Part shown: positions 1-64,000 of the stretch, in pieces | How positions within the stretch are numbered: position 1 is the first letter of the stretch | Layout of the letters: each line of letters starts with the position of its first letter | Made by a program: the position numbers and the translations under genes | Assembly (NCBI GenBank): GCA_049680185.1 | Contig: JBAUHI010000086.1 | Span: forward strand, 13,231 to 77,230 | Direction of reading: 5' to 3' | From: Gemmatimonadales bacterium | GTDB taxonomy: Bacteria > Gemmatimonadota > Gemmatimonadetes > Gemmatimonadales > GWC2-71-9 | Length of the DNA: 64,000 nucleotides | Notes under the pieces: generated by a model | What the model saw: the letters and a program-made list of their open reading frames with translations, nothing else | Database searches by the model: none | Told to the model about the DNA's origin: nothing

Positions 1-735
1 CTGTTCCACCGTGATGGTCAAGGCGGCCTTCTCGTTCATCGTCGCGCCGACCATCCCGCCGTCGACCGCGACCCAATACGTGGCCGATCCGGTGGCGGTG
101 CCGTTCTGGGTCACCTTCCCCTGCGGGCCGTCCACGGTGCCATCGCGGGCCCAGCTGTACGCGCTCTGGACCTTGCGGGTCTTCGCGCCATCATGCTGTT
201 CTTCCGCCATCACCACCCAGTTGGCCACGACGTGGGTGTGGATGCTGCCCGTTGCCCCTTGCGGAGTGGAATAGTCGAGCGTGTCGGTCCACTTGTCGCC
301 CACCTTGGCCGTGCTCTTCATCCGCGGATAGAAGTTCTGGAACACAGGCATCAACTGTTGGGCCATCGGGTTCTTGCTCCCCACGGCCAGGCTCGAGATC
401 ACGCCGCCGGTGTTCAGGAACGCGGTCGCGGTGGCGCCGCGAGCGCTGTCGACGATTCCCGCTGGTGGGGTCGGGACGGTGCTGTCGGCATCCACGTGGA
501 CCGAATCGAGCGTGGCGTGCAACGCCTTGCCAGCGGCGCTGTCGGTCAACGCGACGGTGTAGAAGCTCGAGAGCTTGGCGCCCTGGTGCTGCATCTGCCC
601 GCCGAGGGCCGTCAGGTCGAGTTCGGCCGAATTGGTGGTGTCCACCCGGTAGCGCTGGGTGGTGGTCGCGTCAGTGGCAAAGCCGGCAAGGACACTGACG
701 GTGAGCGCAGCGAACATGATCGGACGAACCAACAT
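1..735 (-). CDS. hypothetical exported protein, N-terminal 245 codons (gene runs off the window start)
   Basis: Open minus-strand frame from the ATG at 735-733 to position 1. It is absent from the ORF track because no stop is in the window. The N-terminus MLVRPIMFAALTVSVLAGFA looks like a signal peptide, and codon third positions are GC-rich like the neighbours. Confidence 0.55.
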   Translation of the reverse strand, partial: MLVRPIMFAALTVSVLAGFATDATTTQRYRVDTTNSAELDLTALGGQMQHQGAKLSSFYTVALTDSAAGKALHATLDSVHVDADSTVPTPPAGIVDSARGATATAFLNTGGVISSLAVGSKNPMAQQLMPVFQNFYPRMKSTAKVGDKWTDTLDYSTPQGATGSIHTHVVANWVVMAEEQHDGAKTRKVQSAYSWARDGTVDGPQGKVTQNGTATGSATYWVAVDGGMVGATMNEKAALTITVEQ

Positions 736-776
736 AGGGACTCCCGTGGGGGTGTGACGGATGGGTGGGTGGGCGC

Positions 777-950
777 TCAATCGTCCCGAGCGGTCAGTTC
801 AGGTTTGGTCTTCCCGAATACCGCCACGAGCTCCTTGGAGTCGCTCGTGACGCGCAGCAATCGCCAACCACGCTTGCGCATGTCCGCCCGCCAGGCGATG
901 AGCCGCTCCCATGCGGTCAGCGGCGTCCGGAACACCCGCAATTCGGCCAC
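777..950 (-). CDS. small hypothetical protein (57 aa if GTG at 950)
   Basis: This is the C-terminal part of track ORF 777..1136. The upstream part overlaps the rnpB terminator and RNA, so I trimmed to an in-frame GTG preceded by GGGAG. Sequence VAELRVFRTPLTAWERLIAWRADMRKRGWRLLRVTSDSKELVAVFGKTKPE. No family recognised with certainty. Confidence 0.3.
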   Translation of the reverse strand: MAELRVFRTPLTAWERLIAWRADMRKRGWRLLRVTSDSKELVAVFGKTKPELTARDD

Positions 951-1094
951 TCGCTCCCACGCATTGGGGTAGCCCCGGTCGTCGGTGGGCGGACCTCCGC
1001 TCCCACCAACGCCACGGGATTCGCGGGCACGACGGTCGCTTGACACGGGGAGGATTCTATGGACAGCGGGCAGGGGGGGCAAGCGGACAGCCCA

Positions 1095-1132
1095 TAAATG
1101 GAGTCCCCCGCCCTCGTTTCCGGGGGCGGGGG
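1095..1132 (-). terminator. stem-loop terminator downstream of rnpB
   Basis: On the minus strand, CCCCCGCCC-CCGGAAACGA-GGGCGGGGG forms a 9-bp GC stem, followed by ACUCCAUUUAU. Confidence 0.6.
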
Positions 1133-1535
1133 ACACGGGTCAAGCCGTAAGCCGAGTTCTGTTTCCCGTGCCTTGCGGCGCGGAAGATGGTCATCTGTCT
1201 GGGACGGCGGTCGCCCGACGCCTCAAGCAGCCTACCCGCGGCTCACCGTTGCCGGTGTTGTCGGTGCGGGCCGCACCTCGCCGCTTATTTGGCCTTGCTC
1301 CGACCGGGGGTTACCGTGCCACCCCTGTTACCAGGGATGCGGTGGGCTCTTACCCCACCGTTTCACCCTTGCCTGTGTCCTCCGCTTGCGCTCGGGACCA
1401 TCGGCGGTCTGCTCTCTGTTGCCCTGTCCGTCGCCTCTCGGCGCCCAGGCGTTACCTGGCGATCTGCCCTGTGGAGCTCGGACTTTCCTCGATGGAGTCT
1501 CCCCCACCGCGACCATCGCGCTCGGCCCGTGGGAC
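1133..1535 (-). ncRNA. rnpB: RNase P RNA, bacterial type A
   Basis: The reverse complement carries the universal motifs GAGGAAAGUCCGAGCUCCACAGGGCAG, GCCAGGUAACGCCUGG, GGGCAACAGAGAGCAGACCGCCGAUGG, GCAAGGGUGAAACGGUGGGGUAAGAGCCCACCGC, GGAGCAAGGCCAAAUA, GGGUAGGCUGCUUGAG and ACAGAACUCGGCUUAC. A P1 pairing CACGGGCCGAGC / GGCUUGACCCGUG is possible. Ends are approximate to within about 10 nt. Confidence 0.92.
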
Positions 1536-1547
1536 CAAACTAACAGC

Positions 1548-1633
1548 GTCAACGGGAAACAGTTAACAGTGAACGGGAACTGGGTCGCCCGGCCCTCCAA
1601 CCCCGTTCACCGTTCACTTTTTACCGTTCACCG
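1548..1633. repeat. inverted blocks of GTGAACG/CGTTCAC heptamer-type repeats (hairpin element)
   Basis: On the plus strand, GTCAACGGG and AGTGAACGGG face CCGTTCACCGTTCAC and ACCGTTCACCG. The element starts right after the kinase stop (1637) and sits upstream of rnpB. The same family is at 53806-53886 and 56201-56377. Confidence 0.7.
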
Positions 1634-1636
1634 TCC

Positions 1637-4600
1637 TCACCCCTCCCCGGTCACCCGTCCCAGCCCCGCCCGCGCCTGAAGCACCAGCGGCACCTTGGCG
1701 GGGTCGGCGTCTTTCCATTGGGCCAACACCGACCGGAACTCGCGCTCGGCATCGGCCTTCCGTCCCAGTCGCTCGTCGGCAAGTCCGCGCACCAACCGGG
1801 CCCAGCCGATCGCGGCCCAGCGCGGATCGAGGCTGTTCGGCTGGAGGTAGTCGGGCGTGTAACTGCTCAACAGGTCGAGAGTGAGCGCGTAGTCGCCCAG
1901 TTCATAGTGCGCATACGCCGTCAGCAGGCGCGGGGTCCCCACCCAACCGCCCAATCCCCAGCGATACACGGCACCGGGCACCGGCCCCTGGTCTGCCAGG
2001 CTCCGGCGGGCCTCTGTCGTATCGCCCCGGGCAATGGCGACGAGTGCCGCGACGTCGCCGGGGAGCTCATCACCGGTCAGGGAGCGGAGCTCGGTCACGG
2101 GCAATGTGTCGCCGGCCGGCGAGAGCAGGAGTCCGACCGCAGCGGCCGCCCCGGCGCGCGCGATGGCGGCGCGCCCTTGCGGCTTCGAGTTCCGTGCTGC
2201 TTCGGCCACGCTGCGCCACGCCGCCCGCAGGTCCCGGCCGGACCCTGCCGGTCCGTAGAACTGGCCTTCCTGTATTCGGTCGAAGTAGCGCCAATCCACG
2301 GTGGTGTCGCGCACCTCCATCGGCATCAGCCGTTGGCGTGCGGGCCGGGTGAGCGCGACGACCCGGCTCGCGGTCCCGAGATCGCCGGCGTACAGGAAGG
2401 GGTTCACCGTCGCCAGCAGCATCTGGTAGTCGGCACTCGACAATTGACGCACGCGTTCGGGGTCGTCGTCCAGCGAGTCGTACGCCGGCCGGAGCGTTGC
2501 GATCGCTCCGTTCACGTCACCCGCGGCGAACCGGGCGCGCCCTTCCAGCAGCGCTGCGGTCACGGCGTCGGTCTGGCCCGGCGGGATCCGGAGCCGATCG
2601 ATCTCCTGGACCGCATCCGGGACATCATGGGCGGCGGCGTATGCATCGATGAGCGCGCGGTGCGCCCGCTCGGTCCCCGGCTGTGCACCGACCCAGTCAC
2701 GCGACAACTGGATGCCGGCGCGTCGGGCCCGTTGGATCGCCCGCGTGCGCGCCGCGCTGTCGAGCGGCGCTCCCGGCGCGAACGAGTCGTTCGTCACCAG
2801 GGCAAAGAAAGGTCGGTCGCGGGAAGCGTCGGTGTACATCATTGCCACGTGCTCATACGCGAGGGCATACGCCGGGTCGAGTGTCAGGGCACGGCGAAAC
2901 GCCCGGAGCGAGTTGGTCATCTTCCTGGCCCGCCCGGCGGCGGTCGAATCGGGGTCGTGGAACCAGGCGTCGCCGAGCGCGTACCATGCATCGGTGTCGA
3001 TGCTGTCGCGCGCAAGCAGCCTGGTGTATCGCTCCCGGGCCTGCGGCAGGTCGCCGTCGAGGAAGCTCTGGTAGGCGTTCACGAGTGAGCGTTGTCGCTC
3101 CGGCAGCCGCTCCGCATAGTGGGAGGCGTAGGCGATCGCCTGTCGTCCGGCCGGATCGCTCGCGCCACCGATCCAACCCCGGGTGAGCGCCAGCTTGAAG
3201 TACGCCAGGGCAAAGGTGCTGTCGAGCGACACCGCCCGACGAAGTGCGGTGTCCGCCGATTCCAGGTCCCAATGGTTGAGCTGATCGATCCCGGTCAGGT
3301 ACGCCCGATACGCTTCGAGCGACGATGTGGTGGCGCCGGCAAGCCCCGGCCGGAGCCCACCGGGAGCGCCGGAGATGTCGAGCAGCCGTGCCGCCAACTG
3401 GTCGAAGGCCGGACGGATATCACTGTCCGCAGGGACGGAGGCCTGGGCCACGTCCACTCGAGCGCCGGTCGCGACATCGAGCAGTCGCGCCGTGACCTGC
3501 AGCGAATCATCGGTCCGCTCGAAGTCACCCAGGACCAGCGTCCAGACGCCGGCGGCCCGCGCGAACTGACGGGCCAGGTCCAGGCCGACCGGATCGCCCG
3601 GCTCCAGCCCATGCTTGGCGAAGAGGTCGTGGACCCGCTCCTGGTCGACCACGGTCAGGTCGTTCCACTGGGCCAGGTCGAGCGCCAGCATGCTGACGCT
3701 GCCTTGCTGCAGCCACGCAAGTGTCGAGTCCCGCCGCAGGTTGTCGAACGGGAGCACCAGGATCGAATGCCGTGGGTCGACCCCGCGAGGCGGCCCGTCA
3801 CGCCGCCACAGCAGCAGTGTGAGCACCATTCCGGCCACCAGCGCCGTCGCGATCCCGGCCGGGCGCCACCACGAGCGCCGCGATGCCGGCGCGACCACGC
3901 CGAGCACCGCTTGGCGCAGCGCCAGTCCGTCGGTCCAGCGATCGGCCGGTGACTTGGCCAGCGCTCGCATCACGGCCCCCGCCAACGCCGGCGGGGTGTC
4001 GGGTCTCAGTTTCTGGATCGGGATCGGCGGTTCGGAGACCTGCATCGCGACCACGGCCGCGGGGCTGGCGCTCTGGAAGGGCGGATGGCCCGCGAGCATC
4101 TCGTACGCGACGATGCCGAGCGCGTAGAGGTCGCTGCGTTCATCGATCTCGTCCCCCGAGGCCTGCTCGGGGCTCATGTATGTCGGCGTGCCGATCGCGA
4201 TACCCTGCCCGGTCGTGATGACACTGGAACCTTCCGCCGCCATCGCCCGCGCGATCCCGAAATCGGTCAGGAGCGCGCGCCCGGTGTCCCGGTCGAGGAG
4301 CACGTTCTCCGGCTTGACGTCGCGATGCACGACACCTTGGCGCCCGGCGGCGGCCAGTGCATCGGCCACGTCCGCCACGATGCGGGTCACCTCCTCGGCG
4401 GGCAACTTCCCGACGCGCGTCAGGCGTTGTCGCAGGCTTTCGCCCGGGACCAGGTCCATCACGTAGTAGAACAGACCGTCCGTCTCGCCGGCGGTGTGCA
4501 CGGTGACGATGCTCGGATGGCGCAGCCGGGCCACCACCCGGGCCTCGGCCAGGAAGCGCTGGGTGATGGACGAGTGGATGGCGAGCTCGGGACGGATGAC

Positions 4601-4843
4601 CTTCACCGCCACCGACCGATCGAGGGTGACATCGCGGGCGAGGAACACCACGCCCATCCCCCCCTGCCCCAGCTCGCTTTCAAGGCGATAGTGGGGGCCC
4701 AGGGCGGTCTGGAGCCGACGCTGCAATTCGCTGATGCCGACAGTCACCCGGTTGGGCCCCCGCTCCGATCGATCGGGGCCGGAATGAGCCCCATCAGGAT
4801 CGTGAAGATACGCACTGGACGTCCCGGGGCCAGAGAAGCCCAC
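1637..4843 (-). CDS. Ser/Thr protein kinase with TM segment and large TPR-like extracytoplasmic/sensor region
   Basis: Hanks kinase motifs GQGGMGVVFLA, AVK, HRDVKPENVLL, DFG and TPTYMSPE. TM segment WWRPAGIATALVAGMVLTLLLW, then about 700 aa of helical-repeat region. The start is GTG at 4843; an alternative GTG lies at 4747. Confidence 0.9.
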   Translation of the reverse strand: MGFSGPGTSSAYLHDPDGAHSGPDRSERGPNRVTVGISELQRRLQTALGPHYRLESELGQGGMGVVFLARDVTLDRSVAVKVIRPELAIHSSITQRFLAEARVVARLRHPSIVTVHTAGETDGLFYYVMDLVPGESLRQRLTRVGKLPAEEVTRIVADVADALAAAGRQGVVHRDVKPENVLLDRDTGRALLTDFGIARAMAAEGSSVITTGQGIAIGTPTYMSPEQASGDEIDERSDLYALGIVAYEMLAGHPPFQSASPAAVVAMQVSEPPIPIQKLRPDTPPALAGAVMRALAKSPADRWTDGLALRQAVLGVVAPASRRSWWRPAGIATALVAGMVLTLLLWRRDGPPRGVDPRHSILVLPFDNLRRDSTLAWLQQGSVSMLALDLAQWNDLTVVDQERVHDLFAKHGLEPGDPVGLDLARQFARAAGVWTLVLGDFERTDDSLQVTARLLDVATGARVDVAQASVPADSDIRPAFDQLAARLLDISGAPGGLRPGLAGATTSSLEAYRAYLTGIDQLNHWDLESADTALRRAVSLDSTFALAYFKLALTRGWIGGASDPAGRQAIAYASHYAERLPERQRSLVNAYQSFLDGDLPQARERYTRLLARDSIDTDAWYALGDAWFHDPDSTAAGRARKMTNSLRAFRRALTLDPAYALAYEHVAMMYTDASRDRPFFALVTNDSFAPGAPLDSAARTRAIQRARRAGIQLSRDWVGAQPGTERAHRALIDAYAAAHDVPDAVQEIDRLRIPPGQTDAVTAALLEGRARFAAGDVNGAIATLRPAYDSLDDDPERVRQLSSADYQMLLATVNPFLYAGDLGTASRVVALTRPARQRLMPMEVRDTTVDWRYFDRIQEGQFYGPAGSGRDLRAAWRSVAEAARNSKPQGRAAIARAGAAAAVGLLLSPAGDTLPVTELRSLTGDELPGDVAALVAIARGDTTEARRSLADQGPVPGAVYRWGLGGWVGTPRLLTAYAHYELGDYALTLDLLSSYTPDYLQPNSLDPRWAAIGWARLVRGLADERLGRKADAEREFRSVLAQWKDADPAKVPLVLQARAGLGRVTGEG

Positions 4844-4965
4844 CCCTCCACGGACGCGCCAGTGGCGGAAATGGTTGCGTTCTGCACCCTCCGGGGACGC
4901 CTCCGTACCGGGTCACGATTGACCACGGGTTGAGCCACTGGCGGTAGGATGGCGTCGACCCAAGC

Positions 4966-5838
4966 GTGGAGGCACTGGTGGCAACAGCGGTACGGAACGA
5001 TCCAGCGGCGGTGGCCGCGGTGCTGCTTCCGCGCGAGCGCGCGCGAGTTGATGCGGCGATGGGTGGTGCGGTGGCGGTGGTCCACCGCGACTCGATCCCC
5101 GAGGCCATCCGCGTGGTCCGGGAGCGGCCGCTCCGGGCAGTGCTGGTGTCGGTGCACCGCTGCACTCGCGAGACGCTGAGCGATGTGGACCGACTGGTGC
5201 GCGGGTTCCCGGGGGTCCCCACTGTGGCGCTGGTCTCCGAGCACGATGCCGGTGCCACCGAGACGTTGCTGCACTTCGGTGCTCGCGGGATCCGGGATGT
5301 CGTGGACGTCACCGATCCGGGCGGCTGGCAGCGCCTCCGGACCCTGGTCGCCGGTCCAGTACCGCTGGCCGGGGCACGGATCCAGGCCTCGATCCTCGAG
5401 TTGCTCTCGGACGCACCACCCGACACCAGGCTCTTCTTCGAGGTGCTCATCCGCATCGCGCCCACGATCACGACCGTCCGGAAGCTCTGTGCCGCACTCC
5501 GGGTCCGTCCCAGCACGCTGATGTCGCGCTTCGGGCGGGCCGGACTTCCCAGCCCCAAGAGCTATCTCGCGGCGATGCGCCTGCTGCACGCGTCACTGAT
5601 GCTCGAGGAGACCGGGCTATCCGTGGCCGATGTCGCGTATCGACTCGATTACTCGTCGCCCCAGAGCTTCGGGCGCCATCTCCGCGCCCTCATGGGCGTG
5701 AGCGGCACCGAATTCCGGCGCCGCTTTCCGTTCCCGGTGGCGCTGCGGCGTTACACCGACCTGATGATCCTCCCGTACCGGACCGTGCTCTGCGCCTTCC
5801 ATCCCCTCTCTTCCGGGGCCTGGGACAGCGGACACTGA
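4966..5838 (+). CDS. AraC-family transcriptional regulator with receiver-like N-terminal domain
   Basis: The C-terminal HTH LSVADVAYRLDYSSPQSFGRHLRALMGVSGTEFRRRF is typical of AraC/XylS. The N-terminal about 120 aa resembles a CheY-like fold, but I could not confirm a phospho-acceptor Asp. GTG start. Confidence 0.75.
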   Translation: MEALVATAVRNDPAAVAAVLLPRERARVDAAMGGAVAVVHRDSIPEAIRVVRERPLRAVLVSVHRCTRETLSDVDRLVRGFPGVPTVALVSEHDAGATETLLHFGARGIRDVVDVTDPGGWQRLRTLVAGPVPLAGARIQASILELLSDAPPDTRLFFEVLIRIAPTITTVRKLCAALRVRPSTLMSRFGRAGLPSPKSYLAAMRLLHASLMLEETGLSVADVAYRLDYSSPQSFGRHLRALMGVSGTEFRRRFPFPVALRRYTDLMILPYRTVLCAFHPLSSGAWDSGH

Positions 5839-6005
5839 GCGCGCAGGAACGGCACCGGGCGGGAGGATCCCCATCGGCGGACGGAAGTGCGGGTCGGAAA
5901 AGGACGAGCGGCAAGTGCGGCAGGGCGCGCGAACGAACGGGCGGAACACAGGCGAGTTGTGGAGCGACCAACGGAGACCGGTAGAGGCCAGCTCCTCTTC
6001 TCCCT

Positions 6006-6095
6006 CTGTCGTAGCGCGTTGTCTCTTGTGTCCTTTCCCCTCCTCCCCTCTTCTTCTCCTTCTCTCGTACTGTGTTGTCTCTTGTCGCTTGTCTC
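6006..6095. repeat. pyrimidine-rich copy of the dispersed GAGACAACGCAGTACGAGAG element
   Basis: CTCTCGTACTGTGTTGTCTC (6062-6081) is the reverse complement of the 20-mer core with 1 mismatch. A second partial core lies at 6006-6025. TTCCCCTCCTCCCCTC (6035-6050) is the complement of GAGGGGAGGAGGGGAA. It lies between the convergent AraC and MCP genes. Confidence 0.75.
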
Positions 6096-6111
6096 TTCTC
6101 CTCGGTCGCAA

Positions 6112-7671
6112 TCAGGCCTTCAAGTGTGCGGTCGCGGTCCGGAGCCGCTCGGCGAGGAGGGTCAGTCGCTCGGCGGAGGTGGTGAGCTCGGTCATCGCCT
6201 GGATCTGCTGCTGGGCGGAACGGGCCGCGGCATCGGAACTGCTCGCCGCACCGTGGCTCACCGCACTCACTCGGTCGAGGACCTGGCGCAGCGCGGCTTG
6301 GTGTTCGGCCTGGGCCTGGGTGCTCTCTGCCGCCGCCGCCACCCGCTCGGCGGAGCGCCGGACGCCGGCGGTGAGGTCGAGCAGCGCCTCGTCCGCCTCC
6401 CGTGCCACCCGCGCGATGTCCTGTACCTGGGATCCTCCGGAACTCATCGCTCGCTCCGCCGAGGCGATCCCCGCCTGCAGTTCCCCGACCACCTCCCCGA
6501 CCTCCCGAGCCGACCGCCCCGCCTGGGCGGCCAGGGTGCGCACCTGTTCCGCCACCACACTGAATCCGTGGCCATCGCCCTCCGCGCGCGCCGCCTCGAT
6601 GGCGGCATTGAGCGACAGGAGGTGCGTCTGCCGCGCGATCACGGCGATGGTCTGTGCAAAACTGCCGATGTTCGCACTCATCGCCGTCAGCTCCGACACG
6701 ATCCGGCCCGTGGTGGCCACCTCGTTGCCGACCGACACCAAGGTGTCGCTCGCGCGCGCCACTCGCTCCCGGGCCCGTTCCGCCACGGCCACCAATCGCG
6801 CCTCTTCATCCTCCAGGGTACGGAATCGCTCTCGCTGCAGTGCCGTCTCAGCCGCAGTACCCTCCCCTTGGCGCCGGCTGTCCTCCGCCATCAATCGCTG
6901 TTGCTGCAGGTCGTGGGCAAGGCGGTCAGCGGCCCCGGAAAGGGCATCGGCCGAGCCCTGAAGTGCGCCGGTCGTGGCCGACAACTCACCCGCGACCTTG
7001 GCCATTTCGTTGGAGTCCTGCTGCACGGCCGCGAGCAAGGTGGCCGTGGCGGATGACATCTGGTCGAATGCGGTCTCGACGGCGCCCACGGGATCGAGCG
7101 TTTTGGTGGACACCCGGAAGGTGAGATCGCCGGTGCTCGCCCGCCGAAGCCCTTCCGCAATGCGGCGCAACCGCGCCTCGGTGACGGCCGCGCGGTCGCG
7201 GAGCCCGATGCCTACGATGCTCACGATGGCAGCTTCGACAAGGGCGGCCGCGGACAGGTCCCCGCCGTTCGCGATCCACTGCGCCACCAGCACGACGATC
7301 CCGCCGGAGAGGGCGGCAAAGGCACCGGGAAGGCCTTCGTCGTCGGCGGCGTACGGGAGCGTCGCGACCAGCGGGAGCACGCCGACCCCGACCAACCCTG
7401 ACAGCGCGATCGGCGCTCCGGTGATGATCAGGTCGAGCAGCAGGGCGCCGACCCACGCGGAGCGTCCCGCAAGTCCGCGGCGTCCGAGGATCCCCGCACC
7501 GAGATTCGCAGCGCCGCCGAGGAGCAGGAGTTCCACCACCTGACTCCACGCCACATCGCCACCCGTCGCCGGCCCCGCACAGATGAGTGCGGCCACGGCG
7601 CCGAGCACCAGCCACCACCGGCGGCGGACGGTGCGCTGAAAGAGGGCGGAGGAGCTGGGCGGAGGGGCCAT
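6112..7671 (-). CDS. methyl-accepting chemotaxis protein with multi-TM N-terminal region
   Basis: The highly conserved MCP signalling hairpin LLSLNAAIEAARAEGDGHGFSVVAEQVRTLAAQAGRSAREV is present. A HAMP-like segment follows about 160 aa of hydrophobic helices. Confidence 0.9.
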   Translation of the reverse strand: MAPPPSSSALFQRTVRRRWWLVLGAVAALICAGPATGGDVAWSQVVELLLLGGAANLGAGILGRRGLAGRSAWVGALLLDLIITGAPIALSGLVGVGVLPLVATLPYAADDEGLPGAFAALSGGIVVLVAQWIANGGDLSAAALVEAAIVSIVGIGLRDRAAVTEARLRRIAEGLRRASTGDLTFRVSTKTLDPVGAVETAFDQMSSATATLLAAVQQDSNEMAKVAGELSATTGALQGSADALSGAADRLAHDLQQQRLMAEDSRRQGEGTAAETALQRERFRTLEDEEARLVAVAERARERVARASDTLVSVGNEVATTGRIVSELTAMSANIGSFAQTIAVIARQTHLLSLNAAIEAARAEGDGHGFSVVAEQVRTLAAQAGRSAREVGEVVGELQAGIASAERAMSSGGSQVQDIARVAREADEALLDLTAGVRRSAERVAAAAESTQAQAEHQAALRQVLDRVSAVSHGAASSSDAAARSAQQQIQAMTELTTSAERLTLLAERLRTATAHLKA

Positions 7672-7688
7672 CGGAAGTTCTGGTGGGG

Positions 7689-8240
7689 TCAGGCGGAGGT
7701 GAGGCCGAGGGCGGACGCCGTGATGAGGGCCTGGACCTGGTATCCGGCTGCCTCGATGGCGGCCCGGCCCCCCTCTTCGCGGTCCACCACCGCCAGGACG
7801 CCGAGCACCTTGGCACCGGCCGCCTCGACCGACCGGACCGCCTGGAGCGCCGAGCCGCCGGAGGTGATGACATCCTCGACGATCACCACGGCATCACCGG
7901 CGGACAGGTTGCCCTCGATCAGCCGGCCGGTGCCGTGGTCCTTGGCCTGCTTGCGCACGCTGAAGGCGTCGATCGAGGGCGGCGCATCGGCGCTCGCGCG
8001 CGCAATGGCGCACGCCACGGGGTCGGCGCCCATCGTGAGCCCCCCCACCGCCCGTGGCCGCCAGCCCGCGGCGTCGAGGGCGGCACGTCCCAGCCGGCCG
8101 ATGACCGCCTGGCCTTCCGCGGACATCGTGGTGAGGCGGCAATCGATATAGAAGGAGGATCGGGCACCGGAAGCGAGCACGAAATCCCCGCGCCGGACGG
8201 AGCGGCGCCCGAGGATCGCCGCGAGCGCCGGGTCGTTCAC
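7689..8240 (-). CDS. pyrE: orotate phosphoribosyltransferase
   Basis: RGDFVLASGARSSFYIDCR and the PRPP loop VVIVEDVITSGGSA. I trimmed the start from 8315 to the in-frame GTG at 8240, which overlaps the kinase stop as GTGA. Confidence 0.88.
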   Translation of the reverse strand: MNDPALAAILGRRSVRRGDFVLASGARSSFYIDCRLTTMSAEGQAVIGRLGRAALDAAGWRPRAVGGLTMGADPVACAIARASADAPPSIDAFSVRKQAKDHGTGRLIEGNLSAGDAVVIVEDVITSGGSALQAVRSVEAAGAKVLGVLAVVDREEGGRAAIEAAGYQVQALITASALGLTSA

Positions 8241-9139
8241 GATCGATCTCGGCGGAGCCACCCCGAGAGCAATCCCGGCCGCTTGGCCGAGGTCGTGGAT
8301 CGGGCCGCCGTGCAAAATGCCGTCGCGAACACGTCCACTGACTGAAAGCGCTTGCTCCGCTCCCGCTCCAGTCCCCCCATCACCGCGGCCTCGAGCTCGG
8401 GCGGGAACTTGAGGCCGCGCACCGCTTGGTTGAGGGGTGTTGGCGGTTCCTGGAGCAGTTGCTGGAAGAGCTCGCGGGGAGAACGGCCGGGGAACGGATG
8501 CGTGCCGGTGAGGAGGTAGTACGCGATGACCGCCAGGCTGTAGACATCGGCCTGTTCGCTGACGAGCTCGCCGCTCAGCGTCTCCGGTGCCACGTATTGC
8601 AAGGTCCCGACGAAGAATCCCGCGCGGGTCAGTCGCTCCTCGGGCGCGGCCTTCTCGTCCCGAGCGATGCCGAAATCGAGGAGCTTGGCGGTGCGGGTCG
8701 CCGGATCGTACATGATGTTGGCGGGCTTCAGGTCGCGATGGATGATCCCTTCAGCGTGCGCCGCCGCGAGGGCCCGTCCCAGCTGTTCGATGATGTCGGC
8801 CACCACCGCGGGCGCCAGCGTCGGGGTCTTGCCCGCGAATGTGGCCAACGGCTCCCCGGCCGCCCACTCGAGCGCCAAGTAGTAGATGTCGTCGACCTGC
8901 CCGAACCCGCGGGTCTCCACGATATTCGGGTTCCGCACCCGCCGGCCGAACTCGGCCTCGCGGAGGAATCGCTTCACGGCGACCGGGTCCTGTGCCAGGC
9001 GGTTGCGAAGGATCTTCACCGCGCTGGCACCGTACTCGGGGTGCTCGGCACGGTAGACTTCGGCGGTGCCGCCTTCACCAACGTGTTCGAGGAGCCGGTA
9101 CCCAGCGATGGTCCGGCCGATCAGGCTGTCTTGATTCAT
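8237..9139 (-). CDS. cytoplasmic Ser/Thr protein kinase
   Basis: GEGGTAEVY, AVK, HRDLKPANIM, DFGIA and GTLQYVAPE motifs. No TM segment. I chose the start at ATG 9139 (MNQDSLIGR...). Confidence 0.88.
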   Translation of the reverse strand: MNQDSLIGRTIAGYRLLEHVGEGGTAEVYRAEHPEYGASAVKILRNRLAQDPVAVKRFLREAEFGRRVRNPNIVETRGFGQVDDIYYLALEWAAGEPLATFAGKTPTLAPAVVADIIEQLGRALAAAHAEGIIHRDLKPANIMYDPATRTAKLLDFGIARDEKAAPEERLTRAGFFVGTLQYVAPETLSGELVSEQADVYSLAVIAYYLLTGTHPFPGRSPRELFQQLLQEPPTPLNQAVRGLKFPPELEAAVMGGLERERSKRFQSVDVFATAFCTAARSTTSAKRPGLLSGWLRRDRS

Positions 9140-9241
9140 GGGGATGTCCAAAGCTATCGCGCCCGCTGGGCCGCGACAAGCACCGCGCGCTTGACGCACC
9201 GATTCACCGGCCGCTAACCTACGGCCCTCCAGGAGCCCCAG

Positions 9242-10606
9242 ATGCGGCAGTCCCCAGGCGCGACCCGCCGGTCCCTCGGCGCATTACTGATACTGTCCCT
9301 CGCGGTCGGGTGCGGGCCGTGGCAGCGCGTCGGCGATGCCCCACCCAAGCCGACCCCCGCCCAGACCTTGACCGACATCCTCGACCAGACCGCGGTGTTC
9401 CGGCGGATGGGGCGCCTCACCTCCGCCACCGGCATCCCGTTCGTCGGTGTGGTGGATGTACTTCCCGGGCCAGCGGACACCGGCGTCGGGGTCCTCGCCT
9501 TGTCGCTCGAGAACCGGTATTTCAGCTTCGAACGCCAAGGCACCGGGTTCGAGGCGCGGTACCGCGTCGATATCGTCCTGCAGCGCACGGAGCTGCCGCC
9601 GATCATCATCGGGCGGGAGCAGTCGCTGCGCGTGGGCACCTTCCCGGAAACACTGCGCAACGAGGAGAGCGTGGTGTTCCAGGAGCCCCTGCGCCTCGCC
9701 GCAGGGAAGTACCACCTCATCGTGACGCTCACCGACCGCCGCACCAACAACCAGGGGCGCACGGAGGCGGATGTGACCATCCCGGCCGTCCGTCCCGGGT
9801 CGGTCACGGCGCCGATCTTCGTGTACGAGGTCAGCTCGCGGACCGAGCCGTCCCAACCCATCAACGCGATCATCAACCCTCGGGGCACCGTCGCGTACGG
9901 CTCCGACACGCTCGGCGTCTACGTCGAGGGCTACCGGATGCCGGCCGGTGCCCGCGTGCCGATGTCGGTCATCGACTCCCGCGACAGCGTGATCATGCGC
10001 GACACCATCGTCTTCACCGGTGCCACGCCGATCGAGGGCCGCCTGGCCAAGATCGTCCCCGACAGTGCACCCCTCGGCGAGCTGCATGTGGTGGTGGGCG
10101 ATTCCGCCAGCCACGATGGGTCGGTCGCGCTGGTGTCGTTCTCCAACGCATGGGCGCTCACCAACTATGACCAGATGGCGGAACTGCTCCGTTACTTCGG
10201 GCACGACGAGCAACTCGCCGCGATCAAGAAGGCGGCCGCCGGCGACCGACCGGCGATGTGGCGTAAGTTCTGGAAGGACACCGACCCGAACCCCGCCACC
10301 CCCGAGAACGAGGCCATCGACGCGTACTTCACCCGGATCGCCGCTGCCAACAAGCGGTTCACCGATGAAGGCATTCCCGGCTGGCTCACCGATCGCGGCG
10401 AGGTCTTCATCACCCTCGGCGACCCCGACCAGATCCTCGACCAGAGCGGGTATAACCAGGGTCGGATCATCCGGTGGGACTACACCCTGCAGCGCCTGAC
10501 GCTCTACTTCGTCGATGAGACCGGGTTCGGCCGCTTCCGCCTGACGATCGCGTCACGCGGCGACTTCCAGCGGGTGGCCGATCGCATCCGGCGACTGGGG
10601 CACTGA
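9242..10606 (+). CDS. GWxTD domain-containing lipoprotein
   Basis: Lipobox LSLAVGC near the N-terminus. The C-terminal motif IPGWLTDRGEVFITLGDPD matches the GWxTD signature. AGGAG lies 6 nt upstream of the ATG. Confidence 0.8.
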   Translation: MRQSPGATRRSLGALLILSLAVGCGPWQRVGDAPPKPTPAQTLTDILDQTAVFRRMGRLTSATGIPFVGVVDVLPGPADTGVGVLALSLENRYFSFERQGTGFEARYRVDIVLQRTELPPIIIGREQSLRVGTFPETLRNEESVVFQEPLRLAAGKYHLIVTLTDRRTNNQGRTEADVTIPAVRPGSVTAPIFVYEVSSRTEPSQPINAIINPRGTVAYGSDTLGVYVEGYRMPAGARVPMSVIDSRDSVIMRDTIVFTGATPIEGRLAKIVPDSAPLGELHVVVGDSASHDGSVALVSFSNAWALTNYDQMAELLRYFGHDEQLAAIKKAAAGDRPAMWRKFWKDTDPNPATPENEAIDAYFTRIAAANKRFTDEGIPGWLTDRGEVFITLGDPDQILDQSGYNQGRIIRWDYTLQRLTLYFVDETGFGRFRLTIASRGDFQRVADRIRRLGH

Positions 10607-10619
10607 TCGCGGCGCGAAT

Positions 10620-10661
10620 GGGTGGGCCCGCCTCCGGGCGGGTCCGTTGGCGCGCCCACCC
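10620..10661 (+). terminator. nested GC hairpin downstream of the GWxTD gene
   Basis: Outer stem GGGTGGGC ... GCCCACCC encloses inner stem CCCGCC-TCCG-GGCGGG. There is no U-tract. Confidence 0.35.
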
Positions 10662-10696
10662 CTTACCGCCCTCCGCTCACCTCTTACCTTCTTGCG

Positions 10697-13498
10697 ATGC
10701 CTGACACCCCCTCCCGGCTCTTCCTCATCGATGGTTATGCGCTGATCTATCGCGCCCACCACGCATTACGGGATCGCCCCCTCCGGAACAAGCGCGGCGA
10801 GAACACCTCGATCCCGCGCGCGGTGCTCACCTTCCTCACCAAGCTCATCGCGGAGTACCACCCCGAGGCCCTCGTATGGGTCAACGATGCCGGCGATTCG
10901 GGCCGGACGGCGGAATACCCCGAGTACAAGGCCACTCGCGTCCCGATGGAGGACGTCGAGCAGCAGGAGTTCGATCGCGGCGTCGAGCGAGTGCAGGAGC
11001 TCCTCGCCGCACTCCGCATCCCGTTGATCGCGATCGATGGCTGGGAGGCCGACGACGTGATCGGCTCCCTGGCCGAGCAGGCCCGGCACGCGCGGTGGCA
11101 GGCGGTCATCGTGTCGGGGGACAAGGACTTCTATCAACTGATCGGCGGGGGAGTCGTGGTGCTCAACCCCGGCCGTGGCGGGGCGGCGAGCGTCGATCCG
11201 ACCTGGGTCGATGACTCGAACGCGCAGGAGCGGCTCGGCGTCCCGCCGGTACAGGTCGCGGATTATCTCGCCCTGGTGGGGGATACCGCCGACAACATCC
11301 CGGGCGTTCGCGGCATCGGCGAAAAGGGTGCGGCGGAACTCCTGCGCCAATACGGCGACCTCGAGACGCTGCTCGCGCACGCCGGGGAGATCAAGCAGAA
11401 GCGCTACCGCGAAGGACTTGAGCAACACGCCGACGAGGCGAGGCTCTCCCGCCGACTCGTCACCATCCGCCTCGATGCGCCGATCCGGCTCGATATCGAG
11501 GCTTTCGCGACCCGTCCACCGGATCCCGATGCGCTGGCCCGGCTCTTCGCGGAACTTGAGTTCACATCGCTCTTGCGGCAACTCGGCGCCGAAGTGACCG
11601 CCGCACCGGTGACACCGCCGGGTGCGCTCGCCGCCGCTGCGACACCGGGCGTGCCAGGCACCGGACCTGCCGTCACCGTGGTGGATGACGTGGCCGGACT
11701 CCCGGCGCTCATCGACCGGCTGCGGCGTGCCCCGTTGGTGGCGCTCGACACCGAGACCAGTTCGCTCGATCCGCACAGCGCCGAGCTGATCGGGCTCTCG
11801 CTGGCTGCGTCTCCGACCGAGGTGTGGTACCTGCCCTTCGGTCACCGGCCCGCTGGCGGCGAACTCGCAGCACCGACGCCGGTCCAGAACCTGCCGCCGA
11901 TCACCGACCCGGCGTGCCGGGCCGTGGCCGAGCTCCTGCGCGATGCGGCGGTCCCCAAGGCCGGGCACAACATCAAGTACGACTGGCAGGTCCTCCGGCG
12001 AGCGGGCGTCGAGCTGGGTGGTGTGACGTACGATTCGATGCTGGCGAGCTTCGTGCTCGATCCGGGGCGCCGCTCGCACGCGATCGACGTGCTGAGCCTC
12101 GAACACCTGAACACCCCGATGCGGAGCTACACCGACATCGCCGGCAAGGGGAAGGCGCAGATCCCCTTCGCCGAGGTGGCGGTGGCCGATGCGGCGGCGT
12201 ACTGCGGCCACGACAGCGCCGCGGTGCTGGCACTCCACGCCCTCTTCGCCCCTCGGCTGCTCGAAACAGGGCTGGCGCACCTGCTGACCGACCTGGAGAT
12301 GCCGTTGGTGCCGGTGTTGGTGGACATGGAGTGGATCGGGATCGCCATCGACCGGAAGCTCTTCGCGAAGATCTCCGGCGAGCTGGCGCACGACCTGCAG
12401 GATCTTGAGGCCCGCATCGCGAAGGCGGCGGGCGCGAGCGTCAACCTCAATTCACCCAAACAGCTGGGTGTGCTGCTCTTCGAGAAGCTCCAGTTACCGG
12501 TCTTGAAGAAGACCAAGACCGGCGCGTCGACCGACGCGGAGGTGCTGGACGAACTCGCCGGGATGGGGCACGAGGTGCCGAAGCTCATCCTCGACTATCG
12601 CGAGGTGCAGAAGCTCAAGAGCACCTACGTCGACGTGCTTCCCGCCGCTGTCCATCCTGACACCGGCCGGATCCACACCAGCTTCCACCAGACCGGTGCT
12701 GCCACCGGCCGGCTCTCCTCTTCCGATCCCAACCTGCAGAATATCCCGGTCCGGACCCCGCGCGGCGAAGAGATCCGCCGCGCCTTCGTGCCGGCCGCAG
12801 GGTGCAAGTTCGTCGTGGCCGATTATAGCCAGATCGAGCTTCGACTCCTGGCACATTTCTCGGAGGATCCCGCGTTCATCGAGGCGTTCCACGCCGGCGG
12901 CGACATCCACCGCGGCACGGCGGCGATCATCTTCGGCGTGCCGGAAGCGGACGTGACACCCGAGATGCGCTCGCGCGCCAAGACCATCAACTTCGGCACC
13001 ATCTACGGTCAAGGGCCCTTCGCGCTCTCCCGCCAGCTCGGCATTTCGCAGGAGGAGGCCAAGGCGTTCATCACCCAGTACTTCGAACGCTTTGCCGGGG
13101 TCCGCGCCTGGCTCGACCAGATGGTGGAGCTCGCCCGCGCGCAGGGCTACGTCGAGACGCTCTTCGGGCGTCGACGGTACATCCCTGAGATCAAGGACCG
13201 CAATTTCAGTGTGCGCTCCTTCGGCGAGCGGGTCGCGACCAACTCCCCCCTGCAGGGCTCCGCGGCAGACCTCCTCAAACTCGGCATGATCCGCCTGCAC
13301 CGTGCGCTCCTCGAGCAGCGGCTCGACGCGCACATCCTGCTGCAGGTGCATGACGAACTGGTGGTCGAAGCCCCGGCGTCGGTGGTGCCGGCAGTGGAGC
13401 GGCTGGTGCGAGAGAAGATGGAAGGCGCCGCGGAGCTGCGGGTGCCGCTGGTGGTGTCGGTCGGCGTCGGCGACAACTGGCTCGACGCCAAGCACTGA
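10697..13498 (+). CDS. polA: DNA polymerase I
   Basis: 5'-nuclease N-terminus LFLIDGYALIYRAHHAL, 3'-5' exonuclease ALDTETSSLDP, and polymerase motifs DYSQIELRLLAH, RRxAKTINFGxIYG and QVHDELV. The start is set at ATG 10697. Confidence 0.95.
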   Translation: MPDTPSRLFLIDGYALIYRAHHALRDRPLRNKRGENTSIPRAVLTFLTKLIAEYHPEALVWVNDAGDSGRTAEYPEYKATRVPMEDVEQQEFDRGVERVQELLAALRIPLIAIDGWEADDVIGSLAEQARHARWQAVIVSGDKDFYQLIGGGVVVLNPGRGGAASVDPTWVDDSNAQERLGVPPVQVADYLALVGDTADNIPGVRGIGEKGAAELLRQYGDLETLLAHAGEIKQKRYREGLEQHADEARLSRRLVTIRLDAPIRLDIEAFATRPPDPDALARLFAELEFTSLLRQLGAEVTAAPVTPPGALAAAATPGVPGTGPAVTVVDDVAGLPALIDRLRRAPLVALDTETSSLDPHSAELIGLSLAASPTEVWYLPFGHRPAGGELAAPTPVQNLPPITDPACRAVAELLRDAAVPKAGHNIKYDWQVLRRAGVELGGVTYDSMLASFVLDPGRRSHAIDVLSLEHLNTPMRSYTDIAGKGKAQIPFAEVAVADAAAYCGHDSAAVLALHALFAPRLLETGLAHLLTDLEMPLVPVLVDMEWIGIAIDRKLFAKISGELAHDLQDLEARIAKAAGASVNLNSPKQLGVLLFEKLQLPVLKKTKTGASTDAEVLDELAGMGHEVPKLILDYREVQKLKSTYVDVLPAAVHPDTGRIHTSFHQTGAATGRLSSSDPNLQNIPVRTPRGEEIRRAFVPAAGCKFVVADYSQIELRLLAHFSEDPAFIEAFHAGGDIHRGTAAIIFGVPEADVTPEMRSRAKTINFGTIYGQGPFALSRQLGISQEEAKAFITQYFERFAGVRAWLDQMVELARAQGYVETLFGRRRYIPEIKDRNFSVRSFGERVATNSPLQGSAADLLKLGMIRLHRALLEQRLDAHILLQVHDELVVEAPASVVPAVERLVREKMEGAAELRVPLVVSVGVGDNWLDAKH

Positions 13499-13587
13499 TG
13501 CTGGTGCGACCATTCCGAAACCCCGGACGTCTGTAGGTGGGGCCACCTCGTCCCGATCTGTTCGTCTCGTCCATTCCAGGAGCCTTG

Positions 13588-14928
13588 ATGCGTCGTCTGT
13601 CCGCGCTGGTCATCGCGGCCGTGCTGTGGTGTGGCTTCGCCGCTGCCGCCACCGCCCAACGCGTGACCTCCGACTCGACGCAGGAGCGCCTGCGGGTGTT
13701 CATCGATTGCCAACAGATGTTCTCCTGCGACCTTGACTATTTCCGCACTGAGCTCACCTGGGTGGATCATGTGCGGACCCCCGAGGACGCCCAGGTGCAC
13801 GTCCTGGTGAGCGCCCAGACCAGCGGTGGCGGCGGTACCGCATTCACGCTCGTCTTCCTGGGGCGGGAGGAATTCACCGGCCGCCAGGACACCCTCTCCT
13901 ACTTTGTGCCGCAGGACATCACCGACGATTCCGTCCGCGTGGGGCTGCTGCAACGGATCGCGCTCGGGTTGGTGCGCTTCGCGGCCACGACGCCGACCGC
14001 GGATCGGTTGCGCGTGCGTTACGTGCCACTCGCCGCCGGGACCGCCGCCCCGACGCGCACCCGCGATCCGTGGGATCACTGGGTCTTTCGCCTGGGCGGC
14101 ACCACCAACCTCAACGGGGAAGAGAGCGACAACTCCGCGTATCTCGGCGGGTCGGCCTCCGCCAGTCGGATCACGGATCGGTCGAAGTTCCGTCTCTCGT
14201 TCAACGAGAGTTACAACCACAGCGCATTCGATTTCGACGTCGTCGACAGCACGTACGGCGACACGACCATCTTCAGCCATACCGAACACACCGCGAGCGA
14301 GTCGAAGTTCTACAACGCCGACCTGCTGTGGGTGCGGAGCGTCGGGGGACACTGGTCGGCAGGGGGTGAGGCCACCGCAACGCGCTCGACCTCGGTGAAC
14401 CAGAAGCTGGCCCTGCGCCTGGCGCCGGGTGTTGAATACGACGTCTTCCCCTACTCCGAGTCCGCGCACCGGCTGCTCACCTTCCGCTACCAGGTCGGCG
14501 TGGATCGGTACGTATACGATGACACGACCATCTTCGACCGGACGAGCGAGACCCTGCTCGACCAGACATTGAATGTGTCGTTCACGGCGGTGCAAGCGTG
14601 GGGATCGGCAGGGCTTTCCGTCCAGGCAGCGACATACCTCAATGACCTGGCGTACAATCACCTGTCGCTGTTCGGCAACGCCAACGTGCGCTTGTTGCGG
14701 GGGTTGTCGCTCAACTTCTTCGGCAGTGTGTCGTCCATCCACGACCAGCGTTACCTCTCGCGCGCCGACCTGAGCCCGGTGGACGTGTATCTCCAGCGCC
14801 GCCAGCTCGCCACCAACTACCAGTATTCGCTCTATACCGGGTTGTCCTACAGCTTCGGCTCCATCTTCAACAACGTGGTCAATCCGCGATTCGAGGGTGG
14901 TGGAGGGTCGTTCTTCTTCTCCAACTGA
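13588..14928 (+). CDS. hypothetical outer-membrane beta-barrel protein
   Basis: Signal peptide MRRLSALVIAAVLWCGFAAAATAQ after a GGAG RBS. Alternating hydrophobic beta-strand pattern rich in Y/F/N/S/T, with an aromatic-rich C-terminus. No named family recognised. Confidence 0.6.
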   Translation: MRRLSALVIAAVLWCGFAAAATAQRVTSDSTQERLRVFIDCQQMFSCDLDYFRTELTWVDHVRTPEDAQVHVLVSAQTSGGGGTAFTLVFLGREEFTGRQDTLSYFVPQDITDDSVRVGLLQRIALGLVRFAATTPTADRLRVRYVPLAAGTAAPTRTRDPWDHWVFRLGGTTNLNGEESDNSAYLGGSASASRITDRSKFRLSFNESYNHSAFDFDVVDSTYGDTTIFSHTEHTASESKFYNADLLWVRSVGGHWSAGGEATATRSTSVNQKLALRLAPGVEYDVFPYSESAHRLLTFRYQVGVDRYVYDDTTIFDRTSETLLDQTLNVSFTAVQAWGSAGLSVQAATYLNDLAYNHLSLFGNANVRLLRGLSLNFFGSVSSIHDQRYLSRADLSPVDVYLQRRQLATNYQYSLYTGLSYSFGSIFNNVVNPRFEGGGGSFFFSN

Positions 14929-14944
14929 CCTGCGTGCGGGTCGG

Positions 14945-17206
14945 TCAACTCGTGGGCGGGGTGCGACGCCGGGGCACGCCGGGCCACCAGTTCCAGCGAC
15001 CCGCGAGGTGCATGAATGCCGGCACCAGCACCATCCGGATCAGCGTGGCGTCGAGCAGCACCGCCACCGCCAGCCCGAAGCCGAGGAATTGCACCACCAG
15101 CACCCGCGCAAACGCGAACACCCCGAACACCAGGATCATGATCAGCGCCGCGGATGTGATGGTCGAGGCGGTGGCGGACAGGCCTTCCATCGTGGCCTGG
15201 GAATTACGTCCGTGGGTGTCGAACGCCTCCTTGATGCGCGCCAGCAGGAACACCTCGTAGTCCATCGACAATCCGAATACCACGGCAAAGACCAGCACCG
15301 GGACCACGACGAAGATCGCGTCGGCGGGGCCGTCGAGGCCGAAGATCCGCGCCCCGTACCCGTACTGGAACACCAGCACGATGACGCCGAACGTGGCGCT
15401 GACCGACAAGGTGTTCATGATCACGGCCTTGATGGGCACCAGCAGCGATTTGAATGCGATGGCCAGCATCACGCCGGTCGAACCCAGGATCATCAGGACC
15501 ATCAGCGGGAATCGTGCGAGCAGGTCGTCCTGGAAATCGACGCTCGCGGCCTGGTAGCCGCCGACTTTGATGGTGGCGCCGCGCAGGCCCTTCGGCGGAC
15601 GCGCCGCGAGCGCGCGCACGTGCCGGACCAGGTCCATCGTGGACGTGAGCGAGGTGGTGTCCGTCATGAGCACGTCAAGCAGCGTGACCCGCGTGTCCGT
15701 GCTCAGGTAGGCATCGAGATACGATCCGTACTGGCGCCGGGCCGAGCCGAGGTCGCTGTAGAGCATCGAATAGCTGAGGAGCGAGCCGTCGCGCTGGAGC
15801 GAAACGATGCTCCGCACATCCGCCACCCTGCCGTCGGCCTGGAGTGAGTCGCTCAACTGCATCAGGCCCCGCAGGCTGGTGGCGTCGACGGCATTCCGGC
15901 CGTCGGGGAATTGCACCACCACCCGCACCGGGAGGATGACCCCCGCTGCGCCGATCTCCTGCAACGTCTGCACTCCTCGACCGGCCTCGGTCGCGAGCGG
16001 CCACCAATTCCGGGCCGGCAACCCGATGCGGATGAGCACGACCGGCGCCGTCAAGAGCGCCACGCCGAGCCCGCCCAGGGCCAGGGCGCGGCGCGGATGG
16101 CGGGCCAGGCTGCGGGCCCACTTTTCCCAGATGGTCGGCGCGTGATACCAGGCCAGCCGCCGCGCCAGCCAGCGCGGCCGATCGATCTGGCGGCCGAACA
16201 CCGCCAGCAACGCGGGCAGCAGCGTCGTGGCCAGGAGCACTGCCGTCACCACCACCACCAACCCGCCGATCCCGACACTCTGCGTTTCGATGAGCGGCGT
16301 GAAGAGCAGTGCCGCGAAGCCGACCACCACCGTCAAGCCGGAGGTGACCACGGCACCGCCCGCCGAGCGGAGAGTGGCGACCGCGGCCTGGGTCCGGTCG
16401 AGGCCCCGGGTCAGCTCTTCCCGGAACCGGGTGACCACCAGCAGTGAATAGTCGATCCCGACGCCGAGGCCGATCATCGTCGTCATGTTGAGGACGAACA
16501 CCGACATCGGCATGTGATGGGCGAGCACACCCACGATGGCCAACGTCACGGCGATGGCCATGAAGCCCACGATGAGCGGCAGCACCGCCGCCACCAACGC
16601 GCCGAAGGCGAGCACCAGGATGACGAGCGTGAGCGGGAGCAATCGCTGCTCGCTGCGCTCGCTATCCTGGGCGCTCACGTTCCGGATGTCCACATCGAGC
16701 GGTGCGCGACCCGTCACCTGGACCGTGTACTGCTCGTGCCCCGGCTGTGCACGGAACGCCGCATCCAATGCACCGCGGTACGGTTGCACCAGCGCACCCG
16801 CGCTGTCGGAGGTCGGGACGTCGAGCGCCACGACGAAGAAGGCGGTCCGCCCGTCGTGGCTGGCGAACATCGAGTCTTTGGTGGAGCCGAGCCCGATGAC
16901 GTCGCGCACGTACGGGAGGCGCCGGGAGGCTGCCGCCAATGTGTCGAGGAGCGCTCGGCCCGCACCATTGGTGAGGCGGGCCGGTCCCTGCACGGTCACG
17001 GCAAAGTATTCGCTGAGGGGTTGGGGGAACCGCGTGCGGATGAGCGAATCGGCCTGGGAGGCTTCAGTGGGGTGGCGGCTCCCGCCCCGCGTGTTGAGGA
17101 GCGCAGGTGTCCGTGGCGCGGCCCGGAACGCGAAGAACCCCGCCACGACCCAAGCGAGGATCACGCCCCACCGCCATCGGACCAGCGTTTCCGCCACAGA
17201 CCCCAT
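14945..17206 (-). CDS. MMPL/RND-superfamily membrane transporter
   Basis: Two 6-TM bundles with large loops and typical MMPL segments (GIDYSLLVVTRFREE, GLSMDYEVFLLARIKE). I trimmed the start to ATG 17206, which is preceded by AGGAGG. Confidence 0.85.
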   Translation of the reverse strand: MGSVAETLVRWRWGVILAWVVAGFFAFRAAPRTPALLNTRGGSRHPTEASQADSLIRTRFPQPLSEYFAVTVQGPARLTNGAGRALLDTLAAASRRLPYVRDVIGLGSTKDSMFASHDGRTAFFVVALDVPTSDSAGALVQPYRGALDAAFRAQPGHEQYTVQVTGRAPLDVDIRNVSAQDSERSEQRLLPLTLVILVLAFGALVAAVLPLIVGFMAIAVTLAIVGVLAHHMPMSVFVLNMTTMIGLGVGIDYSLLVVTRFREELTRGLDRTQAAVATLRSAGGAVVTSGLTVVVGFAALLFTPLIETQSVGIGGLVVVVTAVLLATTLLPALLAVFGRQIDRPRWLARRLAWYHAPTIWEKWARSLARHPRRALALGGLGVALLTAPVVLIRIGLPARNWWPLATEAGRGVQTLQEIGAAGVILPVRVVVQFPDGRNAVDATSLRGLMQLSDSLQADGRVADVRSIVSLQRDGSLLSYSMLYSDLGSARRQYGSYLDAYLSTDTRVTLLDVLMTDTTSLTSTMDLVRHVRALAARPPKGLRGATIKVGGYQAASVDFQDDLLARFPLMVLMILGSTGVMLAIAFKSLLVPIKAVIMNTLSVSATFGVIVLVFQYGYGARIFGLDGPADAIFVVVPVLVFAVVFGLSMDYEVFLLARIKEAFDTHGRNSQATMEGLSATASTITSAALIMILVFGVFAFARVLVVQFLGFGLAVAVLLDATLIRMVLVPAFMHLAGRWNWWPGVPRRRTPPTS

Positions 17207-17306
17207 CGACCTGTTGCCTCCTGATATGCGCCGGTGATCGGCCGCCGGCCCGGAGGCACTGCGACGGCCCAATGTTAGGCGCCGCCCGCCCCGGGCGCTA
17301 GCGGAT

Positions 17307-18104
17307 GTGCGGGTCCCCGCCGTATCCTCCGGGGTGATCCGGGTCCGCGCGCTGGCGATCGTCACCCTCCTCCTCTGTGTCGCCGTGATCGGCGACCAGC
17401 TGCACCGCGCACGGATGGCACGCCCCGCCCACGCGCCAGCAGACGTTCCATCGACACCTGCCGACATCCGCTCGTCCTTGCCCGCACAGAGCGCTCCGAT
17501 CCCGGTCCCGCAAGCTGACACCCTCACCACTTTCGATCGCTCCAACGCGCGGATCGCGATCAGGGACGCCGGCACCACGGTCTACTTCGATTCGCTCCTG
17601 GCCGAGACGGATTCCACCCTCCGTCGGTGGCCCGATTCCACCCTCCGCGCGCTGGTGGTCGTGATCAACAACGGCGGCCCCACCGAGTGGCGTCCCGATA
17701 TGGTGGATCAGGTCCGCGAGGCACTGCGTGGGTGGGAATCGGTGGTCCCGGGACTCCACTTTGTGGAGCCGCTCGATGCCACCGACGCCTCGATCACCGT
17801 GCACTGGGTCGAACACCTCCGCGGCAACCGCACCGGTCAGGCCGATCTCATCTGGGACCGCGCCGGCCGCATCCACCACGTCGATGTGTCGCTCGCCCTG
17901 CTGGGACCGAACGGTCAGCCGCTCAGTGACGCCGCCCTCCGCGCCATCGCCGCCCACGAGATGGGCCACGCACTCGGCCTGGCCCACTCGGGCGACTCCA
18001 CCGACGTCCTCTTTTCCGCGACCCGCACCAGCTCCCTCTCCCCGCGCGACGTGGCCACCGTAGAGCTGCTCTATCAACTCCGACCGGGGAAGATCAAGCA
18101 GTGA
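17307..18104 (+). CDS. matrixin-family zinc metalloprotease
   Basis: Zinc motif AHEMGHALGLAHSGD (HExxHxxGxxH). N-terminal hydrophobic anchor LAIVTLLLCVAVIG. Confidence 0.8.
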   Translation: MRVPAVSSGVIRVRALAIVTLLLCVAVIGDQLHRARMARPAHAPADVPSTPADIRSSLPAQSAPIPVPQADTLTTFDRSNARIAIRDAGTTVYFDSLLAETDSTLRRWPDSTLRALVVVINNGGPTEWRPDMVDQVREALRGWESVVPGLHFVEPLDATDASITVHWVEHLRGNRTGQADLIWDRAGRIHHVDVSLALLGPNGQPLSDAALRAIAAHEMGHALGLAHSGDSTDVLFSATRTSSLSPRDVATVELLYQLRPGKIKQ

Positions 18105-19264
18105 GACGGATGCGGCGATCGCTCTTCGGGCTCGGACTCCTGCTGCTCACCGGCCCACCGGCAGCGGCACAGTCGTTCGCCGTCGCCGATGCCGCGGTGG
18201 CCGCCGGCATCCGGGCAGGCGTGTATCCTGGAGCGGTGCTGCTGGTGGGGACCCATGATCACATCGTCCATGCCCGCGGCTTCGGCCATCTCACCTGGAG
18301 TCCGCGCTCAGGCGTAGTGTCGCCCGATTCCACCGTGTGGGACCTGGCCTCGCTCACCAAGGTCGTGGCCACCATGCCGGCGGTGCTGCTCCTCGTCGAC
18401 CGGCGCCAGGTCGATCTCGACGCGCCGGTGGTCCGCTACCTGCCGCGATTCATCGGTCCCGGGAAGGCCCAGGTCACGGTGCGGATGCTGCTCGATCACA
18501 CCAGCGGCGAGCCGGCGTGGCGCCCCTTCTCGACGCTTGCACCGGACCGCGACAGTGCCATCACGATCCTGTATGCGACACCGTTGGCACGTCCGAGCGG
18601 TACCACACCAGTCTACAGCGACCTGAATGCGATGCTGCTGGGGCTGCTGGTCGAACGCGTCACCGGCGGTTCGCTGGCGACCTTCGTCGATCGCGAACTC
18701 TTTGCACCGCTCGGGATGCACGACACCCGGTTCCGCCCGCCTGTCTCGTGGCGTCGGCGCATCGCACCCACGGGCCGATTCCGCGGCCGGCCGGTCGCCG
18801 GCGTCGTCAACGACCAGAACGCCGCCCGTCTCGGTGGCATCGCCGGACACGCTGGCCTCTTCGCCACCGGGCAGGACGTCGCCCGCTACGCCCAGTTCTG
18901 GTTGCGCGCCGGCACTCGTTCCGACGGATCGCGGTTGGTCGCCGCGACCGCGATGCGCACCTTCCTTACGCCCGGGGCCCACAGCGGCCACCGGCTCCTC
19001 GGTTGGGAGCGCCCCGATCCGGCGGAATACACGCCCGACCCGTATGGGTCGCTGCTCTCCGACTCCGCCTACGGGCACACCGGCTGGACCGGGACCCAGG
19101 TGTGGATCGATCCGGCACGGGACCTCTTCGTGGTACTGCTCACCAACCGCAGCTACGACCCGCGGGTGCGAAAGCCGTTCGCCGCCCTGCACGGCGTCCG
19201 GGGGCGCGTGGCCGATGCAGTGGTGCGGGCGTGGACCGTTGATGCGCCAGGGACAGCGCACTAG
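18101..19264 (+). CDS. serine hydrolase, beta-lactamase/PBP4-like family
   Basis: SxxK motif ASLTKVVA, YSD(L)N motif and HTGWTG near the C-terminus. Signal peptide present. The GTG start overlaps the upstream stop as GTGA. Confidence 0.85.
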   Translation: MRRMRRSLFGLGLLLLTGPPAAAQSFAVADAAVAAGIRAGVYPGAVLLVGTHDHIVHARGFGHLTWSPRSGVVSPDSTVWDLASLTKVVATMPAVLLLVDRRQVDLDAPVVRYLPRFIGPGKAQVTVRMLLDHTSGEPAWRPFSTLAPDRDSAITILYATPLARPSGTTPVYSDLNAMLLGLLVERVTGGSLATFVDRELFAPLGMHDTRFRPPVSWRRRIAPTGRFRGRPVAGVVNDQNAARLGGIAGHAGLFATGQDVARYAQFWLRAGTRSDGSRLVAATAMRTFLTPGAHSGHRLLGWERPDPAEYTPDPYGSLLSDSAYGHTGWTGTQVWIDPARDLFVVLLTNRSYDPRVRKPFAALHGVRGRVADAVVRAWTVDAPGTAH

Positions 19265-19303
19265 GTTGCGACAGGTACCGTTTCGAATGCCGGAAGGAGA
19301 GCG

Positions 19304-19603
19304 GTGATGCTGACCGAAGAGACCGTCCGCAAGGCGCTGCGCGGGGTGAAGGACCCGGAACTCAACTTGAACGTCGTGGACATCGGGCTGATCTATGGCG
19401 TGGCCGTGAATGACACCGGCGACGTGCACGTCACGATGACGCTCACGTCGCCGGGGTGCCCATCGGGCCCCGAGATCATGGGCGATGTCGAACGGGCGAT
19501 CAAGGATCTGGAAGGGGTGGGAGCGGTGGAGGTGGAACTGGTCTGGGACCCGTACTGGACGCCGGAGAAGATGGATCCGCGGATCCGCGCGTTCCTGGGG
19601 TGA
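19304..19603 (+). CDS. DUF59/SufT-like Fe-S cluster assembly protein
   Basis: VKDPELNLNVVDIGLIYGV...VTMTLTSPGCP is typical of the MIP18/SufT family. An ATG at 19307 is an equally good start. Confidence 0.85.
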   Translation: MMLTEETVRKALRGVKDPELNLNVVDIGLIYGVAVNDTGDVHVTMTLTSPGCPSGPEIMGDVERAIKDLEGVGAVEVELVWDPYWTPEKMDPRIRAFLG

Positions 19604-19607
19604 CGCT

Positions 19608-19642
19608 GGCGGGTGACGCGCCACTCGCCCCCGTCACCCGCC
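19608..19642. terminator. bidirectional hairpin between convergent genes
   Basis: Perfect 11-bp stem GGCGGGTGACG / CGTCACCCGCC with a 13-nt loop. The right arm includes the rnd stop codon. Confidence 0.5.
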
Positions 19643-20770
19643 CTTCACGGCCCCCAGCAGTTCCGTGCCGATGGTCTCCGCTTGCCAGTTCCGGAGTTCG
19701 GGGACCTTTCGCAATTCCTCCAGCGACACCGGTGCCGCCCGCGCGATCGCCTCTAATGTCCCGTTGGGACAGAGGACGCCCGGCGCCAGCCCGATCCGCT
19801 CCGCCGCCGCAGTGCGCGCGGCCTTGAGGCGCTCCAGCCGCAGGTCGTAGGCGGGATCGGGAGGGGGACGCGTGCCCCGTTCGATCCGAGGCCACGCCGA
19901 TTCGGGGAGCGCCACCGCGTGCGCGACCGCCCGCAGCAGCTCTGCACCGTACCGCTCCGCCTGTCCTGGCGAGATCCCCTTGATCTCCTTCAGCTGCTCC
20001 ACGTTCTCGGGCCCCGTCATCGCTATCGCCAGTAATACATCCGGGTTGACCACCCGGAACGCCGCGCGGTCGAGGGTGCGGGCGGTGGCATCCCGCCAGG
20101 CGTACACCTCGCGCAGGATGGCCAACTGCCTGCCACGCAATTTCCCCGCTCCCTTCACGCGCAGGAATGCGAGCGATGCATCCTCGGGCTCCCAATGCAC
20201 CGAGGCCTGCCGCTCGAATTCCTCGACCGCCCAACTCCACCGCCCCGCGGCCACCAGCAGGTCGTACATCTGGTCGCGCAACGTTGGGAGATGACGGGTG
20301 TCCGCGGCAGCATACTCGAGCATTCCGGGCGCCAGGGGGCGGAGCGACCAGTCTGCCCGCTGGAACTTCTTGTCCACGGAGATGCCGAGGTATCTCTCCA
20401 GGAGTGCGGCAAGACCGATCGCCGGCTCGTTGAGGAGCTGGGCCGCGACCCGGGTGTCGAACAGGTGGGTGCAGTGGAATCCATGGTCGCGCGAGAGAAG
20501 CCGGAGATCGTAATCCGCGTCGTGGAAGACCACCTCGACCTCGGGATCGGCCACCAAGGCGCCAATGCCACCAAGATCGGGGACGGCGAGCGGATCGATG
20601 ACCGCGGTGATGTCGCGTGTCGATGCCTGCACCAGACAGACCGCGTCGGAGTAGCGGTGGAAACTGGCGGCCTCGGTATCGAGCGCCAGCAGCGGCGGAC
20701 GACCGATCCTGGCCAGGAACGACGCCAGGCCATCGGCCGTGGCGATCAGGCCGGCGTCATTGCTCGGCAC
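19634..20770 (-). CDS. rnd: ribonuclease D
   Basis: DEDDy exonuclease motifs LALDTEA, HDADYDL and YAAADTRHL, plus a C-terminal HRDC region. I trimmed the start to GTG 20770 to limit overlap with the upstream small ORF. Confidence 0.85.
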   Translation of the reverse strand: MPSNDAGLIATADGLASFLARIGRPPLLALDTEAASFHRYSDAVCLVQASTRDITAVIDPLAVPDLGGIGALVADPEVEVVFHDADYDLRLLSRDHGFHCTHLFDTRVAAQLLNEPAIGLAALLERYLGISVDKKFQRADWSLRPLAPGMLEYAAADTRHLPTLRDQMYDLLVAAGRWSWAVEEFERQASVHWEPEDASLAFLRVKGAGKLRGRQLAILREVYAWRDATARTLDRAAFRVVNPDVLLAIAMTGPENVEQLKEIKGISPGQAERYGAELLRAVAHAVALPESAWPRIERGTRPPPDPAYDLRLERLKAARTAAAERIGLAPGVLCPNGTLEAIARAAPVSLEELRKVPELRNWQAETIGTELLGAVKGG

Positions 20771-20930
20771 GTGATACGATCTCGAGGCCGGCGGCGGCCT
20801 CGTCGAGCGCCTTGGCCAGCGTCTTCCAGAATTCGGCGTCGGGTTGTGCAGTACCACCGGTCGCGGCGTCCATCTGGAGCTTTCGGGTCAGTTTGGCAGC
20901 GTGTCGGATGTATTCGGTCGGTGGTCGCAT
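20757..20930 (-). CDS. small hypothetical protein (57 aa)
   Basis: MRPPTEYIRHAAKLTRKLQMD... is preceded by GGAGA. It is predicted helical and overlaps the rnd start by 14 nt. No family recognised. Confidence 0.35.
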   Translation of the reverse strand: MRPPTEYIRHAAKLTRKLQMDAATGGTAQPDAEFWKTLAKALDEAAAGLEIVSRAEQ

Positions 20931-21043
20931 GGCGAGGGTCTCCCTGGGGCCGGCGGCTATCCCGATGGCGTGCGGCGCCATATTATCCCGTCAGAACCTA
21001 GCCGAGATGTGCGCTCCGAAGAAATCACCGGCCATCGGATCCC

Positions 21044-22252
21044 ATGCAGACCCCCGACATCGACCTCACCGTATACCCTGACGAGTGTGATGCCTTCGGG
21101 CACCTCAACCAGGCCTCGTTCCTCTCCCTCTTCGAGCGGGCCCGTTGGGAGATGTTCGCCCGTGGCCCCGGGATGGACGTGTTCAGCCGCGGGAGTACCT
21201 GGCCCGCCGTACGCAAGACGACCATCGACTACCACGCCCCGGCCCTCCCCGGTGACGTGCTGCGTTTCCAGCAGGCCCTCACCCACCACGGCCAGACCAG
21301 CTTCACGATGCGCCAGACGGCCCGGCGGGTGGAAGATGATTCTCTGATCGCCACGGCCGAGTTCGTCTTCGTCTGCATCAACTCGGAGGGCCGCCCGGTG
21401 CCGGTGCCGGTCGAGGTGGCGCGATTCATGAATGCCCGCCCCTCCAGCCGGGGCGAGATGGCGCGCCTCACGGTCAACGGGGTCAACCTGGCGGTCGACA
21501 TCCGGGGCGATGGACCGGCCATCCTCTTCGTGCACGGCTATCCGCTGGACCGGACCATCTGGCAGCACCAGATCGGCGCGCTCACCGGCTGGCGCCGCAT
21601 TGCCCCGGACTTGCGCGGCTTCGGTCTCTCCGACGCGCCGGATCTCGGCTATTCGATGGCCACCTACGCCGACGATCTCGCCGCACTCCTCGATGCACTC
21701 GGCGTCCAGCAGGCGGTGGTCTGCGGCCACTCGATGGGCGGGTACATCGCGTTCGAATTCGCGCGCCGGTTCCGTGACCGGCTGAGAGCGCTGATCCTCG
21801 TTGACACCCGCGCGGAGGCGGATTCCGCCGACGGCCGGAAGGCGCGGGAGGCCGCCATGGTGATCGCCCGGGAGCAAGGGCCGCGCGCGATCGCCGAGCA
21901 GATGCTGCCGCTGATGCTGGCCACCGACGCCACGCAATTGATGCCCCAGGTCGCCGATCGGGTCCGGGTCATCATGGAGTCCGCGCCGGTGAGCGGGATC
22001 CTCGGCGCGCTCGGTGCCATGCGCGATCGGCCGGACAGCACGCCCTTGCTCCCCGCGCTTGCCAGTGTGCCGTCGCTCGTGATCGTCGGCGACCAGGACG
22101 CGCTCACTCCACCAGCGACGGCCAAGGCCATCGTCGATGGGATCCCGGGTGCGGTGCTCGGTGTCATTCCGAACGCCGGACACCTCCCGTCGGTCGAACA
22201 GCCGCTCGCCACCACTCGCATCATCAACGAATTCCTGGAGTCGCTCCGGTGA
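21044..22252 (+). CDS. fusion protein: 4HBT/YbgC-like acyl-CoA thioesterase + alpha/beta hydrolase
   Basis: The N-terminal 130 aa carry the hot-dog thioesterase motif YPDECDAFGHLNQASFLSLFERARWE. The C-terminal about 265 aa carry VHGYPLD and the nucleophile elbow GHSMGG. Confidence 0.8.
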   Translation: MQTPDIDLTVYPDECDAFGHLNQASFLSLFERARWEMFARGPGMDVFSRGSTWPAVRKTTIDYHAPALPGDVLRFQQALTHHGQTSFTMRQTARRVEDDSLIATAEFVFVCINSEGRPVPVPVEVARFMNARPSSRGEMARLTVNGVNLAVDIRGDGPAILFVHGYPLDRTIWQHQIGALTGWRRIAPDLRGFGLSDAPDLGYSMATYADDLAALLDALGVQQAVVCGHSMGGYIAFEFARRFRDRLRALILVDTRAEADSADGRKAREAAMVIAREQGPRAIAEQMLPLMLATDATQLMPQVADRVRVIMESAPVSGILGALGAMRDRPDSTPLLPALASVPSLVIVGDQDALTPPATAKAIVDGIPGAVLGVIPNAGHLPSVEQPLATTRIINEFLESLR

Positions 22253-22347
22253 AACCATCCGGCATTCCGGGGCGTCTATAAGATGGCGGTCGGACCCTAC
22301 TCCCTCGGGTCCACGCCGATCGAAGTCAGTGGTCCCTCCTGATCGGG

Positions 22348-22383
22348 CCCCGGGGTCGCGGCCAAGGCAGTACGACCCCGGGG
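22348..22383. terminator. GC hairpin in convergent spacer
   Basis: Perfect 11-bp stem CCCCGGGGTCG / CGACCCCGGGG with a 14-nt loop. No U-tract. Confidence 0.4.
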
Positions 22384-22476
22384 TCTGCCACGTCCGGGAG
22401 TGTCACCTCCGGATGCGAACACCCCCCGCCAGACAGGCGAGGGGTGCCAGGGGTCGTGCGGGTCGATCGGTCGCCG

Positions 22477-22740
22477 TCACCGTTTCGGGCGACCCGGCGG
22501 CGTGTCCGAACTGAACACCATCTTGTTCTTCTCGATGTACTGCACCAGGTTGGCGGGCACATCCTCCTCGGGGAAGATGGCCGTGACCGGACACTCCGGT
22601 TCACAGGCACCGCAATCGATGCACTCATCTGGGTGGATGTAGAGCTGGTCCTCTCCTTCATAGATGCAATCGACGGGGCAGACGTCGACACACGCCCGAT
22701 CCTTCACGCCGATGCACGCTTCGGTGATGACGTACGTCAT
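22477..22740 (-). CDS. 7Fe-type ferredoxin (FdxA-like)
   Basis: [29 protein letters not shown]...[16 protein letters not shown] shows the classic [3Fe-4S][4Fe-4S] cysteine pattern. I trimmed the start to ATG 22740, which is preceded by AGGAGG. Confidence 0.9.
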
Positions 22741-22870
22741 TCCTGCCGGACCTCCTGCCGGATCGAATTCGAGTCCTGAACCACGAAGCTCATAAGTATG
22801 AGAAGGCCGCGCGGTGCGCAAGGGGAGCGCGGGCGCCGGCGACCATTCATCATCACGGTATCTTCATCGG

Positions 22871-24928
22871 ATGCGCGGGATCACCCTCAGTGCGACGATG
22901 CTGTTCGCCTTCGCGGCGGGCGCCACGGCCCAAACACCTTGCGTCCGCGGGGGCACGGCGCTCGTGCTCTCGGGCGGCGGGGCCAAGGGATTGGCGCACA
23001 TCGGCGTGCTGCGCGCCCTCGACAGCCTGGGGATCCATCCGGACCTGATCGTCGGATCGAGCATGGGCGCGGTCATCGGCGCGCTCTATGCCAGCGGGCA
23101 CTCCCCCGCCGGGATCGATTCACTCTTCCGCGCCATCCCATCGTCCTCGGCATTCCACTCCGACATCCGGGTCATGCCCAGGGCCCTCGGCCCCCTTCGG
23201 CCGGTGGTGTCGTGGGAGCAGACCGATCATGGGCTCGAGCTCCAGCGGTCGGCGGTCAAGGACGGACCGATCAACGCCTTGCTGAGCGCCACCCTTCTCA
23301 CTGGCGATCTCGCGGCCCGCGGTGATTTTTGTCGCCTGCCGATCCCCTTCTACGCGGTCGCGACCGACCTGCAGCGTCGCCAGGCGGTGGCGCTCGGCAC
23401 CGGCGACCTGGCGCTGGCCGTCCGTAGCAGCATGGCCATACCGTTGGTCTTCGAGCCGGTCCGTCTGGATGGGCGCTATCTGGCCGATGGCGGCCTCACC
23501 GCCAACACCCCCGTCACCGTGGCGCGCGAACTCGGCGCTGAACGCCTCATCATCTCGGAGATGATCCAGCAGGACGAGGACTCGGTGGACCTCGCATCGC
23601 CGCTGACGCTGGCCAATTACCTCCTGACCTTCCTTTTCCGGCAGCCCGGTGACACGGCATTCCCGTCGGATGTGATGATCCGCTCCGACGTGACCGGCAT
23701 CGGGAATCTCGACTTCACCATTGCCAGTCTCGACACCGCGGAGGCACACGGATACGCCGCCACCCTCGCGGCTTTTTCCGCGCCACGGGCCAAGGTCGAT
23801 GGTCGGTCGCGGGCCGTGCCGGTCAACGTGGTGCCGATCCTCGCCAGTGTCTCCACCACCGGGTTGAAGGACACCGATGCACGCGACCTCCTCCAGGCGC
23901 TGTCGCTCCGGCCGGGTTCGCCGGTCGACACGGTGCGCCTGCGGAACGGCCTGCTGGACCTTGCCCGGTCCGATCGGTTCCGCGGTGTTTGGCTCCATCC
24001 TGACACCGGCGCACCAGGCGACTCCCTGCACTTGAGGCTCGAGGTCCAAAAGGCGCCGACCCGGGTGGCGGGACTGGGGCTCGCCTACGACAACGAGTTG
24101 GGGGCTCGGCTCTGGATCGGCGGGGTGGATTGGCGGATCGTCGATCGGGCGGCGGAAGCGAGTGCGGCGGCGTTCTTCGGCGGGCTGGAGACCAGGATCG
24201 CCTTGGGTCTCCGGCGGACCTGGCGCAGCAGTGCCATCCCCCGACCGACCATCACCCTGACCCTGAGCGACCAACAGATCCGGACGTTCGACGGTGATGG
24301 GAACCAGTTGGCCAAACTCGATGCGGAACAGGCGGTGGGATTTGTCGGCCTCGAAAAATCGTTCGGATCGCAATGGGTGGTCGATGCCGGACTGGTGGGG
24401 AGGGCGTGGGCCGAGCCAGCCGCAGCACACCAGCGTTCTGGCGGGGTCCGGTTCCGGGTGCTGCGCTCGGACCCTGAGAGCGACTCGCGCGTCGACCTGT
24501 CGTTGGAGTGGGCGGACCAATATCGGCGGGCGTCGTTCGAATGGCAGGAGCCGATCCACTGGGGTCGGGTCACGCTCACGCCGGGACTCCGGGCCGGGAT
24601 CGGTGATTCACTTCCACTCCAACTCACGTTCCCGCTGGGCGGCGATGACGGGTTCCCCGGGTTGCATATCTATGAGCTGCGTGGCGATCGCGAGTTGTTC
24701 GGGTCGATGACCATCGCGATCCCGATCGCGGGGTCGCTCGAGCTGCGCGCCCAGGGCGCCACCGGGCAGGTGGCGTTCGGCAACGCCGGAATGGCGCTGG
24801 ATGGATGGCATGTCGGGGGGCGCATCGGGCTCGGCATCAGCACGCCGCTCGGGCCCGCCCGGCTGGAGTACGGCGTGACCCGCGGATTCCGCAATCAGGT
24901 GGTGCTGCGGGTGGGACGGTGGTTCTAG
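22871..24928 (+). CDS. patatin-like phospholipase fused to Omp85/BamA-type beta-barrel (PlpD-like, type Vd architecture)
   Basis: Patatin motifs GGGAKG and GSSMGA, and a DGG segment. The C-terminal half has a beta-barrel pattern ending ...VLRVGRWF. The signal peptide begins at ATG 22871. Confidence 0.85.
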   Translation: MRGITLSATMLFAFAAGATAQTPCVRGGTALVLSGGGAKGLAHIGVLRALDSLGIHPDLIVGSSMGAVIGALYASGHSPAGIDSLFRAIPSSSAFHSDIRVMPRALGPLRPVVSWEQTDHGLELQRSAVKDGPINALLSATLLTGDLAARGDFCRLPIPFYAVATDLQRRQAVALGTGDLALAVRSSMAIPLVFEPVRLDGRYLADGGLTANTPVTVARELGAERLIISEMIQQDEDSVDLASPLTLANYLLTFLFRQPGDTAFPSDVMIRSDVTGIGNLDFTIASLDTAEAHGYAATLAAFSAPRAKVDGRSRAVPVNVVPILASVSTTGLKDTDARDLLQALSLRPGSPVDTVRLRNGLLDLARSDRFRGVWLHPDTGAPGDSLHLRLEVQKAPTRVAGLGLAYDNELGARLWIGGVDWRIVDRAAEASAAAFFGGLETRIALGLRRTWRSSAIPRPTITLTLSDQQIRTFDGDGNQLAKLDAEQAVGFVGLEKSFGSQWVVDAGLVGRAWAEPAAAHQRSGGVRFRVLRSDPESDSRVDLSLEWADQYRRASFEWQEPIHWGRVTLTPGLRAGIGDSLPLQLTFPLGGDDGFPGLHIYELRGDRELFGSMTIAIPIAGSLELRAQGATGQVAFGNAGMALDGWHVGGRIGLGISTPLGPARLEYGVTRGFRNQVVLRVGRWF

Positions 24929-24934
24929 TCGTGC

Positions 24935-25507
24935 TTAGAGCAATCCGGTGAGGGGCGTGGCGTAGTGGTTCGCCCGGGGTTCGGGAAGGCCGTAGCGGCC
25001 CTGGTCGCGGTAGAATCGCTCCCACTCCGCCCGGTAGCAGAACGGATCAAGTCCGTGCGGCCGATCCACTGGCAGCACGCCGTCGAGGTGGTCGATCTCG
25101 TGCTGTAGCAGCTCGGCCCGATCACCCTCGAGGTCGATCGAATGCTCGACGCCCTTCAGGTCCTGGTATTGGACCTTGATGCGGTAGGCCCGCATCACAC
25201 GGATCATCAGGTCCGGGATCGACAGGCAGTCATCCCACACGGTGAAGTCATCGGTGCCGATGTCGACGATCTCCGGGTTGAGGAGCGGCCAGGGCTGGTC
25301 GAGTTCCACATAGATCAGTCGCACCGGGGCGCCGATCTGGGGCGCGGCGAGGGCCCGCCCGAACCCCACGCGGGTGCGGACATCGCGGAGCGTGTCCCTC
25401 AGGTCATCGAGGACCACGCGCACCGCGGACGATCGCGGCTTCGCGATCGGTTCACAGCGGGCCCGGAGCACCGGGTCGCCAAGCAGTCGGATGCGGTGTA
25501 CGCTCAT
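24935..25507 (-). CDS. def: peptide deformylase
   Basis: Motifs LAAPQIG, DDCLSIP (EGCLS variant) and QHEIDHLDG. I trimmed the start to ATG 25507 (MSVHRIRLLGDP). Confidence 0.9.
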   Translation of the reverse strand: MSVHRIRLLGDPVLRARCEPIAKPRSSAVRVVLDDLRDTLRDVRTRVGFGRALAAPQIGAPVRLIYVELDQPWPLLNPEIVDIGTDDFTVWDDCLSIPDLMIRVMRAYRIKVQYQDLKGVEHSIDLEGDRAELLQHEIDHLDGVLPVDRPHGLDPFCYRAEWERFYRDQGRYGLPEPRANHYATPLTGLL

Positions 25508-25740
25508 CGTCGATCCGTCCTCAGAATAGGAGCGAGGCCAATATATGGGTTCTGGTGGAATTCGCACATCTCTTGAAGTAGTTGCTAAGCAAACTACTAA
25601 CACCTATTTCGGGCTTCTACCCAGGACGCAGAACAGACCAGCACCGGATGACGTCCATCAGTACAGTGCCGATGGCGGCGTCATTAAACTCTTCCCACAT
25701 CAGCGATTAGCCGTTGAGATTCCCGAAGCACGGCATTCGA

Positions 25741-25769
25741 TTGACAATCCCGACTTCCCAACATAGGAT
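25741..25769 (+). promoter_or_regulatory. candidate sigma70-type promoter of the suf operon
   Basis: TTGACA (25741-25746), a 17-nt spacer, then TAGGAT (25764-25769), about 43 nt upstream of the sufB ATG. A GGAGG RBS lies at 25798-25802. Confidence 0.45.
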
Positions 25770-25811
25770 TCACGTTTTACGGGCCAGTCGTGTCGTCGGA
25801 GGCGAGTCGCG

Positions 25812-27245
<1,434 letters not shown>

Positions 27246-27270
27246 GCCAGACCGCGGGGCTGATGTTGCT

Positions 27271-27305
27271 GACCCACGACCCACGACACTTGACTCACGA
27301 CCCTT
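27271..27305. repeat. tandem heptamers GACCCAC GACCCAC GACACTT GACTCAC GACCCTT
   Basis: Five period-7 units fill the sufB-sufC spacer and abut the sufC RBS (GGAG at 27307-27310). Confidence 0.65.
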
Positions 27306-27315
27306 CGGAGTAGCT

Positions 27316-28070
<755 letters not shown>

Positions 28071-28074
<4 letters not shown>

Positions 28075-29363
28075 CCCAGGTGTTCCAGGAACAGTTCGCC
28101 CGCACCCTCGGGAGCGCTTCGCCGGAGTGGCTCACCGCGCTGCGTGAATTGGGCATGGCCCGGTTCACCGACGTCGGTTTCCCCACCCTGCACGATGAAG
28201 ACTGGCGCTTCACCGATATCGGTCCGATCACCAAGGCCACCTTCAACGCGGCCGGTGCGGGTGCGGCGGTCTCCGCCGGTGCCATCGCGCCGTTCGCGTT
28301 CGGTGTCAGCGAGGGCGTGCGCCTCACCTTCGTCGATGGCCACTTTGTGCCGGGGCTCTCGCTCCGTCCGGCGCTCCCCGCCGGCGTGACGGTGGCGCCT
28401 CTCTCCGAGATCATCGACACTCCCGCCGGTGCCGCACTCCTGGCGCGACGCCTCGGCCACCTCACGCCGGTGGAGATGACACCCTTCGTCGCACTCAATG
28501 CGGCGCTCTTCAGCGACGGTGCCGTGGTCCACGTTGCGGCCAGTGTGGTCGACACACCGACCATCCACCTGCTTTTCGTGTCGAGCAGTGCTGCGGCCGG
28601 CACGATGGCGCATCTCCGCAACGTGGTCGTGGTCGAGCGGGGCGCGTCCGCCCGGGTGGTGGAGCACTATGTGTCCCTCTCCGACGGCGAATACCTCGTC
28701 AACGCCGCCACCGAGGTCGACCTGGGTGACAACGCCGAGCTCACGCACTACCAGGTGCAGCGACAGGGCGCCCGCGCGTTCCAGCTCGCGGCGATCCACG
28801 CCCGGCAGGGGCGCGACAGCCGGTACCACGGCTTTTCGGCCGCCATCGGCGGACGGATCGGCCGGAACGACACCCGCACGGTCTTTGCCGGGACCGGTGG
28901 GGAGTGCACCCTCAATGGCCTTTACCTGGCGCGCGCCGACCAGCTCCTCGACAACCACACGTCCATCGAGCACCGCGAGCCGAACTGCGGCAGTCGCCAG
29001 CTCTACAAGGGTGTGCTGACAGGCAAGGCGCACGCGGTGTTCAACGGCAAGGTGCTGGTGACCCCCGAGGCGCAGAAGACCGACGGGAAGCAGACCAACC
29101 GGAACCTGATCCTCTCCGATCATGCCCGGGTCGACACCAAGCCGCAGCTCGAGATCTTTGCAGACGACGTGAAGTGCACCCACGGTGCCACGGTCGGACG
29201 GCTGGAGGAGCTCCCGCTCTTCTATCTCAAGAGTCGGGGCGTCGGCCCGGTGCTGGGCCAGAAGATCCTTACCTATGCGTTCGCCGCGGAGATGCTCACC
29301 AGCCTCGCCATCGATCCGGTGCGGGCGCAGCTCGAAGCCCTGGTGAGCGCGTGGCTGGAGTGA
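28071..29363 (+). CDS. sufD: Fe-S cluster assembly protein SufD
   Basis: SufB/SufD-family C-terminal beta-helix (NRNLILSD..., HGATVGRL, LFYLKSRG). I trimmed the start to the GTG that overlaps the sufC stop (GTGA). Confidence 0.9.
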
Positions 29364-30640
29364 TCCGCTCCGCTCCGCGCGCAGCGCCGCCCGTGCCGGC
29401 GGCCACCCGGAAGGGCGCCCTGACGTCCGATCCGGCCGCCATTCGCGCGGCGTTCCCGGTGCTTGCCCGTCAGGTCCACGGCCGTCCGCTCGTGTACCTC
29501 GACAGTGCGGCCTCCGCCCAGATGCCTGCGGTGGCCGTCGATGCGATGGTCCGGCACCAGACCGAGGGACATGCCAACGTCCACCGCGGTGTCCACACGC
29601 TGAGCTACGAGGCCACCGAAGCGTACGATGCGGTGCGCGAACAGGTCCGGGTGTTCGTCAACGCCCCCTCGGTCGATGAAGTGGTCTTTGCCCACGGCAC
29701 GACCAGCGCCATCAACCTCGTGGCCCGCAGTTGGGGGGATGGACACGTCAAGCAGGGCGACGAGATCCTCGTCACCCTGCTCGAACACCACAGCAACTTC
29801 GTCCCCTGGCAGATGCTGGCAGAGCGGTCCGGCGCCACGCTCAAAGTGGCACCGCTCCTGCCCGATGGCGCGCTCGACCAGGACGCTTTCGAACGCCTCC
29901 TCACGGACCGCACCCGGATCGTGGCGGTGGCCCATGTGTCCAACGTGCTTGGCACCGTGCTGCCGATCCGGTGGATCGCGGACCTCGCGCACCGACGTGG
30001 CGCCGTCGTGCTCGTCGATGGCGCGCAGTCGGCGCCTCATTTTCCTGTTGACGTGCAGGCGCTCGGCTGCGACTTCTTCATCTGTTCCGGCCACAAGCTC
30101 TACGGGCCCACCGGTGTCGGGATCCTCTGGGGCAGGCTCTCGCTCCTCGAGTCGATGGCCCCGTACGAGACCGGCGGGGGCATGATCGAACGCGTCACGG
30201 TAGAGCGCACCACCTTTGCGCCGCCGCCGGGCCGCTTCGAGGCGGGGACGCCCCCGATCCTCCCCGTCGTCGGGTTGGGCGCTGCGATCGAGTGGGTGTC
30301 GGGCCTGGACCGGACCGTCGTGGCCGCGCATGAACAGATGCTCCTGACGCGCGCAACCGAGCGTTTGGCCGAACTGCCTGGGCTCCGGATCGTGGGTACT
30401 GCGCCGGGCAAGATCAGCGTGCTGTCGTTCGTGATGGATGGCGTGCACCCGCACGACATCGGGACAGTCCTCGATGCGGAAGGGATCGCGGTCCGCGCCG
30501 GGCATCATTGCGCCCAGCCCCTGATGCAGCACCTCGGCTTGTCGGGCACAGCGCGCGCATCGTTCGGGGCCTACAACGACGTCGCCGATGTCGACGCATT
30601 GGTGCGGGGGATGGAGCGGGTACGAAAGGTGTTCGGATGA
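29360..30640 (+). CDS. sufS: cysteine desulfurase SufS
   Basis: VYLDSAASAQ, the PLP-lysine region SGHKLYGPTGVG, and active-site RAGHHCAQP. The start GTG overlaps the sufD stop. Confidence 0.9.
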   Translation: MIRSAPRAAPPVPAATRKGALTSDPAAIRAAFPVLARQVHGRPLVYLDSAASAQMPAVAVDAMVRHQTEGHANVHRGVHTLSYEATEAYDAVREQVRVFVNAPSVDEVVFAHGTTSAINLVARSWGDGHVKQGDEILVTLLEHHSNFVPWQMLAERSGATLKVAPLLPDGALDQDAFERLLTDRTRIVAVAHVSNVLGTVLPIRWIADLAHRRGAVVLVDGAQSAPHFPVDVQALGCDFFICSGHKLYGPTGVGILWGRLSLLESMAPYETGGGMIERVTVERTTFAPPPGRFEAGTPPILPVVGLGAAIEWVSGLDRTVVAAHEQMLLTRATERLAELPGLRIVGTAPGKISVLSFVMDGVHPHDIGTVLDAEGIAVRAGHHCAQPLMQHLGLSGTARASFGAYNDVADVDALVRGMERVRKVFG

Positions 30641-31095
30641 CACCCGACCTCGCCGAGCTCTACCAGGCACTGATCCTGGACCACAACCGGTCCCCCAGGA
30701 ACTGCCGGGCAATGGCGAACGCCGATGGGCGGGCCGAAGGCTATAACCCGCTCTGTGGCGATGAGATCACGGTCTGGATCAAGCGCGATGGCGATCGGAT
30801 CGTCGATATCAGCTTCCAGAGCCAGGGCTGCGCCATCTCCCGGGCCTCGGCCTCGTTGATGACCGCCGCAGTCAAGGGGAAGACCACCGCGGAGGCCGAA
30901 CTCCTCTTCGGCGGGTTCCACGCGCTCATCACCGGCGCGCCCTCCCCTGCCCCGGCGCCCGAACTCGGCAAGCTCGCCGCACTCGCCGGCGTCGCCGAGT
31001 TCCCCATCCGCGTCAAGTGCGCCAGCTTGAGCTGGCACGCGCTCCGTGCGGCGCTGCAACAGCACGAAGGATCCGTTCCCGCTTCCACCGAGTGA
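30637..31095 (+). CDS. sufU: SufU/IscU-like sulfur-acceptor scaffold
   Basis: NPLCGDE, GCAISRASAS and VKCASLSWHAL motifs. The ATG overlaps the sufS stop (ATGA). Confidence 0.85.
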   Translation: MTPDLAELYQALILDHNRSPRNCRAMANADGRAEGYNPLCGDEITVWIKRDGDRIVDISFQSQGCAISRASASLMTAAVKGKTTAEAELLFGGFHALITGAPSPAPAPELGKLAALAGVAEFPIRVKCASLSWHALRAALQQHEGSVPASTE

Positions 31096-31120
31096 TCACG
31101 CCCCTTTCCCGGAGTTCGCG

Positions 31121-31549
31121 ATGCCGTATCCCGAAATGATGATCAAGCCGATGCGTGAGGAGGTCACCCGCCTTGGCGTGCAGGAACTGAAGACCGCGCC
31201 CGATGTCGATGCCGCCCTCGGCAACGAGTCCGGCACCTCGCTGGTGTTCATCAATTCCGTCTGTGGTTGCGCCGCCGGTACCGCGCGGCCTGGCCTGGCG
31301 CTGGCGCTCAAGCACTCCACGCTGCCGCAGAATCTCTACACCGTTTTTGCGGGTCAGGATCTCGAGTCGACCCAGCGCGCGCGCAGCTACTTCGGCGAGT
31401 ACCAGCCGAGTTCCCCGTCGATCGCGCTGATGCGCGATGGGGAGGTCCTGCACTTTGTGCACCGCCACATGATCGAAGGACGCTCCCCGGAGCAGATCTC
31501 GGCGGACCTGGTCGCGGCCTTCGACAAGTACTGCGCGGTGGCGGTCTGA
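31121..31549 (+). CDS. bacilliredoxin (BrxA/BrxB, DUF1094 family)
   Basis: CGC active-site context FINSVCGCAAGTARP and conserved VFAGQD, SSPSIAL and the HRHMIEG tail. The ATG is preceded by GGAG. Confidence 0.8.
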   Translation: MPYPEMMIKPMREEVTRLGVQELKTAPDVDAALGNESGTSLVFINSVCGCAAGTARPGLALALKHSTLPQNLYTVFAGQDLESTQRARSYFGEYQPSSPSIALMRDGEVLHFVHRHMIEGRSPEQISADLVAAFDKYCAVAV

Positions 31550-31550
31550 G

Positions 31551-31826
31551 ATGACCGGCCACGTGTTCCACCCGGGGCACCACGAACTCCACGGAGTCAC
31601 CGTGGTGGTTGATGCCGGTGCCCGCACCTTCGTTGGCCGCTTCGACAAGGTGGAGGAGGGAATGGTGCAGCTCCTCAACGTTGGCGTGCATGATTCGACC
31701 GCCACGCCACGGGACGAGTTCCTCCGAAAGAGCCACAAGTTCGGCGTCCGGGTGGATCTCAAACACCTCGCCCTTCCCGAGGCCGAGGTCCGCTCTCTGG
31801 TTCCGCTGGCCGAACTCACGACGTAG
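31551..31826 (+). CDS. hypothetical small protein, His-rich N-terminus
   Basis: MTGHVFHPGHHELHGVTVVVDAGARTFVGRFDKVEEGMVQLLNVGVH... The start lies 1 nt after the bacilliredoxin stop. GC3-rich codons. No family recognised. Confidence 0.55.
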   Translation: MTGHVFHPGHHELHGVTVVVDAGARTFVGRFDKVEEGMVQLLNVGVHDSTATPRDEFLRKSHKFGVRVDLKHLALPEAEVRSLVPLAELTT

Positions 31827-31951
31827 CTTGGCAGTGCTCGTGGCCCAGAACGGGGCGGCACGCGCCGCCCCGTTCTCTTGTGTTCCGGGGTGAAACAACC
31901 GATCCGGCTCCCGCGTACGCCGCTCTGTCCCCTTCCCTGACCTGGAGTCCT

Positions 31952-32911
31952 ATGTCCGAGCCTGTCATCGTCGTGGAACGGGTGACCAAACGATTCGCTG
32001 GTCACACCGCGGTCCGGGACCTTTCGCTGACCGTGCCCAAGGGCGGGATCTTCGGGCTTCTGGGCCCCAACGGAGCCGGGAAGAGCACCAGCATCCGGAT
32101 GATGCTCGACATCATCGAGCCCGAAGAAGGCAAGATCTCGATCCTCGGCGGTGCGCTCGGCGCGCGGGACCTGTCGAAGCGCATCGGATTCCTTCCCGAG
32201 GAGCGCGGTCTCTACAAGAAGATGAAGGTGCTGGACCAGCTCGTGTTCATGGGCGAGATCCGCGGTCTCTCCGCCAGTCACGCACGCGAGCGTGCCGCTT
32301 GGTGGCTGGGCCAGCTGGGGCTCGGCGCCTGGATGACCAAGAAGATCGAGGACCTCTCCAAGGGCATGCAGCAGAAGGTCCAGTTCGCTGGCGCCCTGGT
32401 GCACGACCCGGAACTGCTGATCCTGGATGAGCCGTTCAGCGGCCTGGATCCGGTCAATTCGCAGATCCTGGAGGAGACCGTGGTGCAGCTGTCCCGGAGC
32501 GGGCACACCATTCTCTTCTCAACGCACAACATGGAGCAGGCCGAGAAGATGTGTGATCGGGTCGTGATCATCGCACGGGGGCAGAAAGTGGTGGATGGGT
32601 CGGTGGCGGAGGTGAAGGCGGGGTATGGCGATCGCTATGTGGCGCTGGCGTTCACGCACGATCGCGCTGCGGCCGATCGGATCCTGGCGGACCGTTCACT
32701 CGTCGCGAGCGTCAAGGACGATGGGGCCTCGGCGGAGGTCGAACTGGCGGCGGGCGCCTCGGGTGAGACGCTGCTGCGGACGCTGGTCCAGGCCGGCGTC
32801 GGATTGAGCCGCTTCGAAGTCGTCTCCCCTTCCCTGCGCACCATCTTCATTGCCAAGGTCGGCGCCGATGCAGCAACGGCCCCGGCATCGGAGGCACCGA
32901 CCCATGCATAA
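31952..32911 (+). CDS. ABC transporter ATP-binding protein (ABC-2/NatA-like)
   Basis: Walker A GPNGAGKST, signature LSKGMQQKV and Walker B LILDEPFSGLD. I trimmed the start to ATG 31952. Confidence 0.9.
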   Translation: MSEPVIVVERVTKRFAGHTAVRDLSLTVPKGGIFGLLGPNGAGKSTSIRMMLDIIEPEEGKISILGGALGARDLSKRIGFLPEERGLYKKMKVLDQLVFMGEIRGLSASHARERAAWWLGQLGLGAWMTKKIEDLSKGMQQKVQFAGALVHDPELLILDEPFSGLDPVNSQILEETVVQLSRSGHTILFSTHNMEQAEKMCDRVVIIARGQKVVDGSVAEVKAGYGDRYVALAFTHDRAAADRILADRSLVASVKDDGASAEVELAAGASGETLLRTLVQAGVGLSRFEVVSPSLRTIFIAKVGADAATAPASEAPTHA

Positions 32912-34220
32912 ACTTGCCGCGATCATTCGGAGAGAGTTCCTCGCGCGGGTCCGCACCAAGGCGTTCCTGATCAGCACCCTGCTCGGGCCCATCTTCTTCA
33001 TTGCGATCTTTGCGTTGCCGATCCTGATCCTCGGCAAGGGATCGGAAAAGATCGACCTGGTCGTGCTCGATGCCGCCAGAGGCGATCTGGGCCAGCGTGT
33101 TTCGAATGCAATATCGCAAGTCAATGTCACTAAAGCAGATACATCACATTCCATGTACAATGTAACCCGGGTCGCGACTCCACCGGACCGGCTCATTGCG
33201 GTGCGGGATTCCCTGGTCAAACTAGTCGATGTGGCCGGGGCCGGTGCCGCAAGATATGATGGGATCCTGGTGGTCACCGATTCTGGATTCCTGCAAGGTC
33301 GGCTCGACTACCTCGGCTCGAATGTGAGCAGCATGCAGGATATGGAAGGCCTGCAGCGGTTGCTACGGGGGGTCGTGCTGCAGGAACGGCTCGTCCAGGC
33401 CGGGGTGACCCCGGAGTCTGCGAAGCTTGCGGAGGCTACATTCGACATGAACACCATGAAGATCACCCATGGCGCGCTTACTGGTGAGAGCGGTGAGATG
33501 GCGTTCATGGTGGGCTATGTGATGTCGTTCATCTTGTACTTCGCGATCCTGATCTCCGGGATCCAGATCATGAGCGCTGTGGTGGAGGAGAAATCCACCA
33601 GGATCATGGAAGTGCTGATCTCAAGCGTCACGCCATTCTACCTCTTGCTTGGCAAGGTGATCGGGGTAGGGGGGGCGGTGCTGCTGCAACTGGCCATCTG
33701 GGCTGGAAGCGGCACCGTATTGAGCGTGTTCCGGGGGCCGATCGCAGGATCGATGGGAGTGCCGGCGCAACAGGCCGCCAACATCTCGATGCCCACGATC
33801 TCCCCGAACATGCTGATCATCCTCCTCGCGTTCTTCCTGCTCGGGTTCTTCCTGTTCGCGTCCGCCTATGCTGCGGTCGGCTCGATGTGCAACTCCACCC
33901 AGGAGACCCAGCAGTTCGCGCAACCACTGACGATCATGGTCCTGGTCGGGTTCTTCGGGGCGTTGGCCGCGATCAAGCACCCCGATGCGCCTGCCGCGCG
34001 GATCATGAGCTTTATCCCGTTCACATCGCCGTTCGTGGTCCCGGTCCGGTATGCGATATCGCCACTGCCATGGACCGAAGTCATAGCGTCGATGCTGGTG
34101 ACGCTGGCTGGAGGTCTGGCGGTCGTCTGGATAGCTGGCAGGATCTATAGGATCGGCGTCCTCGCGTACGGCAAGCGGCCAACCCCAAAGGAGATCTTCC
34201 GCTGGATCCGAGCTGGCTGA
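32904..34220 (+). CDS. ABC-2 family transporter permease (NatB-like)
   Basis: N-terminal TM, a large extracytoplasmic loop, then 5 C-terminal TM helices. The ATG overlaps the ATPase stop by 8 nt. Lower GC than the neighbours. Confidence 0.8.
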   Translation: MHKLAAIIRREFLARVRTKAFLISTLLGPIFFIAIFALPILILGKGSEKIDLVVLDAARGDLGQRVSNAISQVNVTKADTSHSMYNVTRVATPPDRLIAVRDSLVKLVDVAGAGAARYDGILVVTDSGFLQGRLDYLGSNVSSMQDMEGLQRLLRGVVLQERLVQAGVTPESAKLAEATFDMNTMKITHGALTGESGEMAFMVGYVMSFILYFAILISGIQIMSAVVEEKSTRIMEVLISSVTPFYLLLGKVIGVGGAVLLQLAIWAGSGTVLSVFRGPIAGSMGVPAQQAANISMPTISPNMLIILLAFFLLGFFLFASAYAAVGSMCNSTQETQQFAQPLTIMVLVGFFGALAAIKHPDAPAARIMSFIPFTSPFVVPVRYAISPLPWTEVIASMLVTLAGGLAVVWIAGRIYRIGVLAYGKRPTPKEIFRWIRAG

Positions 34221-34240
34221 CCGCACTCCGGGTCTAGACC

Positions 34241-34274
34241 AGAACCCCAGCGATACAGCTGGGGTTCTGCGTTT
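34241..34274 (+). terminator. rho-independent-like terminator
   Basis: Stem AGAACCCCAGC / GCTGGGGTTCT with a 6-nt loop, followed by GCGTTT. Confidence 0.6.
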
Positions 34275-34322
34275 CAGGGTGTTCGCGCGCCCCGGTAGTG
34301 CAAGAGCGTGACCAACCCCCCA

Positions 34323-34338
34323 TGTTTCACGTGAAACA
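34323..34338. promoter_or_regulatory. parS centromere site
   Basis: TGTTTCACGTGAAACA is a perfect 16-bp palindrome matching the canonical parS consensus TGTTNCACGTGAAACA. It lies 122 bp upstream of parA. Confidence 0.85.
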
Positions 34339-34460
34339 GGTGGTATCGGTTGGCCTTCTCTTATTGGAACCGGTATATTGGTGCAATAGGCTCATCATTC
34401 CACTGTTGTACTACACAGTTGTGCTTAACATAACTAATTGCAATAGAAAGACATATACAC

Positions 34461-35267
34461 ATGTCGAGGGTCATTGCGATTGCCAACCAGAAGGGCGGGG
34501 TGGGGAAGACCACTACCGCGGTGAATCTGGCGGCCTCTTTGGCGATCAGCGAGCGGCGCACCCTGCTCATCGACGCGGATCCGCAGGGCAACGGCACCAG
34601 TGGTGTCGGTATCGCGCGGAACTCGATCCGGTACTCGCTGTATGACTCGCTCATCGACGGCCGGCCCGCGTCGGACGCGATCATCCCGCATCCCCTGTTG
34701 CAGCACCTCTCGGTGTTGCCGGCGACGCAGGATCTCGTCGGTGCGGAACTCGAGATGGTCGAGCGTCCCGATCGGGAGACCACCCTGCGTCGGGTGCTGG
34801 AGCCGATCCGAGGCGAATACGAGTTCGTGCTGGTGGACTGCCCGCCCTCCTTGGGGCTCATCACTCTCAACGTGCTGACCGCGGCGGATGGCGTCCTCAT
34901 CCCGATCCAGTGCGAGTATTACGCGCTCGAGGGGATCAGCCAGCTGCTCAACACGATCAACCTGGTGCAGCAGAACTTCAATCCGACGCTCCAGATCGAC
35001 GGCGTGCTCCTCACGATGTACGATCAGCGGCTCAACCTGTCGCGTCAGGTGGCGGACGAAGCGCGGGAATACTTCGGCCCGAAGGTCATACGCGCAGCGG
35101 TGCCCCGGAACATCCGCCTGGCCGAGGCGCCGAGCTTCGGGAAGCCGATCCTCCTCTATGACGTGCAGTCGGTCGGGGCCAAGAGCTACCTGGCTGCCGC
35201 GCAGGAGTTGATGAAGCGCGTAGGCACCCCCGCTGCGGCCGGCCGGGATCGGGAGGTGACCAAGTGA
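34461..35267 (+). CDS. parA: chromosome partitioning ATPase ParA/Soj
   Basis: Deviant Walker [19 protein letters not shown] and overall Soj-like sequence. Confidence 0.95.
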
Positions 35268-36136
35268 CGGACCGTCGTCTGGGTCGCGGGCTCGAAGCCC
35301 TGCTCGGCCCGGTCAATCGCGAGCAGGCCGAGAAGTCAGGGGCGCTTCGTGAGGTCCCGGTGGCGAGCGTCCGACCCAACCCCTTTCAACCTCGGAAGAA
35401 GATCGATGATGCCGAGCTCACCGAGCTCGCCGATTCGATCGCAGCGTCGGGGCTGCTGCAGCCGGTGGTGGTGCGGGCGGTCGCGGGCGGCCAGTTCGAG
35501 TTGATCGCCGGCGAGCGGCGGTGGCGCGCCATCCAGCGGCTCGGTTGGAAGACGCTGCCGGTGGTGGTCAAGGAGGCCGACGACCGCACGCTGCTCACGC
35601 TGGCCATCGTCGAGAACATCCAGCGTTCCGACCTCTCGCCGTTGGAAGAGGCGGCGAGCTACCAGCGGCTCATCGAGGAATTCCAGTCCACCCAGGCCGA
35701 TGTGGCCCGGCTGGTGGGGCGTGATCGGTCGACGGTGGCCAACGCACTCCGCCTGCTGCGGCTGCCTGCGGACGTGCGCGAGATGGTCGATGATCGTCGG
35801 CTTACCGAGGGACACGCCCGCGCACTCCTCGCCGTGGCCGATCCGCGCCAACTGCTGGCCCTCGCCCGGCAGGCGATCCTCAGCAGCTGGTCGGTGCGCG
35901 AACTGGAGGCGCGGGTCCGCGGCGAGCGTCCCGCGTCCAAGCGCCCCAAGGCCGGGCCCCGTGTCGCGAGTGCCGACGCCAAGCGGGTCGAGGAGCAACT
36001 CCGGGCCCACCTCGGCACTGAAGTGCGCCTGACCACGCGGCGGCGCGGACGCGGATTTCTCACGCTCAACTATTACTCCAACGACGATCTTGCCCGGCTC
36101 CTCGAACGGATCCTCGGCAGGCCGTTCGACGGATGA
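35264..36136 (+). CDS. parB: chromosome partitioning protein ParB/Spo0J
   Basis: ParB box PNPFQPRK and GERRWRA, and an HTH region. The GTG overlaps the parA stop. Confidence 0.95.
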
Positions 36137-36924
36137 TGGCACAGAAGGACAACGTCACGATCATGATCCACCGGGACGGTGCCGTCGAATCGACGTCGTT
36201 CCGGCTTCCGGGTTGGCTCGCCCGGATCCTTGTGGTGTCGGGCGTCGTGCTCGGGGCCGCGATCATCCTCGGTATCGCGTCTTACGTCCCGGTGGCGCGC
36301 ACCGCCGCCGAGGTCCCGGGTCTCCGGCGACGGGTCGCCGATCTCGAGACCGAGAACGGGAAGATCCGGGAGCTCGCCGCGGCGCTGGACAGCGCCGAGG
36401 CCCACTATGCGACGGTGCGCTCGATGATCGGCGGCGACATCGTTCCCCGGGCTCGCCAGGCGGGGGGAACGCTCCCGGCAGCGCCACCGTTGGCCGCCTT
36501 GGCGCCAGACGCGGTACCTGCAGGACCAGCACCGGTGGTGCCGGCCCGCTGGCCACTGGATGAGCCCGGATACGTGACCCGTGGGCAGGTCGGCAGCGGC
36601 ACCGCCGATGAAGCACACCCCGGGATCGACATCGCCGTCCCGGAAGGGACATTGGTGCGCGCATCGGCGTCGGGAAGCGTCGTCGAGTCGGGGGTCGATC
36701 CGCAATACGGGAACTTCGTGCTGTTGCAGCACGAGGAGGATTACCAGACGATGTACGGACATCTCTCCCGGATACTGGCGCGCACGGGCGCCCAGGTCCA
36801 GGCCGGCCAGGTCATCGGTCTGTCGGGGAGTACCGGGCGCTCCAGCGCGCCGCATTTGCACTTCGAGATCCGGCGCGACGGGAGCAGCATCGATCCGACC
36901 ACGATGGTGAAAGAGGGGGGCTGA
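36133..36924 (+). CDS. M23/LytM-family metallopeptidase, membrane-anchored
   Basis: HPGIDIA...GNFVLLQH...HLHFEI zinc-ligand pattern. N-terminal TM and a coiled segment. The ATG overlaps the parB stop. Confidence 0.9.
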   Translation: MMAQKDNVTIMIHRDGAVESTSFRLPGWLARILVVSGVVLGAAIILGIASYVPVARTAAEVPGLRRRVADLETENGKIRELAAALDSAEAHYATVRSMIGGDIVPRARQAGGTLPAAPPLAALAPDAVPAGPAPVVPARWPLDEPGYVTRGQVGSGTADEAHPGIDIAVPEGTLVRASASGSVVESGVDPQYGNFVLLQHEEDYQTMYGHLSRILARTGAQVQAGQVIGLSGSTGRSSAPHLHFEIRRDGSSIDPTTMVKEGG

Positions 36925-37280
36925 TGGCAGTCACCAACGGCAGAACCGAATCCGCCACGCTGTCCATCATCGCCGCCGGCACGGTCGTGACCGGGGACGT
37001 GATCACCGAAGGCGTGTTGAAGGTCGAAGGACAGGTGATCGGGAATGTCCGGGCCGCTCAGCAGCTGCTGGTGGCACGGGGTGGTTCGGTGCAGGGCAAT
37101 ATCGAGACCGGTCAGGCGGTCATCGGGGGCCTGGTGAGCGGAAATGTGACCGCCGGCGATCGGGTCGAGATCCAGGGGGCCGCGTCGGTCGAAGGGGATA
37201 TCATCGCCAAGCGGCTGGTGGTATTGGAGGGGGGGCGGCTCAATGGCTCGCTCGAAATGAGGACCGAACCGGCTGCCTGA
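36924..37280 (+). CDS. bactofilin (DUF583) cytoskeletal protein
   Basis: Repetitive beta-helix pattern G.V.GDV...G.V.GNV... throughout. The ATG overlaps the M23 stop by 1 nt. Confidence 0.9.
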   Translation: MAVTNGRTESATLSIIAAGTVVTGDVITEGVLKVEGQVIGNVRAAQQLLVARGGSVQGNIETGQAVIGGLVSGNVTAGDRVEIQGAASVEGDIIAKRLVVLEGGRLNGSLEMRTEPAA

Positions 37281-37396
37281 ACTGGTGGCCGGACCTTCCA
37301 CAAAAGTTGAAAAACAGGCCAAGTTTGTGGATATCAACCGCTTAGGACATGTGCTTCCCACTGTGTTTCACGGCAGATGAGGCAAATTCCTATACA

Positions 37397-38374
37397 ATGA
37401 AATCATTGTCACCTCTGTGTATCGTCACTGTCTTTACAGTGTTCTCTGGGTGTGCTGGGCACTCGAAGCCGCTCGGTTTTCGGGTCGGTCTGGTCACTCC
37501 GGGATCGATCGCCGATGCCGCTTGGAACAGCGGCGCGTATCGTGGGCTGCGACAGATCTCCGACTCGCTCCACGTGCAGGTGAGCAACGTGGAAGCGGGC
37601 TCGCCGGGCGCGCAGGAGGAAGCCCTGCGCAGTTACGCCGCCCAGGGTTACCAGCTGGTGTTCGCCCACGGGTTCGAGTTCCAGGGCGCCGCCGAACGGG
37701 TGTCGCAAGACTACCCCAATGCGGTCTTCATCATCACCTCCGGCGAACGCCAGGTCGGGAACGTCGCGCCCTTGGTGTTCCGGATCGAGGAGGCCACCTA
37801 CCTCGCTGGGATGGTGGCCGGTGGGATGACCAAGACGGACAAGATCGGGTTCATCGGTGGCATCGAATTGCCGCCGATCAAGCGCGGCTACGAGGGCTGG
37901 TCTCGCGGGGCCCGCGCGATGGACCCCAAGGTCGAGAGCCGAGTGATCTATCTCAACAGCTTTGACGATGCCGCGGCCGGGCGCGAGGCCGCCATCCAGT
38001 TGATGGGCCTGGGTGTCGACATGTTGCACCACAACGCCGATGCCGCCGCGCTGGGTGTCTTCCAGGCGGTGAAGGATCGGCCCGGGGTCTACATCTTCGG
38101 CGCCAACGCCGATCAGCACGAACTGGCGCCGGGCCACGTGCTCGGGTCGGCAGTCATCGATCTTCCCCGCGCCATGCTTCTGGTGGCGCGCGAGGTCCAC
38201 GATGGCCGGTTCACACCGCACGTGGAGTCGTTCGGTCTGGCGAGCGGCGTCGTCAAGTACGTTCCCGACCCGGCCCTGGCCGACCGGGTCCCCGCAACCG
38301 TGGCGCGTCGGGTGGCTGCCGCGGGAGACTCGATCGCCGCAGGGACGCTCATCCCGGTCCCGGATCCCAATTGA
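37397..38374 (+). CDS. BMP-family (PnrA/Med-like) ABC substrate-binding lipoprotein
   Basis: Lipobox VFSGC, and BMP-family motifs (DAAWNSGAYRGL, GYQLVFAHGFEF, IGFIGGIELPPI). The start is ATG 37397. Confidence 0.85.
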   Translation: MKSLSPLCIVTVFTVFSGCAGHSKPLGFRVGLVTPGSIADAAWNSGAYRGLRQISDSLHVQVSNVEAGSPGAQEEALRSYAAQGYQLVFAHGFEFQGAAERVSQDYPNAVFIITSGERQVGNVAPLVFRIEEATYLAGMVAGGMTKTDKIGFIGGIELPPIKRGYEGWSRGARAMDPKVESRVIYLNSFDDAAAGREAAIQLMGLGVDMLHHNADAAALGVFQAVKDRPGVYIFGANADQHELAPGHVLGSAVIDLPRAMLLVAREVHDGRFTPHVESFGLASGVVKYVPDPALADRVPATVARRVAAAGDSIAAGTLIPVPDPN

Positions 38375-39126
38375 CCGCCGCCACCCTCGCCACGATCACC
38401 GCGTGGCTCGATGCGTACCTCCGGATCACAGACGCGCCGGACAGCCCGAATGCGCTGAACGGGCTTCAGGTCGAGAACAGCGGCTCCATCAAGCGGCTGG
38501 TGGCAGCGGTCGACGCGAGCCTCGCGACATTCAAGGGTCTCCACCGCGGCGACCTCCTCCTGGTCCACCACGGCATGTTCTGGGACGGAAATCAGCCGAT
38601 CACCGAACGCCGCTACCGGCGGCTCAAGCTCCTGCTCGACACCGACGCCGCGCTCTACTCGGCCCACATCCCGCTCGATCTCCACCCGGAGGTCGGCAAC
38701 AATGTTCTGCTCGCGAACGCGCTCGACGTGAAGGTCACGGGGCGCTTCGGATCGTATCAGGGAGTGCCTATCGGGGTGTGCGGCGATCTCGCGATCGATC
38801 GGACCGCGCTGGTCGCTCGGCTGGGCTCGCTGCTTCAAGTCTCGCCGACGCTCATTGCCGGCGGTCCGGCGCAGGTGGCTCGGGTCGCCGTGGTGACGGG
38901 TGCGGGTGGCGGCATGGTACAGGAAGCCAAAGCTGCCGGGTGTGACACGCTCATCACCGGAGAAGGCGCCCACCATACCTACTTCGATGCAACTGAGTTG
39001 GGGGTCAACCTGGTGTATGCCGGTCATTACGCCACTGAGACACTGGGCGTGAAAGCGTTGGCCGAGAAGACCGCCCGGCAGTTCGGCCTGCCGTGGGAAT
39101 TCCACGACCACCAGACGGGCCTGTGA
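38371..39126 (+). CDS. Nif3-like dinuclear metal centre protein (YbgI/GTP cyclohydrolase I type 2 family)
   Basis: NGLQVEN, LLLVHHGMFW, YSAHIPLDLHPEVGNN and ITGEGAHH motifs. The TTG start overlaps the upstream stop (TTGA). Confidence 0.85.
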   Translation: MTAATLATITAWLDAYLRITDAPDSPNALNGLQVENSGSIKRLVAAVDASLATFKGLHRGDLLLVHHGMFWDGNQPITERRYRRLKLLLDTDAALYSAHIPLDLHPEVGNNVLLANALDVKVTGRFGSYQGVPIGVCGDLAIDRTALVARLGSLLQVSPTLIAGGPAQVARVAVVTGAGGGMVQEAKAAGCDTLITGEGAHHTYFDATELGVNLVYAGHYATETLGVKALAEKTARQFGLPWEFHDHQTGL

Positions 39127-39160
39127 TCCGCCGGGCTGTTGGCCCGAAACCCTCCCGCAC

Positions 39161-40657
39161 GTGACCCCGATCTCATTCGAACCCGCCGTTCCGCCCCCTG
39201 CCAATGCGCTGGAGATGCGGCGTGTCCGGAAGACCTTCGGCGCGGTCGTGGCGCTCGATGGTGTGGACCTGACGGTGCGCGCCGGGGAGATCCACGCGCT
39301 GCTTGGGGAGAACGGGGCAGGGAAGTCGACGTTGATGCACATGGCCGCCGGTGTCCTGCTTCCCGATTCAGGTGCGATGGCGCTCCTCGGTGTTGACGGA
39401 TTCCCTGCGTCGCCGCGCGTCGCGACGAGGCGCGGCGTCGCAATGGTGCACCAGCACTTCACATCGATCCCTGCCCTCACGGTCGCGGAGAACATCGCCC
39501 TCGCGACCAGGTGGTCGGTCCGACCGCGGCAACTGGGCGCGAAGGTCCGCGACCTCCTGGCCACCTTAGGGCTGCCGCTCGATCCTGACGCGCTCGCCGG
39601 CACTCTCTCGGTGGGACTTCGCCAACGACTGGAGATCGCCAAGGCGCTCGCCGCGGGGCCGCGAGTGCTCCTGCTCGATGAACCGACCGGCGTGCTCGCA
39701 CCGGCGGAGGCCGTCGAACTCTTCCGAGCGCTCCGGCCGTTCGTGGCGGGCGGCGGCTCGGCAGTGCTCATCACGCACCGGATCGATGAAGCGCTGGAGC
39801 AAGCGGATGCGATCACGGTGCTCCGACAAGGTCGGGTCGTCCTCGCGAACGTGCGCGCCGCCGCTGTTGATCGCGAGATGCTGCTCGGGGCGATGCTCGG
39901 CTCCCACGACATCAGCCCGGAGGCGCCCAGGCGCACCCGCCCGATCGGGGCGGTGGCGATCGACGTGGACCGGCTATCGGTGGCGCGGGAAGGCCGCGGT
40001 GGCCTGGCGGTCCACGACGCCACGCTCCAGGTCCGGTCGGGCGAGATCGTGGTCGTCGCTGCGGTGGAAGGCAACGGACAACGGGAGTTGTTGCGGGCCA
40101 TCGCCGGTGTGGTGCCGATGGTCGGCGGGACGCGGAACGTTGCCGTGCCGGTGGCGTTCATCCCGGAGGACCGTACCACCGAGGCGCTGATCGGCGAGTT
40201 CACGTTGACCGAGAACCTGCAGTTGGGGGAGTTGGCAGTCCCGGGCGGCGCCTGGCTCGATCAGGCGAGCACGTACCGGCGCGCGGCAGAACTGCTGACG
40301 GAGAACGACATCAAGGCGGCTGGACCAGGCGCACTGGCCCGGAGCCTCAGTGGTGGCAATCAGCAGAAGTTCGTGAACGCACGGGCGCTCGACATCCATC
40401 CGGCGGTGCTGGTGGCCGAGCATCCCACGCGTGGGCTGGACGTGCGCGCGGCGGCGGCGGTCCATCGGCAGATCCGGGTTGCCGCCGACGGCGGGGCCGC
40501 CGTGCTCATGCACTGCCCCGACCTCGAGGAGGCGTTCGCGATCGCCGATCGGATTGTGGTGATGTCCGGTGGGCGGCTTCGTGATGTCCCGCCGGGTGCC
40601 GACCGCCGCGCCGTCGGAGAATTGATGCTCGATCCCGACGCGGGACGGGTCTCCTGA
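39161..40657 (+). CDS. ABC transporter ATP-binding protein, duplicated ATPase (sugar/nucleoside type)
   Basis: Two ABC cassettes. First Walker A GENGAGKST with signature LSVGLRQR, second signature LSGGNQQK. GTG start. Confidence 0.9.
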   Translation: MTPISFEPAVPPPANALEMRRVRKTFGAVVALDGVDLTVRAGEIHALLGENGAGKSTLMHMAAGVLLPDSGAMALLGVDGFPASPRVATRRGVAMVHQHFTSIPALTVAENIALATRWSVRPRQLGAKVRDLLATLGLPLDPDALAGTLSVGLRQRLEIAKALAAGPRVLLLDEPTGVLAPAEAVELFRALRPFVAGGGSAVLITHRIDEALEQADAITVLRQGRVVLANVRAAAVDREMLLGAMLGSHDISPEAPRRTRPIGAVAIDVDRLSVAREGRGGLAVHDATLQVRSGEIVVVAAVEGNGQRELLRAIAGVVPMVGGTRNVAVPVAFIPEDRTTEALIGEFTLTENLQLGELAVPGGAWLDQASTYRRAAELLTENDIKAAGPGALARSLSGGNQQKFVNARALDIHPAVLVAEHPTRGLDVRAAAAVHRQIRVAADGGAAVLMHCPDLEEAFAIADRIVVMSGGRLRDVPPGADRRAVGELMLDPDAGRVS

Positions 40658-40701
40658 CATCGTCGTGGCGGGAGCGGCGCAACGCCGTTGCCATCGCCGG
40701 G

Positions 40702-41688
40702 GTGGCGCTGGCCGTGGGTCTCGGTCTCCTGGTGGCAGGGCTGGCCGCTTCGGGGCACTCGCCGATGGTGGCGCTCGGTGCCATGTGGAGCGGCGCCTTC
40801 GGCTCCAAGTATGCGATCATGTCCTCGACGCTCCTGCGTGCCATTCCGCTCGTCATCGTCGGGCTGGGGATCGCGCTCGCGTTCAGGGCCGGTGCCCTCA
40901 ACATCGGGGGCGAGGGTCAGTTCTACGCGGGAGCCATCGCCGCGACCGCCGTCGGTGTGCACATGCAGGGGTGGCCGGCGCCCCTCGCGGTCACGGTGTT
41001 GCTGCTGGTGGCCGCGCTGGCAGGTGCGGTGTGGGCGGCGGTCCCGGCGTGGTTGCGGGTGCGCTACGGAGTGATGGAGGCGATCAGTACCCTCCTGCTC
41101 AACTTTGTTGCGCTGGCGCTGGTGAGCTGGGCCGTGACCGGTCCGCTCCAGGAGGCGCGACGGGCATATCCCCAGAGCGATCCGGTGGCGCTATCGGCGC
41201 GCCTGCCGCTGCTCTTCGGCTCGCGGCTCCATATCGGGATCATCATCGCCATCGTGCTGGCCGTCGGTCTGGCGGTGGTGTTCGCGCGGACCCGGTTCGG
41301 ATTTGCCCTCAAGGCCGCCGGAGTGGGCCCCAGGGCGGCGGCGCTGGTCGGGGGTGTCGACGTCGACCGTGTGGTGGCAACGGCATTGCTCGGCTCCGGC
41401 GCATTCGCAGGGTTGGCGGGAGGGATCGAAGTAGCGGGTGTCTCGTATGCGCTCTTCCAGAACCTTTCGCCGGGGTACGGATTCACCGCGATCGCGGTCG
41501 CACTGCTGGCGCGGCTCGATCCGCTGGGGGTCGTGGTGGCGGGGATCCTCTTCGGCGCGCTCGAGTCGGGCGCCGCCGCGATGCAGCGTGATGCGGGCGT
41601 GCCGAGTGTGGCGGTGTATGTCGTGGAAGCGGTGGTGATCATCGTCGTGCTGGTGGCCGATCGCTACGCGCGGGTGCGCGCCTCGTGA
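40702..41688 (+). CDS. ABC transporter permease (BMP system); true start probably upstream, possibly CTG 40654
   Basis: Typical permease motif NIGGEGQFYAGA. The first canonical start (GTG 40702) truncates the first TM helix. See the corresponding finding. Confidence 0.8.
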   Translation: MALAVGLGLLVAGLAASGHSPMVALGAMWSGAFGSKYAIMSSTLLRAIPLVIVGLGIALAFRAGALNIGGEGQFYAGAIAATAVGVHMQGWPAPLAVTVLLLVAALAGAVWAAVPAWLRVRYGVMEAISTLLLNFVALALVSWAVTGPLQEARRAYPQSDPVALSARLPLLFGSRLHIGIIIAIVLAVGLAVVFARTRFGFALKAAGVGPRAAALVGGVDVDRVVATALLGSGAFAGLAGGIEVAGVSYALFQNLSPGYGFTAIAVALLARLDPLGVVVAGILFGALESGAAAMQRDAGVPSVAVYVVEAVVIIVVLVADRYARVRAS

Positions 41689-42590
41689 ACATGCTTCTGG
41701 TCGCTGGGTTCGGGGCGGCGGCGGTGCGGATCGCGACGCCACTGCTCCTCGCGGCCTTGGGCGAGACCATCGCCGAGCGCGGCGGGGTGCTCGATCTCGG
41801 GATCGAAGGGGCGATGCTCATCGGTGCCCTCGCATCGGTGTTCGGCGCGGTGGCGGGCGGACCGTGGGCCGGCATCGTGGTCGGTGCCACGGCGGGGGCG
41901 CTCACGGCCGCTCTGTTCGCCGCGGTGGCGCTTGGCGCCGGTGCGGACCAGGTCGTCACCGGGACTGCCATCACCCTGGGCGCCACCGGGCTCACCGGCG
42001 CCATCTACCGGATGACGTATGGATCCGCCAGCGGCGCCCTACAGTTGCCGACACTCCCCAACGTCCACCTGCCTTTGCTCGGCGACATCCCGATCATCGG
42101 GCCGGCGCTCTTCGATCAACCGTGGGTGACGTACGCGTGCTATCTGGCCGTCCCCCTCGTCTGGTGGGTCCTCTTCCGGACACGGTGGGGCCTGGAACTG
42201 CGGGCGGCGGGCGAATCTCCCTCAGCTGCTGCGGCATCGGGGGTGCAGGTGCTGCGAGTGCGCGTCACGGCGACCGTGATCGGCGGGGCATTTGCTGGAC
42301 TCGCTGGTGCCAGCCTCGTGCTTACACAGATCGGGACATTCTCCGAGAACATGACCGCCGGTCGAGGATTCATCGCGATCGCGATCGTGGTGCTGGGCCG
42401 GTGGAGCCCCTTCCGCGTGGCGATCGCGGCGCTGGCATTCGGAGCACTTACCGCGTTGCAGTTCTTGCTGCAGGGACTCGGGTTGAACGTTCCGTATCAG
42501 CTGTTCCTGGTGCTACCGTATGCCGTTGCGCTCCTGGCGCTCGGCGGGGCGGTCGGGCGCACCCGTGCTCCGGAATCGCTGGGGCGCTGA
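41685..42590 (+). CDS. ABC transporter permease (BMP system, second subunit)
   Basis: LGETIAERGGVLDLGIEGAML motif and 8-10 TM helices. The GTG overlaps the upstream stop. Confidence 0.85.
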   Translation: MNMLLVAGFGAAAVRIATPLLLAALGETIAERGGVLDLGIEGAMLIGALASVFGAVAGGPWAGIVVGATAGALTAALFAAVALGAGADQVVTGTAITLGATGLTGAIYRMTYGSASGALQLPTLPNVHLPLLGDIPIIGPALFDQPWVTYACYLAVPLVWWVLFRTRWGLELRAAGESPSAAAASGVQVLRVRVTATVIGGAFAGLAGASLVLTQIGTFSENMTAGRGFIAIAIVVLGRWSPFRVAIAALAFGALTALQFLLQGLGLNVPYQLFLVLPYAVALLALGGAVGRTRAPESLGR

Positions 42591-42665
42591 CCCCAGGGTG
42601 TCGGAGCGTCCCTCTTCCCGCCAAATTGACGCAACGATGCAGGTGTTCATCCCATCCAACCGGCT

Positions 42666-43247
42666 GTGCACGCCACAGAACAAGGGTCGGTGACGTTGAC
42701 CGTCAGCTCGCAAGTCATTGCCAGTGAAGGAGATGGTGATGATGTGGCCCTTGCGCAGGCAGGGGACGAGTTGGCGTTCGAGCGATTGTACCGCCGACAC
42801 TCACCGCGGATATACAACCTGGCTTGGCGGATGCTCGGCGAGGACCACGCCGCCGACGCCACTCAACAGGTGTTCATCCGCGTCTGGTACAAACTCGGGA
42901 CCTTCCGGGGGGAGAGTCGATTCGGCACCTGGCTCCACCGGCTGGCGGTGAACGTTTTCCTGGGTGAACGCGGAGCATTAGGCACCGCGCGGACCAGATT
43001 CCACGACGACGATGGACCGTTGGAGCTGGTGCCGAGTGGCGCACGGGACTCGAGCCCCGAGTTCGCGATGGATTTCGATGCCGCAGTGTCGCGATTGCCG
43101 GACGGATATCGAAAAGTGTTCTTGCTGCACGATGTCGAGGGATACACCCACGAAGAGATCGGGGTGGCGCTTGGCATCGCGACCGGCAGTTCCAAGGCCG
43201 CGCTCCATCGGGCGCGTAATGCGTTGCGGAAACACCTGGACCGGTAG
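42666..43247 (+). CDS. ECF-type RNA polymerase sigma factor
   Basis: Region 2 FERLYRRHSPRIYNLAWRMLG...DATQQVFIRVW and region 4 YRKVFLLHDVEGYTHEEIGVALGIATGSSKAALHRAR. Confidence 0.9.
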   Translation: MHATEQGSVTLTVSSQVIASEGDGDDVALAQAGDELAFERLYRRHSPRIYNLAWRMLGEDHAADATQQVFIRVWYKLGTFRGESRFGTWLHRLAVNVFLGERGALGTARTRFHDDDGPLELVPSGARDSSPEFAMDFDAAVSRLPDGYRKVFLLHDVEGYTHEEIGVALGIATGSSKAALHRARNALRKHLDR

Positions 43248-43261
43248 GACCGGAGGACCGA

Positions 43262-44008
43262 ATGGACGACCTGATGATGTCGCGACTGTCGGAATATGTG
43301 GATGGCACGCTCCCGCCTGCGGAACGCGCGGCGGTGGAGCAGTGGCTGGCCGAGCATCCGGCGGGACGGCGGGCCGTCGTGGAACTGGCGCAGGTCAAGC
43401 ATCAAGCGACCGCGCTGCCGATGCGAGCCGTGCCGGAGACCGTGTGGTCGGGGGTGCGGGCGGGGATCGATGGACCGCGGGTGAGCACGACGGCGGGGCC
43501 GCTGGTCCGGAGTCGCGTGAGTTTTTCGATGTCACAGCTTGCCGCCGCGGCGAGCGTCTTGCTTGCGGTCGGCGCCGTCGGCACGTGGTGGGCGCTCCGC
43601 GATCACGGCAGCGTCACGCCCTCGGTCGTGACGCAACCTCTTGTTGCCGTGCTCCATCCTACTGACGCGACGGGGGGCGCCACGCCACTCGTTCCCGATC
43701 GTCCGGTGCCGGCGGCGCCAGAGCGGCAGACGCGGCTGATCGCCAACACCACGCGGGCCGACCAGAGTTACGACCACGCCATCGAGGACCTGCAGCGCGT
43801 GGTGACGGACAATCGGGAGCGCTTGAGCCCTGCCACCGTCAAGGTCATCGACCAGAGCCTGGCGCGGATCGACGCAGCGTTGGCGCGGGCCACGCGAGCC
43901 CTCAAGCAGGATCCGCGCAACACCTATTTGAATGATCACGTGACCGAGATGCGGCAGCGGAAGCTCCAGCTGCTCCAACGGACCGCCGGACTGGTCTCGG
44001 CAAGCTGA
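43262..44008 (+). CDS. anti-sigma factor (single-pass membrane protein)
   Basis: The N-terminal anti-sigma domain LSEYVDGTLPPAERAAVEQWLAEHP is zf-HC2-like but lacks the Cys ligands. TM segment LAAAASVLLAVGAVGTWWAL. It lies immediately after the ECF sigma gene. Confidence 0.7.
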   Translation: MDDLMMSRLSEYVDGTLPPAERAAVEQWLAEHPAGRRAVVELAQVKHQATALPMRAVPETVWSGVRAGIDGPRVSTTAGPLVRSRVSFSMSQLAAAASVLLAVGAVGTWWALRDHGSVTPSVVTQPLVAVLHPTDATGGATPLVPDRPVPAAPERQTRLIANTTRADQSYDHAIEDLQRVVTDNRERLSPATVKVIDQSLARIDAALARATRALKQDPRNTYLNDHVTEMRQRKLQLLQRTAGLVSAS

Positions 44009-44027
44009 ACCGAACGGAGAGACTGCC

Positions 44028-45005
44028 ATGCTGTTGCTGACGATGACCGCGCTCGTCCTCGCGAACTTTCAACAGGGGGCGACCCCGCCCCGGCCCCCGC
44101 GCCCGCCGCGCGCCCCGATCGTGGTGACGCCAAGGGTGCACGTGGATGTGTCGGCCGATCGGGACGATCAGGCCGATGAGGACGGCAGCACTGCCGGGAC
44201 CACCGACACGACCATCGCGGTCGAGAAGGGTGTGCGCCTTTCGGTCGACAACTTCTCCGGCCACATCACCGTGGTCGGGTGGGACCAGGACAAGGTCCGC
44301 GTGAAGACCGGCGGCGATGATCAGAGCGGTGTCGATGTGTCGGGTGGGACCGTGACCCTGCGGGTCAACGGCAATGGTGGACGCTGGGGAGACCAGGAGG
44401 ATCACGACATCACCGTCTCCGTGCCGGCCTGGATGGAGCTCGACCTGAGCGGCAACGAGGTGGACATCGATGTAAGCGGCGTTCGCGGGTCGGTGCGGGC
44501 GGAGACCGTCGAAGGCACCGTCTCGCTCAAGGGCGGCGATGGCACCATCTCCCTCAAGTCCGTCGACGGCGACATCACCGTCTCCGGTGCGAAGGGACGG
44601 ATCGGACTCAACACCGTGGAAGGGGAGATCCGCGCGACCGACATCGCCGGCGACCTCGACGTGCAGTCGGTGGACGGAGAGATCACCCTGGACGGGGTGG
44701 ACTCGCGTTCGGTGAATGCGAGCTCGGTGGATGGCTCGATCCGCTTCTCGGGCCCGATCAACGCGGGCGGGACGTACCATCTCGAGTCCCACGACGGCGA
44801 TGTGGTCCTCCTGACCGACGGTGCGCCCGACGCGGTGATGTCGATCAGCACCTTCGATGGTGAGTTCGAATCCGATTACCCGGTGACCGTGACCGGTGCC
44901 AATTCCAACCGGCGGATGACCTTCACGCTGGGCGCCGGCAAGGCCCGGGTGGAGCTGCAGACGTTCGACGGCAAGATCTCACTGCGGCGCGCACCTGCGC
45001 GCTGA
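44028..45005 (+). CDS. DUF4097-family beta-helical repeat protein
   Basis: Repeats of the type V.G.I.L/V.G.V.V...SVDGDITV...TVEGEIRA...SVDGEITL...SVDGSIRF. N-terminal hydrophobic segment, then a PRPPRPPRAP linker. Confidence 0.75.
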   Translation: MLLLTMTALVLANFQQGATPPRPPRPPRAPIVVTPRVHVDVSADRDDQADEDGSTAGTTDTTIAVEKGVRLSVDNFSGHITVVGWDQDKVRVKTGGDDQSGVDVSGGTVTLRVNGNGGRWGDQEDHDITVSVPAWMELDLSGNEVDIDVSGVRGSVRAETVEGTVSLKGGDGTISLKSVDGDITVSGAKGRIGLNTVEGEIRATDIAGDLDVQSVDGEITLDGVDSRSVNASSVDGSIRFSGPINAGGTYHLESHDGDVVLLTDGAPDAVMSISTFDGEFESDYPVTVTGANSNRRMTFTLGAGKARVELQTFDGKISLRRAPAR

Positions 45006-45027
45006 ACCATCCAGACGGAGCGATGCG

Positions 45028-45810
45028 ATGCGCGGTTCGATGATGCTTCTGACGCTGGCCCTCGCGGCGGGGACCGCCGCACCGGCAGCGGCGCAGGATT
45101 TCAGCTGGAAGGGCACGTTGGCGGCGGGGAAGATGCTCGAGGTGAGAGGCGTGATCGGCGGGATCCACGCCAGTCTCGCCTCGGGAGATCAGATCGAGGT
45201 GACGGCGACCAAGCGGGGGCGCCACAGCGATCCCGCAGACGTGAAGATCCAGGTGGTGCCGTGGGATGGCGGGGTCACCATCTGTGCCGTCTACCCGACG
45301 CCGCGGCGCGCCCGCCACGAGAACGAGTGCGCCCCGCAAGGCGGCGGTTCGATGAGCACCGACAACAACGATGTGTCGGTGGAGTTCACGGTGAAGGTGC
45401 CTGCCAAGGTGAACTTCACCGGGGCCACGGTCAACGGGCAGGTGTCGGCAGACGGCCTGGGCGGCGATGCCGACCTGTCGACCGTCAACGGCGACGTATC
45501 AGTGAGCGCTGCCGGAGTGGTCGAGGCGACGACAGTGAACGGATCGATCGACGCCACGAGCGGGAAGAACAACTGGGAGGGAGCGCTCAAGTTCAACACC
45601 GTCAACGGCGGGATCACACTGCGGGTGCCCGATGGGCTGAATGCCGACCTGCGGGCGTCCACCGTCAACGGCAGGATCACCACCGACTTCCCGGTGACCG
45701 TCACGGGCTCGATGAGCCCGCGGAGCCTCAAGGGGAGGATCGGGACTGGCGGACGGGATCTCGACATGGAGACGGTGAACGGGTCGATCGAGATACGGAA
45801 GAAAGGCTAG
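45028..45810 (+). CDS. DUF4097-family beta-helical repeat protein (second paralogue)
   Basis: Signal peptide MRGSMMLLTLALAAGTAAPAAAQ. Repeats TVNGQVSA, TVNGDVSV, TVNGSIDA, TVNGGITL, TVNGRITT and TVNGSIEI. Confidence 0.8.
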   Translation: MRGSMMLLTLALAAGTAAPAAAQDFSWKGTLAAGKMLEVRGVIGGIHASLASGDQIEVTATKRGRHSDPADVKIQVVPWDGGVTICAVYPTPRRARHENECAPQGGGSMSTDNNDVSVEFTVKVPAKVNFTGATVNGQVSADGLGGDADLSTVNGDVSVSAAGVVEATTVNGSIDATSGKNNWEGALKFNTVNGGITLRVPDGLNADLRASTVNGRITTDFPVTVTGSMSPRSLKGRIGTGGRDLDMETVNGSIEIRKKG

Positions 45811-45891
45811 AGGCTGGAGGCTGGGGGAGGCTAGAGGCTAAAGGCCAAGAGCTGAGGGCTTGAAGCTGATAGCAGATAGCTGATAGCTGCC
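45805..45891. repeat. tandem heptamer array (13 units; GGCTNGA then AGCTGAT types)
   Basis: GGCTAGA GGCTGGA GGCTGGG (GGA) GGCTAGA GGCTAAA GGCCAAG AGCTGAG GGCTTGA AGCTGAT AGCAGAT AGCTGAT AGCTGCC. Unit 1 contains the TAG stop of the DUF4097 gene. Confidence 0.85.
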
Positions 45892-45902
45892 ACCGGCCCT
45901 TT

Positions 45903-46277
45903 TCACTCTGGTGGCTTTTCTTCGAACTGTTCCCAGAGCGCGATGCGATTGCCATCGGGATCGGCAACGAGGGCCATGATCCCCCACGATTGGCGGGTCG
46001 GCTCCGATACGAACGTCACACCGGCGTCCATCAGGTCACTGCAATAATCCAGTATGCCAGGAATGTGGAGCACCAGACCCGTGTCGCGGCCCACCATCTC
46101 CTTGGCACTGGGATGATTGGCCGGATGCACGCCGAGCTTGGTGCCGCCGACGAAGAACTCGGCGCCGAACGTTCCCTGCTTGGCGAGCGGGAGCTTGAGC
46201 GTGTCGCGATAGAACGCGATGGCGCGTTCGATGTCAGTGACAAAGATGGCGGCGGAGTAGAGCGATGGGGCGGTCAT
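45903..46277 (-). CDS. VOC/glyoxalase-bleomycin-resistance family protein
   Basis: IFVTDIERAIAFYRDTLKL...GVHPANH...DPDGNRIALWE is the typical VOC fold signature. Confidence 0.85.
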   Translation of the reverse strand: MTAPSLYSAAIFVTDIERAIAFYRDTLKLPLAKQGTFGAEFFVGGTKLGVHPANHPSAKEMVGRDTGLVLHIPGILDYCSDLMDAGVTFVSEPTRQSWGIMALVADPDGNRIALWEQFEEKPPE

Positions 46278-46536
46278 GGGGGTGGCGAGTGGCGGGTGGT
46301 GGGTGAAATGCGACGGGTGCCGGCTCCGGCGTGAAACCTAGCGGGATGACGTTCGGTGACACCCTTCCTCACAAGTAGAGAGGCTCCATCGCGGCCCCGC
46401 TCATGCGCGAGTGGACTCGCGGCTGCAACATATTGGAAAACACTGACCTGTGGGGGTCGCCTGCGGAGACCCTTTGCGGATGGCTCGGAGATTCAAGTGT
46501 GGGTCGCCGCAAGCGACCCCCACGCCTCATCGGAGC

Positions 46537-46680
46537 TACTTCCCCTTCCCGCTCTCCACCGCCGACAAGTTCCGCTGCAATCCCGCCCGCCCCGCCCGCG
46601 CCAGCGGTGTTCCGCCGACGCGGTCCTCGATCAATTGCCGTCTGTGGAACGCATGCACCACCGTTTGAACTCCGAGACGT
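46537..46680 (-). pseudogene. orphan duplicated 3' end of queG (about 45 codons, no upstream body)
   Basis: The minus-strand frame reads ...AFHRRQLIEDRVGGTPLARAGRAGLQRNLSAVESGKGK*. This parallels the C-terminus of the intact QueG, ...DFEERFGGTPLARAGREGLLRNVAAVEQGG*. A 31-nt near-identical core lies at 46586-46616 and at 47240-47270. Confidence 0.6.
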
Positions 46681-47158
46681 TGCCGAGCACCACGGCGGAG
46701 TCGGGCGGAATAACCGGCTTGGCCGTGAAGTCTCGGGTAACGAGTTCAGCAACCTCGGAGGCCCATTCATCATCAGGATCCGGCGGGCGGGCCGAATCAG
46801 CACGCACCACCACGTGGAGTATCGGCAGTCCCTGGCGGTCAAGCCCGACGTATATCCCAGCCATCCCGACATCCATATGACCAGATTGCTGAAACCGCAG
46901 TGCATAAGGCCTTAAACCGTCACACCGATACCAACGCTTCGAGTCATCGGCGAATAGGGCCCATTGCCCATCCCGAACGGAATCAGGAAGCACAACCGAG
47001 GGCGGCACATCTCCGGTCAACCTGAACTGGTAGTCGACATATGCCACAGGATAGCAATACGGCGTGAAGCCCATCACGGCGAGCCCCACAAGAACGGGTG
47101 TCAACCAACCCCTTCCATGCAACGGTCGTGTGCCCTGCATCTCGGTCAAGATCCGCAT
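46631..47158 (-). CDS. hypothetical membrane-anchored protein on a low-GC insert
   Basis: ATG 47158 is preceded by AAGGTGAGG. One TM (WLTPVLVGLAVMGF), then a 140-aa domain with no recognisable motif. GC and GC3 are visibly lower than in the flanking genes. Confidence 0.5.
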   Translation of the reverse strand: MRILTEMQGTRPLHGRGWLTPVLVGLAVMGFTPYCYPVAYVDYQFRLTGDVPPSVVLPDSVRDGQWALFADDSKRWYRCDGLRPYALRFQQSGHMDVGMAGIYVGLDRQGLPILHVVVRADSARPPDPDDEWASEVAELVTRDFTAKPVIPPDSAVVLGNVSEFKRWCMRSTDGN

Positions 47159-47195
47159 TGGCCTCACCTTCCCGGCTAGTGATGAGTGCCCTTCC

Positions 47196-48119
47196 TCAGC
47201 CACCCTGCTCCACCGCCGCGACATTTCGAAGGAGCCCTTCCCGCCCCGCCCGCGCCAGCGGTGTCCCGCCAAAACGCTCCTCGAAGTCCCGATCCGACAT
47301 CCGGTCGAGTGTTGCAGCCGTGACACCCGCGAGCGGCCTCCGGTCGGCGAACTCGGCGATGCTGCTCTCCCGAGCAAAGCGCTCGTTCCATGGGCAAACA
47401 TCATTGCAGATGTCGCACCCGAACGCCCACCCCGAGAGTTTGGGTGCCAACTCGTCAGGGATCGGCCCATCCTGCTCGATGGTCAGGTAGGAGATGCAGC
47501 GCGTGGCATCGACCACACCCGGCTCCACAAAGGCGCCGGTGGGGCAGGCGTCGAGACATCGGGTGCAGCTGCCGCAATGCTCCGCCTCGAAGGGTGCGTC
47601 GACCGCGAGCAGGAGGTCGGTGAACACGGTCCCGATGAAACAGAACGACCCGACACCGGGCCTGATGAGCATGGCGTTCTTGCCGATCCACCCCAACCCC
47701 GCTCGCCGGGCCAGTTCACGTTCTGGCACCGGGCCATCGTCCACCCAGGGGTGCGCGACGGTCGCACCCTCGGTGCGGAGGAAGCCCGCCAGTGCCTGGA
47801 GTCGCTTGTATGTGACGGTGTGGTAGTCACTGCCGCGAGCATACTTGGCCACCCGTGGCGCACGTCGCGAGTCGTCGGTCTCGGCGTGGTAGTAGTTCTC
47901 CAGCACGATCACCGCGCGGCGGGCGCGGGGGACGATGTGCGCCGGATCGCGGCGCTTGGCCGCCTGCCGATGGAGGTAACGCATGACACCGGCGTGGCCC
48001 GCCGCGAGCCAGCGATCGAAGCGGTCGGCCTGCGCATTAGGGGCCAGGTCGGTGACGCCGCACGCGACGAATCCGAGCTCGGCGGCGCGGGCCTTGACCC
48101 GTTCGGCGAGGAGCGTCAC
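47196..48119 (-). CDS. queG: epoxyqueuosine reductase QueG
   Basis: Ferredoxin motifs CGSCTRCLDACPTGA and FGCDICNDVCPWN, plus SYLTIE. I trimmed the start to GTG 48119, which overlaps the ndh stop (GTGA). Confidence 0.9.
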   Translation of the reverse strand: MTLLAERVKARAAELGFVACGVTDLAPNAQADRFDRWLAAGHAGVMRYLHRQAAKRRDPAHIVPRARRAVIVLENYYHAETDDSRRAPRVAKYARGSDYHTVTYKRLQALAGFLRTEGATVAHPWVDDGPVPERELARRAGLGWIGKNAMLIRPGVGSFCFIGTVFTDLLLAVDAPFEAEHCGSCTRCLDACPTGAFVEPGVVDATRCISYLTIEQDGPIPDELAPKLSGWAFGCDICNDVCPWNERFARESSIAEFADRRPLAGVTAATLDRMSDRDFEERFGGTPLARAGREGLLRNVAAVEQGG

Positions 48120-49396
48120 CAGCGTGGTTCGGGGGGGCGTGCGGACGCTTCGCCGTAGATGAGGCGGGCGCCGAGTCCGTAGGTGAAATACGACCAGCCC
48201 CACTGCAGCATCACCAGGACGCGATTGCGGAAGCCGATCAGGAAGAAGATGTGGACGAAGATCCAGGCCAGCCACGCGGAAAAGCCATGGAAGCCGAAGC
48301 GCCGGATATCGGCGACGGCGCGGCCGCGACCGATGACCGCGAGCTGGCCCTTGTCGAGATAGTGGAAAGGCGGCCGCGACCTTCCAGTGAGGTCCTGGAT
48401 GATCGCGCGGGCGGCGTAGTTCCCCATCTGAATGGCGACCGGGCAGATACCAGGGAGCGTGGCGCCGCCCTGATGTTCGAAGGCTGCGGCGTCACCCAGG
48501 ACGAAGAGATCGGGGTGCCCGGGAACAGTGCATTCGGGTGTGACCAGCACCCGCCCCTGGCGGTCGAGTGGCGCATCGAGGGAACGGGTGAGCGGACTGG
48601 CGGTATTGCCGGCGGCCCAGACCACCGTGCGGGTGGGAATGGTCCATCCGGCAGCCTGCACGGCATCAGGATCGACCGAGGTGACGAGGGTATCGGTGCG
48701 GACATCGACGCCCAGGTGGCGGAGGGCCTGCTTGGCCCAGTCGCTCTGTTCCGGCGGATAGCTGGTGAGGAGGCGAGGTCCGCCCTCGAGGAGGAGCACC
48801 GAGGCATCGCGCGGGTCGATGTGGCGGAAGTCACGCCGAAGAGCGTAGCGGCGGATCTCCGCGATGGCGCCGGCCATCTCGACCCCGGTGGGGCCGCCGC
48901 CGATGACCACGAAGGTGAGCAGTTGCTGGCGACGGACCAGGTCACGTTCGCGTTCGGCGGCCTCGAAGGCGAGGAGGATCCGTCGGCGGATGGCGAGCGC
49001 GTCCTCGAGATTCTTGAGTCCCGGCGCCGAACCTTCCCACTGGTCGTTCCCGAAGTACGAATGCCGCGCGCCGGTGGCAACGATGCAGTAGTCGTACTGA
49101 ATACTACTACCATCAGCGAGTGTGATGGCCTTGGCGTTCGGGTCGATCCGATCGGCGGTGCCGAGGAGGACGTCGACGTTCTTTTGGCGGCGGAGGATCG
49201 AGCGGATCGGTGAGGCGATGTCGCTCGGGCTCAAGGCCGCGGTGGCCACCTGGTAGAGCATCGGCTGGAAGAGGTGGTGGTTCCGTCGATCGACGAGCGT
49301 GACGTGGACGGGGGAATTCCGGAGCGCCTTGGTGGCGTAGAGTCCAGCGAATCCGCCGCCGAGGATCACTACGTTCGGGGTCGTCGTGGATGCCAC
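48116..49396 (-). CDS. ndh: type II NADH dehydrogenase (NDH-2) / FAD-dependent pyridine nucleotide-disulfide oxidoreductase
   Basis: Dinucleotide folds VVILGGGFAG and VVIGGGPTGVE. C-terminal membrane-association helices. GTG start. Confidence 0.88.
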   Translation of the reverse strand: MASTTTPNVVILGGGFAGLYATKALRNSPVHVTLVDRRNHHLFQPMLYQVATAALSPSDIASPIRSILRRQKNVDVLLGTADRIDPNAKAITLADGSSIQYDYCIVATGARHSYFGNDQWEGSAPGLKNLEDALAIRRRILLAFEAAERERDLVRRQQLLTFVVIGGGPTGVEMAGAIAEIRRYALRRDFRHIDPRDASVLLLEGGPRLLTSYPPEQSDWAKQALRHLGVDVRTDTLVTSVDPDAVQAAGWTIPTRTVVWAAGNTASPLTRSLDAPLDRQGRVLVTPECTVPGHPDLFVLGDAAAFEHQGGATLPGICPVAIQMGNYAARAIIQDLTGRSRPPFHYLDKGQLAVIGRGRAVADIRRFGFHGFSAWLAWIFVHIFFLIGFRNRVLVMLQWGWSYFTYGLGARLIYGEASARPPEPRW

Positions 49397-49399
49397 CGC

Positions 49400-49684
49400 T
49401 CAGCGTCCCAGCCGGAGGAGTTCACGGCGCCAGCGGGCGAATCGGACGAGGTCCCCGATCGGCGGGACGGCCGACTCATCGCCATACGCCGTGTACATCC
49501 GCCAGCGGAGATAGGTACGATCGGGGAGGGGAAGGAACGGCGGGAGGCGCCACCAACTGCGGCGGCGGAACGCCCAGCCTGCCGAGACCAGCGCGATGGC
49601 AAGCGAGGGAGAAACGAGCGCCCGAGGCACCACCGCCAGGGAGAGCCGAAGCCAGGAACCAGCGGGAGAGGTGCCTTGGTCCAT
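49400..49684 (-). CDS. small hypothetical membrane protein upstream of ndh
   Basis: MDQGTSPAGSWLRLSLAVVPRALVSPSLAIALVSAGWAFRRRSWW... The ORF ends 3 nt before the ndh start. GC3-rich. The longer track ORF 49400..50530 is antisense to the LOG gene and not credible upstream of 49684. Confidence 0.4.
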   Translation of the reverse strand: MDQGTSPAGSWLRLSLAVVPRALVSPSLAIALVSAGWAFRRRSWWRLPPFLPLPDRTYLRWRMYTAYGDESAVPPIGDLVRFARWRRELLRLGR

Positions 49685-49756
49685 GCCGATATATAACCGG
49701 GTCCGGTATATTCCCGGCCTATCCAGGACGGAGTTTCCAGCCAGCCAGGAGCCAAA

Positions 49757-50515
49757 TTGGGGCGTGTGAGCCGACGCGGTCCGAGCACCAATGGCGCACC
49801 CACCGAGGATGAAGCGCTCCTCGCGGGCGGGGCCCCCGAGCGGCCTGACGCGCTCAAGCACTCCGACCCATGGCGCGTCCTCCGCATCATGGGGGAGTTC
49901 GTCGACGGGTTCGATGCGCTCGCCGACGTCGTCGACGCCGTGGCCATCTTCGGATCCGCCCGCACCCCGCCCGATGATCCGTTGTACACTACCGCGGTCG
50001 ACACAGCGCGCGCGCTGGCCCGCGCGGGGTGCCCGATCATCACCGGTGGCGGCCCCGGGATCATGGAGGCCGCCAATCGCGGTGCCACCGAAGGCGGAGC
50101 GCTGTCGATCGGCTGCAACATCGAGCTGCCGCACGAGCAGGGACTCAACCCGTACGTCGATCGCGGCGTCGAGTTCCGCTACTTCTTCGTGCGGAAGGTG
50201 ATGTTCCTCAAGTACTCCACCGCGTTCGTCGTGTTCCCCGGCGGCTTCGGCACCTTGGACGAGCTGACCGAGGCGCTCACGCTCATCCAGACCGGCAAGG
50301 TCAAGCATTTCCCGGTGATCCTCGTTGGCACCGCGTATTGGCGTGGTCTGGTGGACTGGCTCCGCGGGCCGGTGGTTGGCGAAGGGAAGATCGGCGTCCA
50401 GGATCTCGACCTGTTCCACCTGACCGACGACCCGACGGAAGTGGTGCGATGCATCATGGAGGCGCGCGAGGCGCGCGCGCTCCGCCACGGAACGCCAGAG
50501 GAGGCACGCCCGTGA
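49757..50515 (+). CDS. LOG-family (TIGR00730) nucleotide phosphoribohydrolase
   Basis: [14 protein letters not shown] and the [10 protein letters not shown] motif. TTG start at 49757 (uncertain). Confidence 0.85.
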
Positions 50516-51657
50516 CCCGACCATCCGCACCCTTCCTCCGCGGTCAGCGGATCGACCCCCAGGCGATCACCGGCCAGGAGACCGCCGCCGACCTGATCGA
50601 CTCGGCCTTCCTGGCCTACAACGCCGGCCGGCTCAAGGAAGGGTGCAAACTCTTCACCGAGCGGATGCTCGATCCTTCCGTGACCGTCGGGATGAGCCTG
50701 ACCGGTGCGATGACGCCAGCGGGGCTCGGGATGAGCACGCTGATCCCGCTCATCGAAGCGGGCTTCGTCGACTGGATCATCTCGACCGGCGCCAACCTGT
50801 ATCACGACGCGCACTTCGGGCTGGGGCTTCGGCTCCACCGCGGCCGCCACGATGCCGACGACGTGGAGCTCCGCGAGCACGGCGTGGTGCGGATCTACGA
50901 CATCTTCTTCGACTACGACGTCCTCCTCTCCACCGACGCCTTTGTGCGCGAGGTCTCGGCGCGGCCGGAGTTCCAGCGCTCGATGGGCACCGCCGAGTAC
51001 CACTACCTCCTCGGCGGCTACATCCGGGAGCGGGAGCGGGCGCTCAAGCTGTCGCGGCGGTCGCTGCTGGCGGCGGCGCACGAACTCGACGTGCCGATCT
51101 ACACCAGTTCCCCCGGCGACAGCTCGATCGGGATGAACGTGGCGGAGCAGGCACTGGCCGGGAGCGAGTTGCGCTTCGACGTGAGCACCGACGTCAACGA
51201 GACCGCGGCGATCGTGCTCGAGGCCAAGCGCACCGGCGGCAAGAGCGGCGCGCTGATCGTGGGCGGCGGGAGCCCCAAGAACTTCCTGCTCCAGACCGAG
51301 CCGCAGATCCAGGAAGTACTGGGCATCGACGAGCGTGGCCACGACTACTTCCTGCAGATGACCGACGCCCGTCCCGATACCGGCGGACTTTCCGGCGCCA
51401 CCCCGGCGGAAGCGGTGAGCTGGGGGAAGATCGACCCGGAGATGCTGCCGGGGACGGTGGTGGTGTACATGGACAACACCGTGGCGCTCCCGCTCCTCAC
51501 CGCATACGCCCTCAACCGCCACGAGAAGCGGCCCTTGAAGCGGCTCTACGCCCGGCGCGAGGCGATGATGACCCGGCTCCGCACCGAGTACCAGGCCGCG
51601 ATCGCATTCCGAGACCGCCGAGCGGGTGAGGCTGCGGACACGGCCAGCGGCCGTTGA
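50512..51657 (+). CDS. deoxyhypusine synthase-family protein
   Basis: DHS-like blocks [27 protein letters not shown] and GGGSPKNF. I trimmed the start to the GTG overlapping the LOG stop (GTGA). Confidence 0.82.
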
Positions 51658-53189
51658 ACCCGCTCCGGCGCACCGAACCGATCAAGCTCTCGATCGCGTA
51701 CCGGTGGTACGCACTCGGGCTGCTGTCGGTCCTGAACCTCCTCAATTATCTCGACCGCAACGTCATCTTCGCGCTGTTCGAACCGATCAAGCGCGATCTC
51801 CACCTGACCGATACCCAGCTCGGCTGGCTGGGCTCGGCGTATATCCTCGTCTTCTCGATCGCCGCACTTCCCTTCGGCGTGCTGAGCGATCTCCGCTCCC
51901 GCCGCGCGGTCATCGCGTGGGGCGTCTCGCTCTGGAGCGCCTTTACCGTGCTGGCCGGGTTGGCGCGCGGGTTCGGGCAGCTCTTCGTGACACGCGCGGC
52001 GGTGGGGATCGGCGAGGCGGCCTTCGGGCCGGCGTCCCAGTCACTGGTGGCCGATTACTTCCCCGGCAAACGACGCGCTTTCGCGATGGGGATCCTGTCG
52101 GCGGGGCTCTCGCTCGGCGGGGTGATGGGACTCTGGCTGGGCGGAAAGCTGGAAGCGGTGTACGGGTGGCGCGTGGCGTTCATGGCCGTCGGGTTGCCGG
52201 GATTCCTACTGGCAGTGTTCGCGGTGCGCCTGGTGGACCCGACCCGGGTGCTGACACCGGTCAAGGTGACCCACCTGCTCAAGGAACTTCGGGTCGGAGT
52301 CGACACGCTCATCGGCCAGTTCAACCCGTTCCTCGCCACCGTGGTCGTCGGTGCCCTCGCGGCACTCCTGGCCGATTTCGCGTTCGACGCGAGCTCGGAC
52401 ACCGTCACGGCGATCCTGGCCATCGCGGCAGGGCTCGGGTTGGCGCTGAACGTATGGTGGTGGGTGGTGCAGATCCGGCATGACCGGATCGAGGACATCC
52501 CGTTCGGTCGCGGCGTGTCGGAGGTGTTCGTCGAGCTGGTCCGCGCCACTCGGCTGGTCTTCCGGACGCCGACCCTGGTGTACGTATTCCTCTCGGGGGC
52601 GCTGGTGTCGTTCGGACTGAACGGCCTGGTGGGCTGGGGGGCGACGTTCGCGAGTCGCGAGCTGGGCTGGAGCGCGGCAGAAGCGGCGGCGCACCTGGGG
52701 GAATGGGGACTCATCTCCGGGACGGCGGGCACGCTCTTCGGCGGCATCTTTGCCGACTGGCTCCGGAAGTACACCGTGGCGGGACGGGTCTGGGCCGGGA
52801 CGATCGGGCTCCTGATCGGCGGCGCCCTCGCGGTGTGGCTGGTGACGATCCGCGACCCGAGGCAGTTCGTGACGGTCTTCGCGGTGTCGTTCTTCTTCCT
52901 CACCTGGTACAACGGCCCCCTCGCGGCGACGATCTTCGACGTGGTGGCGGCCCGGGTGAGCGCCACGGTCGTGGGCGCCTACCTCCTCTTTACCCACGTG
53001 GCCGGCGACGCGATCGCGTTTCCGCTGGTGGGAGTCCTCTCCGACAAGTTCGGCATCGACCGGGCAATGATCCTCCTCCCGATCGTGGCGGTCATCGGCG
53101 GCCTGGCACTCCTCCCGGCGGTGCGCACGGTGGGTGCCGACAGCATGCGGATGACGGGTGAGTTCCCGGTGGTGGCGGCGGACGGGTGA
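51654..53189 (+). CDS. MFS transporter
   Basis: 12-14 TM helices and MFS signature [12 protein letters not shown]...[10 protein letters not shown]. The TTG start overlaps the upstream stop (TTGA). Confidence 0.85.
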
Positions 53190-53194
53190 AGCGC

Positions 53195-53270
53195 AAGGGG
53201 AGAAGAAGCAGGAGAAAAGAGACAACGCAGTACGAGAAGCTGAGACGATGAGGGGAGGAGGGGAACGGAG
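53195..53270. repeat. purine-rich copy of the dispersed GAGACAACGCAGTACGAGAG element
   Basis: GAGACAACGCAGTACGAGAA lies at 53219-53238 and GAGGGGAGGAGGGGAA at 53250-53265, directly after the MFS stop. Confidence 0.75.
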
Positions 53271-53285
53271 CGTCTGCGTCTTGAT

Positions 53286-53388
53286 CTGTCATCCCGAGCG
53301 TAGCGAGGGACCTACCTTGGCGAGCACGGCGCCATTGGCCCTACTCGATATCGGCAGGCAAGGTCCCTCGCTACGCTCGGGATGACAG
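53286..53388. repeat. perfect 28-bp inverted repeat (GTCATCCCGAGCGTAGCGAGGGACCT hairpin element)
   Basis: Left arm CTGTCATCCCGAGCGTAGCGAGGGACCT (53286-53313) is the exact reverse complement of the right arm (53361-53388). The loop is 47 nt. Confidence 0.85.
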
Positions 53389-53441
53389 GTCGTGGGTTCG
53401 TCCCTGTCCAGCCGCGCAACCCGCCACCCGTCACCCGCCAC

Positions 53442-53786
53442 TCACTTCGCATTCCGGTAGAACAACTCCACCAACTCATCGTACATCGCTTCGCGCTGGG
53501 CCGGGTCGTCGGAGGTGATGGCCTGGGTGGCGCAGTGGCGCAGGTGGTTGCCGAGGAGGGTCTTGCCGACCCCGCGGAGCGCCTCCTGCACTGAGGCGAC
53601 CTGGGTCAGGACGTCAGCGCAGTAGCGCTCGCCCTCGACCATCTTCTGCAGGCCCCGGACCTGGCCTTCGATGCGACGGAGCCGGTTGCCGAGTGCGAGC
53701 TTGATCTCGGGATCGACGGCCACGGCCTTGCGATCGGTGTCGTCGGCGCCGCGTCCGCAGGCGCAGGGGAGTGTCGCGTCGCTCAA
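53442..53786 (-). CDS. csoR: CsoR/RcnR-family metal-sensing repressor
   Basis: RLRRIEGQVRGLQKMVEGERYCADVLTQ...HLRHC carries the Cys-His-Cys ligand pattern. I trimmed the start to TTG 53786, preceded by AAGGAG. Confidence 0.85.
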   Translation of the reverse strand: MSDATLPCACGRGADDTDRKAVAVDPEIKLALGNRLRRIEGQVRGLQKMVEGERYCADVLTQVASVQEALRGVGKTLLGNHLRHCATQAITSDDPAQREAMYDELVELFYRNAK

Positions 53787-53805
53787 TTTCGGGCTCCTTG
53801 GCCAA

Positions 53806-53886
53806 GGTGAACGGTCAGCGGTGAACGGGGGTGTCGGACGCATCGCCCTTCCAGGGTCCGTTCACTGTTCACTCTTCACCGTTCAC
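53806..53886. repeat. inverted GTGAACG/CGTTCAC heptamer blocks between copA and csoR
   Basis: GGTGAACGGTCAGCGGTGAACGGGGG faces CCGTTCACTGTTCACTCTTCACCGTTCAC. The right block overlaps the copA stop codon. Confidence 0.75.
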
Positions 53887-56195
53887 ACGTTTCGAAGTCG
53901 AAGACTATTGGTCACGACCGTGATCGAACTCACCGCCATCGCGGCGGCGGCGATCGCGGGGCTCAAGCGGAACCCGAAGGAAGGGAAGAGCGCACCGGCG
54001 GCCACGGGGATGCATACCACGTTGTAGGCAAAGGCCCAGAAGAGGTTCTGCCGGATGACGCGGAGCGTGGCCTTGGAGAGCGCGATGGCTAGCGCCACAC
54101 CCGCCAGATCCCCGCGCATCAGGGTGATGTCCGCGGAGGCCATCGCAACGTCGGTGCCGGTCCCCATCGCGATGCCGACATCGGCCTGGGCAAGTGCAGG
54201 CGCATCGTTGAGCCCGTCCCCCACCATCGCCACGACCTTCCCCTCCCGCTGCAACCGCTCGATCTCCGCCCGCTTGCCTGCAGGCGACACCCCCGCCACC
54301 ACCCGAGCGATCCCGACCGCCGCCGCCACCCGTGCTGCCGCCTTGGGATGATCTCCAGTGAGGAGCACCACATCGGCACCGCCGCGCCGCAACTCTGCGA
54401 CCGCCGCCGCGCTGCTCGATCGGATCGGATCCGAGATGCCGATGACACCGAGCACCGCGCCATCGACTGCGACATACACCGGCGTGGCACCCGTTCCGGC
54501 GATCCGTTCCGCAGAGGCCTCCGCCACCCCCAGCTCGACGTGGGATGCCCGGATCCACTCAGCGTTCCCCACTGATACCGCTCGAACGCCGACGGCGCCG
54601 CTGGCACCCTGGCCAGGCACCGCCTTGAAATCGGTCGCGTCGGCGAGCGTCAGGCCGCGCGACTCCGCCGCCCCCACGATGGCACGAGCGAGGGGATGCT
54701 CGCTCGACCGTTCGACGGCAGCGGCGAGTTGAAGGAGTTCGGCCTCGCTCCCGGTCATGACGTGGACGTCGGTGACGGCGGGATGTCCTTCGGTCACGGT
54801 GCCGGTCTTGTCGACGAGTACCACCTCGATGGCACTGGCGCGCTGCAGCGCTTCCCCGCCCTTGACCAGCACGCCGCGCTGGGCGCCACGTCCGGTCGAG
54901 ACCATCACCGCGGTCGGAACTGCCAGGCCCATCGCGCAGGGACAGGCGATGATCAACACCGTGACCGCAGAGACGAGCGCCTGGAGCGAGCGGGGTTCGG
55001 GCCCGACGGTGTACCAGATTGCGAAGGTGATGATCGCGATACCGAGCACGACCGGCACGAAGATGGCGGAGACGCGGTCGGCGAGTTGCTGGATGGGGGC
55101 CTTCTGGCCCTGCGCTTCCCGCACCAGGCGCACGATATGGGCGAGCACGGTATCGCGCCCGACCTTGGTGGCCCGCATCCGGAAGGCGCCGACACCGTTG
55201 ACGGTGCCGCCGGTCACCTCATGGCCGGTGCTCTTGGCCACTGGCATCGGTTCGCCGGTGAGCATCGACTCATCGACATCCGAGGTGCCGTCGAGGACGA
55301 CGCCATCGGTGGGGACGTGCTCGCCGGGACGGACCCGGAGGGTGTCTCCCACGACGATCCGTTCGAGCGGTACGTCCTGCTCCACCCCGTCGATGATGCG
55401 ATGGGCGGTCTGCGGCCGCAGCTTGACCAGCGCGCGGATCGCGTCGGCGGTGCGGCCGCGGGCGCGGGCGTCGAGGAGATTGCCGAGGAGGATGAGGGCA
55501 ATGATCCAGACGACGGCCTCGTAGTAGACATCCGGTGCCAGGCCGTGGCCCCGGAGCCAGCCAGCGCCCACCGTGGCGGCGAGGCTCCACAGGAACGCGG
55601 ACCCGGTGCCCACGGCGATGAGCGTGTTCATGTCGGCGCCATGGTGCCGGAAGGCGGCCCAGGCGCGGACGTAGAAGTGGCGACCGGCCCAGAGGACGAC
55701 GGGCAGCGTGAGCCCGAGCAGCACCAGGCGCAGTGCCCCGGCGGAGAGGAGCGAGAGTCCGGGAGTGACGCGCCGCAGCCAGTCGCCCAAGGGCATCATC
55801 CAGCGCATGAGCGGGTCGACGGGACCGCTGGTCATCTCGAGCCGGGCGAGCGGCATCGAGAGCAGCATCGTGAGCACGGCGGCCGCGATGCTGACCACGA
55901 GCTTGTGCCGCAGTTCCCGCCGCTCGGCGAGGTTCGCCTCATCCTGCAGCGTGACCTGATCGAGCGCGCCGGCGTCGGGGTTCGGGAGCTCGGCACCGTA
56001 CCCGGTGGCGCGGACCGTCTCCACCAGCGCATCGGGACTGGTCGCACCGGGATCGAAGGTGATCGTGGCCGCGTTGGTCATCAAGTTGACGTTCGCGGCC
56101 GCGACGCCAGGGGCTTGCTCCAGCGCGCGCTGGACCCGCGCGCTGCACGCGGCGCAGGTCATTCCGGAGACCGGGAGTTCGATGGTGGTGGGCAT
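53883..56195 (-). CDS. copA: copper-translocating P1B-type ATPase
   Basis: HMA domain [15 protein letters not shown], the CPC motif [18 protein letters not shown] and [10 protein letters not shown]. The start is either ATG 56195 ([14 protein letters not shown]) or ATG 56243. The longer form would translate part of a repeat element. Confidence 0.93.
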
Positions 56196-56200
56196 GTCAG

Positions 56201-56377
56201 TCGGTGAACGGTGAAGGGTCAACGGGGCTTCGAAGTCCGTCATCCTGAGGCCTGAAGGGCCGAAGGATCGATCCGCCGACGAGCCGATCCTTCGCTCTGC
56301 TCAGGATGACGTTGCTCGTTTGAGATGACGGCCTGCTTCGGCCGTTCACCCTTGACCGTTCAGCGCTCACCGTTCAC
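56201..56377. repeat. composite nested palindromic element inside the cop operon
   Basis: Outer arms are heptamers: GGTGAACGGTGAAGGGTCAACGG (56201-56227 region) and CCGTTCACCCTTGACCGTTCAGCGCTCACCGTTCAC (56341-56377). The inner hairpin pairs GTCATCCTGAG (56239-56249) with CTCAGGATGAC (56300-56310). The core pairs CGAAGGATCG with CGATCCTTCG. Confidence 0.8.
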
Positions 56378-56759
56378 TTCCCTCTACAATGAGTGTCCCG
56401 TGCACCATCCCCATTCCGCAGTGAAAGTCGTAACGGCCGGGGGTGCTCGGCGTGAACTCGACCGGCGTCGGCGTGCCGGTGGGGAGGAAGGTGCGGATCC
56501 CGAAATCTCCGAGCACCACTTCCTCGGTGCAGCTGTTGTTGTCGGTGCGGGTAAAGGTGAGCCGCACCGGTGTTCCGGCCCGGACCCGGATGACCGACGG
56601 GTCGTACGCGCCGGCCACGGCGACGGCCAATTCCTGGAATGCGCCCGAGCGCCGTGCGACCTGACCGGCCGAGCGGCCGGGCACGACGAAGAAGTACCAG
56701 TAGATCCAGGCGAGTGCGCCGGCCGCAAGGACGAGCACCGCCAGCCGATCGATGGTCAC
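56367..56759 (-). CDS. cupredoxin-domain protein, membrane-anchored
   Basis: N-terminal TM helix LAVLVLAAGALAWIYWYFFVV. The C-terminal motif YDFHCGMGMVHGTLIV resembles type-1 copper ligands (Cys, His, Met). The GTG overlaps the copZ stop. Confidence 0.7.
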   Translation of the reverse strand: MTIDRLAVLVLAAGALAWIYWYFFVVPGRSAGQVARRSGAFQELAVAVAGAYDPSVIRVRAGTPVRLTFTRTDNNSCTEEVVLGDFGIRTFLPTGTPTPVEFTPSTPGRYDFHCGMGMVHGTLIVEGSER

Positions 56760-56965
56760 GCGATCACCGAGGCCTGGTAGCCCGCGGCCGACACGGCGGC
56801 GGAGACGCTCTCCGGCGAGAGCTTCGATTCATCGTACTCGAGTTCGGCGCGTCCCATCTTGACCGAGCCGAGCTTGACGCCATCCATCTTGGACAGGGTC
56901 TGATTGACGGTGTTGAGGCAGTGTCCGCAGGACATACCGGTGATGGAGAGGGTGAGGGGCTTCAT
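56756..56965 (-). CDS. copZ: copper chaperone (HMA domain)
   Basis: MKPLTLSITGMSCGHCLNTV contains the MxCxxC motif. ATG 56965 is preceded by GAGGAG. Confidence 0.85.
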   Translation of the reverse strand: MKPLTLSITGMSCGHCLNTVNQTLSKMDGVKLGSVKMGRAELEYDESKLSPESVSAAVSAAGYQASVIA

Positions 56966-56982
56966 GGTTGGACTCCTCAAAA

Positions 56983-57052
56983 GGCTGGAGGCTGAGGGCT
57001 AGAGGCTCGCTGGTAGCTGGTAGCTGGTAGCTGGTAGCCAACCACCAACTCT
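56983..57052. repeat. tandem heptamer array (GGCTNNN x4, TGGTAGC x4, CAAC-type x2)
   Basis: GGCTGGA GGCTGAG GGCTAGA GGCTCGC TGGTAGC TGGTAGC TGGTAGC TGGTAGC CAACCAC CAACTCT. It lies between the predicted cop promoter and the copZ RBS. Confidence 0.85.
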
Positions 57053-57076
57053 ACATAGGGTAGGGGGGTATGTCAA
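57048..57076 (-). promoter_or_regulatory. candidate sigma70-type promoter of the cop operon with C-tract spacer
   Basis: The minus strand reads TTGACA (57076-57071), the 17-nt spacer TACCCCCCTACCCTATG, then TAGAGT (57053-57048). The spacer resembles half of the GC-rich CsoR operator type. Confidence 0.45.
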
Positions 57077-57114
57077 GCATATATGTATGTTGCCTTGTTA
57101 CAACGACTTACGGT

Positions 57115-58719
57115 TTAGTCACCGGCCCGCACCGGTCGGTCGACGTCGACAGCAACGGGTTGGCGGAAGGGACCGTCAGAAGGCAGGATGAACCAGAACG
57201 TACTCCCGAAATTGATCATCGACTCGGCACCGATCTGGCCGCCGTGCAGTTCCACGAAGCGCTTGCAGAGCGCCAAACCCAACCCCGAGCCCTGGACCCG
57301 CCGACTGGGAGAGCTGTCGACCTGGCTGAACTCCACGAAGAGCTTCGACATGTCCTCGGCCTTGATGCCGATCCCGTTGTCACTCACCGCCACCCACACC
57401 GCAGGTCGGGTCATGCGCTTGACCTCATCGCCGGCCCGGTCGGAGGGGACTGGCAACGGCGCCTCGGTGGCCAGGGCGCGGAGGACGATCTCGCCGCCTT
57501 CAGGGGTGAACTTGGACGCGTTGGCCAGCAGGTTGAAGAGGATCTGCTGGACCCGCACGGCATCGGCGAGCGCAATGAGCGGCGTCTCCGGCAGTTCGAA
57601 GCGGTGCACCTGCTTGCGGCCGACACGGAGCCCCTCGGTGTCGGCCACGGCAGCGCGAATGGCATCGCGCAGATCGGTGCGGGTCAGCTCGAGCGCCATT
57701 CGACCCGCATCCATCCGCGACATATCAAGGACGGCGTTGATCAACCGGAGCAGGTGCCGTCCGTTGCGATTGATCGACCCCACGAACTCCTGATGCCCGG
57801 GCGCGACCGCGCCGACATCGCCGGTGAGGAGAAGGTCGGAGAAGCCGATGATGGCGTTGAGCGGGGTCCGCAATTCGTGCGACACGTTGGCGAGGAACTC
57901 ATCCTTCAGCTGGGTGGCGTGCCGCAGCTCCCGGTTCTTCTCCGCCAACTCAACGGCATTGCGCTGACTCTCTTCGAAGACATTGGCACGATCGAGACCC
58001 AAGGCGGCCTGATCGGCAAGCGCCTGCATCAGGTAGAGATCGTCCTCCCGGAACGATTGCCCCGCTCGCCGGTTCATGACCCACACGGCGCCGATCACGA
58101 GGCCACCGGATCGAAGCGGCGTCATCACAGCGGACGTGAGCGCGTCGGGGGTATCGGGAAATTCGAAGTTGCGCGGATCCAGTCGCATGTCGTTGGTGAT
58201 GAGCGGCTGGTCATGGCTCACGACCCATCCGGCGAGCGACCCGTCCACCGGGATCAGCCGGTCGACGGCGTGCGCCATCAGCCCGGTCCCGGCCAGGACG
58301 CGCAGGAAACGCCCCTCCTCCGCCACCAAGCCTATGCCGGAGGCCTCCGCATCGAGCAATTCAGCCGCGAGCCGCGCGATCTCGTGAAAGAGCTCCGCCA
58401 GGGGACGGCCAGAGAGGAGCACCTGGGAGAGGTGCCGGAAGGATTCGAGCTCGCGGTTTCGGGCGGCGGCAGCGTCAAGCTCGCGGGCAAAGCCGTGGAG
58501 CGACGCGTTGACGGTCTCCAGCGCTCGACGCCTGGCATAGAGCGCCAACACGCTGGCCAGTATCATCCCACCGGCGCCGACCAGGACGTCCCCGTCGTAG
58601 ACGAGCAGCCACCCGATCCAGCCGGAAACGACCGCCGCCACAAGGATGATCGGCGTCCAGCCGACCCGTGCGGCCACGGTGCGCCGCATTGCGTCCACAT
58701 CCCGGGGAGATTCTGACAT
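57115..58719 (-). CDS. sensor histidine kinase with TM and GAF domains (no adjacent response regulator)
   Basis: H-box SHELRTPLNAIIGFSDLL, and N/G boxes LANASKFT and DNGIGI...GSGLGLALC. A GAF-like region lies between the TM helices and HisKA. Confidence 0.9.
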   Translation of the reverse strand: MSESPRDVDAMRRTVAARVGWTPIILVAAVVSGWIGWLLVYDGDVLVGAGGMILASVLALYARRRALETVNASLHGFARELDAAAARNRELESFRHLSQVLLSGRPLAELFHEIARLAAELLDAEASGIGLVAEEGRFLRVLAGTGLMAHAVDRLIPVDGSLAGWVVSHDQPLITNDMRLDPRNFEFPDTPDALTSAVMTPLRSGGLVIGAVWVMNRRAGQSFREDDLYLMQALADQAALGLDRANVFEESQRNAVELAEKNRELRHATQLKDEFLANVSHELRTPLNAIIGFSDLLLTGDVGAVAPGHQEFVGSINRNGRHLLRLINAVLDMSRMDAGRMALELTRTDLRDAIRAAVADTEGLRVGRKQVHRFELPETPLIALADAVRVQQILFNLLANASKFTPEGGEIVLRALATEAPLPVPSDRAGDEVKRMTRPAVWVAVSDNGIGIKAEDMSKLFVEFSQVDSSPSRRVQGSGLGLALCKRFVELHGGQIGAESMINFGSTFWFILPSDGPFRQPVAVDVDRPVRAGD

Positions 58720-58803
58720 TAGAGGGAATGTGGCATCAAAATCGAAGACCGTCAGGGGGAGCCGATCGCCCGTCCTCCGCCTCGCCTCGTGTTCTCTGCG
58801 GTC

Positions 58804-59001
58804 TCACTCGACGATCACCTCGGAGAAGACCGTCTCGCCGGTCACGAGCATCCGCCGCAGATAGGGCCGACAGAGCCCGCAGCGCGCCCCACAGCTGGTG
58901 TCCTCGACCAGTTTCTGGAGGTCCCACCCCGCCTCTCGGGCACGCGGGAGCAGCTCCGCGAACCGGACGTTCTGGCAGACACAGCGATCGATGGTGGGCA
59001 T
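58804..59001 (-). CDS. BFD-like (2Fe-2S)-binding domain protein
   Basis: Cys pattern C-x-C ... CGARCGLC (MPTIDRCVCQNV...SCGARCGLCRPYL) is typical of Bfd-like [2Fe-2S] domains. Confidence 0.7.
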   Translation of the reverse strand: MPTIDRCVCQNVRFAELLPRAREAGWDLQKLVEDTSCGARCGLCRPYLRRMLVTGETVFSEVIVE

Positions 59002-59021
59002 GCAGCAATGCTAAGCGGAAA

Positions 59022-59297
59022 TCGAGACACGAGGAAGGAGACAAGAGACAACGCAGATCGGTGCGGCGAGAAGAAGAGGGGAGGAGGCGAACGAGGCGAC
59101 ACGAGAAAGGAGACAACGCAGGTGGGGGCAGGGAGCGGAAGAGGTAGAGGAGGGGAACGGGAGAGCGGCATGAATTCTGATTTGCGTTCGCCTTTTCCCG
59201 TCTTCCCCCTCCTCCACCTCTGTCGGCCCTGTCCCGTCGTCCTCTCCCTCCCCTCTCGTACTGCGTTGTCTCGTTTCTCCTGTCTCTGCATTCTCAC
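59022..59297. repeat. about 275-bp strand-asymmetric inverted repeat built from the GAGACAACGCAG element
   Basis: The left half is purine-rich (GAGACAACGCAG at 59045 and 59110; GAGGGGAGGAGGCGAA at 59076-59091). The right half is pyrimidine-rich, with CTCTCGTACTGCGTTGTCTC at 59253-59272. The arms are imperfectly complementary around the centre near 59170-59190. Confidence 0.8.
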
Positions 59298-59298
59298 C

Positions 59299-59535
59299 TC
59301 ACTCCTCTCGCCTCCCCTCGTAGAACCTCACCTTCTCTGCCAGGCGCCTGATCCGGATGGCATCGGCCGGCTTGAGCCAGCCGGCTTCCTCACCGGTCCG
59401 CGCCCACTGCTCCGGCGGCGTACCTCGAAGCGCCGGGCACCCGCGGTGCGCGTAGCGGGCCAGCGCCTCGGCGAGTGCCTGGCGATAGTGGGGGAGCAGG
59501 AGTGCAGGGGTCGAGTCCACGGCGCAGTATGGCAT
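59299..59535 (-). CDS. hypothetical protein (78 aa)
   Basis: GC3-rich ORF MPYCAVDSTPALLLPHYRQALAEALARYAHRGCPAL... No recognisable motif and no clear RBS. Confidence 0.4.
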   Translation of the reverse strand: MPYCAVDSTPALLLPHYRQALAEALARYAHRGCPALRGTPPEQWARTGEEAGWLKPADAIRIRRLAEKVRFYEGRREE

Positions 59536-59591
59536 TTGCCAACTGATCCGCGGTAACCGGAACTACGCAGGATGGTGCAGGACCGCGCAGG

Positions 59592-61046
59592 TCAGTCGGG
59601 GGCGCCGAGCGACTTGAAGAGCTGGTCGAGTTGGGCGCGGCGGGGGCTTCCGGCGGGGGGGAGGCGCCGGCTGGGCGGGTCGGTGGCCTTTTCAACGGTG
59701 AGCAGCGCACCGGTCGAGTCGATCAGGATCGCTACACGGGTGTCAGGGGTGCCGTTCGAGAGCACGAAGAGCCGAGCACCACCGGGGATGTACCGGGCCG
59801 ATGCATTCAGGGTGTCCCAGGTGGCAGTGCGCGGCCGGAAGACCGGAAGGGTCACCGACTGGGAATCGGCCAGAGTGCGCAGGACGGGAACGAGCTGCTC
59901 TTCCATGCCTTCATCGGCAATGGCCCAGAGCTTCTTCGGAACGTGCCAGCTGTGCGTTTGGGTGCCGGTGATATAGAGACTGTCGCCGTGGACTGCCGCG
60001 AGTGCGCTGGTATCTGTGGCACCGGGCGCGGTCCAGAGCGCCTGATACTGGACTGGAGTGGCGCCCGCGGTCACGGCGAGTGCGGTGCCCACCGCGCCGT
60101 CGTTGGTGGCGAGCCCTGATTCGATGGCCTGACCCACGGCGTTGACGGTGTGGAGCAGTACCGGCCCGGTCGTTACGGTCCACGAGGTGTCCCGCCCGGG
60201 GAGCGGCCTGGAAAGCACCTGGGCCCGCTCCGGTGCAATACGACCCCACGCGTCATCGGCGATCACACCCACGGGAATGGTATCGACCACTTTTTCCGCG
60301 GGCATCACACCCACGCCAGCGAGCTCGAGCTCTCGTCGGCGGGCCAGGAGTTCGCCGCGCTTGGGGTCGAGCCACCAGGTCTCGTGCATCGGGCCGGTGG
60401 CATCCACCTGATAGGTGGTCCCCGCGCTGGCGTCGACCCAATCCGACTGCCGATATCGCGCCACACCATCCACCTGCACGACCGTGGCGCTGGTGCCGAG
60501 CGTATCGGTGGCGCCCACAATGCGGTAGCCGGTGATGTGGGCGGAGAGGGATCGGGTGCCGGGGGCGGGCCAGCCGGGGGCCAGCGTGTCGCCCCAGGTT
60601 GCGCCGGAATCGAGCGCACCGGGAGGCACCGGCAGGCGGAGGAAGAGGGCGTAGCGATCGCGGGCCGAAGCGCTGTCAGGGGCGACCGCCACCACGTTGC
60701 CATGCTGATCGAGGCGCAGGGTGTCGGTGGTGACCGCGCGGTGGACGTCGAGTGCGGTAGTCCTGACGACAAGTGCATCGCCGTGGGGGGAGGGGACCCA
60801 GACAAGACGCGCGATCCGTGGCGCCGTGCCGGTCATTCGGGTGGTATCGGCACCGCGAACGAAATAGAGGGTCTGTGATTCGATGCCCTGGTACCAGGCG
60901 GGTTCCCTGGGCGGGTGGAGTTCGGGGGCCTGGGCGGACAGGGCGGGTGGAGCGAGTAAGACGGGTAGAACGGGTAAAACGGGTAGCGCGGGTGTCGCCG
61001 CGAATAGGAGCGCGCGGACGAAGAGTGAGGGCCGCGATCGCGACAT
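59592..61046 (-). CDS. hypothetical secreted protein (484 aa)
   Basis: I trimmed the start to ATG 61046 (MSRSRPSLFVRALLFAATPALPVLPVLPVLLAPPALSAQA, a signal peptide). The upstream extension would overlap the GNAT gene. No family recognised. Confidence 0.6.
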   Translation of the reverse strand: MSRSRPSLFVRALLFAATPALPVLPVLPVLLAPPALSAQAPELHPPREPAWYQGIESQTLYFVRGADTTRMTGTAPRIARLVWVPSPHGDALVVRTTALDVHRAVTTDTLRLDQHGNVVAVAPDSASARDRYALFLRLPVPPGALDSGATWGDTLAPGWPAPGTRSLSAHITGYRIVGATDTLGTSATVVQVDGVARYRQSDWVDASAGTTYQVDATGPMHETWWLDPKRGELLARRRELELAGVGVMPAEKVVDTIPVGVIADDAWGRIAPERAQVLSRPLPGRDTSWTVTTGPVLLHTVNAVGQAIESGLATNDGAVGTALAVTAGATPVQYQALWTAPGATDTSALAAVHGDSLYITGTQTHSWHVPKKLWAIADEGMEEQLVPVLRTLADSQSVTLPVFRPRTATWDTLNASARYIPGGARLFVLSNGTPDTRVAILIDSTGALLTVEKATDPPSRRLPPAGSPRRAQLDQLFKSLGAPD

Positions 61047-61054
61047 CAGCACGT

Positions 61055-61606
61055 TCAGCGAGCTCCGGGCCAGGGACCCGGCGGCGTCTCGGGCACCACT
61101 TTCACCGATTCGGCGGTACGGGTCACTTCGAAGCCCCGGGCCTTGTAATTGTCGAGCGCGTGGGGATGATCGAGCGAGCAGGTGTTGAGCACGATGCGAG
61201 TGGCCCCCATTTCCCAGGCCTGTCCCACCACCAGTGCGAGCGAAGGGCCGCCGAGCCCACGTCCGGTCCACTGCGGGAGAAGCCCGAAGAGGGCGATATC
61301 GACGGTCTCGTCGGCGGATTGGACCAATTCGGCGTAGCCCACCGGGACCCCTTCAATAGAAAGCACCACGGTGCGGTGCCCCGGGCGCGAAAGCCATTCC
61401 GCCCACTGGTCGTACGTCCACTCCAGCCGGTCGGTCCAGCACCAGTCGCCACCGATGGCGGTATAGAAGAAACGATTGAGCTCGGGTGACTCGGGCGCCG
61501 GCCCGGACAGGGTCAGCCCCGGGGGGATGACGGCAGGGGGGCGGAAGTCCGCAGGCGAGTTGAGTGCCATCCAGGTGGTGACGACCGTGCGGGGTGGCAT
61601 GGGCAC
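61055..61606 (-). CDS. GNAT-family N-acetyltransferase
   Basis: The acetyl-CoA binding segment WTGRGLGGPSLALVV fits R/Q-x-x-G-x-G/A. The C-terminal NTCSLDHPHALDNYKARGF is typical of GNAT. Confidence 0.78.
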   Translation of the reverse strand: MPMPPRTVVTTWMALNSPADFRPPAVIPPGLTLSGPAPESPELNRFFYTAIGGDWCWTDRLEWTYDQWAEWLSRPGHRTVVLSIEGVPVGYAELVQSADETVDIALFGLLPQWTGRGLGGPSLALVVGQAWEMGATRIVLNTCSLDHPHALDNYKARGFEVTRTAESVKVVPETPPGPWPGAR

Positions 61607-61730
61607 TCGGGTGTGAAGTATCGGGCCGGTGGAGCGCGTGGCTCGCGCGACGGCCCGGCAAGGTACATACTATAGCACGGCACGCCGCCACGTGCGCCTG
61701 TCTTACCCATTCCCTTCCGACCGGCCGAGC

Positions 61731-63463
<1,733 letters not shown>

Positions 63464-63464
<1 letters not shown>

Positions 63465-63670
63465 TGGCGATGCTCGACCTGCGCGTCCCCATCGGCTCCC
63501 TCCTGGCACTCATCGGCGTGCTCGTCGGCACCTACGGGCTGGCGCACGGCGCCGATCCGGCGATGCACCCGACGGGGATCCCGATCGTGTCCATCTGGGG
63601 AGCGGTGCTCTTCGTGGCGGGGTCGGCGTTCCTGGCGGGTGCCAAGTACCGGCCGTGGGGGCGGCGATGA
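63464..63670 (+). CDS. small two-TM membrane protein following the symporter
   Basis: MAMLDLRVPIGSLLALIGVLVGTYGLA...VSIWGAVLFVAGSAFLAGA. The ATG overlaps the symporter stop by 1 nt. Confidence 0.5.
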
Positions 63671-64000
63671 AGGCTGTGTTGGTAGCGGGGCTGCTGGTAG
63701 GCTATCAGCTATCAGCTATCGGCTATCAAGGGACTGCGAGCTATCGGCTATCGGCTATCAGCTACCTGCCGGGCAATGAGATCACGATCGGCGGCCCGCG
63801 CCACTCGCCACTCGCCACCGGGCGTGCCAAGGCACGCCCCGGCAGCCACACCTTCGCGATTGCCAAGGGGCATTTTCTCCTCGACAAGAAGCCGATCCAG
63901 CTCCTCTCCGGTGAGCTGCACTACACCCGGATCCCGCGAGAGTACTGGGCCAATCGGCTGGCGATGGCGAAGGCGATGGGACTGAACACCATCTCCACCT
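63667..64000 (+). CDS. glycoside hydrolase family 35 beta-galactosidase, N-terminal fragment (runs off window end)
   Basis: HFLLDKKPIQLLSGELHYTRIPREYWANRLAMAKAMGLNTIST matches the GH35 N-terminal core. The only in-frame canonical starts are ATG 63667, GTG 63676 and TTG 63679. It is not in the ORF track because there is no stop in the window. Confidence 0.8.
   Translation, partial: MKAVLVAGLLVGYQLSAIGYQGTASYRLSAISYLPGNEITIGGPRHSPLATGRAKARPGSHTFAIAKGHFLLDKKPIQLLSGELHYTRIPREYWANRLAMAKAMGLNTIST
63680..63821. repeat. heptamer arrays (TGGTAGC, CTATCAG/CTATCGG, CCACTCG) inside the GH35 5' region
   Basis: TGGTAGC (63680), TGGTAGG (63695), CTATCAG CTATCAG CTATCGG CTATCAA (63702-63729), CTATCGG CTATCGG CTATCAG CTACCTG (63741-63768), CCACTCG CCACTCG CCACCGG (63801-63821). 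Confidence 0.85.

Follow-up and report, generated by a model that had tools for sequence, protein, structure and literature searches.

Intergenic heptanucleotide repeat arrays anchored at gene ends in a lineage of soil Gemmatimonadales, and their probable origin by slippage

The window that we analysed is a 64-kb stretch of DNA from a soil Gemmatimonadales bacterium (67% GC; the assembly was probably made from a metagenome), and at 45805-45891 it holds an 87-nt spacer between two convergent genes that consists of a period-7 tandem array. On one side lies a DUF4097 gene, the last of an operon of sigma factor, anti-sigma factor and two DUF4097 genes, whose upstream gene (42666-43247) carries sigma-70 domains (Pfam); on the other lies a gene of the glyoxalase/VOC family. 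These genes and the further arrays of the window are collected in Table 1.

Table 1. Flanking genes, period-7 arrays and associated hairpins (positions are those of the window)
Position	Strand	Feature	Details	Basis
1555..1634	-	GTGAACG-type array hairpin	Array 1603-1634, inverted partial arm 1569-1577	TRF, fold z -3.5
19604..19633	.	Mini-hairpin	30-nt convergent spacer, GGCGGGTG / CACTCGCC units	Lag-7 identity 0.57
27271..27305	+	(GACCCAC)x5	sufB-sufC spacer	TRF, orthologous spacers, folds
45028..45810	+	DUF4097 ('toastrack') gene	Stop TAG 45808-45810, in array unit 1	ORF list, Pfam PF13349
45805..45845	+	Sub-array A	GGCTAGA/GGCTGGA-type units, phase AGGCTRG, ~5.6 copies, one 3-nt indel (GGA)	TRF period 7, unit parse
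45846..45863	+	Transitional stretch	Degenerate units GCCAAG AGCTGAG GGCTT joining sub-arrays A and B	Sequence
45864..45891	+	Sub-array B	AGCTGAT units (= TAGCTGA repeat), 3.7 copies	TRF
45889..45922	+	Terminator-like hairpin	GCCACCGG, 11-nt loop, CTGGTGGC, then TTTTCTT	Fold
45903..46277	-	Glyoxalase/VOC-family gene	Convergent; stop 45903-45905	Pfam PF00903, ORF list
46280..46305	+	GGGTGGC-type array	C-rich CACCCRC on mRNA strand, 2 nt upstream of VOC start codon	TRF
53415..53441	-	(GTGGCGG)x4	Begins 0 nt after stop of csoR-like repressor gene (53442-53444)	TRF, Pfam PF02583
53860..53886	-	(GTGAACN)x4	Includes stop of copA-type P-type ATPase gene (53883-53885)	TRF, ORF list, Pfam
56202..56377	-	Inverted GTGAACG-type pair	Arrays 56202-56225 and 56342-56377	TRF, fold
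56982..57052	+	Composite array	AGGCTGG-type x4, (GCTGGTA)x4.3, CCAACCA x2	TRF
63701..63818	+	In-frame arrays	(GCTATCA)x8.6 and (CGCCACT)x2.9, stop-free	TRF, translation

Read in heptamers, the spacer gives GGCTAGA, GGCTGGA, GGCTGGG, a 3-nt interruption (GGA), GGCTAGA, GGCTAAA and GGCCAAG in its first half, and AGCTGAG, GGCTTGA, AGCTGAT, AGCAGAT, AGCTGAT and AGCTGCC in its second. An earlier note on this DNA had reported the same sequence as 13 units; the letters are as it gave them, and the count is 12 units plus the 3-nt hiccup. It had also placed the DUF4097 stop within unit 1 and the end of the array 11 nt before the VOC stop, both of which we confirmed. Identity at lag 7 was 0.69 and at lag 14 was 0.56 (remaining lags 0.17-0.32), and the lag-7 value was matched in 0 of 100,000 shuffles (shuffle maximum 0.49). 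TRF splits the spacer into two sub-arrays (45804-45845 and 45864-45889), and AGCTGCC, the final unit of the second, continues into the 5' arm of the downstream hairpin. With 12 units, the shuffle result and the TRF call, the spacer is a heptanucleotide microsatellite, that is, a long simple-sequence repeat (SSR) of the class surveyed by Mrazek (a tandem 5-11-nt unit beyond chance).

We found the array to be unstructured (fold z -1.0), and it has no inverted partner array. On this fold score it was rejected as a structured RNA or terminator, so that the idea of the array itself as a terminator, raised in the earlier note, is not upheld; the terminator-like hairpin lies immediately 3' of it. This hairpin (-13.3 kcal/mol, z -2.1 over 45889-45915) is kept in both L001 copies, where the alignment shows pair-preserving changes (C-G to G-U, G-U to G-C and A-U to G-U), and its 3' arm and T-run fall within the last VOC codons, overlapping the VOC stop. 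A simple terminator scan misses it because its 11-nt loop exceeds 8 nt. Judged by its predicted fold, the hairpin with its UUUUCUU fits the GC-rich stem and U-tract of an intrinsic terminator, and the array is probably a transcribed, unstructured, purine-rich 3' UTR whose transcript would end at this hairpin and U-tract. The only known RNA family in a gathering-threshold Rfam scan of the whole window was RNase P RNA, and a permissive RNA-family scan of 45500-46500 gave no match. The four or more G3+ tracts with short loops that mark a G-quadruplex heptamer repeat of the Xanthomonas type are not present, the units having GG at most except for one GGGGG (45822-45826). The array is also not placed like a phase-variable contingency SSR, since it is downstream of both genes.

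Across the array, TAG, TGA or TAA occurs in all three + frames, and the + strand has 36 G and 15 C among its 87 nt, so that the - strand is 41% C and 17% G. The array could on these grounds be a functional 'three-frame stop pad' behind the DUF4097 gene or a Rho-loading (rut) region behind the VOC gene, where its strand would be C-rich, G-poor and unstructured, as Rho-dependent termination requires, and many units elsewhere likewise hold a stop triplet in sense orientation (GTGAACG, GTAAGAA, TAGCTGA). However, the common units GGTCGTT, GGTGGCG and GACCCAC are stop-free on both strands, sense-strand C-richness varies among arrays, and stop-bearing units would be expected in any case with stop codons as the seeds of arrays; we consider such a function very improbable.

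Period-7 arrays occur at about 12 sites in the window (15 array segments), and 11 of the 15 segments lie in non-coding DNA, which makes up 10.4% of it (P = 1.5e-8). Multiples of 3 aside, only period 7 was enriched: with a strict threshold we counted 5 period-7 arrays versus 0-1 for other periods and 0.0 in shuffles, and the lag-7/14 autocorrelation peak was confined to non-coding DNA. The mainly intergenic period-7 excess of the Mrazek class is thus present here. Five arrays contain or adjoin (≤2 nt) a stop codon, namely those of the DUF4097, kinase, csoR, copA and cupredoxin genes. The dispersed set with recurring unit types, put forward in the earlier note, and the bias toward gene ends, whose absence it would have counted against itself, are real features of this DNA, the same unit families being found at non-orthologous sites. 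The recurrence that it had reported at 56983-57052 and, reverse-complemented, at 63702-63761 is genuine as well (56982-57052 and 63701-63764 in our analysis, the latter with (GCTATCA)n, which is AGCTGAT reverse-complemented), except that the latter copy is in-frame coding sequence and not intergenic.

The kinase array is separated by 2 nt from the preceding Ser/Thr kinase stop (1637-1639), and the RNase P RNA gene (Rfam RF00010, 1132-1529) lies downstream of it. The pair at 56202-56377 forms the outer stem of a 185-nt structure around a REP-like palindrome (-90.9 kcal/mol, z -5.65), and the cupredoxin stop (56367-56369; Pfam) lies inside its second array. The composite array at 56982-57052 (lag-7 identity 0.70, reached in 0 of 20,000 shuffles) sits between the stop of a histidine-kinase gene and the start of an HMA-domain gene (Pfam). 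Four arrays (46280, 56202, 56982 and 63701) occupy leaders or coding sequence; the VOC-leader array at 46280-46305 is ~12 nt longer than in L001 by alignment and is unstructured (z +1.4), and the arrays at 63701-63818 belong to the coding sequence of a GH35 beta-galactosidase, within its N-terminal signal-peptide region (the Pfam PF01301 match starts at residue 70); this segment is missing in the orthologue when aligned with P0121. Single copies of the heptamers outside arrays occurred at 3rd-order Markov expectation (observed versus expected: GTGAACG 14 versus 12.2, TAGCTGA 1 versus 0.8), the motif RGCTNR gave 453 versus 452, and a dispersed single binding site or DNA uptake sequence was rejected on this count. 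A TRF match with unit TTGTCTC at 6075-6097 belongs to a separate dispersed 70-nt element and lies outside the heptamer phenomenon.

An array scan gave 24.9 period-7 arrays per 100 kb in the clade of close relatives versus 3.5 in more distant Gemmatimonadales (25.7 versus 3.5 by TRF counts), and periods 4, 5, 8, 10 and 11 gave 0-11 arrays per 100 kb in clade and distant group alike. The array-poor relatives have ~85% SufB identity and unchanged gene order. Variation was assessed between related genomes at four orthologous spacers, which retain arrays while unit sequence and copy number change. The DUF4097-VOC spacer has 12 units in the window, ~8 decayed units in L001 (lag-7 identity 0.49, P ~1e-3) and none in L002, and the sigma/anti-sigma spacer has 0, 2 and 4 units in the same three genomes. 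At the sufB-sufC spacer, all seven clade genomes carry arrays, each with its own GGTC+NNN variant in 3-9 copies, and none of three outgroups does; the outgroups have the same operons with short, array-free spacers bearing a Shine-Dalgarno sequence. On the sequences compared, the (GACCCAC)x5 array of the window is the sole surviving arm of a clade-conserved array hairpin. The mini-hairpin at 19604-19633 corresponds in relatives to far longer array hairpins (fold z -11.3 for the L012 orthologue). The arrays thus show the copy-number and sequence variation between related genomes of the Mrazek class, and the earlier note's expectation of arrays in relatives was borne out, with length and sequence variable there. 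A metagenome scan with the DUF4097 protein returned only 6 loci, all distant, and exact-protein look-ups found no identical DUF4097, SufB or VOC protein on record.

Given the probable metagenome-assembled source, the proneness of repeats to mis-assembly and copy numbers that may be inexact, the arrays might be assembly artefacts or chance low complexity. Nevertheless, NCBI, ENA and JGI assemblies made independently of one another carry arrays at orthologous sites, and the shuffle tests exclude chance; an explanation of this kind has almost no probability left. The scenario that the earlier note had held against itself, incidental low complexity confined to the window, is excluded by the shuffles, the gene-end bias and the arrays in relatives.

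One third of the clade arrays are inverted pairs, and these form strong hairpins (z -3 to -11) with almost entirely Watson-Crick stems (1-5 G.U pairs in ~35). Adjacent pairs of the same unit were inverted in 8 cases and direct in 0, and in 4 of 7 co-directional spacers the transcribed strand was not the more stable one. The scarcity of G.U pairs and the lack of a transcribed-strand advantage point to DNA copying rather than to selection on RNA structure, and RNA-level selection on the array hairpins is not supported.

These observations bear on whether the arrays are selected cis-regulatory elements whose copy-number changes tune expression. Hairpin pairs would then be terminators or mRNA-stabilising barriers, like REP elements in enterobacterial operons, and single arrays would be unstructured leaders or 3' UTRs, or would offer multivalent binding to a protein whose footprint is 7 nt, for example one with cold-shock domains, each of which would take one heptamer; binding of heptamer repeats has been described for CspB (PMC4679880). 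The arrays lie exactly at gene ends, those between sufB and sufC are present in all seven clade genomes with strong hairpins in 5, and their arms co-vary (GGTCGTT/AACGACC, GTCGTGG/CCACGAC, GGTCGGT/ACCGACC). The convergent spacers of L010 and L120, in which a GC hairpin is flanked by an A-rich and a T-rich array, have the look of bidirectional terminators, and regulatory action of 7-bp repeats has precedents at the hmw1A promoter of H. influenzae and, with TTTTGAT heptads, at the ctxAB promoter of V. cholerae. Yet the sufB-sufC hairpin is lost in the window and in L011 (one arm left, z ~0), orthologous spacers of close relatives can be without whole arrays, and the outgroups run the same operon with array-free spacers. 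The sense strand of single arrays is inconsistent, with G-rich, C-rich and purine-rich cases all found, the stems are Watson-Crick with no favour to the transcribed strand, and the array at 45805 is unstructured. We regard selection for regulation as unlikely on balance, although it is the strongest of the competing readings.

The units themselves are drawn from a limited repertoire. We observed 20 array pairs with identical canonical units versus 1.3 expected, and non-orthologous sites as well as unrelated metagenomic contigs share the families GTGAACG, GGTCGNN, GGTGGCG and TAGCTGA. Arrays with an identical unit have unrelated loops and flanks; alignment is limited to the arrays, and a MITE-like element, whose internal or flanking sequence would be conserved, was rejected. 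Different spacers within a genome share units more often than spacers of different genomes (15.9% versus 10.1%; permutation p = 0.065), which is only suggestive of genome-specific unit 'dialects' common to several loci. IMG/VR contained stretches of (TAGCTGA)3 (45), (GTGAACG)3 (17), (AGGCTGG)3 (9) and (GTGGGTC)3 (3), and of the same-composition controls (GATTCAG)3 (27) and (ATGTCGA)3 (2); the scan thus does not single out TAGCTGA as a special unit, heptamer arrays of many sequences being present.

A small shared repertoire, and possible dialects, would be accounted for if the arrays, above all the inverted pairs, were REPIN-like non-autonomous mobile or actively copied elements, spread or rewritten by a trans-acting enzyme. 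Consistent with this, L012 has GGTCGTG at three spacers and L121 has GGT[ACG]GTC at two of these, the excess of unit sharing within genomes goes in the expected direction, the same unit families and inverted pairs appear in the unrelated IMG/VR contigs, and the layout resembles the inverted doublets of REPINs (PMC3116915). This non-coding hairpin doublet is seen in one third of the clade arrays and not in the array at 45805. The within-genome excess is, however, not significant, the fixed length, near-identical copies and defined ends of REP/REPIN elements are absent (unit numbers vary; loops and flanks are unrelated), and single-copy heptamers stay at expected frequency. No RAYT or transposase was seen among the annotated genes, which comprised part of the window's ORFs searched against Pfam and the gene tables of the relatives' fragments. 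We therefore hold mobility to be distinctly unlikely.

Just as doubtful in our estimate is that an unrecognised DNA-level process, which is not ordinary slippage, writes the stop-anchored arrays and their perfectly complementary inverted arms from the small shared repertoire; behind it could stand an altered replisome or repair system, or else a nuclease or copying enzyme dedicated to the task. If this were true, the arrays would form a new element class, intergenic hairpins that propagate themselves, with REPIN-like behaviour and microsatellite arms, and the same writing process could be behind cyanobacterial STRR and the heptamer-rich IMG/VR contigs.

The account that we favour, and hold to be probable, is that the arrays arise by 7-nt slippage seeded at gene ends together with fold-back template switching, and are tolerated where coding constraint is absent. 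A DNA-level process particular to this Gemmatimonadales lineage would fill intergenic gaps with period-7 arrays. The DUF4097-VOC array would have grown through repeated 7-nt slipped-strand duplication from a seed in the last heptamer of the DUF4097 gene, which includes the stop codon (AGC-TGA-G or GGC-TAG-A); DUF4097 homologues in L001, L003 and L005 terminate in AGC TGA G, which is AGCTGAG, the heptamer of array unit 7. It would then have spread downstream into the sole DNA free of coding constraint, up to the hairpin at the end of the VOC gene. Where the opposite side is free, fold-back (intramolecular template-switch) copying would add a complementary arm and produce an 'array - loop - inverted array' hairpin; the array at 45805 would be one-armed because its opposite side is coding sequence. 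Indels of 7 nt would be close to neutral in spacers and lethal in coding sequence unless they come in threes and stop-free, as in the GH35 signal peptide, which would explain why arrays persist. The earlier note had set a dispersed family against a one-off slippage event; the dispersal is real, and the opposition is false, since many local slippage events fit the data better than a mobile family does, given that same-unit arrays have unrelated flanks and loops. Two observations count against slippage: the non-random unit repertoire is not predicted by pure local slippage, and sufB-sufC arrays are kept in all clade members examined, which could mean selection. The slippage account also leaves the choice of period 7 over 5 or 8 unexplained.

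The accumulation in bacteria of tandem repeats with a unit of exactly seven bases has awaited an explanation since the description of STRR (1990) and the 2007 SSR survey. In the sample examined here the trait appears sharply bounded (25 versus 3.5 arrays per 100 kb), and this contrast between array-rich and array-poor relatives permits a search for causal replisome, repair or nucleic-acid-binding genes. Stop-codon anchoring, the concerted evolution of orthologous arrays with lineage unit 'dialects', and Watson-Crick inverted pairs in one third of arrays are readily testable in any heptamer-rich genome. For annotation, relevant to soil metagenome-assembled genomes, the arrays move ORF ends and can add peptides in frame, of which the GH35 signal peptide is an example, and they are likely break or collapse points of short-read assemblies.

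The earlier note had compared the arrays with the STRR of heterocystous cyanobacteria and knew of no equivalent in a GC-rich non-cyanobacterial genome. The STRR analogy holds for the period, the several unit families and the intergenic position; membership fails, as units and taxon differ. The STRR units CCCCAGT, TTGGTCA and CAACAGT were all absent from the consensus units that TRF gave for the window. To our knowledge, stop-codon anchoring and inverted-pair hairpins at the present prevalence have not been described for STRR, and the host phylum here is Gemmatimonadota, with 67% GC. Like the present arrays, STRR are many-copy intergenic heptamers of several families with no established function (Mazel et al. 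1990, as cited in PMC4692102). The supposed lack of an equivalent is contradicted by intergenic heptamer arrays published for Xanthomonas (PMC4692102), Geobacter metallireducens (PMC2700814) and Burkholderia (Mrazek 2007, as summarised in PMC4679880 and PMC4692102).

The GGGAATC / GGGGAYT repeats of Xanthomonas and Nostoc are likewise intergenic, near start and stop codons, variable in length at the same loci in sister species and sometimes arranged as inverted pairs, Xanthomonas being, like the present host, GC-rich and non-cyanobacterial (PMC4692102). Their units have G3-4 tracts and form G-quadruplexes (PMC4692102), whereas ours have GG runs at most and fall into several unrelated families. 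The TAACTGA repeats of marine Beggiatoaceae, cyanobacteria and Bacteroidetes differ by one base from TAGCTGA; both units have two forward stop codons, are translatable in reverse, are intergenic, are often mixed with other heptamers, occur occasionally in-frame in ORFs and show no single-copy enrichment (PMC4679880). In that system, however, one unit dominates, mainly just upstream of starts (PMC4679880), while here there are many families, mainly stop-anchored. The elements of Geobacter metallireducens (GGACCGG x4 in 49 copies; MTYCTGA x5 at 15 sites; PMC2700814) are also short, many-copy heptamer arrays, between and within genes of a fairly GC-rich non-cyanobacterial genome; their copy number is fixed (4 or 5), and they have been proposed as sites of regulator binding or as RNA elements (PMC2700814), whereas copy number varies here. 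REP/REPIN elements share intergenic inverted doublets, hairpins, placement at gene ends and in operons, variable loops and lineage-specific sequences, but have fixed-length units without 7-nt periodicity and are mobilised by RAYTs (PMC3116915), unlike the present variable-length tandem-array arms.

The general class of bacterial heptanucleotide SSRs (Mrazek, Guo & Shah 2007; Huang & Mrazek 2014; as summarised in PMC4679880 and PMC4692102) matches the arrays in period 7 and intergenic enrichment, and equally in lineage-specific abundance, variation among close relatives and a proposed origin by slippage. According to the same summaries, many bacteria, Burkholderia and Actinobacteria among them, have heptanucleotides as their most abundant class of long SSR, and polymerase slippage was proposed as the cause of heptanucleotide SSRs (Mrazek 2007). 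Judging by these summaries, the survey did not extend to Gemmatimonadota, from which the present arrays come. Together, these comparisons assign the arrays to the intergenic heptanucleotide repeats of bacteria, a class already known though poorly understood; they are no new kind of element.

The spacer between the DUF4097 gene and the convergent VOC gene (45805-45891) reads as a run of heptanucleotides, GGCTAGA GGCTGGA GGCTGGG (GGA) GGCTAGA GGCTAAA GGCCAAG followed by AGCTGAG GGCTTGA AGCTGAT AGCAGAT AGCTGAT AGCTGCC. The earlier note had given this sequence correctly but counted 13 units; there are 12 and a 3-nt indel. Identity between bases 7 nt apart was 0.69, with 0.56 at lag 14 and 0.17-0.32 at all other lags, and none of 100,000 shuffles reached the lag-7 value (shuffle maximum 0.49). 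Tandem Repeats Finder (TRF) split the run into two period-7 sub-arrays (45804-45845 and 45864-45889). The unit parse, lag-7 identity, TRF and flanking gene stops thus confirm the heptamer array that the note had described, together with its claims that the DUF4097 stop (45808-45810) lies inside unit 1 and that 11 nt separate the array end from the VOC stop. The array is real, and its statistical support is solid. Purines make up 67% of it, stops occur in all three forward frames, and it folds no better than shuffled sequence (z -1.0, where z compares fold energy with shuffles). The VOC coding sequence to its right accounts for its lack of an inverted partner, and we read it as putative 3'-UTR filler.

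The upstream DUF4097 gene closes an operon (sigma factor / anti-sigma / DUF4097 / DUF4097). The hairpin adjoining the array is a probable terminator by structure prediction; its 3' arm encodes the final residues of the VOC protein, and it is kept in both copies of a duplication in the closest relative (L001), with substitutions that preserve pairing. That duplication (L001 6640-6860) is a tandem one of ~125 bp spanning the DUF4097 gene end, a decayed array and the hairpin, its copies being roughly three-quarters identical as judged by eye. Rfam scans gave no family match for the array or the adjoining hairpin region.

Features of the window, with positions in nt
Feature	Position	Strand	Remark
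DUF4097 'toastrack' protein gene	45028-45810	+	stop TAG 45808-45810
Glyoxalase/VOC protein gene	45903-46277	-	convergent to DUF4097 gene
Hairpin GCCACCGG-(11 nt)-CUGGUGGC-UUUUCUU	45889-45922		directly 3' of studied array; -13.3 kcal/mol, z -2.1
TRF period-7 arrays (starts)	1603, 27271, 45804/45864, 46280, 53415, 53860, 56202, 56342, 56982/57009, 63701, 63799
Stop codon in or by an array, DUF4097
Stop codon in or by an array, Ser/Thr kinase	1637
Stop codon in or by an array, csoR-like repressor	53442
Stop codon in or by an array, copA	53883
Stop codon in or by an array, cupredoxin	56367
~70-nt element, core GAGACAACGCAGTACGAGA	53200-53272, 59026-59098, 59103-59144	+
~70-nt element, core GAGACAACGCAGTACGAGA	5992-6042, 6048-6101, 59239-59289	inverted

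Across the window, a strict threshold returned five period-7 arrays, 0-1 for any other period and 0.0 in dinucleotide shuffles. The autocorrelation peak at lag 7/14 was limited to non-coding DNA, which makes up 10.4% of the window yet holds 11 of the 15 period-7 segments (P = 1.5e-8), and five arrays have a stop codon inside them or ≤2 nt away. Of the four coding-scored segments, three are in frame in the part of a GH35 beta-galactosidase gene (63667 onward) that encodes the signal-peptide region, and a Gemmatimonadales orthologue (P0121) lacks the ~26-residue array-encoded segment; the fourth is a weak match of two units inside the kinase gene, at 1970-1984. In this stretch of the GH35 gene (63667-63999, + strand), a heptamer array thus codes for an in-frame insertion of ~26 residues with YQLSAIG-type repeats, and the gene start overlaps the preceding small ORF by ATGA. 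The studied units had been said to recur at two further sites; both sequences stand, but one site is coding. Near the kinase gene, 1132-1529 (- strand) scores 264.6 bits as a class A bacterial RNase P RNA. ORF 985-1566, which overlaps it, is spurious, and a heptamer-array hairpin separates the RNA gene from the upstream kinase gene.

Other repeats also occur in the window. A dispersed purine-rich ~70-nt element has at least six intergenic copies in the window; opposed copies at 59026-59289 form a long imperfect palindrome, and a 'TTGTCTC' period-7 match at 6075-6097 was rejected as belonging to this element. The motif GTCATCC[CT]GAGC...GCGA[AG]GGA is found in long palindromes at 53283-53391 (41-nt arms, 88% complementary) and 56226-56341, the latter lying between the two inverted heptamer arrays in the copA leader; the palindromes look REP-like from their sequence and had no Rfam match. 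An AT-rich spacer upstream of parA-parB (34221-34460), with a conserved palindrome, GTTTCACGTGAAAC, is orthologous in the relatives L010, L011, L012 and L121, is adjoined by gidA in outgroups, and may lie close to the replication origin.

Protein searches with DUF4097 and SufB led to soil Gemmatimonadales MAGs, the nearest 85% identical in DNA across 6.7 kb. We compared a 183-kb clade of seven genomes with SufB ≥87% identical (window, L001/L010, L002/L120, L011, L012, L119, L121) with an 85-kb outgroup of more distant Gemmatimonadales (L013-L015, SufB 83-85%; L003, DUF4097 protein 56%). Period-7 arrays numbered 24.9 per 100 kb in the first six clade sequences (136 kb) vs 3.5 in the outgroup, and TRF on the full 183 kb gave 25.7 vs 3.5, whereas periods 4, 5, 8, 10 and 11 stayed at 0-11 per 100 kb in clade and outgroup alike. 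The trait is therefore specific to the lineage and to period 7, and its lineage boundary appears sharp in the sample examined.

Orthologous spacers were compared at four places. Between DUF4097 and VOC, L001 has ~8 decayed units (GAGCTGA GGACTCA GAGCAAG GAGCTTG GAGCGTG; lag-7 identity 0.49, 17 of 20,000 shuffles), L002 has no array, and a DUF4097 homologue with 41% identity (L005) has (GGTCAGC)x5 plus an inverted copy after it (hairpin z -6.5). The sigma / anti-sigma spacer is 14 nt without an array in the window, with two units in L001 and (GGTCGTT)x4 in L002; in the VOC leader, the array of the window exceeds that of L001 by 12 nt. The sufB-sufC spacer carries 3-9 copies of GGTC+NNN in all seven clade genomes, the unit differing genome by genome (GGTCGTT, GGTCGTG, GGTCGGT, GGTCACA), while the spacers of the three outgroups are 22-38 nt long and have a plain Shine-Dalgarno sequence. 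Arrays are thus inherited and sometimes lost; they are resized, and concerted evolution homogenises them per lineage.

Such arrays probably arise by repeated local 7-nt slippage, seeded by a stop-containing gene end and able to grow only where nothing is encoded. Several facts fit this stop-seeded slippage. The ends of homologous DUF4097 genes, ...AGC TGA G, spell the unit AGCTGAG, and several arrays hold their own gene's stop inside the first unit (TGA in GTGAACG, TAA in GTAAGAA, TAG in GGCTAGA). Arrays with a common unit have unrelated flanks and loops; there was also no single-copy enrichment of the heptamers, with 14 vs 12.2 expected for GTGAACG, 1 vs 0.8 for TAGCTGA and 453 vs 452 for RGCTNR. 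In E. coli, 7-nt loops are too large for MutS-type mismatch repair. Slippage is also the explanation offered for bacterial heptanucleotide SSRs generally, by Mrazek 2007 as cited in PMC4679880 and PMC4692102.

The slippage evidence here does not account for the choice of period 7, and for this and three further reasons two readings persist at lower probability, namely that the arrays are regulatory or that they are REPIN-like or enzyme-driven. The unit repertoire is small (20 array pairs with identical canonical units vs 1.3 expected); the unit families recur in unrelated IMG/VR contigs whose GC content spans 29-72%, alongside many other period-7 arrays and again often as inverted pairs; and the relatives L012 and L121 each have a unit variant of their own that serves in two or three separate spacers. 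With all genomes taken together, though, unit sharing within genomes did not significantly exceed that between genomes (15.9% vs 10.1%, p = 0.065), which weighs against the REPIN-like or enzyme-driven reading. One 47-kb 'viral' contig of ~64% GC (IMGVR_UViG_3300044798_000503; loci L020, L022, L030, L043, L045, L056) has (TAGCTGA)3 at at least eight places plus many more heptamer arrays arranged as inverted pairs.

Inverted partners stand beside the sufB-sufC array in five of seven clade spacers, with co-varying arms (GGTCGTT/AACGACC, GTCGTGG/CCACGAC, TGGTCGG/CCGACCA) and hairpin z-scores between -3.0 and -6.5; only a single arm is left in the window and L011 (z ~0). Across the clade, adjacent same-unit pairs were inverted in eight cases and direct in none; those of the window are 1569/1603 (z -3.5) and 56202/56342 (185-nt structure, z -5.65). 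In relatives, an 'array - GC hairpin - inverted array' often occupies a convergent spacer all the way from one stop codon to the other, and L010 and L120 have (GTGAAAA)n-GGGGNCCCC...-(TTTTCAC)n. Selection on RNA structure was considered for the inverted-pair hairpins but is not supported: the stems are nearly all Watson-Crick (1-5 G.U pairs in ~35) and the antisense folds better than the transcribed strand in four of seven co-directional spacers, which argues instead that the inverted arms were made by DNA-level copying, perhaps by fold-back template switching of the kind known from quasipalindrome correction. Between convergent patatin and def genes in L121 (8896-9100), the right hairpin arm is built of ~12 copies of a ~10-nt, CTTCTTACCC-like unit, and the clade's array-armed hairpins are therefore not strictly period 7.

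Among known repeats, the arrays behave like cyanobacterial STRRs but differ in host and units, which rules out STRRs in the strict sense; REPINs are ruled out by the lack of fixed-length copies, and G-quadruplex repeats and a dispersed uptake or binding motif were likewise rejected. The arrays also behave like the heptanucleotide long SSRs of the Mrazek survey, whose defining features they show, and the studied array belongs to this known class. The earlier note knew of no GC-rich, non-cyanobacterial equivalent, but Xanthomonas (PMC4692102) and Geobacter metallireducens (PMC2700814) contradict this belief; Burkholderia and Actinobacteria, ranked among the most repeat-rich genomes (PMC4679880), also speak against it. 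No paper on heptamer DNA repeats in Gemmatimonas came up in a literature search, so the Gemmatimonadales lineage appears new as a host. The main value of its arrays is comparative: a sharp-looking boundary, stop anchoring, concerted 'dialects' and Watson-Crick pairs together make the question 'why seven?' more tractable.

Follow-up and report, generated by a model that had tools for sequence, protein, structure and literature searches.

A low-GC insertion at the 3' end of queG in a soil Gemmatimonadales bacterium carries a probable orphan immunity gene of an Rhs-associated HExxH toxin

Orphan immunity genes of polymorphic toxin systems (Rhs, CDI and T6SS), including those of the AID and rAID-1 clusters of Bacteroidales, are small and compositionally skewed homologues of cognate immunity genes that have been acquired horizontally and lie without a toxin nearby; rAID-1 loci are defined by a XerD-like recombinase followed by a co-oriented array of immunity genes with repeated intergenic motifs (10.1101/471110). 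On the other hand, integrative elements that target the 3' ends of genes and bring a replacement end with them (tRNA/tmRNA islands, SGI1 at trmE, and ICESt-type elements), as well as CIMEs, are bounded by direct repeats of the target's 3' end, leave the target intact and the displaced tail behind, and have an empty site in relatives (PMC5704250; PMC8409611). CIMEs, by definition, retain attL and attR and have lost the integration genes (PMC5704250). Here, we describe a locus that resembles each of these systems in part. Our best explanation, which we consider on balance probable, is that an acquired 654-nt insertion, an orphan Rhs-immunity gene, and an import mediated by the tail of the host gene jointly account for it.

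Within the window, i.e., the whole 64-kb stretch of DNA analysed, the queG gene (epoxyqueuosine reductase) occupies positions 47196..48119 of the minus strand, its start overlapping the ndh stop by 4 nt. The gene is intact and ends at 47196, as initially annotated (stop codon 47196-47198), its C-terminal peptide being ...ERFGGTPLARAGREGLLRNVAAVEQGG*. Its 307-aa product matches the Pfam models QueG_DUF1730 and Fer4_16, presents the features of the class (DUF1730, a 4Fe-4S double-cluster domain, and the C-terminal GGTPLxRxG motif), and is 84-92% identical to the QueG proteins of other Gemmatimonadales. Downstream, the conserved neighbour of queG is a VOC/glyoxalase-family gene (45903..46277, minus strand), which delimits the insertion site at its far end.

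In the syntenic relatives (L101-L103, L104, L105, and L004, counted as five close ones), the order is ndh-queG-VOC-DUF4097-DUF4097, with 48-198 nt between queG and VOC, and neither ORF175 (46631..47158, minus strand, 175 aa) nor a second queG tail is present. In the window, the same interval measures 918 nt, denoting an insertion of 654 nt with ORF175 as its sole gene. The 654 nt at the queG 3' end are thus an insertion, as the initial annotation had proposed, flanked by direct repeats that contain the 3' end of the target, and the related genomes represent the empty site. Moreover, the queG tail, ORF175, and the second tail were all identical in an independent Logan contig from SRR28012370 (L002, 1303 bp); therefore, the arrangement is not a binning artefact. 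The suggested comparison of the VOC-queG interval among relatives yielded empty sites, although in none of those compared did queG end exactly in the second tail (...RAGLQRNLSAVESGKGK*), and an exact-match metagenome scan for the predicted junction of core and second tail gave no match, so that no empty site of the same species was found.

The functional 3' end of queG (tail A, FEERFGGTPLARAGREGLLRNVAAVE; 47208..47284, minus strand) has a counterpart beginning directly 3' of the ORF175 stop codon, a disused queG 3' end (tail B, IEDRVGGTPLARAGRAGLQRNLSAVESGKGK*; 46536..46630, minus strand). Both form an in-frame repeat of 77 nt (46554-46630 against 47208-47284), ungapped and with 78% identity at a spacing of 654 nt, and a test for extension of the A/B homology past GTGGAG detected none (p 0.34). 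The frame of tail B is open well upstream of 46680, and homology to queG begins only at 46630, in agreement with the earlier description of a second tail that lacks a gene body about 650 bp downstream; that tail is real, although its end had been placed one base off, at 46537, and the stop codon is 46536-46538. Over 26 aligned codons, the two tails differ by about 9 synonymous and about 9 non-synonymous changes, bearing out the many differences of both kinds that had been reported. The 31-nt core (46586-46616 and 47240-47270) indeed differs at one base; when as many as 3 mismatches are allowed, these two are the only copies in the 64 kb, and 100 shuffles yielded 0. Conversely, the view of the core as a distinctive site was not sustained: over 24 of its nucleotides, the four closest orthologues compared are identical at 22-23 positions (16/24 in the more distant L004), a strong conservation due to its encoding TPLARAGR with GC-rich codons. 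As judged from these alignments, no part of the queG tail is more conserved than the core, which is no special site.

Regarding the origin of the tails, A and B share 77% nucleotide identity with a dS of 0.56, and either of them is 73-81% identical to the orthologues. As yardsticks, dS was 0.63 for the queG body against the nearest relative (L003) and 0.32 for ORF175 against its homologue in L001. The dN/dS ratio was 0.33 between A and B and 0.41-0.60 between tail B and the orthologues, with both tails keeping a coding signature. On these estimates, A and B have diverged to the level seen between queG tails of different species in the clade, so that one of them most likely arrived with the insert, rather than being a recent local copy. 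By comparison, an old duplication in situ, whereby an illegitimate insertion of ORF175 would have duplicated about 90 nt of the native tail and the copies would have diverged in place to 77%, accommodates the start of the repeat exactly at the ORF175 stop codon and the short similarities of donor-type flanks (L001) to both tail ends. We consider it highly improbable, since the dS of the tails is close to the between-species level and exceeds that of ORF175 against L001, the insert is missing from all syntenic relatives, the disused copy keeps its conserved residues over 31 codons with no frameshift or stop, and the composition of ORF175 has not been ameliorated.

Once an imported tail is accepted as most likely, its polarity has to be weighed. 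The blastn alignment with L003 runs along tail A to 47241, at the edge of the core, and then is better on tail B; right of the core, L003 agrees with tail B at 21/33 positions and with tail A at 16/33. The synonymous distance, as a test of the native tail, placed both tails within the gene-body spread against L003. Based on parsimony and weak similarity trends, we favour tail B as the old native tail. The opposite polarity, with tail A native and ORF175 plus tail B (perhaps including the hairpin region) imported from a donor that was already duplicated, appears quite unlikely to us. It is consistent with L104, which agrees with tail A at 23/33 positions right of the core, with the motif GREGL.RNV.AV of tail A, common to the 86-88% relatives P0020 and P0021, and with the first ~150 nt after tail B, hairpin included, which could not be aligned with the intergenic regions of relatives. 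Nevertheless, it requires a donor with ORF175 upstream of a queG tail, i.e., an earlier event of the same kind, and it is at odds with the closer similarity of L003 to tail B; the relaxed constraint on tail B, shown by its dN/dS and by I and V at positions where every QueG compared has F, is expected under both polarities. In this regard, the initial annotation had stated that an incoming element supplied a replacement 3' end and left the old tail behind; the ortholog-level divergence fits this account, whereas the assignment of the tails is weakly backed. Additionally, homology to the toxin-immunity locus of L001 starts near 47172, in the spacer between queG and ORF175, and extends about 17 nt beyond the ORF175 stop codon, ending within the first part of tail B. 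Neither a donor with queG followed by ORF175 nor a circular junction was found in scans of genome and metagenome contigs.

The cargo gene itself is compositionally foreign and was horizontally acquired. Its GC content of 58.7% corresponds to the 1.4th percentile of equal-sized windows, and its GC3 is 0.64 against 0.76-0.87 in five neighbouring genes, which corroborates the low values first noted for this gene relative to all its neighbours. ORF175 had also been described as having no recognisable family, and neither Pfam nor NCBIfam, nor the sequence and fold searches of PDB, returned a match; however, the homologue search advised for this 175-aa ORF did disclose a rare family. Specifically, a word-indexed search of 5.8 billion proteins recovered one homologue only, and it was an exhaustive HMM search (1.84 billion proteins) that revealed the family, with only 14 matches. 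Its members are signal-anchored proteins of ~160-195 aa and are low in GC whatever the host; L087 carries tandem paralogues. Genome, metagenome, and viral contigs as well as plasmids were scanned without any match to ORF175 or to the toxin domain described below, no member of the toxin-immunity family turning up in the GTDB representative genomes, viral contigs, or plasmids covered. The AF2 model of ORF175 (pLDDT 84) predicts a helix at residues 19-30 and a beta-rich domain. Conserved Cys residues (PYC, RC.G, WC) are candidates for disulfide formation, should the protein be exported. Furthermore, dN/dS against the L001 gene was 0.33, and 0.19 in the core of the protein, values that indicate purifying selection.

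Several family members (L001, L086, L095/L096, and L098-L100, from four independent metagenome contexts) are located 10-17 nt downstream of zincin-like C-terminal HExxH domains ("HELGHTxQF") of Rhs/YD-repeat proteins, these domains being 31-49% identical to each other. The Rhs core was demonstrated for L098 only, since the contigs of L001, L086, and L095 are too short to show it. In L098, the toxin matches the Rhs-associated core TIGR03696 (E 4e-21, 75 bits; cut-off 32.5), with a weak TEN_YD-shell match below the Pfam cut-off (E 5.7e-5, 21.8 bits; cut-off 50), and displays a DPAGL motif of the PxxxxDPxGL type, ...DPAGLQAGINLYAFAGNDP..., and then the HELGHT domain; its immunity gene has 55.6% GC within a contig of 68-71% GC. 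Because members of the family sit directly behind Rhs HExxH toxin domains, ORF175 is best read as an orphan immunity gene, and we infer that its most likely function is immunity against such a toxin. It is an orphan within the 64 kb: its neighbours are queG and VOC, and no toxin homologue was present in the window. Toxin remnants were looked for upstream of solitary family members and none were observed, and no motif was common to the downstream flanks of the members. No known immunity family or fold in Pfam, NCBIfam, or PDB matches ORF175, and neither its family nor the toxin domain has been described, both being without a model in Pfam or NCBIfam or a fold in PDB. Functionally, the N-terminal hydrophobic helix would anchor the ORF175 protein in the envelope or export it there, where it may neutralise the toxin delivered by competitors carrying the toxin-immunity pair. 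Thus, ORF175 is alike to the orphan immunity genes of Rhs, CDI, T6SS, and AID systems in being a small, skewed, and horizontally acquired homologue of cognate immunity genes with no toxin nearby; unlike rAID-1, the locus has one gene rather than an array between queG and VOC, with neither a XerD-like recombinase nor repeated intergenic motifs, and its host is a soil Gemmatimonadales and not a member of Bacteroidales.

Expression would be ensured by the host gene. The spacer from the queG stop to the ORF175 ATG (47159..47195, minus strand) comprises 37 nt, in which GGAAGGTGAGG is rich in purines and resembles an SD element; no hairpin of the terminator type was detected in it. A long imperfect hairpin (46450..46523, minus strand; -57 kcal/mol, z -4), unique in the window and followed by GUGUUUUCC, lies 12 nt after the tail B stop and is the probable terminator of a queG-ORF175 transcript. 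From this layout, ORF175 is apparently co-transcribed with queG and would be translated from the queG transcript. An attC-like role of this hairpin was rejected because the GTTRRRY/RYYYAAC core sites are missing. In fact, the unit is similar to an integron gene cassette in being promoterless, single-gene, of cassette size, and dependent on an upstream promoter; in contrast, it has no attC-like R''/L''/L'/R' arrangement with GTTRRRY, no IntI or attI, and the repeats at its ends belong to the coding sequence of a housekeeping gene.

As to the route of insertion, the incoming DNA may have come from a related Gemmatimonadales in which ORF175 lay directly behind the donor's own queG end. One join would have been formed by recombination within the conserved TPLARAGR stretch of the tail, and the other at the stop codon of ORF175, a point at which the start of the queG tail and the flank in the donor are similar. 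As a result, queG would have kept a functional end, tail A, that is partly of foreign origin, with the original tail B displaced downstream together with the host's own terminator; recombination between the direct repeats would permit clean loss of the insert. A single crossover in the tail, homology-facilitated illegitimate recombination, and a trans-acting integrase are all candidate routes. Homology-facilitated illegitimate recombination, known from transformation studies, takes place during the uptake of foreign DNA, and it typically deletes or replaces DNA of the recipient instead of duplicating 77 nt. The queG locus resembles its products in having one join in strong homology (the queG tail) and a second one in a short similar segment, immediately where the foreign gene ends; to our knowledge, natural competence has not been reported for this organism.

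We have also considered that the 654 nt are a decayed or satellite integrative element, comparable to a CIME, whose att site mimics the queG 3' end and whose tyrosine or serine recombinase, able to move it again, resides elsewhere (e.g., on a departed ICE). Consistent with this, direct repeats derived from the 3' end of the target lie on both sides of the cargo, with the target intact, a displaced tail left behind, and empty sites in relatives. Likewise, the family member P0003 (47% identical) is found in a unit of 1020 bp that has a 166-nt repeat at either end; both repeats include the 45 nt at the 3' end of tRNA-Arg(CCG), which start in the anticodon loop, a classical integrase tandem att signature. 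The tRNA fragment in L083 was recognized by neither ARAGORN nor Rfam and was identified by 28 nt of it that occur in tRNA-Arg(CCG) genes of Gemmatimonadales; a genome scan did not find the junction of its X-arm and tRNA in any representative genome. Against such an element, and in support of what had been stated initially about mobility genes, there is no integrase or other recombinase in the 654 nt or in the conserved flanks, which consist of core genes, and the other low-GC spots of the window are ordinary genes. In addition, no second tail was found within 4 kb in any of 80 other Gemmatimonadales queG loci, nor was an integrase present among the 10 largest ORFs (1-2 per locus) scanned behind queG in 8 loci whose downstream content differs. 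Compared with 3'-end-targeting elements and CIMEs, therefore, the insert has only 654 nt, one gene, and no integrase nearby, at a site unused in 80 other loci, and ordinary conservation within queG tails accounts for the pattern of identity between its repeats. There is no sign of a recurrent attachment site at the queG 3' end, and an element of this kind is, in our judgement, unlikely. The proposal of a decayed islet or of a cassette moved in trans by a recombinase consequently stands as only one of several possible mechanisms, given the lack of a recurrent site and of an integrase. A broader version, in which the immunity genes of the family travel as sub-kilobase, recombinase-less cassettes that mimic housekeeping 3' ends (queG here, tRNA-Arg(CCG) in L083), cross over within the mimic, are expressed from the host transcript, and may be lost by loop-out, seems very unlikely at present.

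In brief, under the preferred reading of a tail-mediated import, a gene with no Pfam or NCBIfam match and a single close database relative gains an inferred function, and a previously unnamed Rhs toxin domain (HELGHTxQF) is defined together with its immunity family. Moreover, the acquisition of an orphan immunity gene is documented in Gemmatimonadota, an abundant but poorly studied soil phylum, in an unusually clean natural case of a single gene added to the end of a housekeeping operon with replacement of the host gene end, the imported and displaced tails being still comparable codon by codon. If the same process underlies the tRNA-Arg case of L083, defensive genes may be spread by very small units that lack an integrase and, if travel as a cassette proved true, this would represent a hitherto undescribed kind of integrative element, a miniature "immunity cassette".

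On the reverse strand of the window (67% GC), ndh (48116-49396) is followed by queG (47196-48119), whose best matches are all Gemmatimonadales MAGs, the 175-aa gene ORF175 (46631-47158), a second queG-like tail (tail B, 46536-46630), a long hairpin (46450-46523) and a VOC/glyoxalase gene (45903-46277). A repeat search of the window linked tail B to the functional queG 3' end (tail A) through an ungapped 77-nt direct repeat (46554-46630 and 47208-47284; 78% identical, spacing 654), with both copies in frame (FEERFGGTPLARAGREGLLRNVAAVE and IEDRVGGTPLARAGRAGLQRNLSAVE). Outside a shared GTGGAG, gapped local alignment of the two tails found no significant similarity (p 0.34). The copies of the 31-nt core within the repeat (46586-46616 and 47240-47270) differ at one base, and this core occurs exactly twice in the 64 kb at up to three mismatches and never in shuffled sequence. 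The GC content of ORF175 (58.7%) lies at the 1.4th percentile of equal-sized windows, and its GC3 is 0.64 against 0.76-0.87 in five neighbouring genes. Moreover, the whole arrangement is identical in the independent Logan contig L002. The duplicated queG 3' end around a low-GC gene described in the initial annotation is thus confirmed, and the relic tail stands as well, the sole correction being its stop codon, which sits at 46536-46538.

The order ndh-queG-(variable interval)-VOC is kept in about 80 Gemmatimonadales loci, with a queG-VOC interval of 1-3.7 kb in most of them and down to 30-91 nt in L076 and L004. In most loci (e.g., L006, L029, L077, L081) this interval carries genes labeled DinB-like, DUF2905-like and DUF4112-like, which are family guesses from sequence motifs only; such genes are absent from the clade formed by the window and its closest syntenic relatives. 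The interval measures 198 nt in L101, L102 and L103 (QueG 86% identical), where it is followed by the same two DUF4097 genes as in the window, 178 nt in L104 (88%), 48 nt in L105 (84%) and 91 nt in L004 (78%), whereas it reaches 918 nt (654 + 264) in the window. The feature is real and clearly an insertion, as proposed from the sequence, since the closest syntenic relatives hold only 48-198 nt. A second tail was found in none of the other ~80 loci, queried with the tails of the window or with each locus's own tail. The DUF4097-type genes next to VOC (44028-45810; 325 and 260 aa) are adjoining paralogues, ~31% identical to each other, and the pair is conserved in close relatives. In relatives, the empty-site intergenic region (L101:2085-2282) has a GC-rich terminator-like hairpin of its own, along with GCGGACT units repeated in short tandem runs.

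Tails A and B are 77% identical over 26 codons, a value within the range obtained when each is compared with queG ends from other species (A-L101, 78%; A-L104, 81%; A-L105, 81%; B-L105, 79%; B-L003, 76%). Since dS between the tails is 0.56 (dN/dS 0.33), compared with 0.63 for the queG body against its nearest relative L003 and 0.32 for ORF175 against its closest homologue (P0002, in L001), the separation of the tails dates back roughly to a species split and predates that of ORF175 and L001, and for the most part both tails have evolved as coding DNA. This divergence excludes a recent in-situ duplication of the tail. An ancient duplication is improbable: all syntenic relatives present an empty site, no frameshift has arisen in the unused copy, and the composition of the cargo is still foreign. 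On the simplest reading, another species of the clade supplied one of the two tails together with the insert; in this sense, the earlier idea of a footprint left by an incoming replacement 3' end appears largely right, given the ortholog-level divergence. Conversely, a special role of the 31-nt core as a site was not borne out, as its 24 central nt are equally conserved (22-23/24 identical) in L003, L101, L104 and L105.

Left of the core, L003 matches tail A at 18/21 positions and tail B at 15/21, and tail B carries I and V at positions occupied by F in every QueG compared. Right of the core, L003 matches B at 21/33 and A at 16/33, and blastn aligned L003 through queG to 47241, the core edge, and then resumed on tail B. 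This pattern is the chimera that would be expected from a crossover in the core. On the same right side, however, A resembles L104 (23/33) and the QueG relatives P0020 and P0021, and the synonymous distances of both tails, which lie within the spread of the queG body, did not discriminate the native tail. We lean towards an imported right part of A and a native right part of B, the arrangement favored by parsimony because it requires of the donor nothing more than an intact queG followed by ORF175. The closest relative, L003 (87% nucleotide identity), loses similarity to the window at the right edge of the queG core; downstream (L003:4880-8710), a sigma-54 activator without receiver domain and several family-less ORFs (GC 60-64%) extend to the contig end, and may represent another variable region at the same spot.

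A word-indexed search for ORF175 returned one homologue only, P0002 (82% identical), and an exhaustive HMM search returned 14 proteins, mostly of 119-195 aa. These share a hydrophobic N-terminal segment whose last residue is Cys and which resembles a lipobox in some members, as well as the conserved motifs PDS, YV.LD, LHVV and WC. The gene for family member P0011 (L098-L100) begins 17 nt beyond that of a 476-aa protein, in which a weak YD-shell match and an Rhs-associated core (TIGR03696, E 4e-21) ending ...DPAGL... are followed by a C-terminal domain with TLAHELGHTLQF; downstream of P0011 lies an IS3-type transposase. Homologous C-terminal domains precede P0004 (L086, THELGHTFQF) and P0002 (L001, MHELGHTIQF), and P0009 (L095/L096) follows the end of such a toxin domain. 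These domains (L098:6553-7983; L086:2-550; L001:2-406; L095:3-95) share 31-49% identity. Apart from weak zincin (M66/M12) hits around HExxH, they have no match in Pfam or NCBIfam, and they were found in no GTDB representative genome, viral contig or plasmid. The HELGHTxQF domain would be a previously undescribed C-terminal toxin domain of Rhs/YD proteins. A Gly/Ala-rich hydrophobic stretch is present ahead of its motif. Two tandem overlapping paralogues of the ORF175 family on a 69% GC contig (L087:69-548 and 545-1036) probably form a small immunity array. Location immediately behind a polymorphic-toxin domain, a small product, an export signal, low GC and occurrence singly or in tandem jointly form the signature typical of immunity genes, which makes ORF175 quite probably an orphan immunity gene; neither a toxin homologue nor a second family member was found in the window. 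Against P0002, ORF175 shows a dN/dS of 0.33 (0.19 in its core), and its confident AlphaFold model (pLDDT 84) presents a helix (residues 19-30) and a beta-rich domain with no counterpart in the PDB.

The stretch homologous to the toxin-immunity locus of L001 starts ~12-25 nt before the ORF175 start codon, at the position of the L001 toxin stop, runs ~17 nt past the ORF175 stop (12/17 identical) and ends abruptly where the core begins. Tail B opens with these 17 nt, of which 16 are identical in the queG tail of L105; the right junction therefore lies in a patch of similarity between donor-type flank and queG tail. The junctions are compatible with a single crossover (circular or Campbell-type) by a unit that carries a tail mimic, with homology-facilitated illegitimate recombination anchored in queG and completed by a second join at this microhomology, and with an integrase acting in trans.

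That the ORF175 unit belongs to a class of miniature mobile cassettes has low probability, although a second family member, P0003 (L083:366-866; L083/L084, two samples), is likewise the sole gene of its 1020-bp unit, which has direct repeats of 166 nt at its boundaries (96% identical; L083:1-166 and L083:1021-1186, also in L084). Each repeat is made up of non-tRNA sequence (65 nt or more), the 3' 45 nt of a Gemmatimonadales tRNA-Arg(CCG), beginning in the anticodon loop, and the terminator of the tRNA operon, an arrangement typical of tandem att sites. The same non-tRNA arm precedes both copies, and a contig from another sample breaks at the repeats. In the window, however, no recombinase is present in or near the unit, in agreement with the initial annotation, the flanks are conserved core genes, and the lack of a second tail in the 80 loci also weighs against such a class. 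Furthermore, a scan of the 10 largest ORFs downstream of queG in eight loci with other downstream content, one or two for each locus, detected no integrase, and none is present in the 3.8 kb that follow queG in L003, whose synteny with the window stops at the core. Elsewhere in the window, low-GC spots correspond to ordinary genes: those examined (25200-26200, 32800-35000, 37000-37800) encode peptide deformylase, SufB, an ABC-2 permease, a ParA-type ATPase and a Bmp lipoprotein and are, for this reason, no islands; a further low-GC stretch lies at 56800-57400. An integron cassette was rejected. The 64 kb contain no tRNA genes, and a bacterial class A RNase P RNA is located at 1132-1529 on the reverse strand (264.6 bits).

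Regarding expression, the ORF175 ATG follows the queG stop after a spacer of only 37 nt, which contains a purine-rich SD-like element; there is no terminator-like site between the two genes, and a strong hairpin (-57 kcal/mol, z -4) sits 12 nt after the relic stop codon. This 74-nt imperfect palindrome (46450-46523; 17+5-bp stem) has no second copy in the window, and relatives, whose terminators are different, show no alignable counterpart in their intergenic regions. ORF175 would be promoterless, using the queG transcript and the original terminator.

Elements that integrate into a gene 3' end and restore it are known, their integrase-less remnants being termed CIMEs (PMC5704250; PMC8409611); the likeness here is structural, but no integrase was found in or near the unit and no recurrence of the site among the 80 loci. 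Orphan immunity genes have been described at Rhs/CDI/T6SS loci and in the AID and rAID-1 clusters that gut Bacteroidales carry (10.1101/471110), which ORF175 would resemble as an orphan immunity gene, although it stands without array, XerD-like recombinase or intergenic repeats. With fair confidence, this function may be assigned to ORF175.

Follow-up and report, generated by a model that had tools for sequence, protein, structure and literature searches.

Genes and repeat units in the window

At 59002–59298 of the window, by which we mean the whole 64-kb stretch of DNA analysed here, a non-coding spacer separates two minus-strand genes. Upstream of it lies a conserved hypothetical gene of 78 amino acids (59299–59535), with homologues 70–89% identical in relatives and no Pfam domain found, and downstream lies a 65-amino-acid, Cys-rich (CxC...CxxC) gene (58804–59001). 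The latter, labelled 'Bfd-like' in a first-pass annotation, matches the Pfam domain Fer2_BFD weakly (E = 0.041). Repeat finding and a profile search across the 64-kb window place this spacer in a family of six copies of a ~65–70-nt unit at three loci, referred to here as A, B and C. Locus A follows a methyl-accepting chemotaxis protein (MCP)-like gene with HAMP and MCPsignal domains (6112–7671, minus strand), locus B follows an MFS transporter gene (51654–53189, plus strand) and locus C is the spacer itself.

The unit has the rough layout GACACGAG..GGAGACAAGAGACAACGCAGTACGAGAG..GAGAAGAAGAGGGGAGGAGGGGAAC, and the ~70 nt common to all three loci are 75–91% identical. Two copies at locus A, A1 (6031–6101, minus strand) and A2 (5987–6037, minus strand), are arranged in tandem with a spacing of 56 nt; together they make up a tract at 5987–6104 that starts 7 nt after the stop codon of the MCP-like gene and has no complementary arm. 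Unit B (53199–53271, plus strand) is single and unpaired, within a tract at 53190–53275 that directly follows the MFS transporter stop on the sense strand of that gene. At locus C, a minus-strand unit, C− (59220–59292), faces two tandem plus-strand units, C+1 (59025–59097) and C+2 (59095–59163).

A 20-nt core, GAGACAACGCAGTACGAGAG, occurs exactly within C− (59253–59272, minus strand), with one mismatch at 53219–53238 (plus strand) and 6062–6081 (minus strand), and with three mismatches at 6006–6025 (minus strand); 100 dinucleotide shuffles give an expectation of no such sites by chance. Shorter GAGACAACGC cores are present at 59045, 59110 and 6016–6025. The tail GAGGGGAGGAGGSGAA is found exactly at 6035–6050 (minus strand), 53250–53265 (plus strand) and 59076–59091 (plus strand), where 0.17 occurrences would be expected. 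Purine strands contain 80–82% A+G and 3–6% T, a strand asymmetry far beyond chance, and each tract carries 6–10 GGA and 2–3 GGAGG motifs; units A1 and B also share a perfect 14-nt mirror repeat, AGGGGAGGAGGGGA. On all these points, namely the 20-mer sites and their mismatch counts, the short cores, the GGAGG-rich tail beside them and the purine skew of one strand, the sequence bears out the first-pass annotation.

The position of the unit relative to genes is also regular. A, B and C− start 0–7 nt after stop codons, the purines lie on the strand that is sense for the gene upstream, and the core starts 26–30 nt after the stop at all three loci. We rejected a coding sequence or read-through peptide, as the overlapping open reading frames are out of frame with the upstream genes. 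Because the frame of the unit differs between loci, the unit is non-coding, and the description of a genuine multi-copy non-coding repeat stands.

One long hairpin at locus C and single arms at loci A and B

The spacer at 59002–59298 folds as one long imperfect hairpin from either strand, with predicted energies of −138 kcal/mol on the minus strand (z = −5.2) and −145 kcal/mol on the plus strand (z = −6.0). Its 104 pairs comprise 65 GC, 31 AU and 8 GU. Read on the minus strand, the purine-rich arm that holds C− (59180–59297) starts 1 nt after the stop of the 78-aa gene, on the sense strand; it is followed by the loop ATGAATTCT at the centre of the inverted pair (59171–59179) and by the arm that holds C+1 and C+2 (59022–59170), which is purine-rich on the plus strand and thus serves as the pyrimidine-rich 3′ arm on the minus strand. 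The proposal that two copies face each other at 59022–59297 to make a long imperfect hairpin is therefore upheld, at a length of ~100 bp.

On the minus strand, the C+ units form the leader of the bfd-like gene and end 20 nt before its ATG. The leader of this gene is pyrimidine-rich and devoid of a Shine–Dalgarno sequence in four species (59002–59024 in the window; orthologues at L003 9660–9697, L169 930–960 and L171 550–582; for example, CCTTCCTCC-GTG), which suggests Shine–Dalgarno-independent initiation of the bfd-like gene. Past the other end of the gene, after the bfd stop, a moderately purine-rich tract, TGAGACCGCAGAGAACACGAGG..., is partly conserved in three species (58740–58803, minus strand, in the window; L003 9896–9947; L169 1159–1215) and ends in GCCCCCCTGAC.

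Both arms are present at locus C only; the loci near 6000 and 53200 are unpaired single arms. A long hairpin was rejected at locus A, where shuffled sequences fold better than the tract (z = +3), and at locus B, where a neighbouring palindrome at 53283–53391 is all that pairs. Single units, at 80% purine, fold worse than their shuffled counterparts and are not palindromes of the repetitive extragenic palindromic (REP) type. Whether its partner arm was lost or was never there, the unit at A and B does without the hairpin, which is thus not essential to it.

The palindrome just after unit B is unrelated to the unit and belongs to a second dispersed family, GTCATCC(C/T)GAG...CTCGGGATGAC, with 41-nt arms of 88% complementarity. 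Another member lies at 56238–56311 of the window, and others occur in relatives (L003 15330–15430, L170 1455–1487 and L174 about 2325–2360). Unlike the purine unit, this family is recognizable across several Gemmatimonadales genera.

Distribution of the core and unit

The closest species representative is DASSGV01, in which the flanking genes have 88–96% amino-acid identity to those of the window. The exact 20-mer has no match in 185,579 representative species genomes. A degenerate core, GAGAMAACRCAGWWCGAGRR, gives 69 matches in the same genomes against ~70 expected by chance, of which the sister-species contig alone is relevant, and a degenerate pattern, GGAGAMAMGAGAMAACGCAG, gives 17 matches in JGI metagenomes, all in unrelated low-GC contexts. 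An nhmmer profile of the unit was searched against the window, loci L003–L007, the MFS loci of 80 Gemmatimonadales genomes (648 kb) and the MCP loci. Beyond its own source units it found one copy, a diverged one at the orthologous locus C in the contig of a third relative (L169); the 80 MFS loci yielded no copy beyond the sister contig. The repeat family is thus very narrow in distribution, and the element is species-restricted. The first-pass annotation, in proposing a pattern search across genomes, had allowed that a core with no relatives elsewhere would speak against its reading, and this is largely the outcome: besides the sister-species contig, matches are at the level of chance.

Contigs of the same strain in Logan from two sequencing runs (SRR28011631 and SRR28012370) are 100% identical to the window at loci C and A and are therefore uninformative on strain-level variation; the MFS protein was not on record in this comparison.

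A search of the window with Rfam 15 returned RNase P alone above the gathering threshold, away from the repeat. The hairpins gave sub-threshold, miRNA-precursor-type noise and locus A gave no match. The RNase P RNA is of bacterial class A and lies at 1132–1529 (minus strand, 264.6 bits).

Orthologous sites keep the tract and replace its sequence

Loci A, B and C recur at the same site in 3–7 related genomes, with variable length and sequence. After the MFS stop, the sister species (L173) has two diverged core units, an 88%-identical species (L174) has a clean GAGAAGT heptamer array, and more distant genomes have GAGGGGAGGAAGGTNG ×2 (L176), GTGGGAA ×9 (L243) or GAGAACG ×3 with an inverted partner (L212). 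After the MCP stop, the sister species (L253) has the same conserved flanks around a 45-nt purine tract that lacks the core, and two 75%-identical species carry spacers of 175 and 228 nt, each a purine arm followed by its complement; these form hairpins (z = −7 in L254 and −9.2 in L255) that resemble neither one another nor the window in sequence. In the spacer that separates the 78-aa gene from bfd, the purine hairpin is replaced in the sister species (L003) by an array of the GTGAACN type, which makes a hairpin of its own (GTGAACAGTGAAC...GTTCACTGTTCAC). In L169 the purine arm is short, the pyrimidine arm is long and the core, GGAGAAAACGCGGTACGAG, has diverged; L171, a fourth species, has the pyrimidine-rich leader alone; and in more distant genomes the two genes are separated by no spacer at all. 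Across species, then, what persists is the site, together with the strand bias and in many cases the hairpin, and sequence and length turn over completely. Free variation between close relatives, the second outcome that the earlier reading had counted against itself, is likewise largely what is seen, as judged between sister species (the same-strain contigs from two samples being identical).

A neutral reference for this turnover is given by the four-fold degenerate sites of the MFS gene, at which the window and the sister species are 72% identical; orthologous cores match at 14–15 of 20 positions in the sister species and at 17 of 20 in L169. By contrast, the three best cores within the window match each other at 18–19 of 20 positions. 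This contrast, drawn from some ten short sequences, is a sign of recent copying or homogenization among arrays and not of a motif held across species. A conserved binding site, one of the possibilities raised by the first-pass annotation, accordingly finds no support, as the core is unconserved past a very narrow clade and its orthologues are near neutral identity. Weak constraint on the first 12 nt of the core, GAGAMAACGCRG, may still be present, because the L169 core keeps 17 of 20 positions and the sequences are few.

The same comparisons bear on mobility. [quoted passage not shown] RNA hairpins formed by those known elements can influence mRNA stability or termination; a REP is a short palindrome, and a MITE is bounded by terminal inverted repeats and target duplications. 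A non-autonomous MITE-like or REP-like element that targets the position just after stop codons would account for a ~70-nt unit at three dispersed loci that begins at the stop codon each time, and for the make-up of the whole of locus C as an inverted pair. But the units cannot self-pair, and the ends of A, B, C− and C+ show neither terminal repeats nor target-site duplications, so that the noted absence of ends typical of insertion sequences or MITEs is confirmed. Nor was any orthologous site empty: other purine arrays occupy the sites between the same conserved flanks (for example, in the window versus L253), and the units therefore appear to evolve in place. Neither the 816 kb of related loci nor the public collections yielded a further copy. 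By these testable features the purine unit is not a MITE, a REP or an Rfam family; the suggestion of a mobilizable unit is unsupported, and we regard the case for a mobile element as weak and its probability as very low.

A trans-acting RNA is similarly improbable. The purine units, as parts of 3′ untranslated regions, might bind ribosomes, CsrA or Hfq or pair with the bfd leader, or else a CU-rich antisense transcript might act as an anti-Shine–Dalgarno small RNA. Such a role would suit the GGA and GGAGG motifs of each tract and the pyrimidine-rich leader, without a Shine–Dalgarno sequence, of bfd in the four species; units A and B are 75–82% complementary to the bfd leader over ~70 nt, and unit B can form a perfect GAGACAACGCAG duplex with it. 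There is, however, no Rfam family match and no promoter-plus-terminator unit that would delimit a small RNA, the sequence is unconserved between species, and the GGA motifs are not displayed in hairpin loops. The earlier idea of a small-RNA module gains no support, given the Rfam result and the inability of single copies to self-fold, and we give any trans-acting RNA little credence.

Polarity of inverted repeats and heptamer arrays in Gemmatimonadales

Across 816 kb of Gemmatimonadales loci, a simple inverted-repeat finder returned 51 inverted repeats, of which 22 have a 5′ arm with a purine content of 60% or more and none has one of 40% or less. By the same thresholds, 1.19 Mb from other phyla yield 12 purine-first and 5 pyrimidine-first repeats, with almost no extreme cases. 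Strand-skewed tracts in 3′ flanks of genes are purine-sense in 21 cases and pyrimidine-sense in 5, and in 5′ flanks the bias is reversed (9 versus 4); the polarity and flank counts are not fully independent, as several tracts lie at orthologous sites. Most purine-rich tracts adjoin stop codons on the 3′ side, and many arrays are followed by their own reverse complement, so that a transcript of either strand reads purine arm, loop and pyrimidine arm. With the purine arm on the left, both strands have purine followed by pyrimidine, and both genes of a convergent pair consequently see purines after their stops. Six of the 22 purine-first repeats lie between divergent genes according to a crude gene caller, and the class thus extends beyond 3′ ends.

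The cleanest example of the class is a near-perfect 55-bp purine-then-pyrimidine hairpin built of AGAGAAAG repeats at L227 1996–2130 (z = −17.7), apparently between divergent genes.

The window is rich in clean intergenic heptamer arrays, including GTGAACN, GCTGGTA, GCTATCA and AGGCTNG. Arrays of GTGAACN directly follow stop codons, often with an inverted partner (1548–1634, 53851–53886 and 56342–56377 in the window; L003 9590–9690). Other period-7 tandem arrays lie at 57009–57038, 63701–63764, 45804–45889, 56982–57007, 27271–27303, 53415–53441 and 63799–63818, with units that include GCTGGTA (×4.3, 100% identity), GCTATCA (×8.6), AGGCTNG, AGCTGAT, GACCCAC and CGCCAC(C/T). At L174 2916–2963, GTGAACA, GTGAAGA and GAGAAGA heptamers grade into each other.

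We considered whether the purine unit itself is a pure heptamer array, and this origin is at most partly supported. Tandem Repeats Finder on the unit reports GAGACAA ×3.3 at 6075–6097 alone, lag-7 autocorrelation is weak, and of the four arrays (A, B, C− and C+) A alone shows significant 7-nt phasing (p about 0.007). The unit is therefore at most a degenerate, composite descendant of heptamer arrays.

These counts also bear on the main rival to the reading that we favour, in which the tracts are functionless, slippage-prone arrays, biased by the polymerase towards heptamers, that arise in intergenic DNA, grow and decay, the partner arm occasionally arises by template switching, the 20-mer is a recent duplication and the hairpin is incidental. 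Slippage explains the turnover well. Period-7 arrays are many in the intergenic parts of the window, unit number and sequence vary freely between sister species at about the neutral rate, single arms without a partner exist, and tracts occur in all kinds of intergenic context. The over-representation of heptamers in bacteria has reportedly been attributed to polymerase slippage (Mrazek 2007, as cited in PMC4679880 and PMC4692102). The strict polarity is explained poorly: a split of 22 to 0 does not obviously follow from slippage, and the bias to sense-strand purines beside stops (21 versus 5), the persistence of a tract at one orthologous site in 4–7 species despite sequence turnover and the recurrence of the same positional rules in unrelated phyla are left unaccounted for. 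We consider a wholly functionless origin rather unlikely, although more credible than any of the other alternatives.

Relation to known repeats

The closest published analogue is the G-rich heptamer repeats of Xanthomonas (GGGAATC) and Nostoc (GGGGA(C/T)T), which are mostly transcribed and include 70–75 convergent pairs that form inverted repeats (Rehm et al. 2015, PMC4692102). The purine units resemble them in being intergenic and strongly strand-asymmetric and in forming a convergent pair (C− and C+). They resemble them in position as well, with A, B and C− 0–7 nt after stops in the sense orientation and C+ antisense, 20 nt upstream of bfd, and in recurring at one intergenic site across sister species while length and sequence vary. 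Unlike those repeats, the family described here is built not of a clean heptamer array but of a composite unit of ~65 nt whose 20-mer core includes C and T, has four G-tracts in one arm only (C−), and resides in a host of a different phylum. A positional rule common to three phyla suggests a common cause, either mechanistic (termination or RNA stability) or mutational.

The resemblance brings with it the possibility of a structure formed at the level of DNA, such as a G-quadruplex, an H-DNA triplex or a cruciform, that affects replication, transcription or local genome stability. Homopurine–homopyrimidine tracts, including the 14-nt mirror repeat in A1 and B, would be suited to this, as would the positional rules shared with Xanthomonas and a canonical G-quadruplex motif in the C− arm. 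That motif is the sole one in the family: A, B and C+ have no (G3N1–12)×4 motif, and we rejected the G-quadruplex as a common feature. Such motifs are in any case not distinctive, because the window, at 67% GC, holds 33 of them. The conserved core is not G-rich, and even the Xanthomonas repeats lack a demonstrated function (PMC4692102). A non-B DNA structure as the basis of the element is very unlikely.

Among other simple repeats, lineage-abundant intergenic short-period arrays, for which slippage is the proposed source, include the cyanobacterial STRR and the TAACTGA repeats of Beggiatoaceae (PMC4679880). Unlike the purine unit, TAACTGA repeats lie mainly upstream of start codons and are not purine-skewed (PMC4679880). 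Period-7 arrays (GTGAACN, GCTGGTA, GCTATCA and GAGAAGT) abound in the window and its relatives, which in this recall the long simple sequence repeats with units of 5–11 nt, especially heptanucleotides, that are reportedly the subject of Mrazek et al. 2007; the unit itself differs from such repeats in being degenerate and dispersed as a 65-nt block. We would class the Gemmatimonadales element, as a variant, with the strand-asymmetric intergenic simple-sequence repeats known from other phyla.

A possible transcript boundary

Taken together, we favour, with a probability of about 0.5, a reading in which the unit is a lineage-restricted member of the strand-asymmetric simple-sequence spacers of its clade, the core has been copied among arrays, and the hairpin acts as a transcript boundary. 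The 275-bp pair is real, but it is a local example of fast-evolving purine-rich spacers in a group of soil bacteria, rather than a transposon or an RNA gene or binding site of wide conservation.

The history of the unit under this reading would have two parts. Arrays would grow and change in place by slippage and recombination, and one composite unit of ~65 nt, partly made of GAGACAA-type heptamers, would have been copied or homogenized among the three arrays, the likely route being gene conversion or recombination between similar purine tracts. Copying of this kind explains a near-identical 20-mer without constraint across species.

As to function, a transcript that runs from the 78-aa gene towards bfd would contain the imperfect hairpin of ~100 bp, which, if transcribed, probably marks a transcript boundary. 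It may do so independently of direction, by making RNA polymerase stop or pause, by RNase III processing or by protection of the 3′ end. A boundary is the most likely role in view of the position after stops, the symmetry of the two strands, a polarity like that of bidirectional terminators and the local lack of canonical terminators: a consensus scan found no canonical promoter or terminator in the spacer and places it in a region without canonical terminators. Bidirectional terminators have the layout A-tract, stem and U-tract, which the purine-then-pyrimidine polarity mirrors. Like them, and like the U-tract-less terminators proposed for high-GC genomes, the purine-first repeats occur at gene 3′ ends and between convergent genes and form a similar hairpin from both strands.

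The comparison with intrinsic terminators is less favourable. Locus C does have a stable hairpin at a gene 3′ end (−138 kcal/mol, 1 nt past the stop of the 78-aa gene), but stems of this class are 30–110 bp in length, compared with 5–15 bp in intrinsic terminators, and the U-tract of 7–9 nt after the stem is absent, the sequence there being GAUUUCCGCUU. Template switching in quasi-palindromes can keep arms complementary without selection. The missing U-tract, the existence of single arms and the possibility of arm complementarity without selection all count against a boundary role. In vitro, mycobacterial RNA polymerase failed to terminate at hairpins devoid of a U-tract (PMC3993855).

Single arms might act by another route. 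Pyrimidine strands contain 40–45% C and 14–15% G over 86–149 nt, a composition in keeping with that of rut sites, which are unstructured, C-rich and G-poor over about 80 nt; the C-rich, G-poor strand is unstructured at A and B and sequestered in the hairpin at C. Where unpaired, this strand could offer a Rho loading site for antisense read-through.

A bolder version of the boundary reading extends it to the lineage, with purine-first inverted repeats as bidirectional, U-tract-free boundaries or insulators in which polarity and position are selected and sequence is free, and in which units in 3′ untranslated regions might additionally pair with the bfd leader. This extension is speculative and, in our estimation, unlikely.

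The individual element matters little, and the wider pattern of arrays after stops is the more useful result: interest in the specific 20-mer is low, and the class-level polarity rule in Gemmatimonadales is of moderate interest. In a poorly studied phylum, and in a region with no canonical terminators, arrays exchange their sequence and keep their site, their purine-sense bias and the polarity of their hairpins. On the practical side, purine tracts break assemblies and create spurious open reading frames in metagenome-assembled genomes.

Genuine reading frames may be affected too. In the sister species, the orthologue of the 78-aa gene (L003 9371–9637, compared with 59299–59535 in the window) reads into the GTGAAC repeat before its stop (…AESAVNSEQ*), and repeats can therefore remodel the C-termini of the proteins encoded by neighbouring genes.

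Follow-up and report, generated by a model that had tools for sequence, protein, structure and literature searches.

Heptamer repeats in frame within the predicted signal-peptide leader of a GH35 beta-galactosidase gene in a Gemmatimonadales bacterium

We identified arrays of 7-nt repeats inside the translated 5′ leader of a GH35 beta-galactosidase gene at the 3′ end of a 64,000-nt stretch of DNA (hereafter, the window) from a Gemmatimonadales bacterium. The leader was an open, in-frame extension of the enzyme in every allele recovered, despite large differences in length and the presence of alleles with no repeats at all. We consider it likely that the arrays form a microsatellite-derived signal-peptide tail and disordered linker that is translated and kept in frame by selection. 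The window has a G+C content of 67%, and its best synteny matches were Gemmatimonadales MAGs.

Gene order and start of the GH35 gene

The 3′ end of the window holds three genes on one strand, an SSF symporter, a small ORF, and the GH35 ORF, and this synteny is kept in the loci L001, L002, L003, L286, L292, and L293. The features are as follows:

61731-63464, plus strand: sodium:solute symporter of the SSF family, 577 aa (Pfam PF00474, E = 2.8e-57; NCBIfam TIGR00813)
63464-63670, plus strand: small hydrophobic ORF, 68 aa, conserved 3′ of the SSF gene in most Gemmatimonadales loci
63847-64000, plus strand: first part of the GH35 catalytic domain (HTFAIAKGHFLLDKKP...), truncated where the window ends (Pfam PF01301, E = 7e-12)

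The symporter is the first gene of this conserved unit, and the SSF gene call on the same-species contig L288 was also 577 aa long. No Pfam or NCBIfam match was obtained for the 68-aa small ORF, the exact protein of which is present on two Logan contigs. The Pfam GH35 match on the window fragment begins at residue 70, and the full same-species GH35 protein (680 aa, on contig L289) carries PF01301, PF21317, and PF21467, with the ENEYG motif and the invariant Glu residues present in the GH35 alignment. The initial annotation had placed the GH35 core near 63850, in agreement with the conserved HTFAIAKGHF, which begins with the His codon at 63847.

Frame 1 is open from 63388, and 60 open codons separate ATG 63667 from His 63847. 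The in-frame canonical starts before the GH35 core are GTG 63655, ATG 63667, GTG 63676, and TTG 63679; the last three had been listed in the initial annotation as the only ones, which missed GTG 63655, a codon that falls within the small ORF. The overlap that it had described between ATG 63667 and the stop of the upstream small ORF (TGA 63668-63670) as ATGA was confirmed, and its translation of the leader was correct. No ATG, GTG, or TTG occurs in frame between 63679 and the GH35 core, and neither promoter- or terminator-like sites nor a significant Rfam element were found between the small ORF and the core. Judged from the sequence, GH35 translation starts at ATG 63667 and is coupled to the stop of the small ORF.

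Heptamer arrays in the leader

Between this start and the GH35 core, the leader is composed of the following features:

63667-63717, plus strand: Sec signal peptide predicted by a heuristic for the GH35 precursor, MKAVLVAGLLVGYQLSA, with its start ATG coupled as ATGA
63701-63728, plus strand: heptamer block 1, (GCTATCR) x4 = GCTATCA GCTATCA GCTATCG GCTATCA, translated as GYQLSAIGYQ
63729-63739, plus strand: 11-nt spacer AGGGACTGCGA between blocks 1 and 2
63740-63764, plus strand: heptamer block 2, (GCTATCR) x3.6 = GCTATCG GCTATCG GCTATCA GCTA, translated as SYRLSAISY
63765-63798, plus strand: nonrepeat part of the leader module (LPGNEITIGGPR), in a 129-nt stretch 90% identical to L001
63799-63818, plus strand: second heptamer family, (CGCCACT/CCACTCG) x2.9, found by TRF and translated as RHSPLAT
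63819-63846, plus strand: basic N-terminal tail of the mature enzyme, GRAKARPGS, common to repeat-free alleles

TRF identified two period-7 arrays. The one at 63701-63764 has 8.6 copies of the consensus GCTATCA with 75% matches, and the one at 63799-63818 has 2.9 copies of CGCCACT with 100% matches. The pattern GCTATCRGCTATCRGCTATC, with 1 mismatch allowed, had 5 matches in the window vs 0.00 in 100 dinucleotide shuffles. The presence of heptamer repeats inside the 5′ coding extension of the GH35 gene, as noted initially, is thus real by sequence, TRF, and shuffle test, and three blocks of a unit that is not a multiple of 3 lie within the ORF that begins at 63667. The two blocks of CTATCAG/CTATCGG also stood, but the count of eight units did not, as we identified 7 full GCTATCR units and one partial unit. 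Likewise, the leader had been described as encoded almost entirely by heptamers, but the arrays cover only 73 of its 180 nt (about 41%). The longest uninterrupted period-7 run in the window leader spans 20 nt, or 2.9 units, and the longest perfect runs in the other repeat-bearing alleles span 16-31 nt.

L001 carries 4 units matching block 1, and the 11-nt spacer is kept as GGGAACTGCGA in each of its 132-nt modules. A longer degenerate CCACNCG array was identified at the place corresponding to the second family in L002 and L292. In the window, the CCACTCG block sits just before the conserved basic tail of the mature protein, counterparts of which were identified in L290 (...RRGKPRPGS-HTF), P0007 (...KGRAKARP...), and L286 (...GGHAKAHPP...). 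Any frame of three heptamers (21 nt) translates to the 7-residue period YQLSAIS, and in the opposite orientation (TAGCTGA) every frame contains stops.

Predicted signal peptide and proposed linker

The only hydrophobic stretch of the leader lies 5′ of the repeats, and the only candidate signal peptide in the window leader is MKAVLVAGLLVG-YQLSA. It is predicted to comprise the n-region MK, the h-region AVLVAGLLVG, and the c-region YQLSA, with cleavage after LSA17; in the heuristic, the h-core had a mean Kyte-Doolittle value of 3.0, with one positive charge and a (-3,-1) site at LSA/I (the slash marks cleavage). By the simple (-3,-1) rule, signal peptidase could plausibly cut at LSA/I, at residue 17 or 19. 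The first GCTATCR units encode YQLSA and would therefore supply the c-region of the signal peptide. A similar layout was identified in L001, L002, L292, L003, and L293, so that six repeat-bearing alleles have a start, one positive charge, 9-11 hydrophobic residues, and then a GCTATCR-encoded G/S-YQLSAIS, and the same heuristic gave every allele a positively charged n-region followed by a hydrophobic core and a (-3,-1) site. A lipoprotein reading of the leader was rejected, as it contains no Cys and no lipobox.

About 75 GH35 orthologues from many phyla carry a signal peptide of 20-30 aa (Sec, some of TAT or lipobox type) that ends 0-6 residues before the conserved HxF, with the N-terminal signal peptide at the corresponding place in the orthologues, and the GH35 enzyme is therefore exported. 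The closest 25 proteins in a collection of 5.8 billion proteins also have a signal peptide just before HxF; the full-length same-species protein was used as the query for this search, and the 111-aa window fragment gave 2 matches only. From these sequences, the GH35 beta-galactosidase of the window is read as a Sec-exported enzyme. P0028 seemed to be a homologue lacking a signal peptide, but its start had been mis-called; an intact signal peptide lies upstream of the called start, and repeats are absent.

An AF2 model was built for the same-species protein P0004 with 25 homologues, and it was of moderate quality overall (mean pLDDT 63.9). Residues 5-17 formed a helix and residues 18-60 a coil with pLDDT of 27-53, and the fold, a TIM barrel, began at residue 61 with pLDDT of 85-96. 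No structure is thus predicted for the stretch of about 40 residues after the signal peptide, which may be a disordered N-terminal tail of the mature enzyme.

Leader alleles

We compared eight DNA alleles of the junction, namely the window, L001, L002, L003 (by synteny), L286, L290, L292, and L293, which differ in leader length from the start to the His codon as follows:

Window: 180 nt
L001: 525 nt
L002: 153 nt
L003: 276 nt
L286: 108 nt
L290: 99 nt
L292: 189 nt
L293: 144 nt

The leader is a multiple of 3 and free of stops in 8/8 DNA alleles (chance about (1/3)^7), and the start is coupled in the form ATGA, GTGA, or TGATG. L290, L292, and L293 were reached via predicted proteins, which may slightly favor in-frame alleles; an out-of-frame allele would still show as an N-terminally shortened match, as P0028 did with its mis-called start. 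No out-of-frame allele was identified among the 8 DNA alleles and 2 further close homologous proteins, both with intact signal peptides.

Sizes differ among alleles in steps of 42, 45, and 132 nt. L292 and L002 have 9 vs 3 heptamer units, a difference of 42 nt, in flanks 93% identical. The window module of about 130 nt is present four times in L001 at an exact 132-nt (44-codon) period, and the L003 leader holds a 45-nt unit in tandem more than three times. At positions 8030-8190 of L003, this 45-nt unit (…CGTCATCCTTCGCTTCGCTCAGGACAGGCTC…), which is related to palindromic intergenic elements of the window described below, runs in tandem and in frame inside the GH35 leader.

Repeat-free leaders were identified in L286, the relative whose flanks are closest to those of the window (89% identical DNA), in L290, whose mature gene is 96.5% identical to that of L001 at the DNA level, and in P0007, which is 81% identical to the protein of the window species. 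These three have a coupled start at the matching position, ordinary signal peptides, and zero heptamers; examples of such signal peptides are MKRRVVLLLVSLLTGSGLQA/QTKGGHAKAHPP... and MSRRVGLLLALLLAASGLWA/QAPARRGKPRPGS... In the flank phylogeny, leaders with and without repeats are intermixed, and the repeats were therefore gained, lost, or recombined more than once. A derived end of the small ORF (…ACGCGAAAGTGA; the alternative end is GGCGATGA) is common to two repeat-free alleles, which may favor leader-segment exchange between alleles.

Within the species, the leaders of the Logan contigs L288 and L289, from different sequencing runs, and of the NCBI contig behind P0004 are base-for-base the same as that of the window. 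Outside the leader, the GH35 genes of L288 and L289 differ by one amino acid, and Logan contigs of two runs continue unbroken across the arrays. The exact 81-nt leader pattern had no match among GTDB representative genome contigs, and a metagenome scan with a 21-mer from the GH35 core returned five loci, all unrelated. Outside the window, at about aa 575-625 of the L289 GH35 protein, we identified a second hypervariable low-complexity insertion near the C-terminal domain, which consists of tandem ADS.G..GARSAP-like repeats in P0007 and is short in L001 and L290.

Heptamer repeats elsewhere

Heptanucleotide repeats are an abundant class in prokaryotes. Across 0.85 Mb of Gemmatimonadales loci, perfect arrays of at least 3 copies numbered 36 for period 7 and 2-8 for periods 5, 6, 8, and 9, and 14 of the 63 TRF rows in the window had period 7. 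The other heptamer arrays in the window are intergenic, including members of the CCACTCG family at 53415-53441 and 46280-46305.

Outside this lineage, (CTATCAG)3 was identified in at least 120 species of many phyla, and the scrambled control (CATCTGA)3 gave at least 120 matches as well. The idea of CTATCAG as a special cross-phylum heptamer akin to TAACTGA was therefore dropped, and we claim neither a special unit nor kinship with TAACTGA. Among the roughly 120 matches listed, CTATCAG arrays were almost all intergenic or just 5′ of real starts, with one case, in the Patescibacteria MAG L166 (4161-4194), of (CTATCAG)4.9 in frame in the middle of a glycosyltransferase ORF (…MRFLDQLSAISYQLSALKRIPG…).

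Several further repeats were observed in the window. Adjacent arrays of (AGGCTAG)n and (AGCTGAT)n lie at 45804-45889 between what appear to be convergent ORFs, and the TAG of the first AGGCTAG unit is the codon at which the ORF at 45028-45810 stops; the AGCTGAT array (45864-45889), which is intergenic, has the stop-containing orientation of the GH35 leader unit. An orthologous intergenic array carries a different unit in every copy, (GCTGGTA)4.3 at 56982-57038 in the window vs (GCTGATA)6 at about 1470-1520 in L001, which by sequence comparison indicates whole-array turnover or concerted evolution. At the intergenic sites 1540-1672, 53795-53886, and 56202-56377, the GTGAACG/CGTTCAC family forms inverted array pairs around a variable center, and each site could therefore fold into a long imperfect hairpin. 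Palindromic intergenic elements, GTCATCC(T/C)GAG...CTC(A/G)GGATGAC, were identified at 56226-56320 and 53280-53400, and low-complexity intergenic blocks, purine-rich or pyrimidine-rich, at 59043-59300 and 5990-6100 (AGAAGAAGAGGGGAGGAGG... / CTTCCCCCTCCTCC...); two blocks of about 95 nt near 59069 and 59202 are absent from L001. A second tandem repeat in a signal peptide lies at 60954-60992 on the minus strand, in the gene at 59592-61046 (start 61046), where a 9-nt repeat (TRF 60944-60993) encodes PALPVLPVLPVLL in the leader MSRSRPSLFVRALLFAATPALPVLPVLPVLLAPPALSA/QAPE. The L001 orthologue of this gene is 6 codons (18 nt) shorter at the repeat.

Proposed origin of the leader

We propose that the arrays arose from the background of a lineage rich in intergenic heptamer microsatellites, and that GCTATCR and CCACTCG would have settled, in their stop-free orientation, between the signal-peptide h-region and the conserved N-terminus of the mature enzyme. 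There, the first GCTATCR units would serve as YQLSA in the c-region and probably provide the signal-peptidase site LSA/I, and the remaining 40 or so residues would make up a disordered tail at the N-terminus of the mature enzyme. The leader DNA would keep changing via slippage and unequal recombination. The enzyme needs its signal peptide, and so only length changes of 3n nt would survive, which makes the leader a probable hypervariable, frame-locked linker rather than a frequent switch.

This leader would be a further example of a known arrangement, in which tandem repeats enter a coding position that tolerates them and stay in frame. The repeats of Borg elements are alike in being fast-evolving tandem repeats in ORFs that occur in 3n multiples and encode low-complexity, probably disordered peptide (PMC9879509), but Borg units are themselves 3n, whereas the basic unit of the GH35 leader is 7 nt, so that its frame is kept only via 21-nt-equivalent or composite (42, 45, 132 nt) steps.

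Alternative explanations

The initial annotation had read the arrays as a candidate frameshift switch with the logic of a contingency locus driving phase variation. In a high-frequency switch of this kind, slippage of a single heptamer would flip the gene between an exported ON state and a frameshifted OFF state. We regard this as unlikely, although several features of the locus fit it. As in opa, hgp, and nanH3 (bioRxiv 10.1101/2020.09.16.300947; PMC9341677), nontriplet repeats immediately follow the signal-peptide core, and one-unit slippage would stop translation at TGA 63777-63779 or move it into frame 2. Unit number does change over evolutionary time, as between L002 and L292, and with an array peptide identical in all three frames, three separate arrays could compensate mutually. 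However, known switches are 22-58% ON, or have about half of assemblies OFF, whereas ON and OFF alleles were not found together here, with 8/8 DNA alleles in frame, the 2 further homologues intact, and the three same-species assemblies identical. Invariance of repeat number across strains had itself been named at the outset as evidence against a switch, and it was observed in those three assemblies; even the window and L001 have equal unit numbers (4 + 3.6 in the shared module) despite 32% synonymous-site divergence, unlike the orthologous intergenic array at 56982-57038, in which both unit and number changed between the two. The longest window run, at 2.9 units, falls at or below the threshold of 3 uninterrupted, perfect heptamer units that served as a permissive screen in H. 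influenzae (PMC2651432). In addition, the enzyme encoded is catabolic, and the bacterium lives free in soil. Proven heptamer switches have 13-38 units. A high-frequency on/off contingency switch is thus unsupported by the sequences compared.

The same differences emerge when the leader is set beside each established system. In Neisseria opa, CTCTT pentamers also lie within the sequence that encodes the leader peptide of an exported protein, and the units must sum to 3n (bioRxiv 10.1101/2020.09.16.300947), but opa tracts are long, perfect, and population-variable with ON and OFF alleles, whereas the GH35 leader has <3 perfect units per run, all alleles ON, and a copy number stable across assemblies. 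Gardnerella nanH3 is likewise a secreted glycoside hydrolase with a slippage-prone tract (poly-C) right behind the signal peptide, a position that makes start annotation difficult; about half of its assembled genomes are frameshifted and single colonies are of mixed length (bioRxiv 10.1101/2020.09.16.300947), whereas the GH35 leader is known from assemblies, all in frame. Non-3n repeats (CCAA) also occupy the 5′ part of the ORF of the exported Hgp proteins of Haemophilus influenzae, with 22-31% of isolates ON for each of hgpB and hgpC (PMC9341677), in contrast to 10/10 ON for the GH35 leader.

A different possibility is that the translated arrays also act at the DNA or RNA level, for example by binding a heptamer-reading protein or by modulating coupled translation. 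The leaders of the window and L001 differ by 11.7% at the DNA level vs 32% at 4-fold sites of the SSF gene, their changes are spread evenly across codon positions (10/8/17%), and they share an identical stretch of 46 nt. The even distribution of changes and the 46-nt identity are not the signature of ordinary protein-level constraint, and this conservation hints at DNA/RNA-level constraint or at repeat homogenization. The GCTATCR unit is also retained in lineages with flanks only 75-80% identical, and similar heptamer arrays often lie just 5′ of start codons in other phyla. Still, we doubt a DNA- or RNA-level role, since the leader has no excess of RNA structure (fold z = 0.22) and no Rfam match, the close relatives L286 and L290 are entirely without arrays, slippage-driven homogenization can mimic conservation, and the unit, with its scrambled control equally widespread, is not demonstrably special.

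A precedent for such a role comes from the TAACTGA direct repeats of Beggiatoaceae, cyanobacteria, and Bacteroidetes, for which a translational function was proposed (MacGregor 2015, PMC4679880). These, too, are 7-nt units, mostly intergenic, with several families per genome, and have one orientation with stops in all frames and another that can be translated; TAACTGA encodes LSVISYQ on its reverse strand, and the GH35-leader unit TCAGCTA, one base different, encodes LSAISYQ. They differ from the GH35 leader in that its translatable orientation is fixed inside a conserved gene in six or more lineages, where it contributes to a signal peptide.

Distinctly unlikely is a low-frequency switch, in which rare heptamer slippage uncouples the signal peptide from a catabolic beta-galactosidase in a soil bacterium. 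If it were true, the multi-array design and recombination with repeat-free leaders (in 96.5% identical backgrounds) would toggle or reset export, and phase variation would extend from host-adapted pathogens to carbohydrate use in Gemmatimonadota. Frame-shifted subpopulations, if deep sequencing revealed them, would raise the interest of the case.

The fallback of the initial annotation, that the repeats colonized a noncoding spacer and the enzyme starts at a noncanonical codon 3′ of 63818, is extremely improbable and is rejected by the comparative data, for although codon usage in the leader is atypical (GC3 of 72% vs 85-91% in neighboring genes) and matching repeat families are otherwise intergenic, the absence of canonical starts between 63679 and the core, the signal peptide of essentially all orthologues, which a near-core start would remove, the frame and openness kept in 8/8 alleles of differing length, and the equal coupled position at which repeat-free alleles begin all argue against it.

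Implications

Under the preferred reading of a repeat-derived, frame-locked signal-peptide tail and linker, the GH35 start is fixed at 63667 for annotation, and an N-terminus of low complexity built from repeats can be a true signal peptide and linker and not necessarily a mis-called start. By the same token, a non-3n repeat in a 5′ coding region need not be a contingency locus. In evolutionary terms, the leader would be a natural example of nontriplet microsatellites absorbed at the most tolerant coding position, the junction of signal peptide and mature enzyme, where selection admits just 3n length changes (steps of 42, 45, and 132 nt), and repeat-bearing and repeat-free leaders coexist in near-identical backgrounds.
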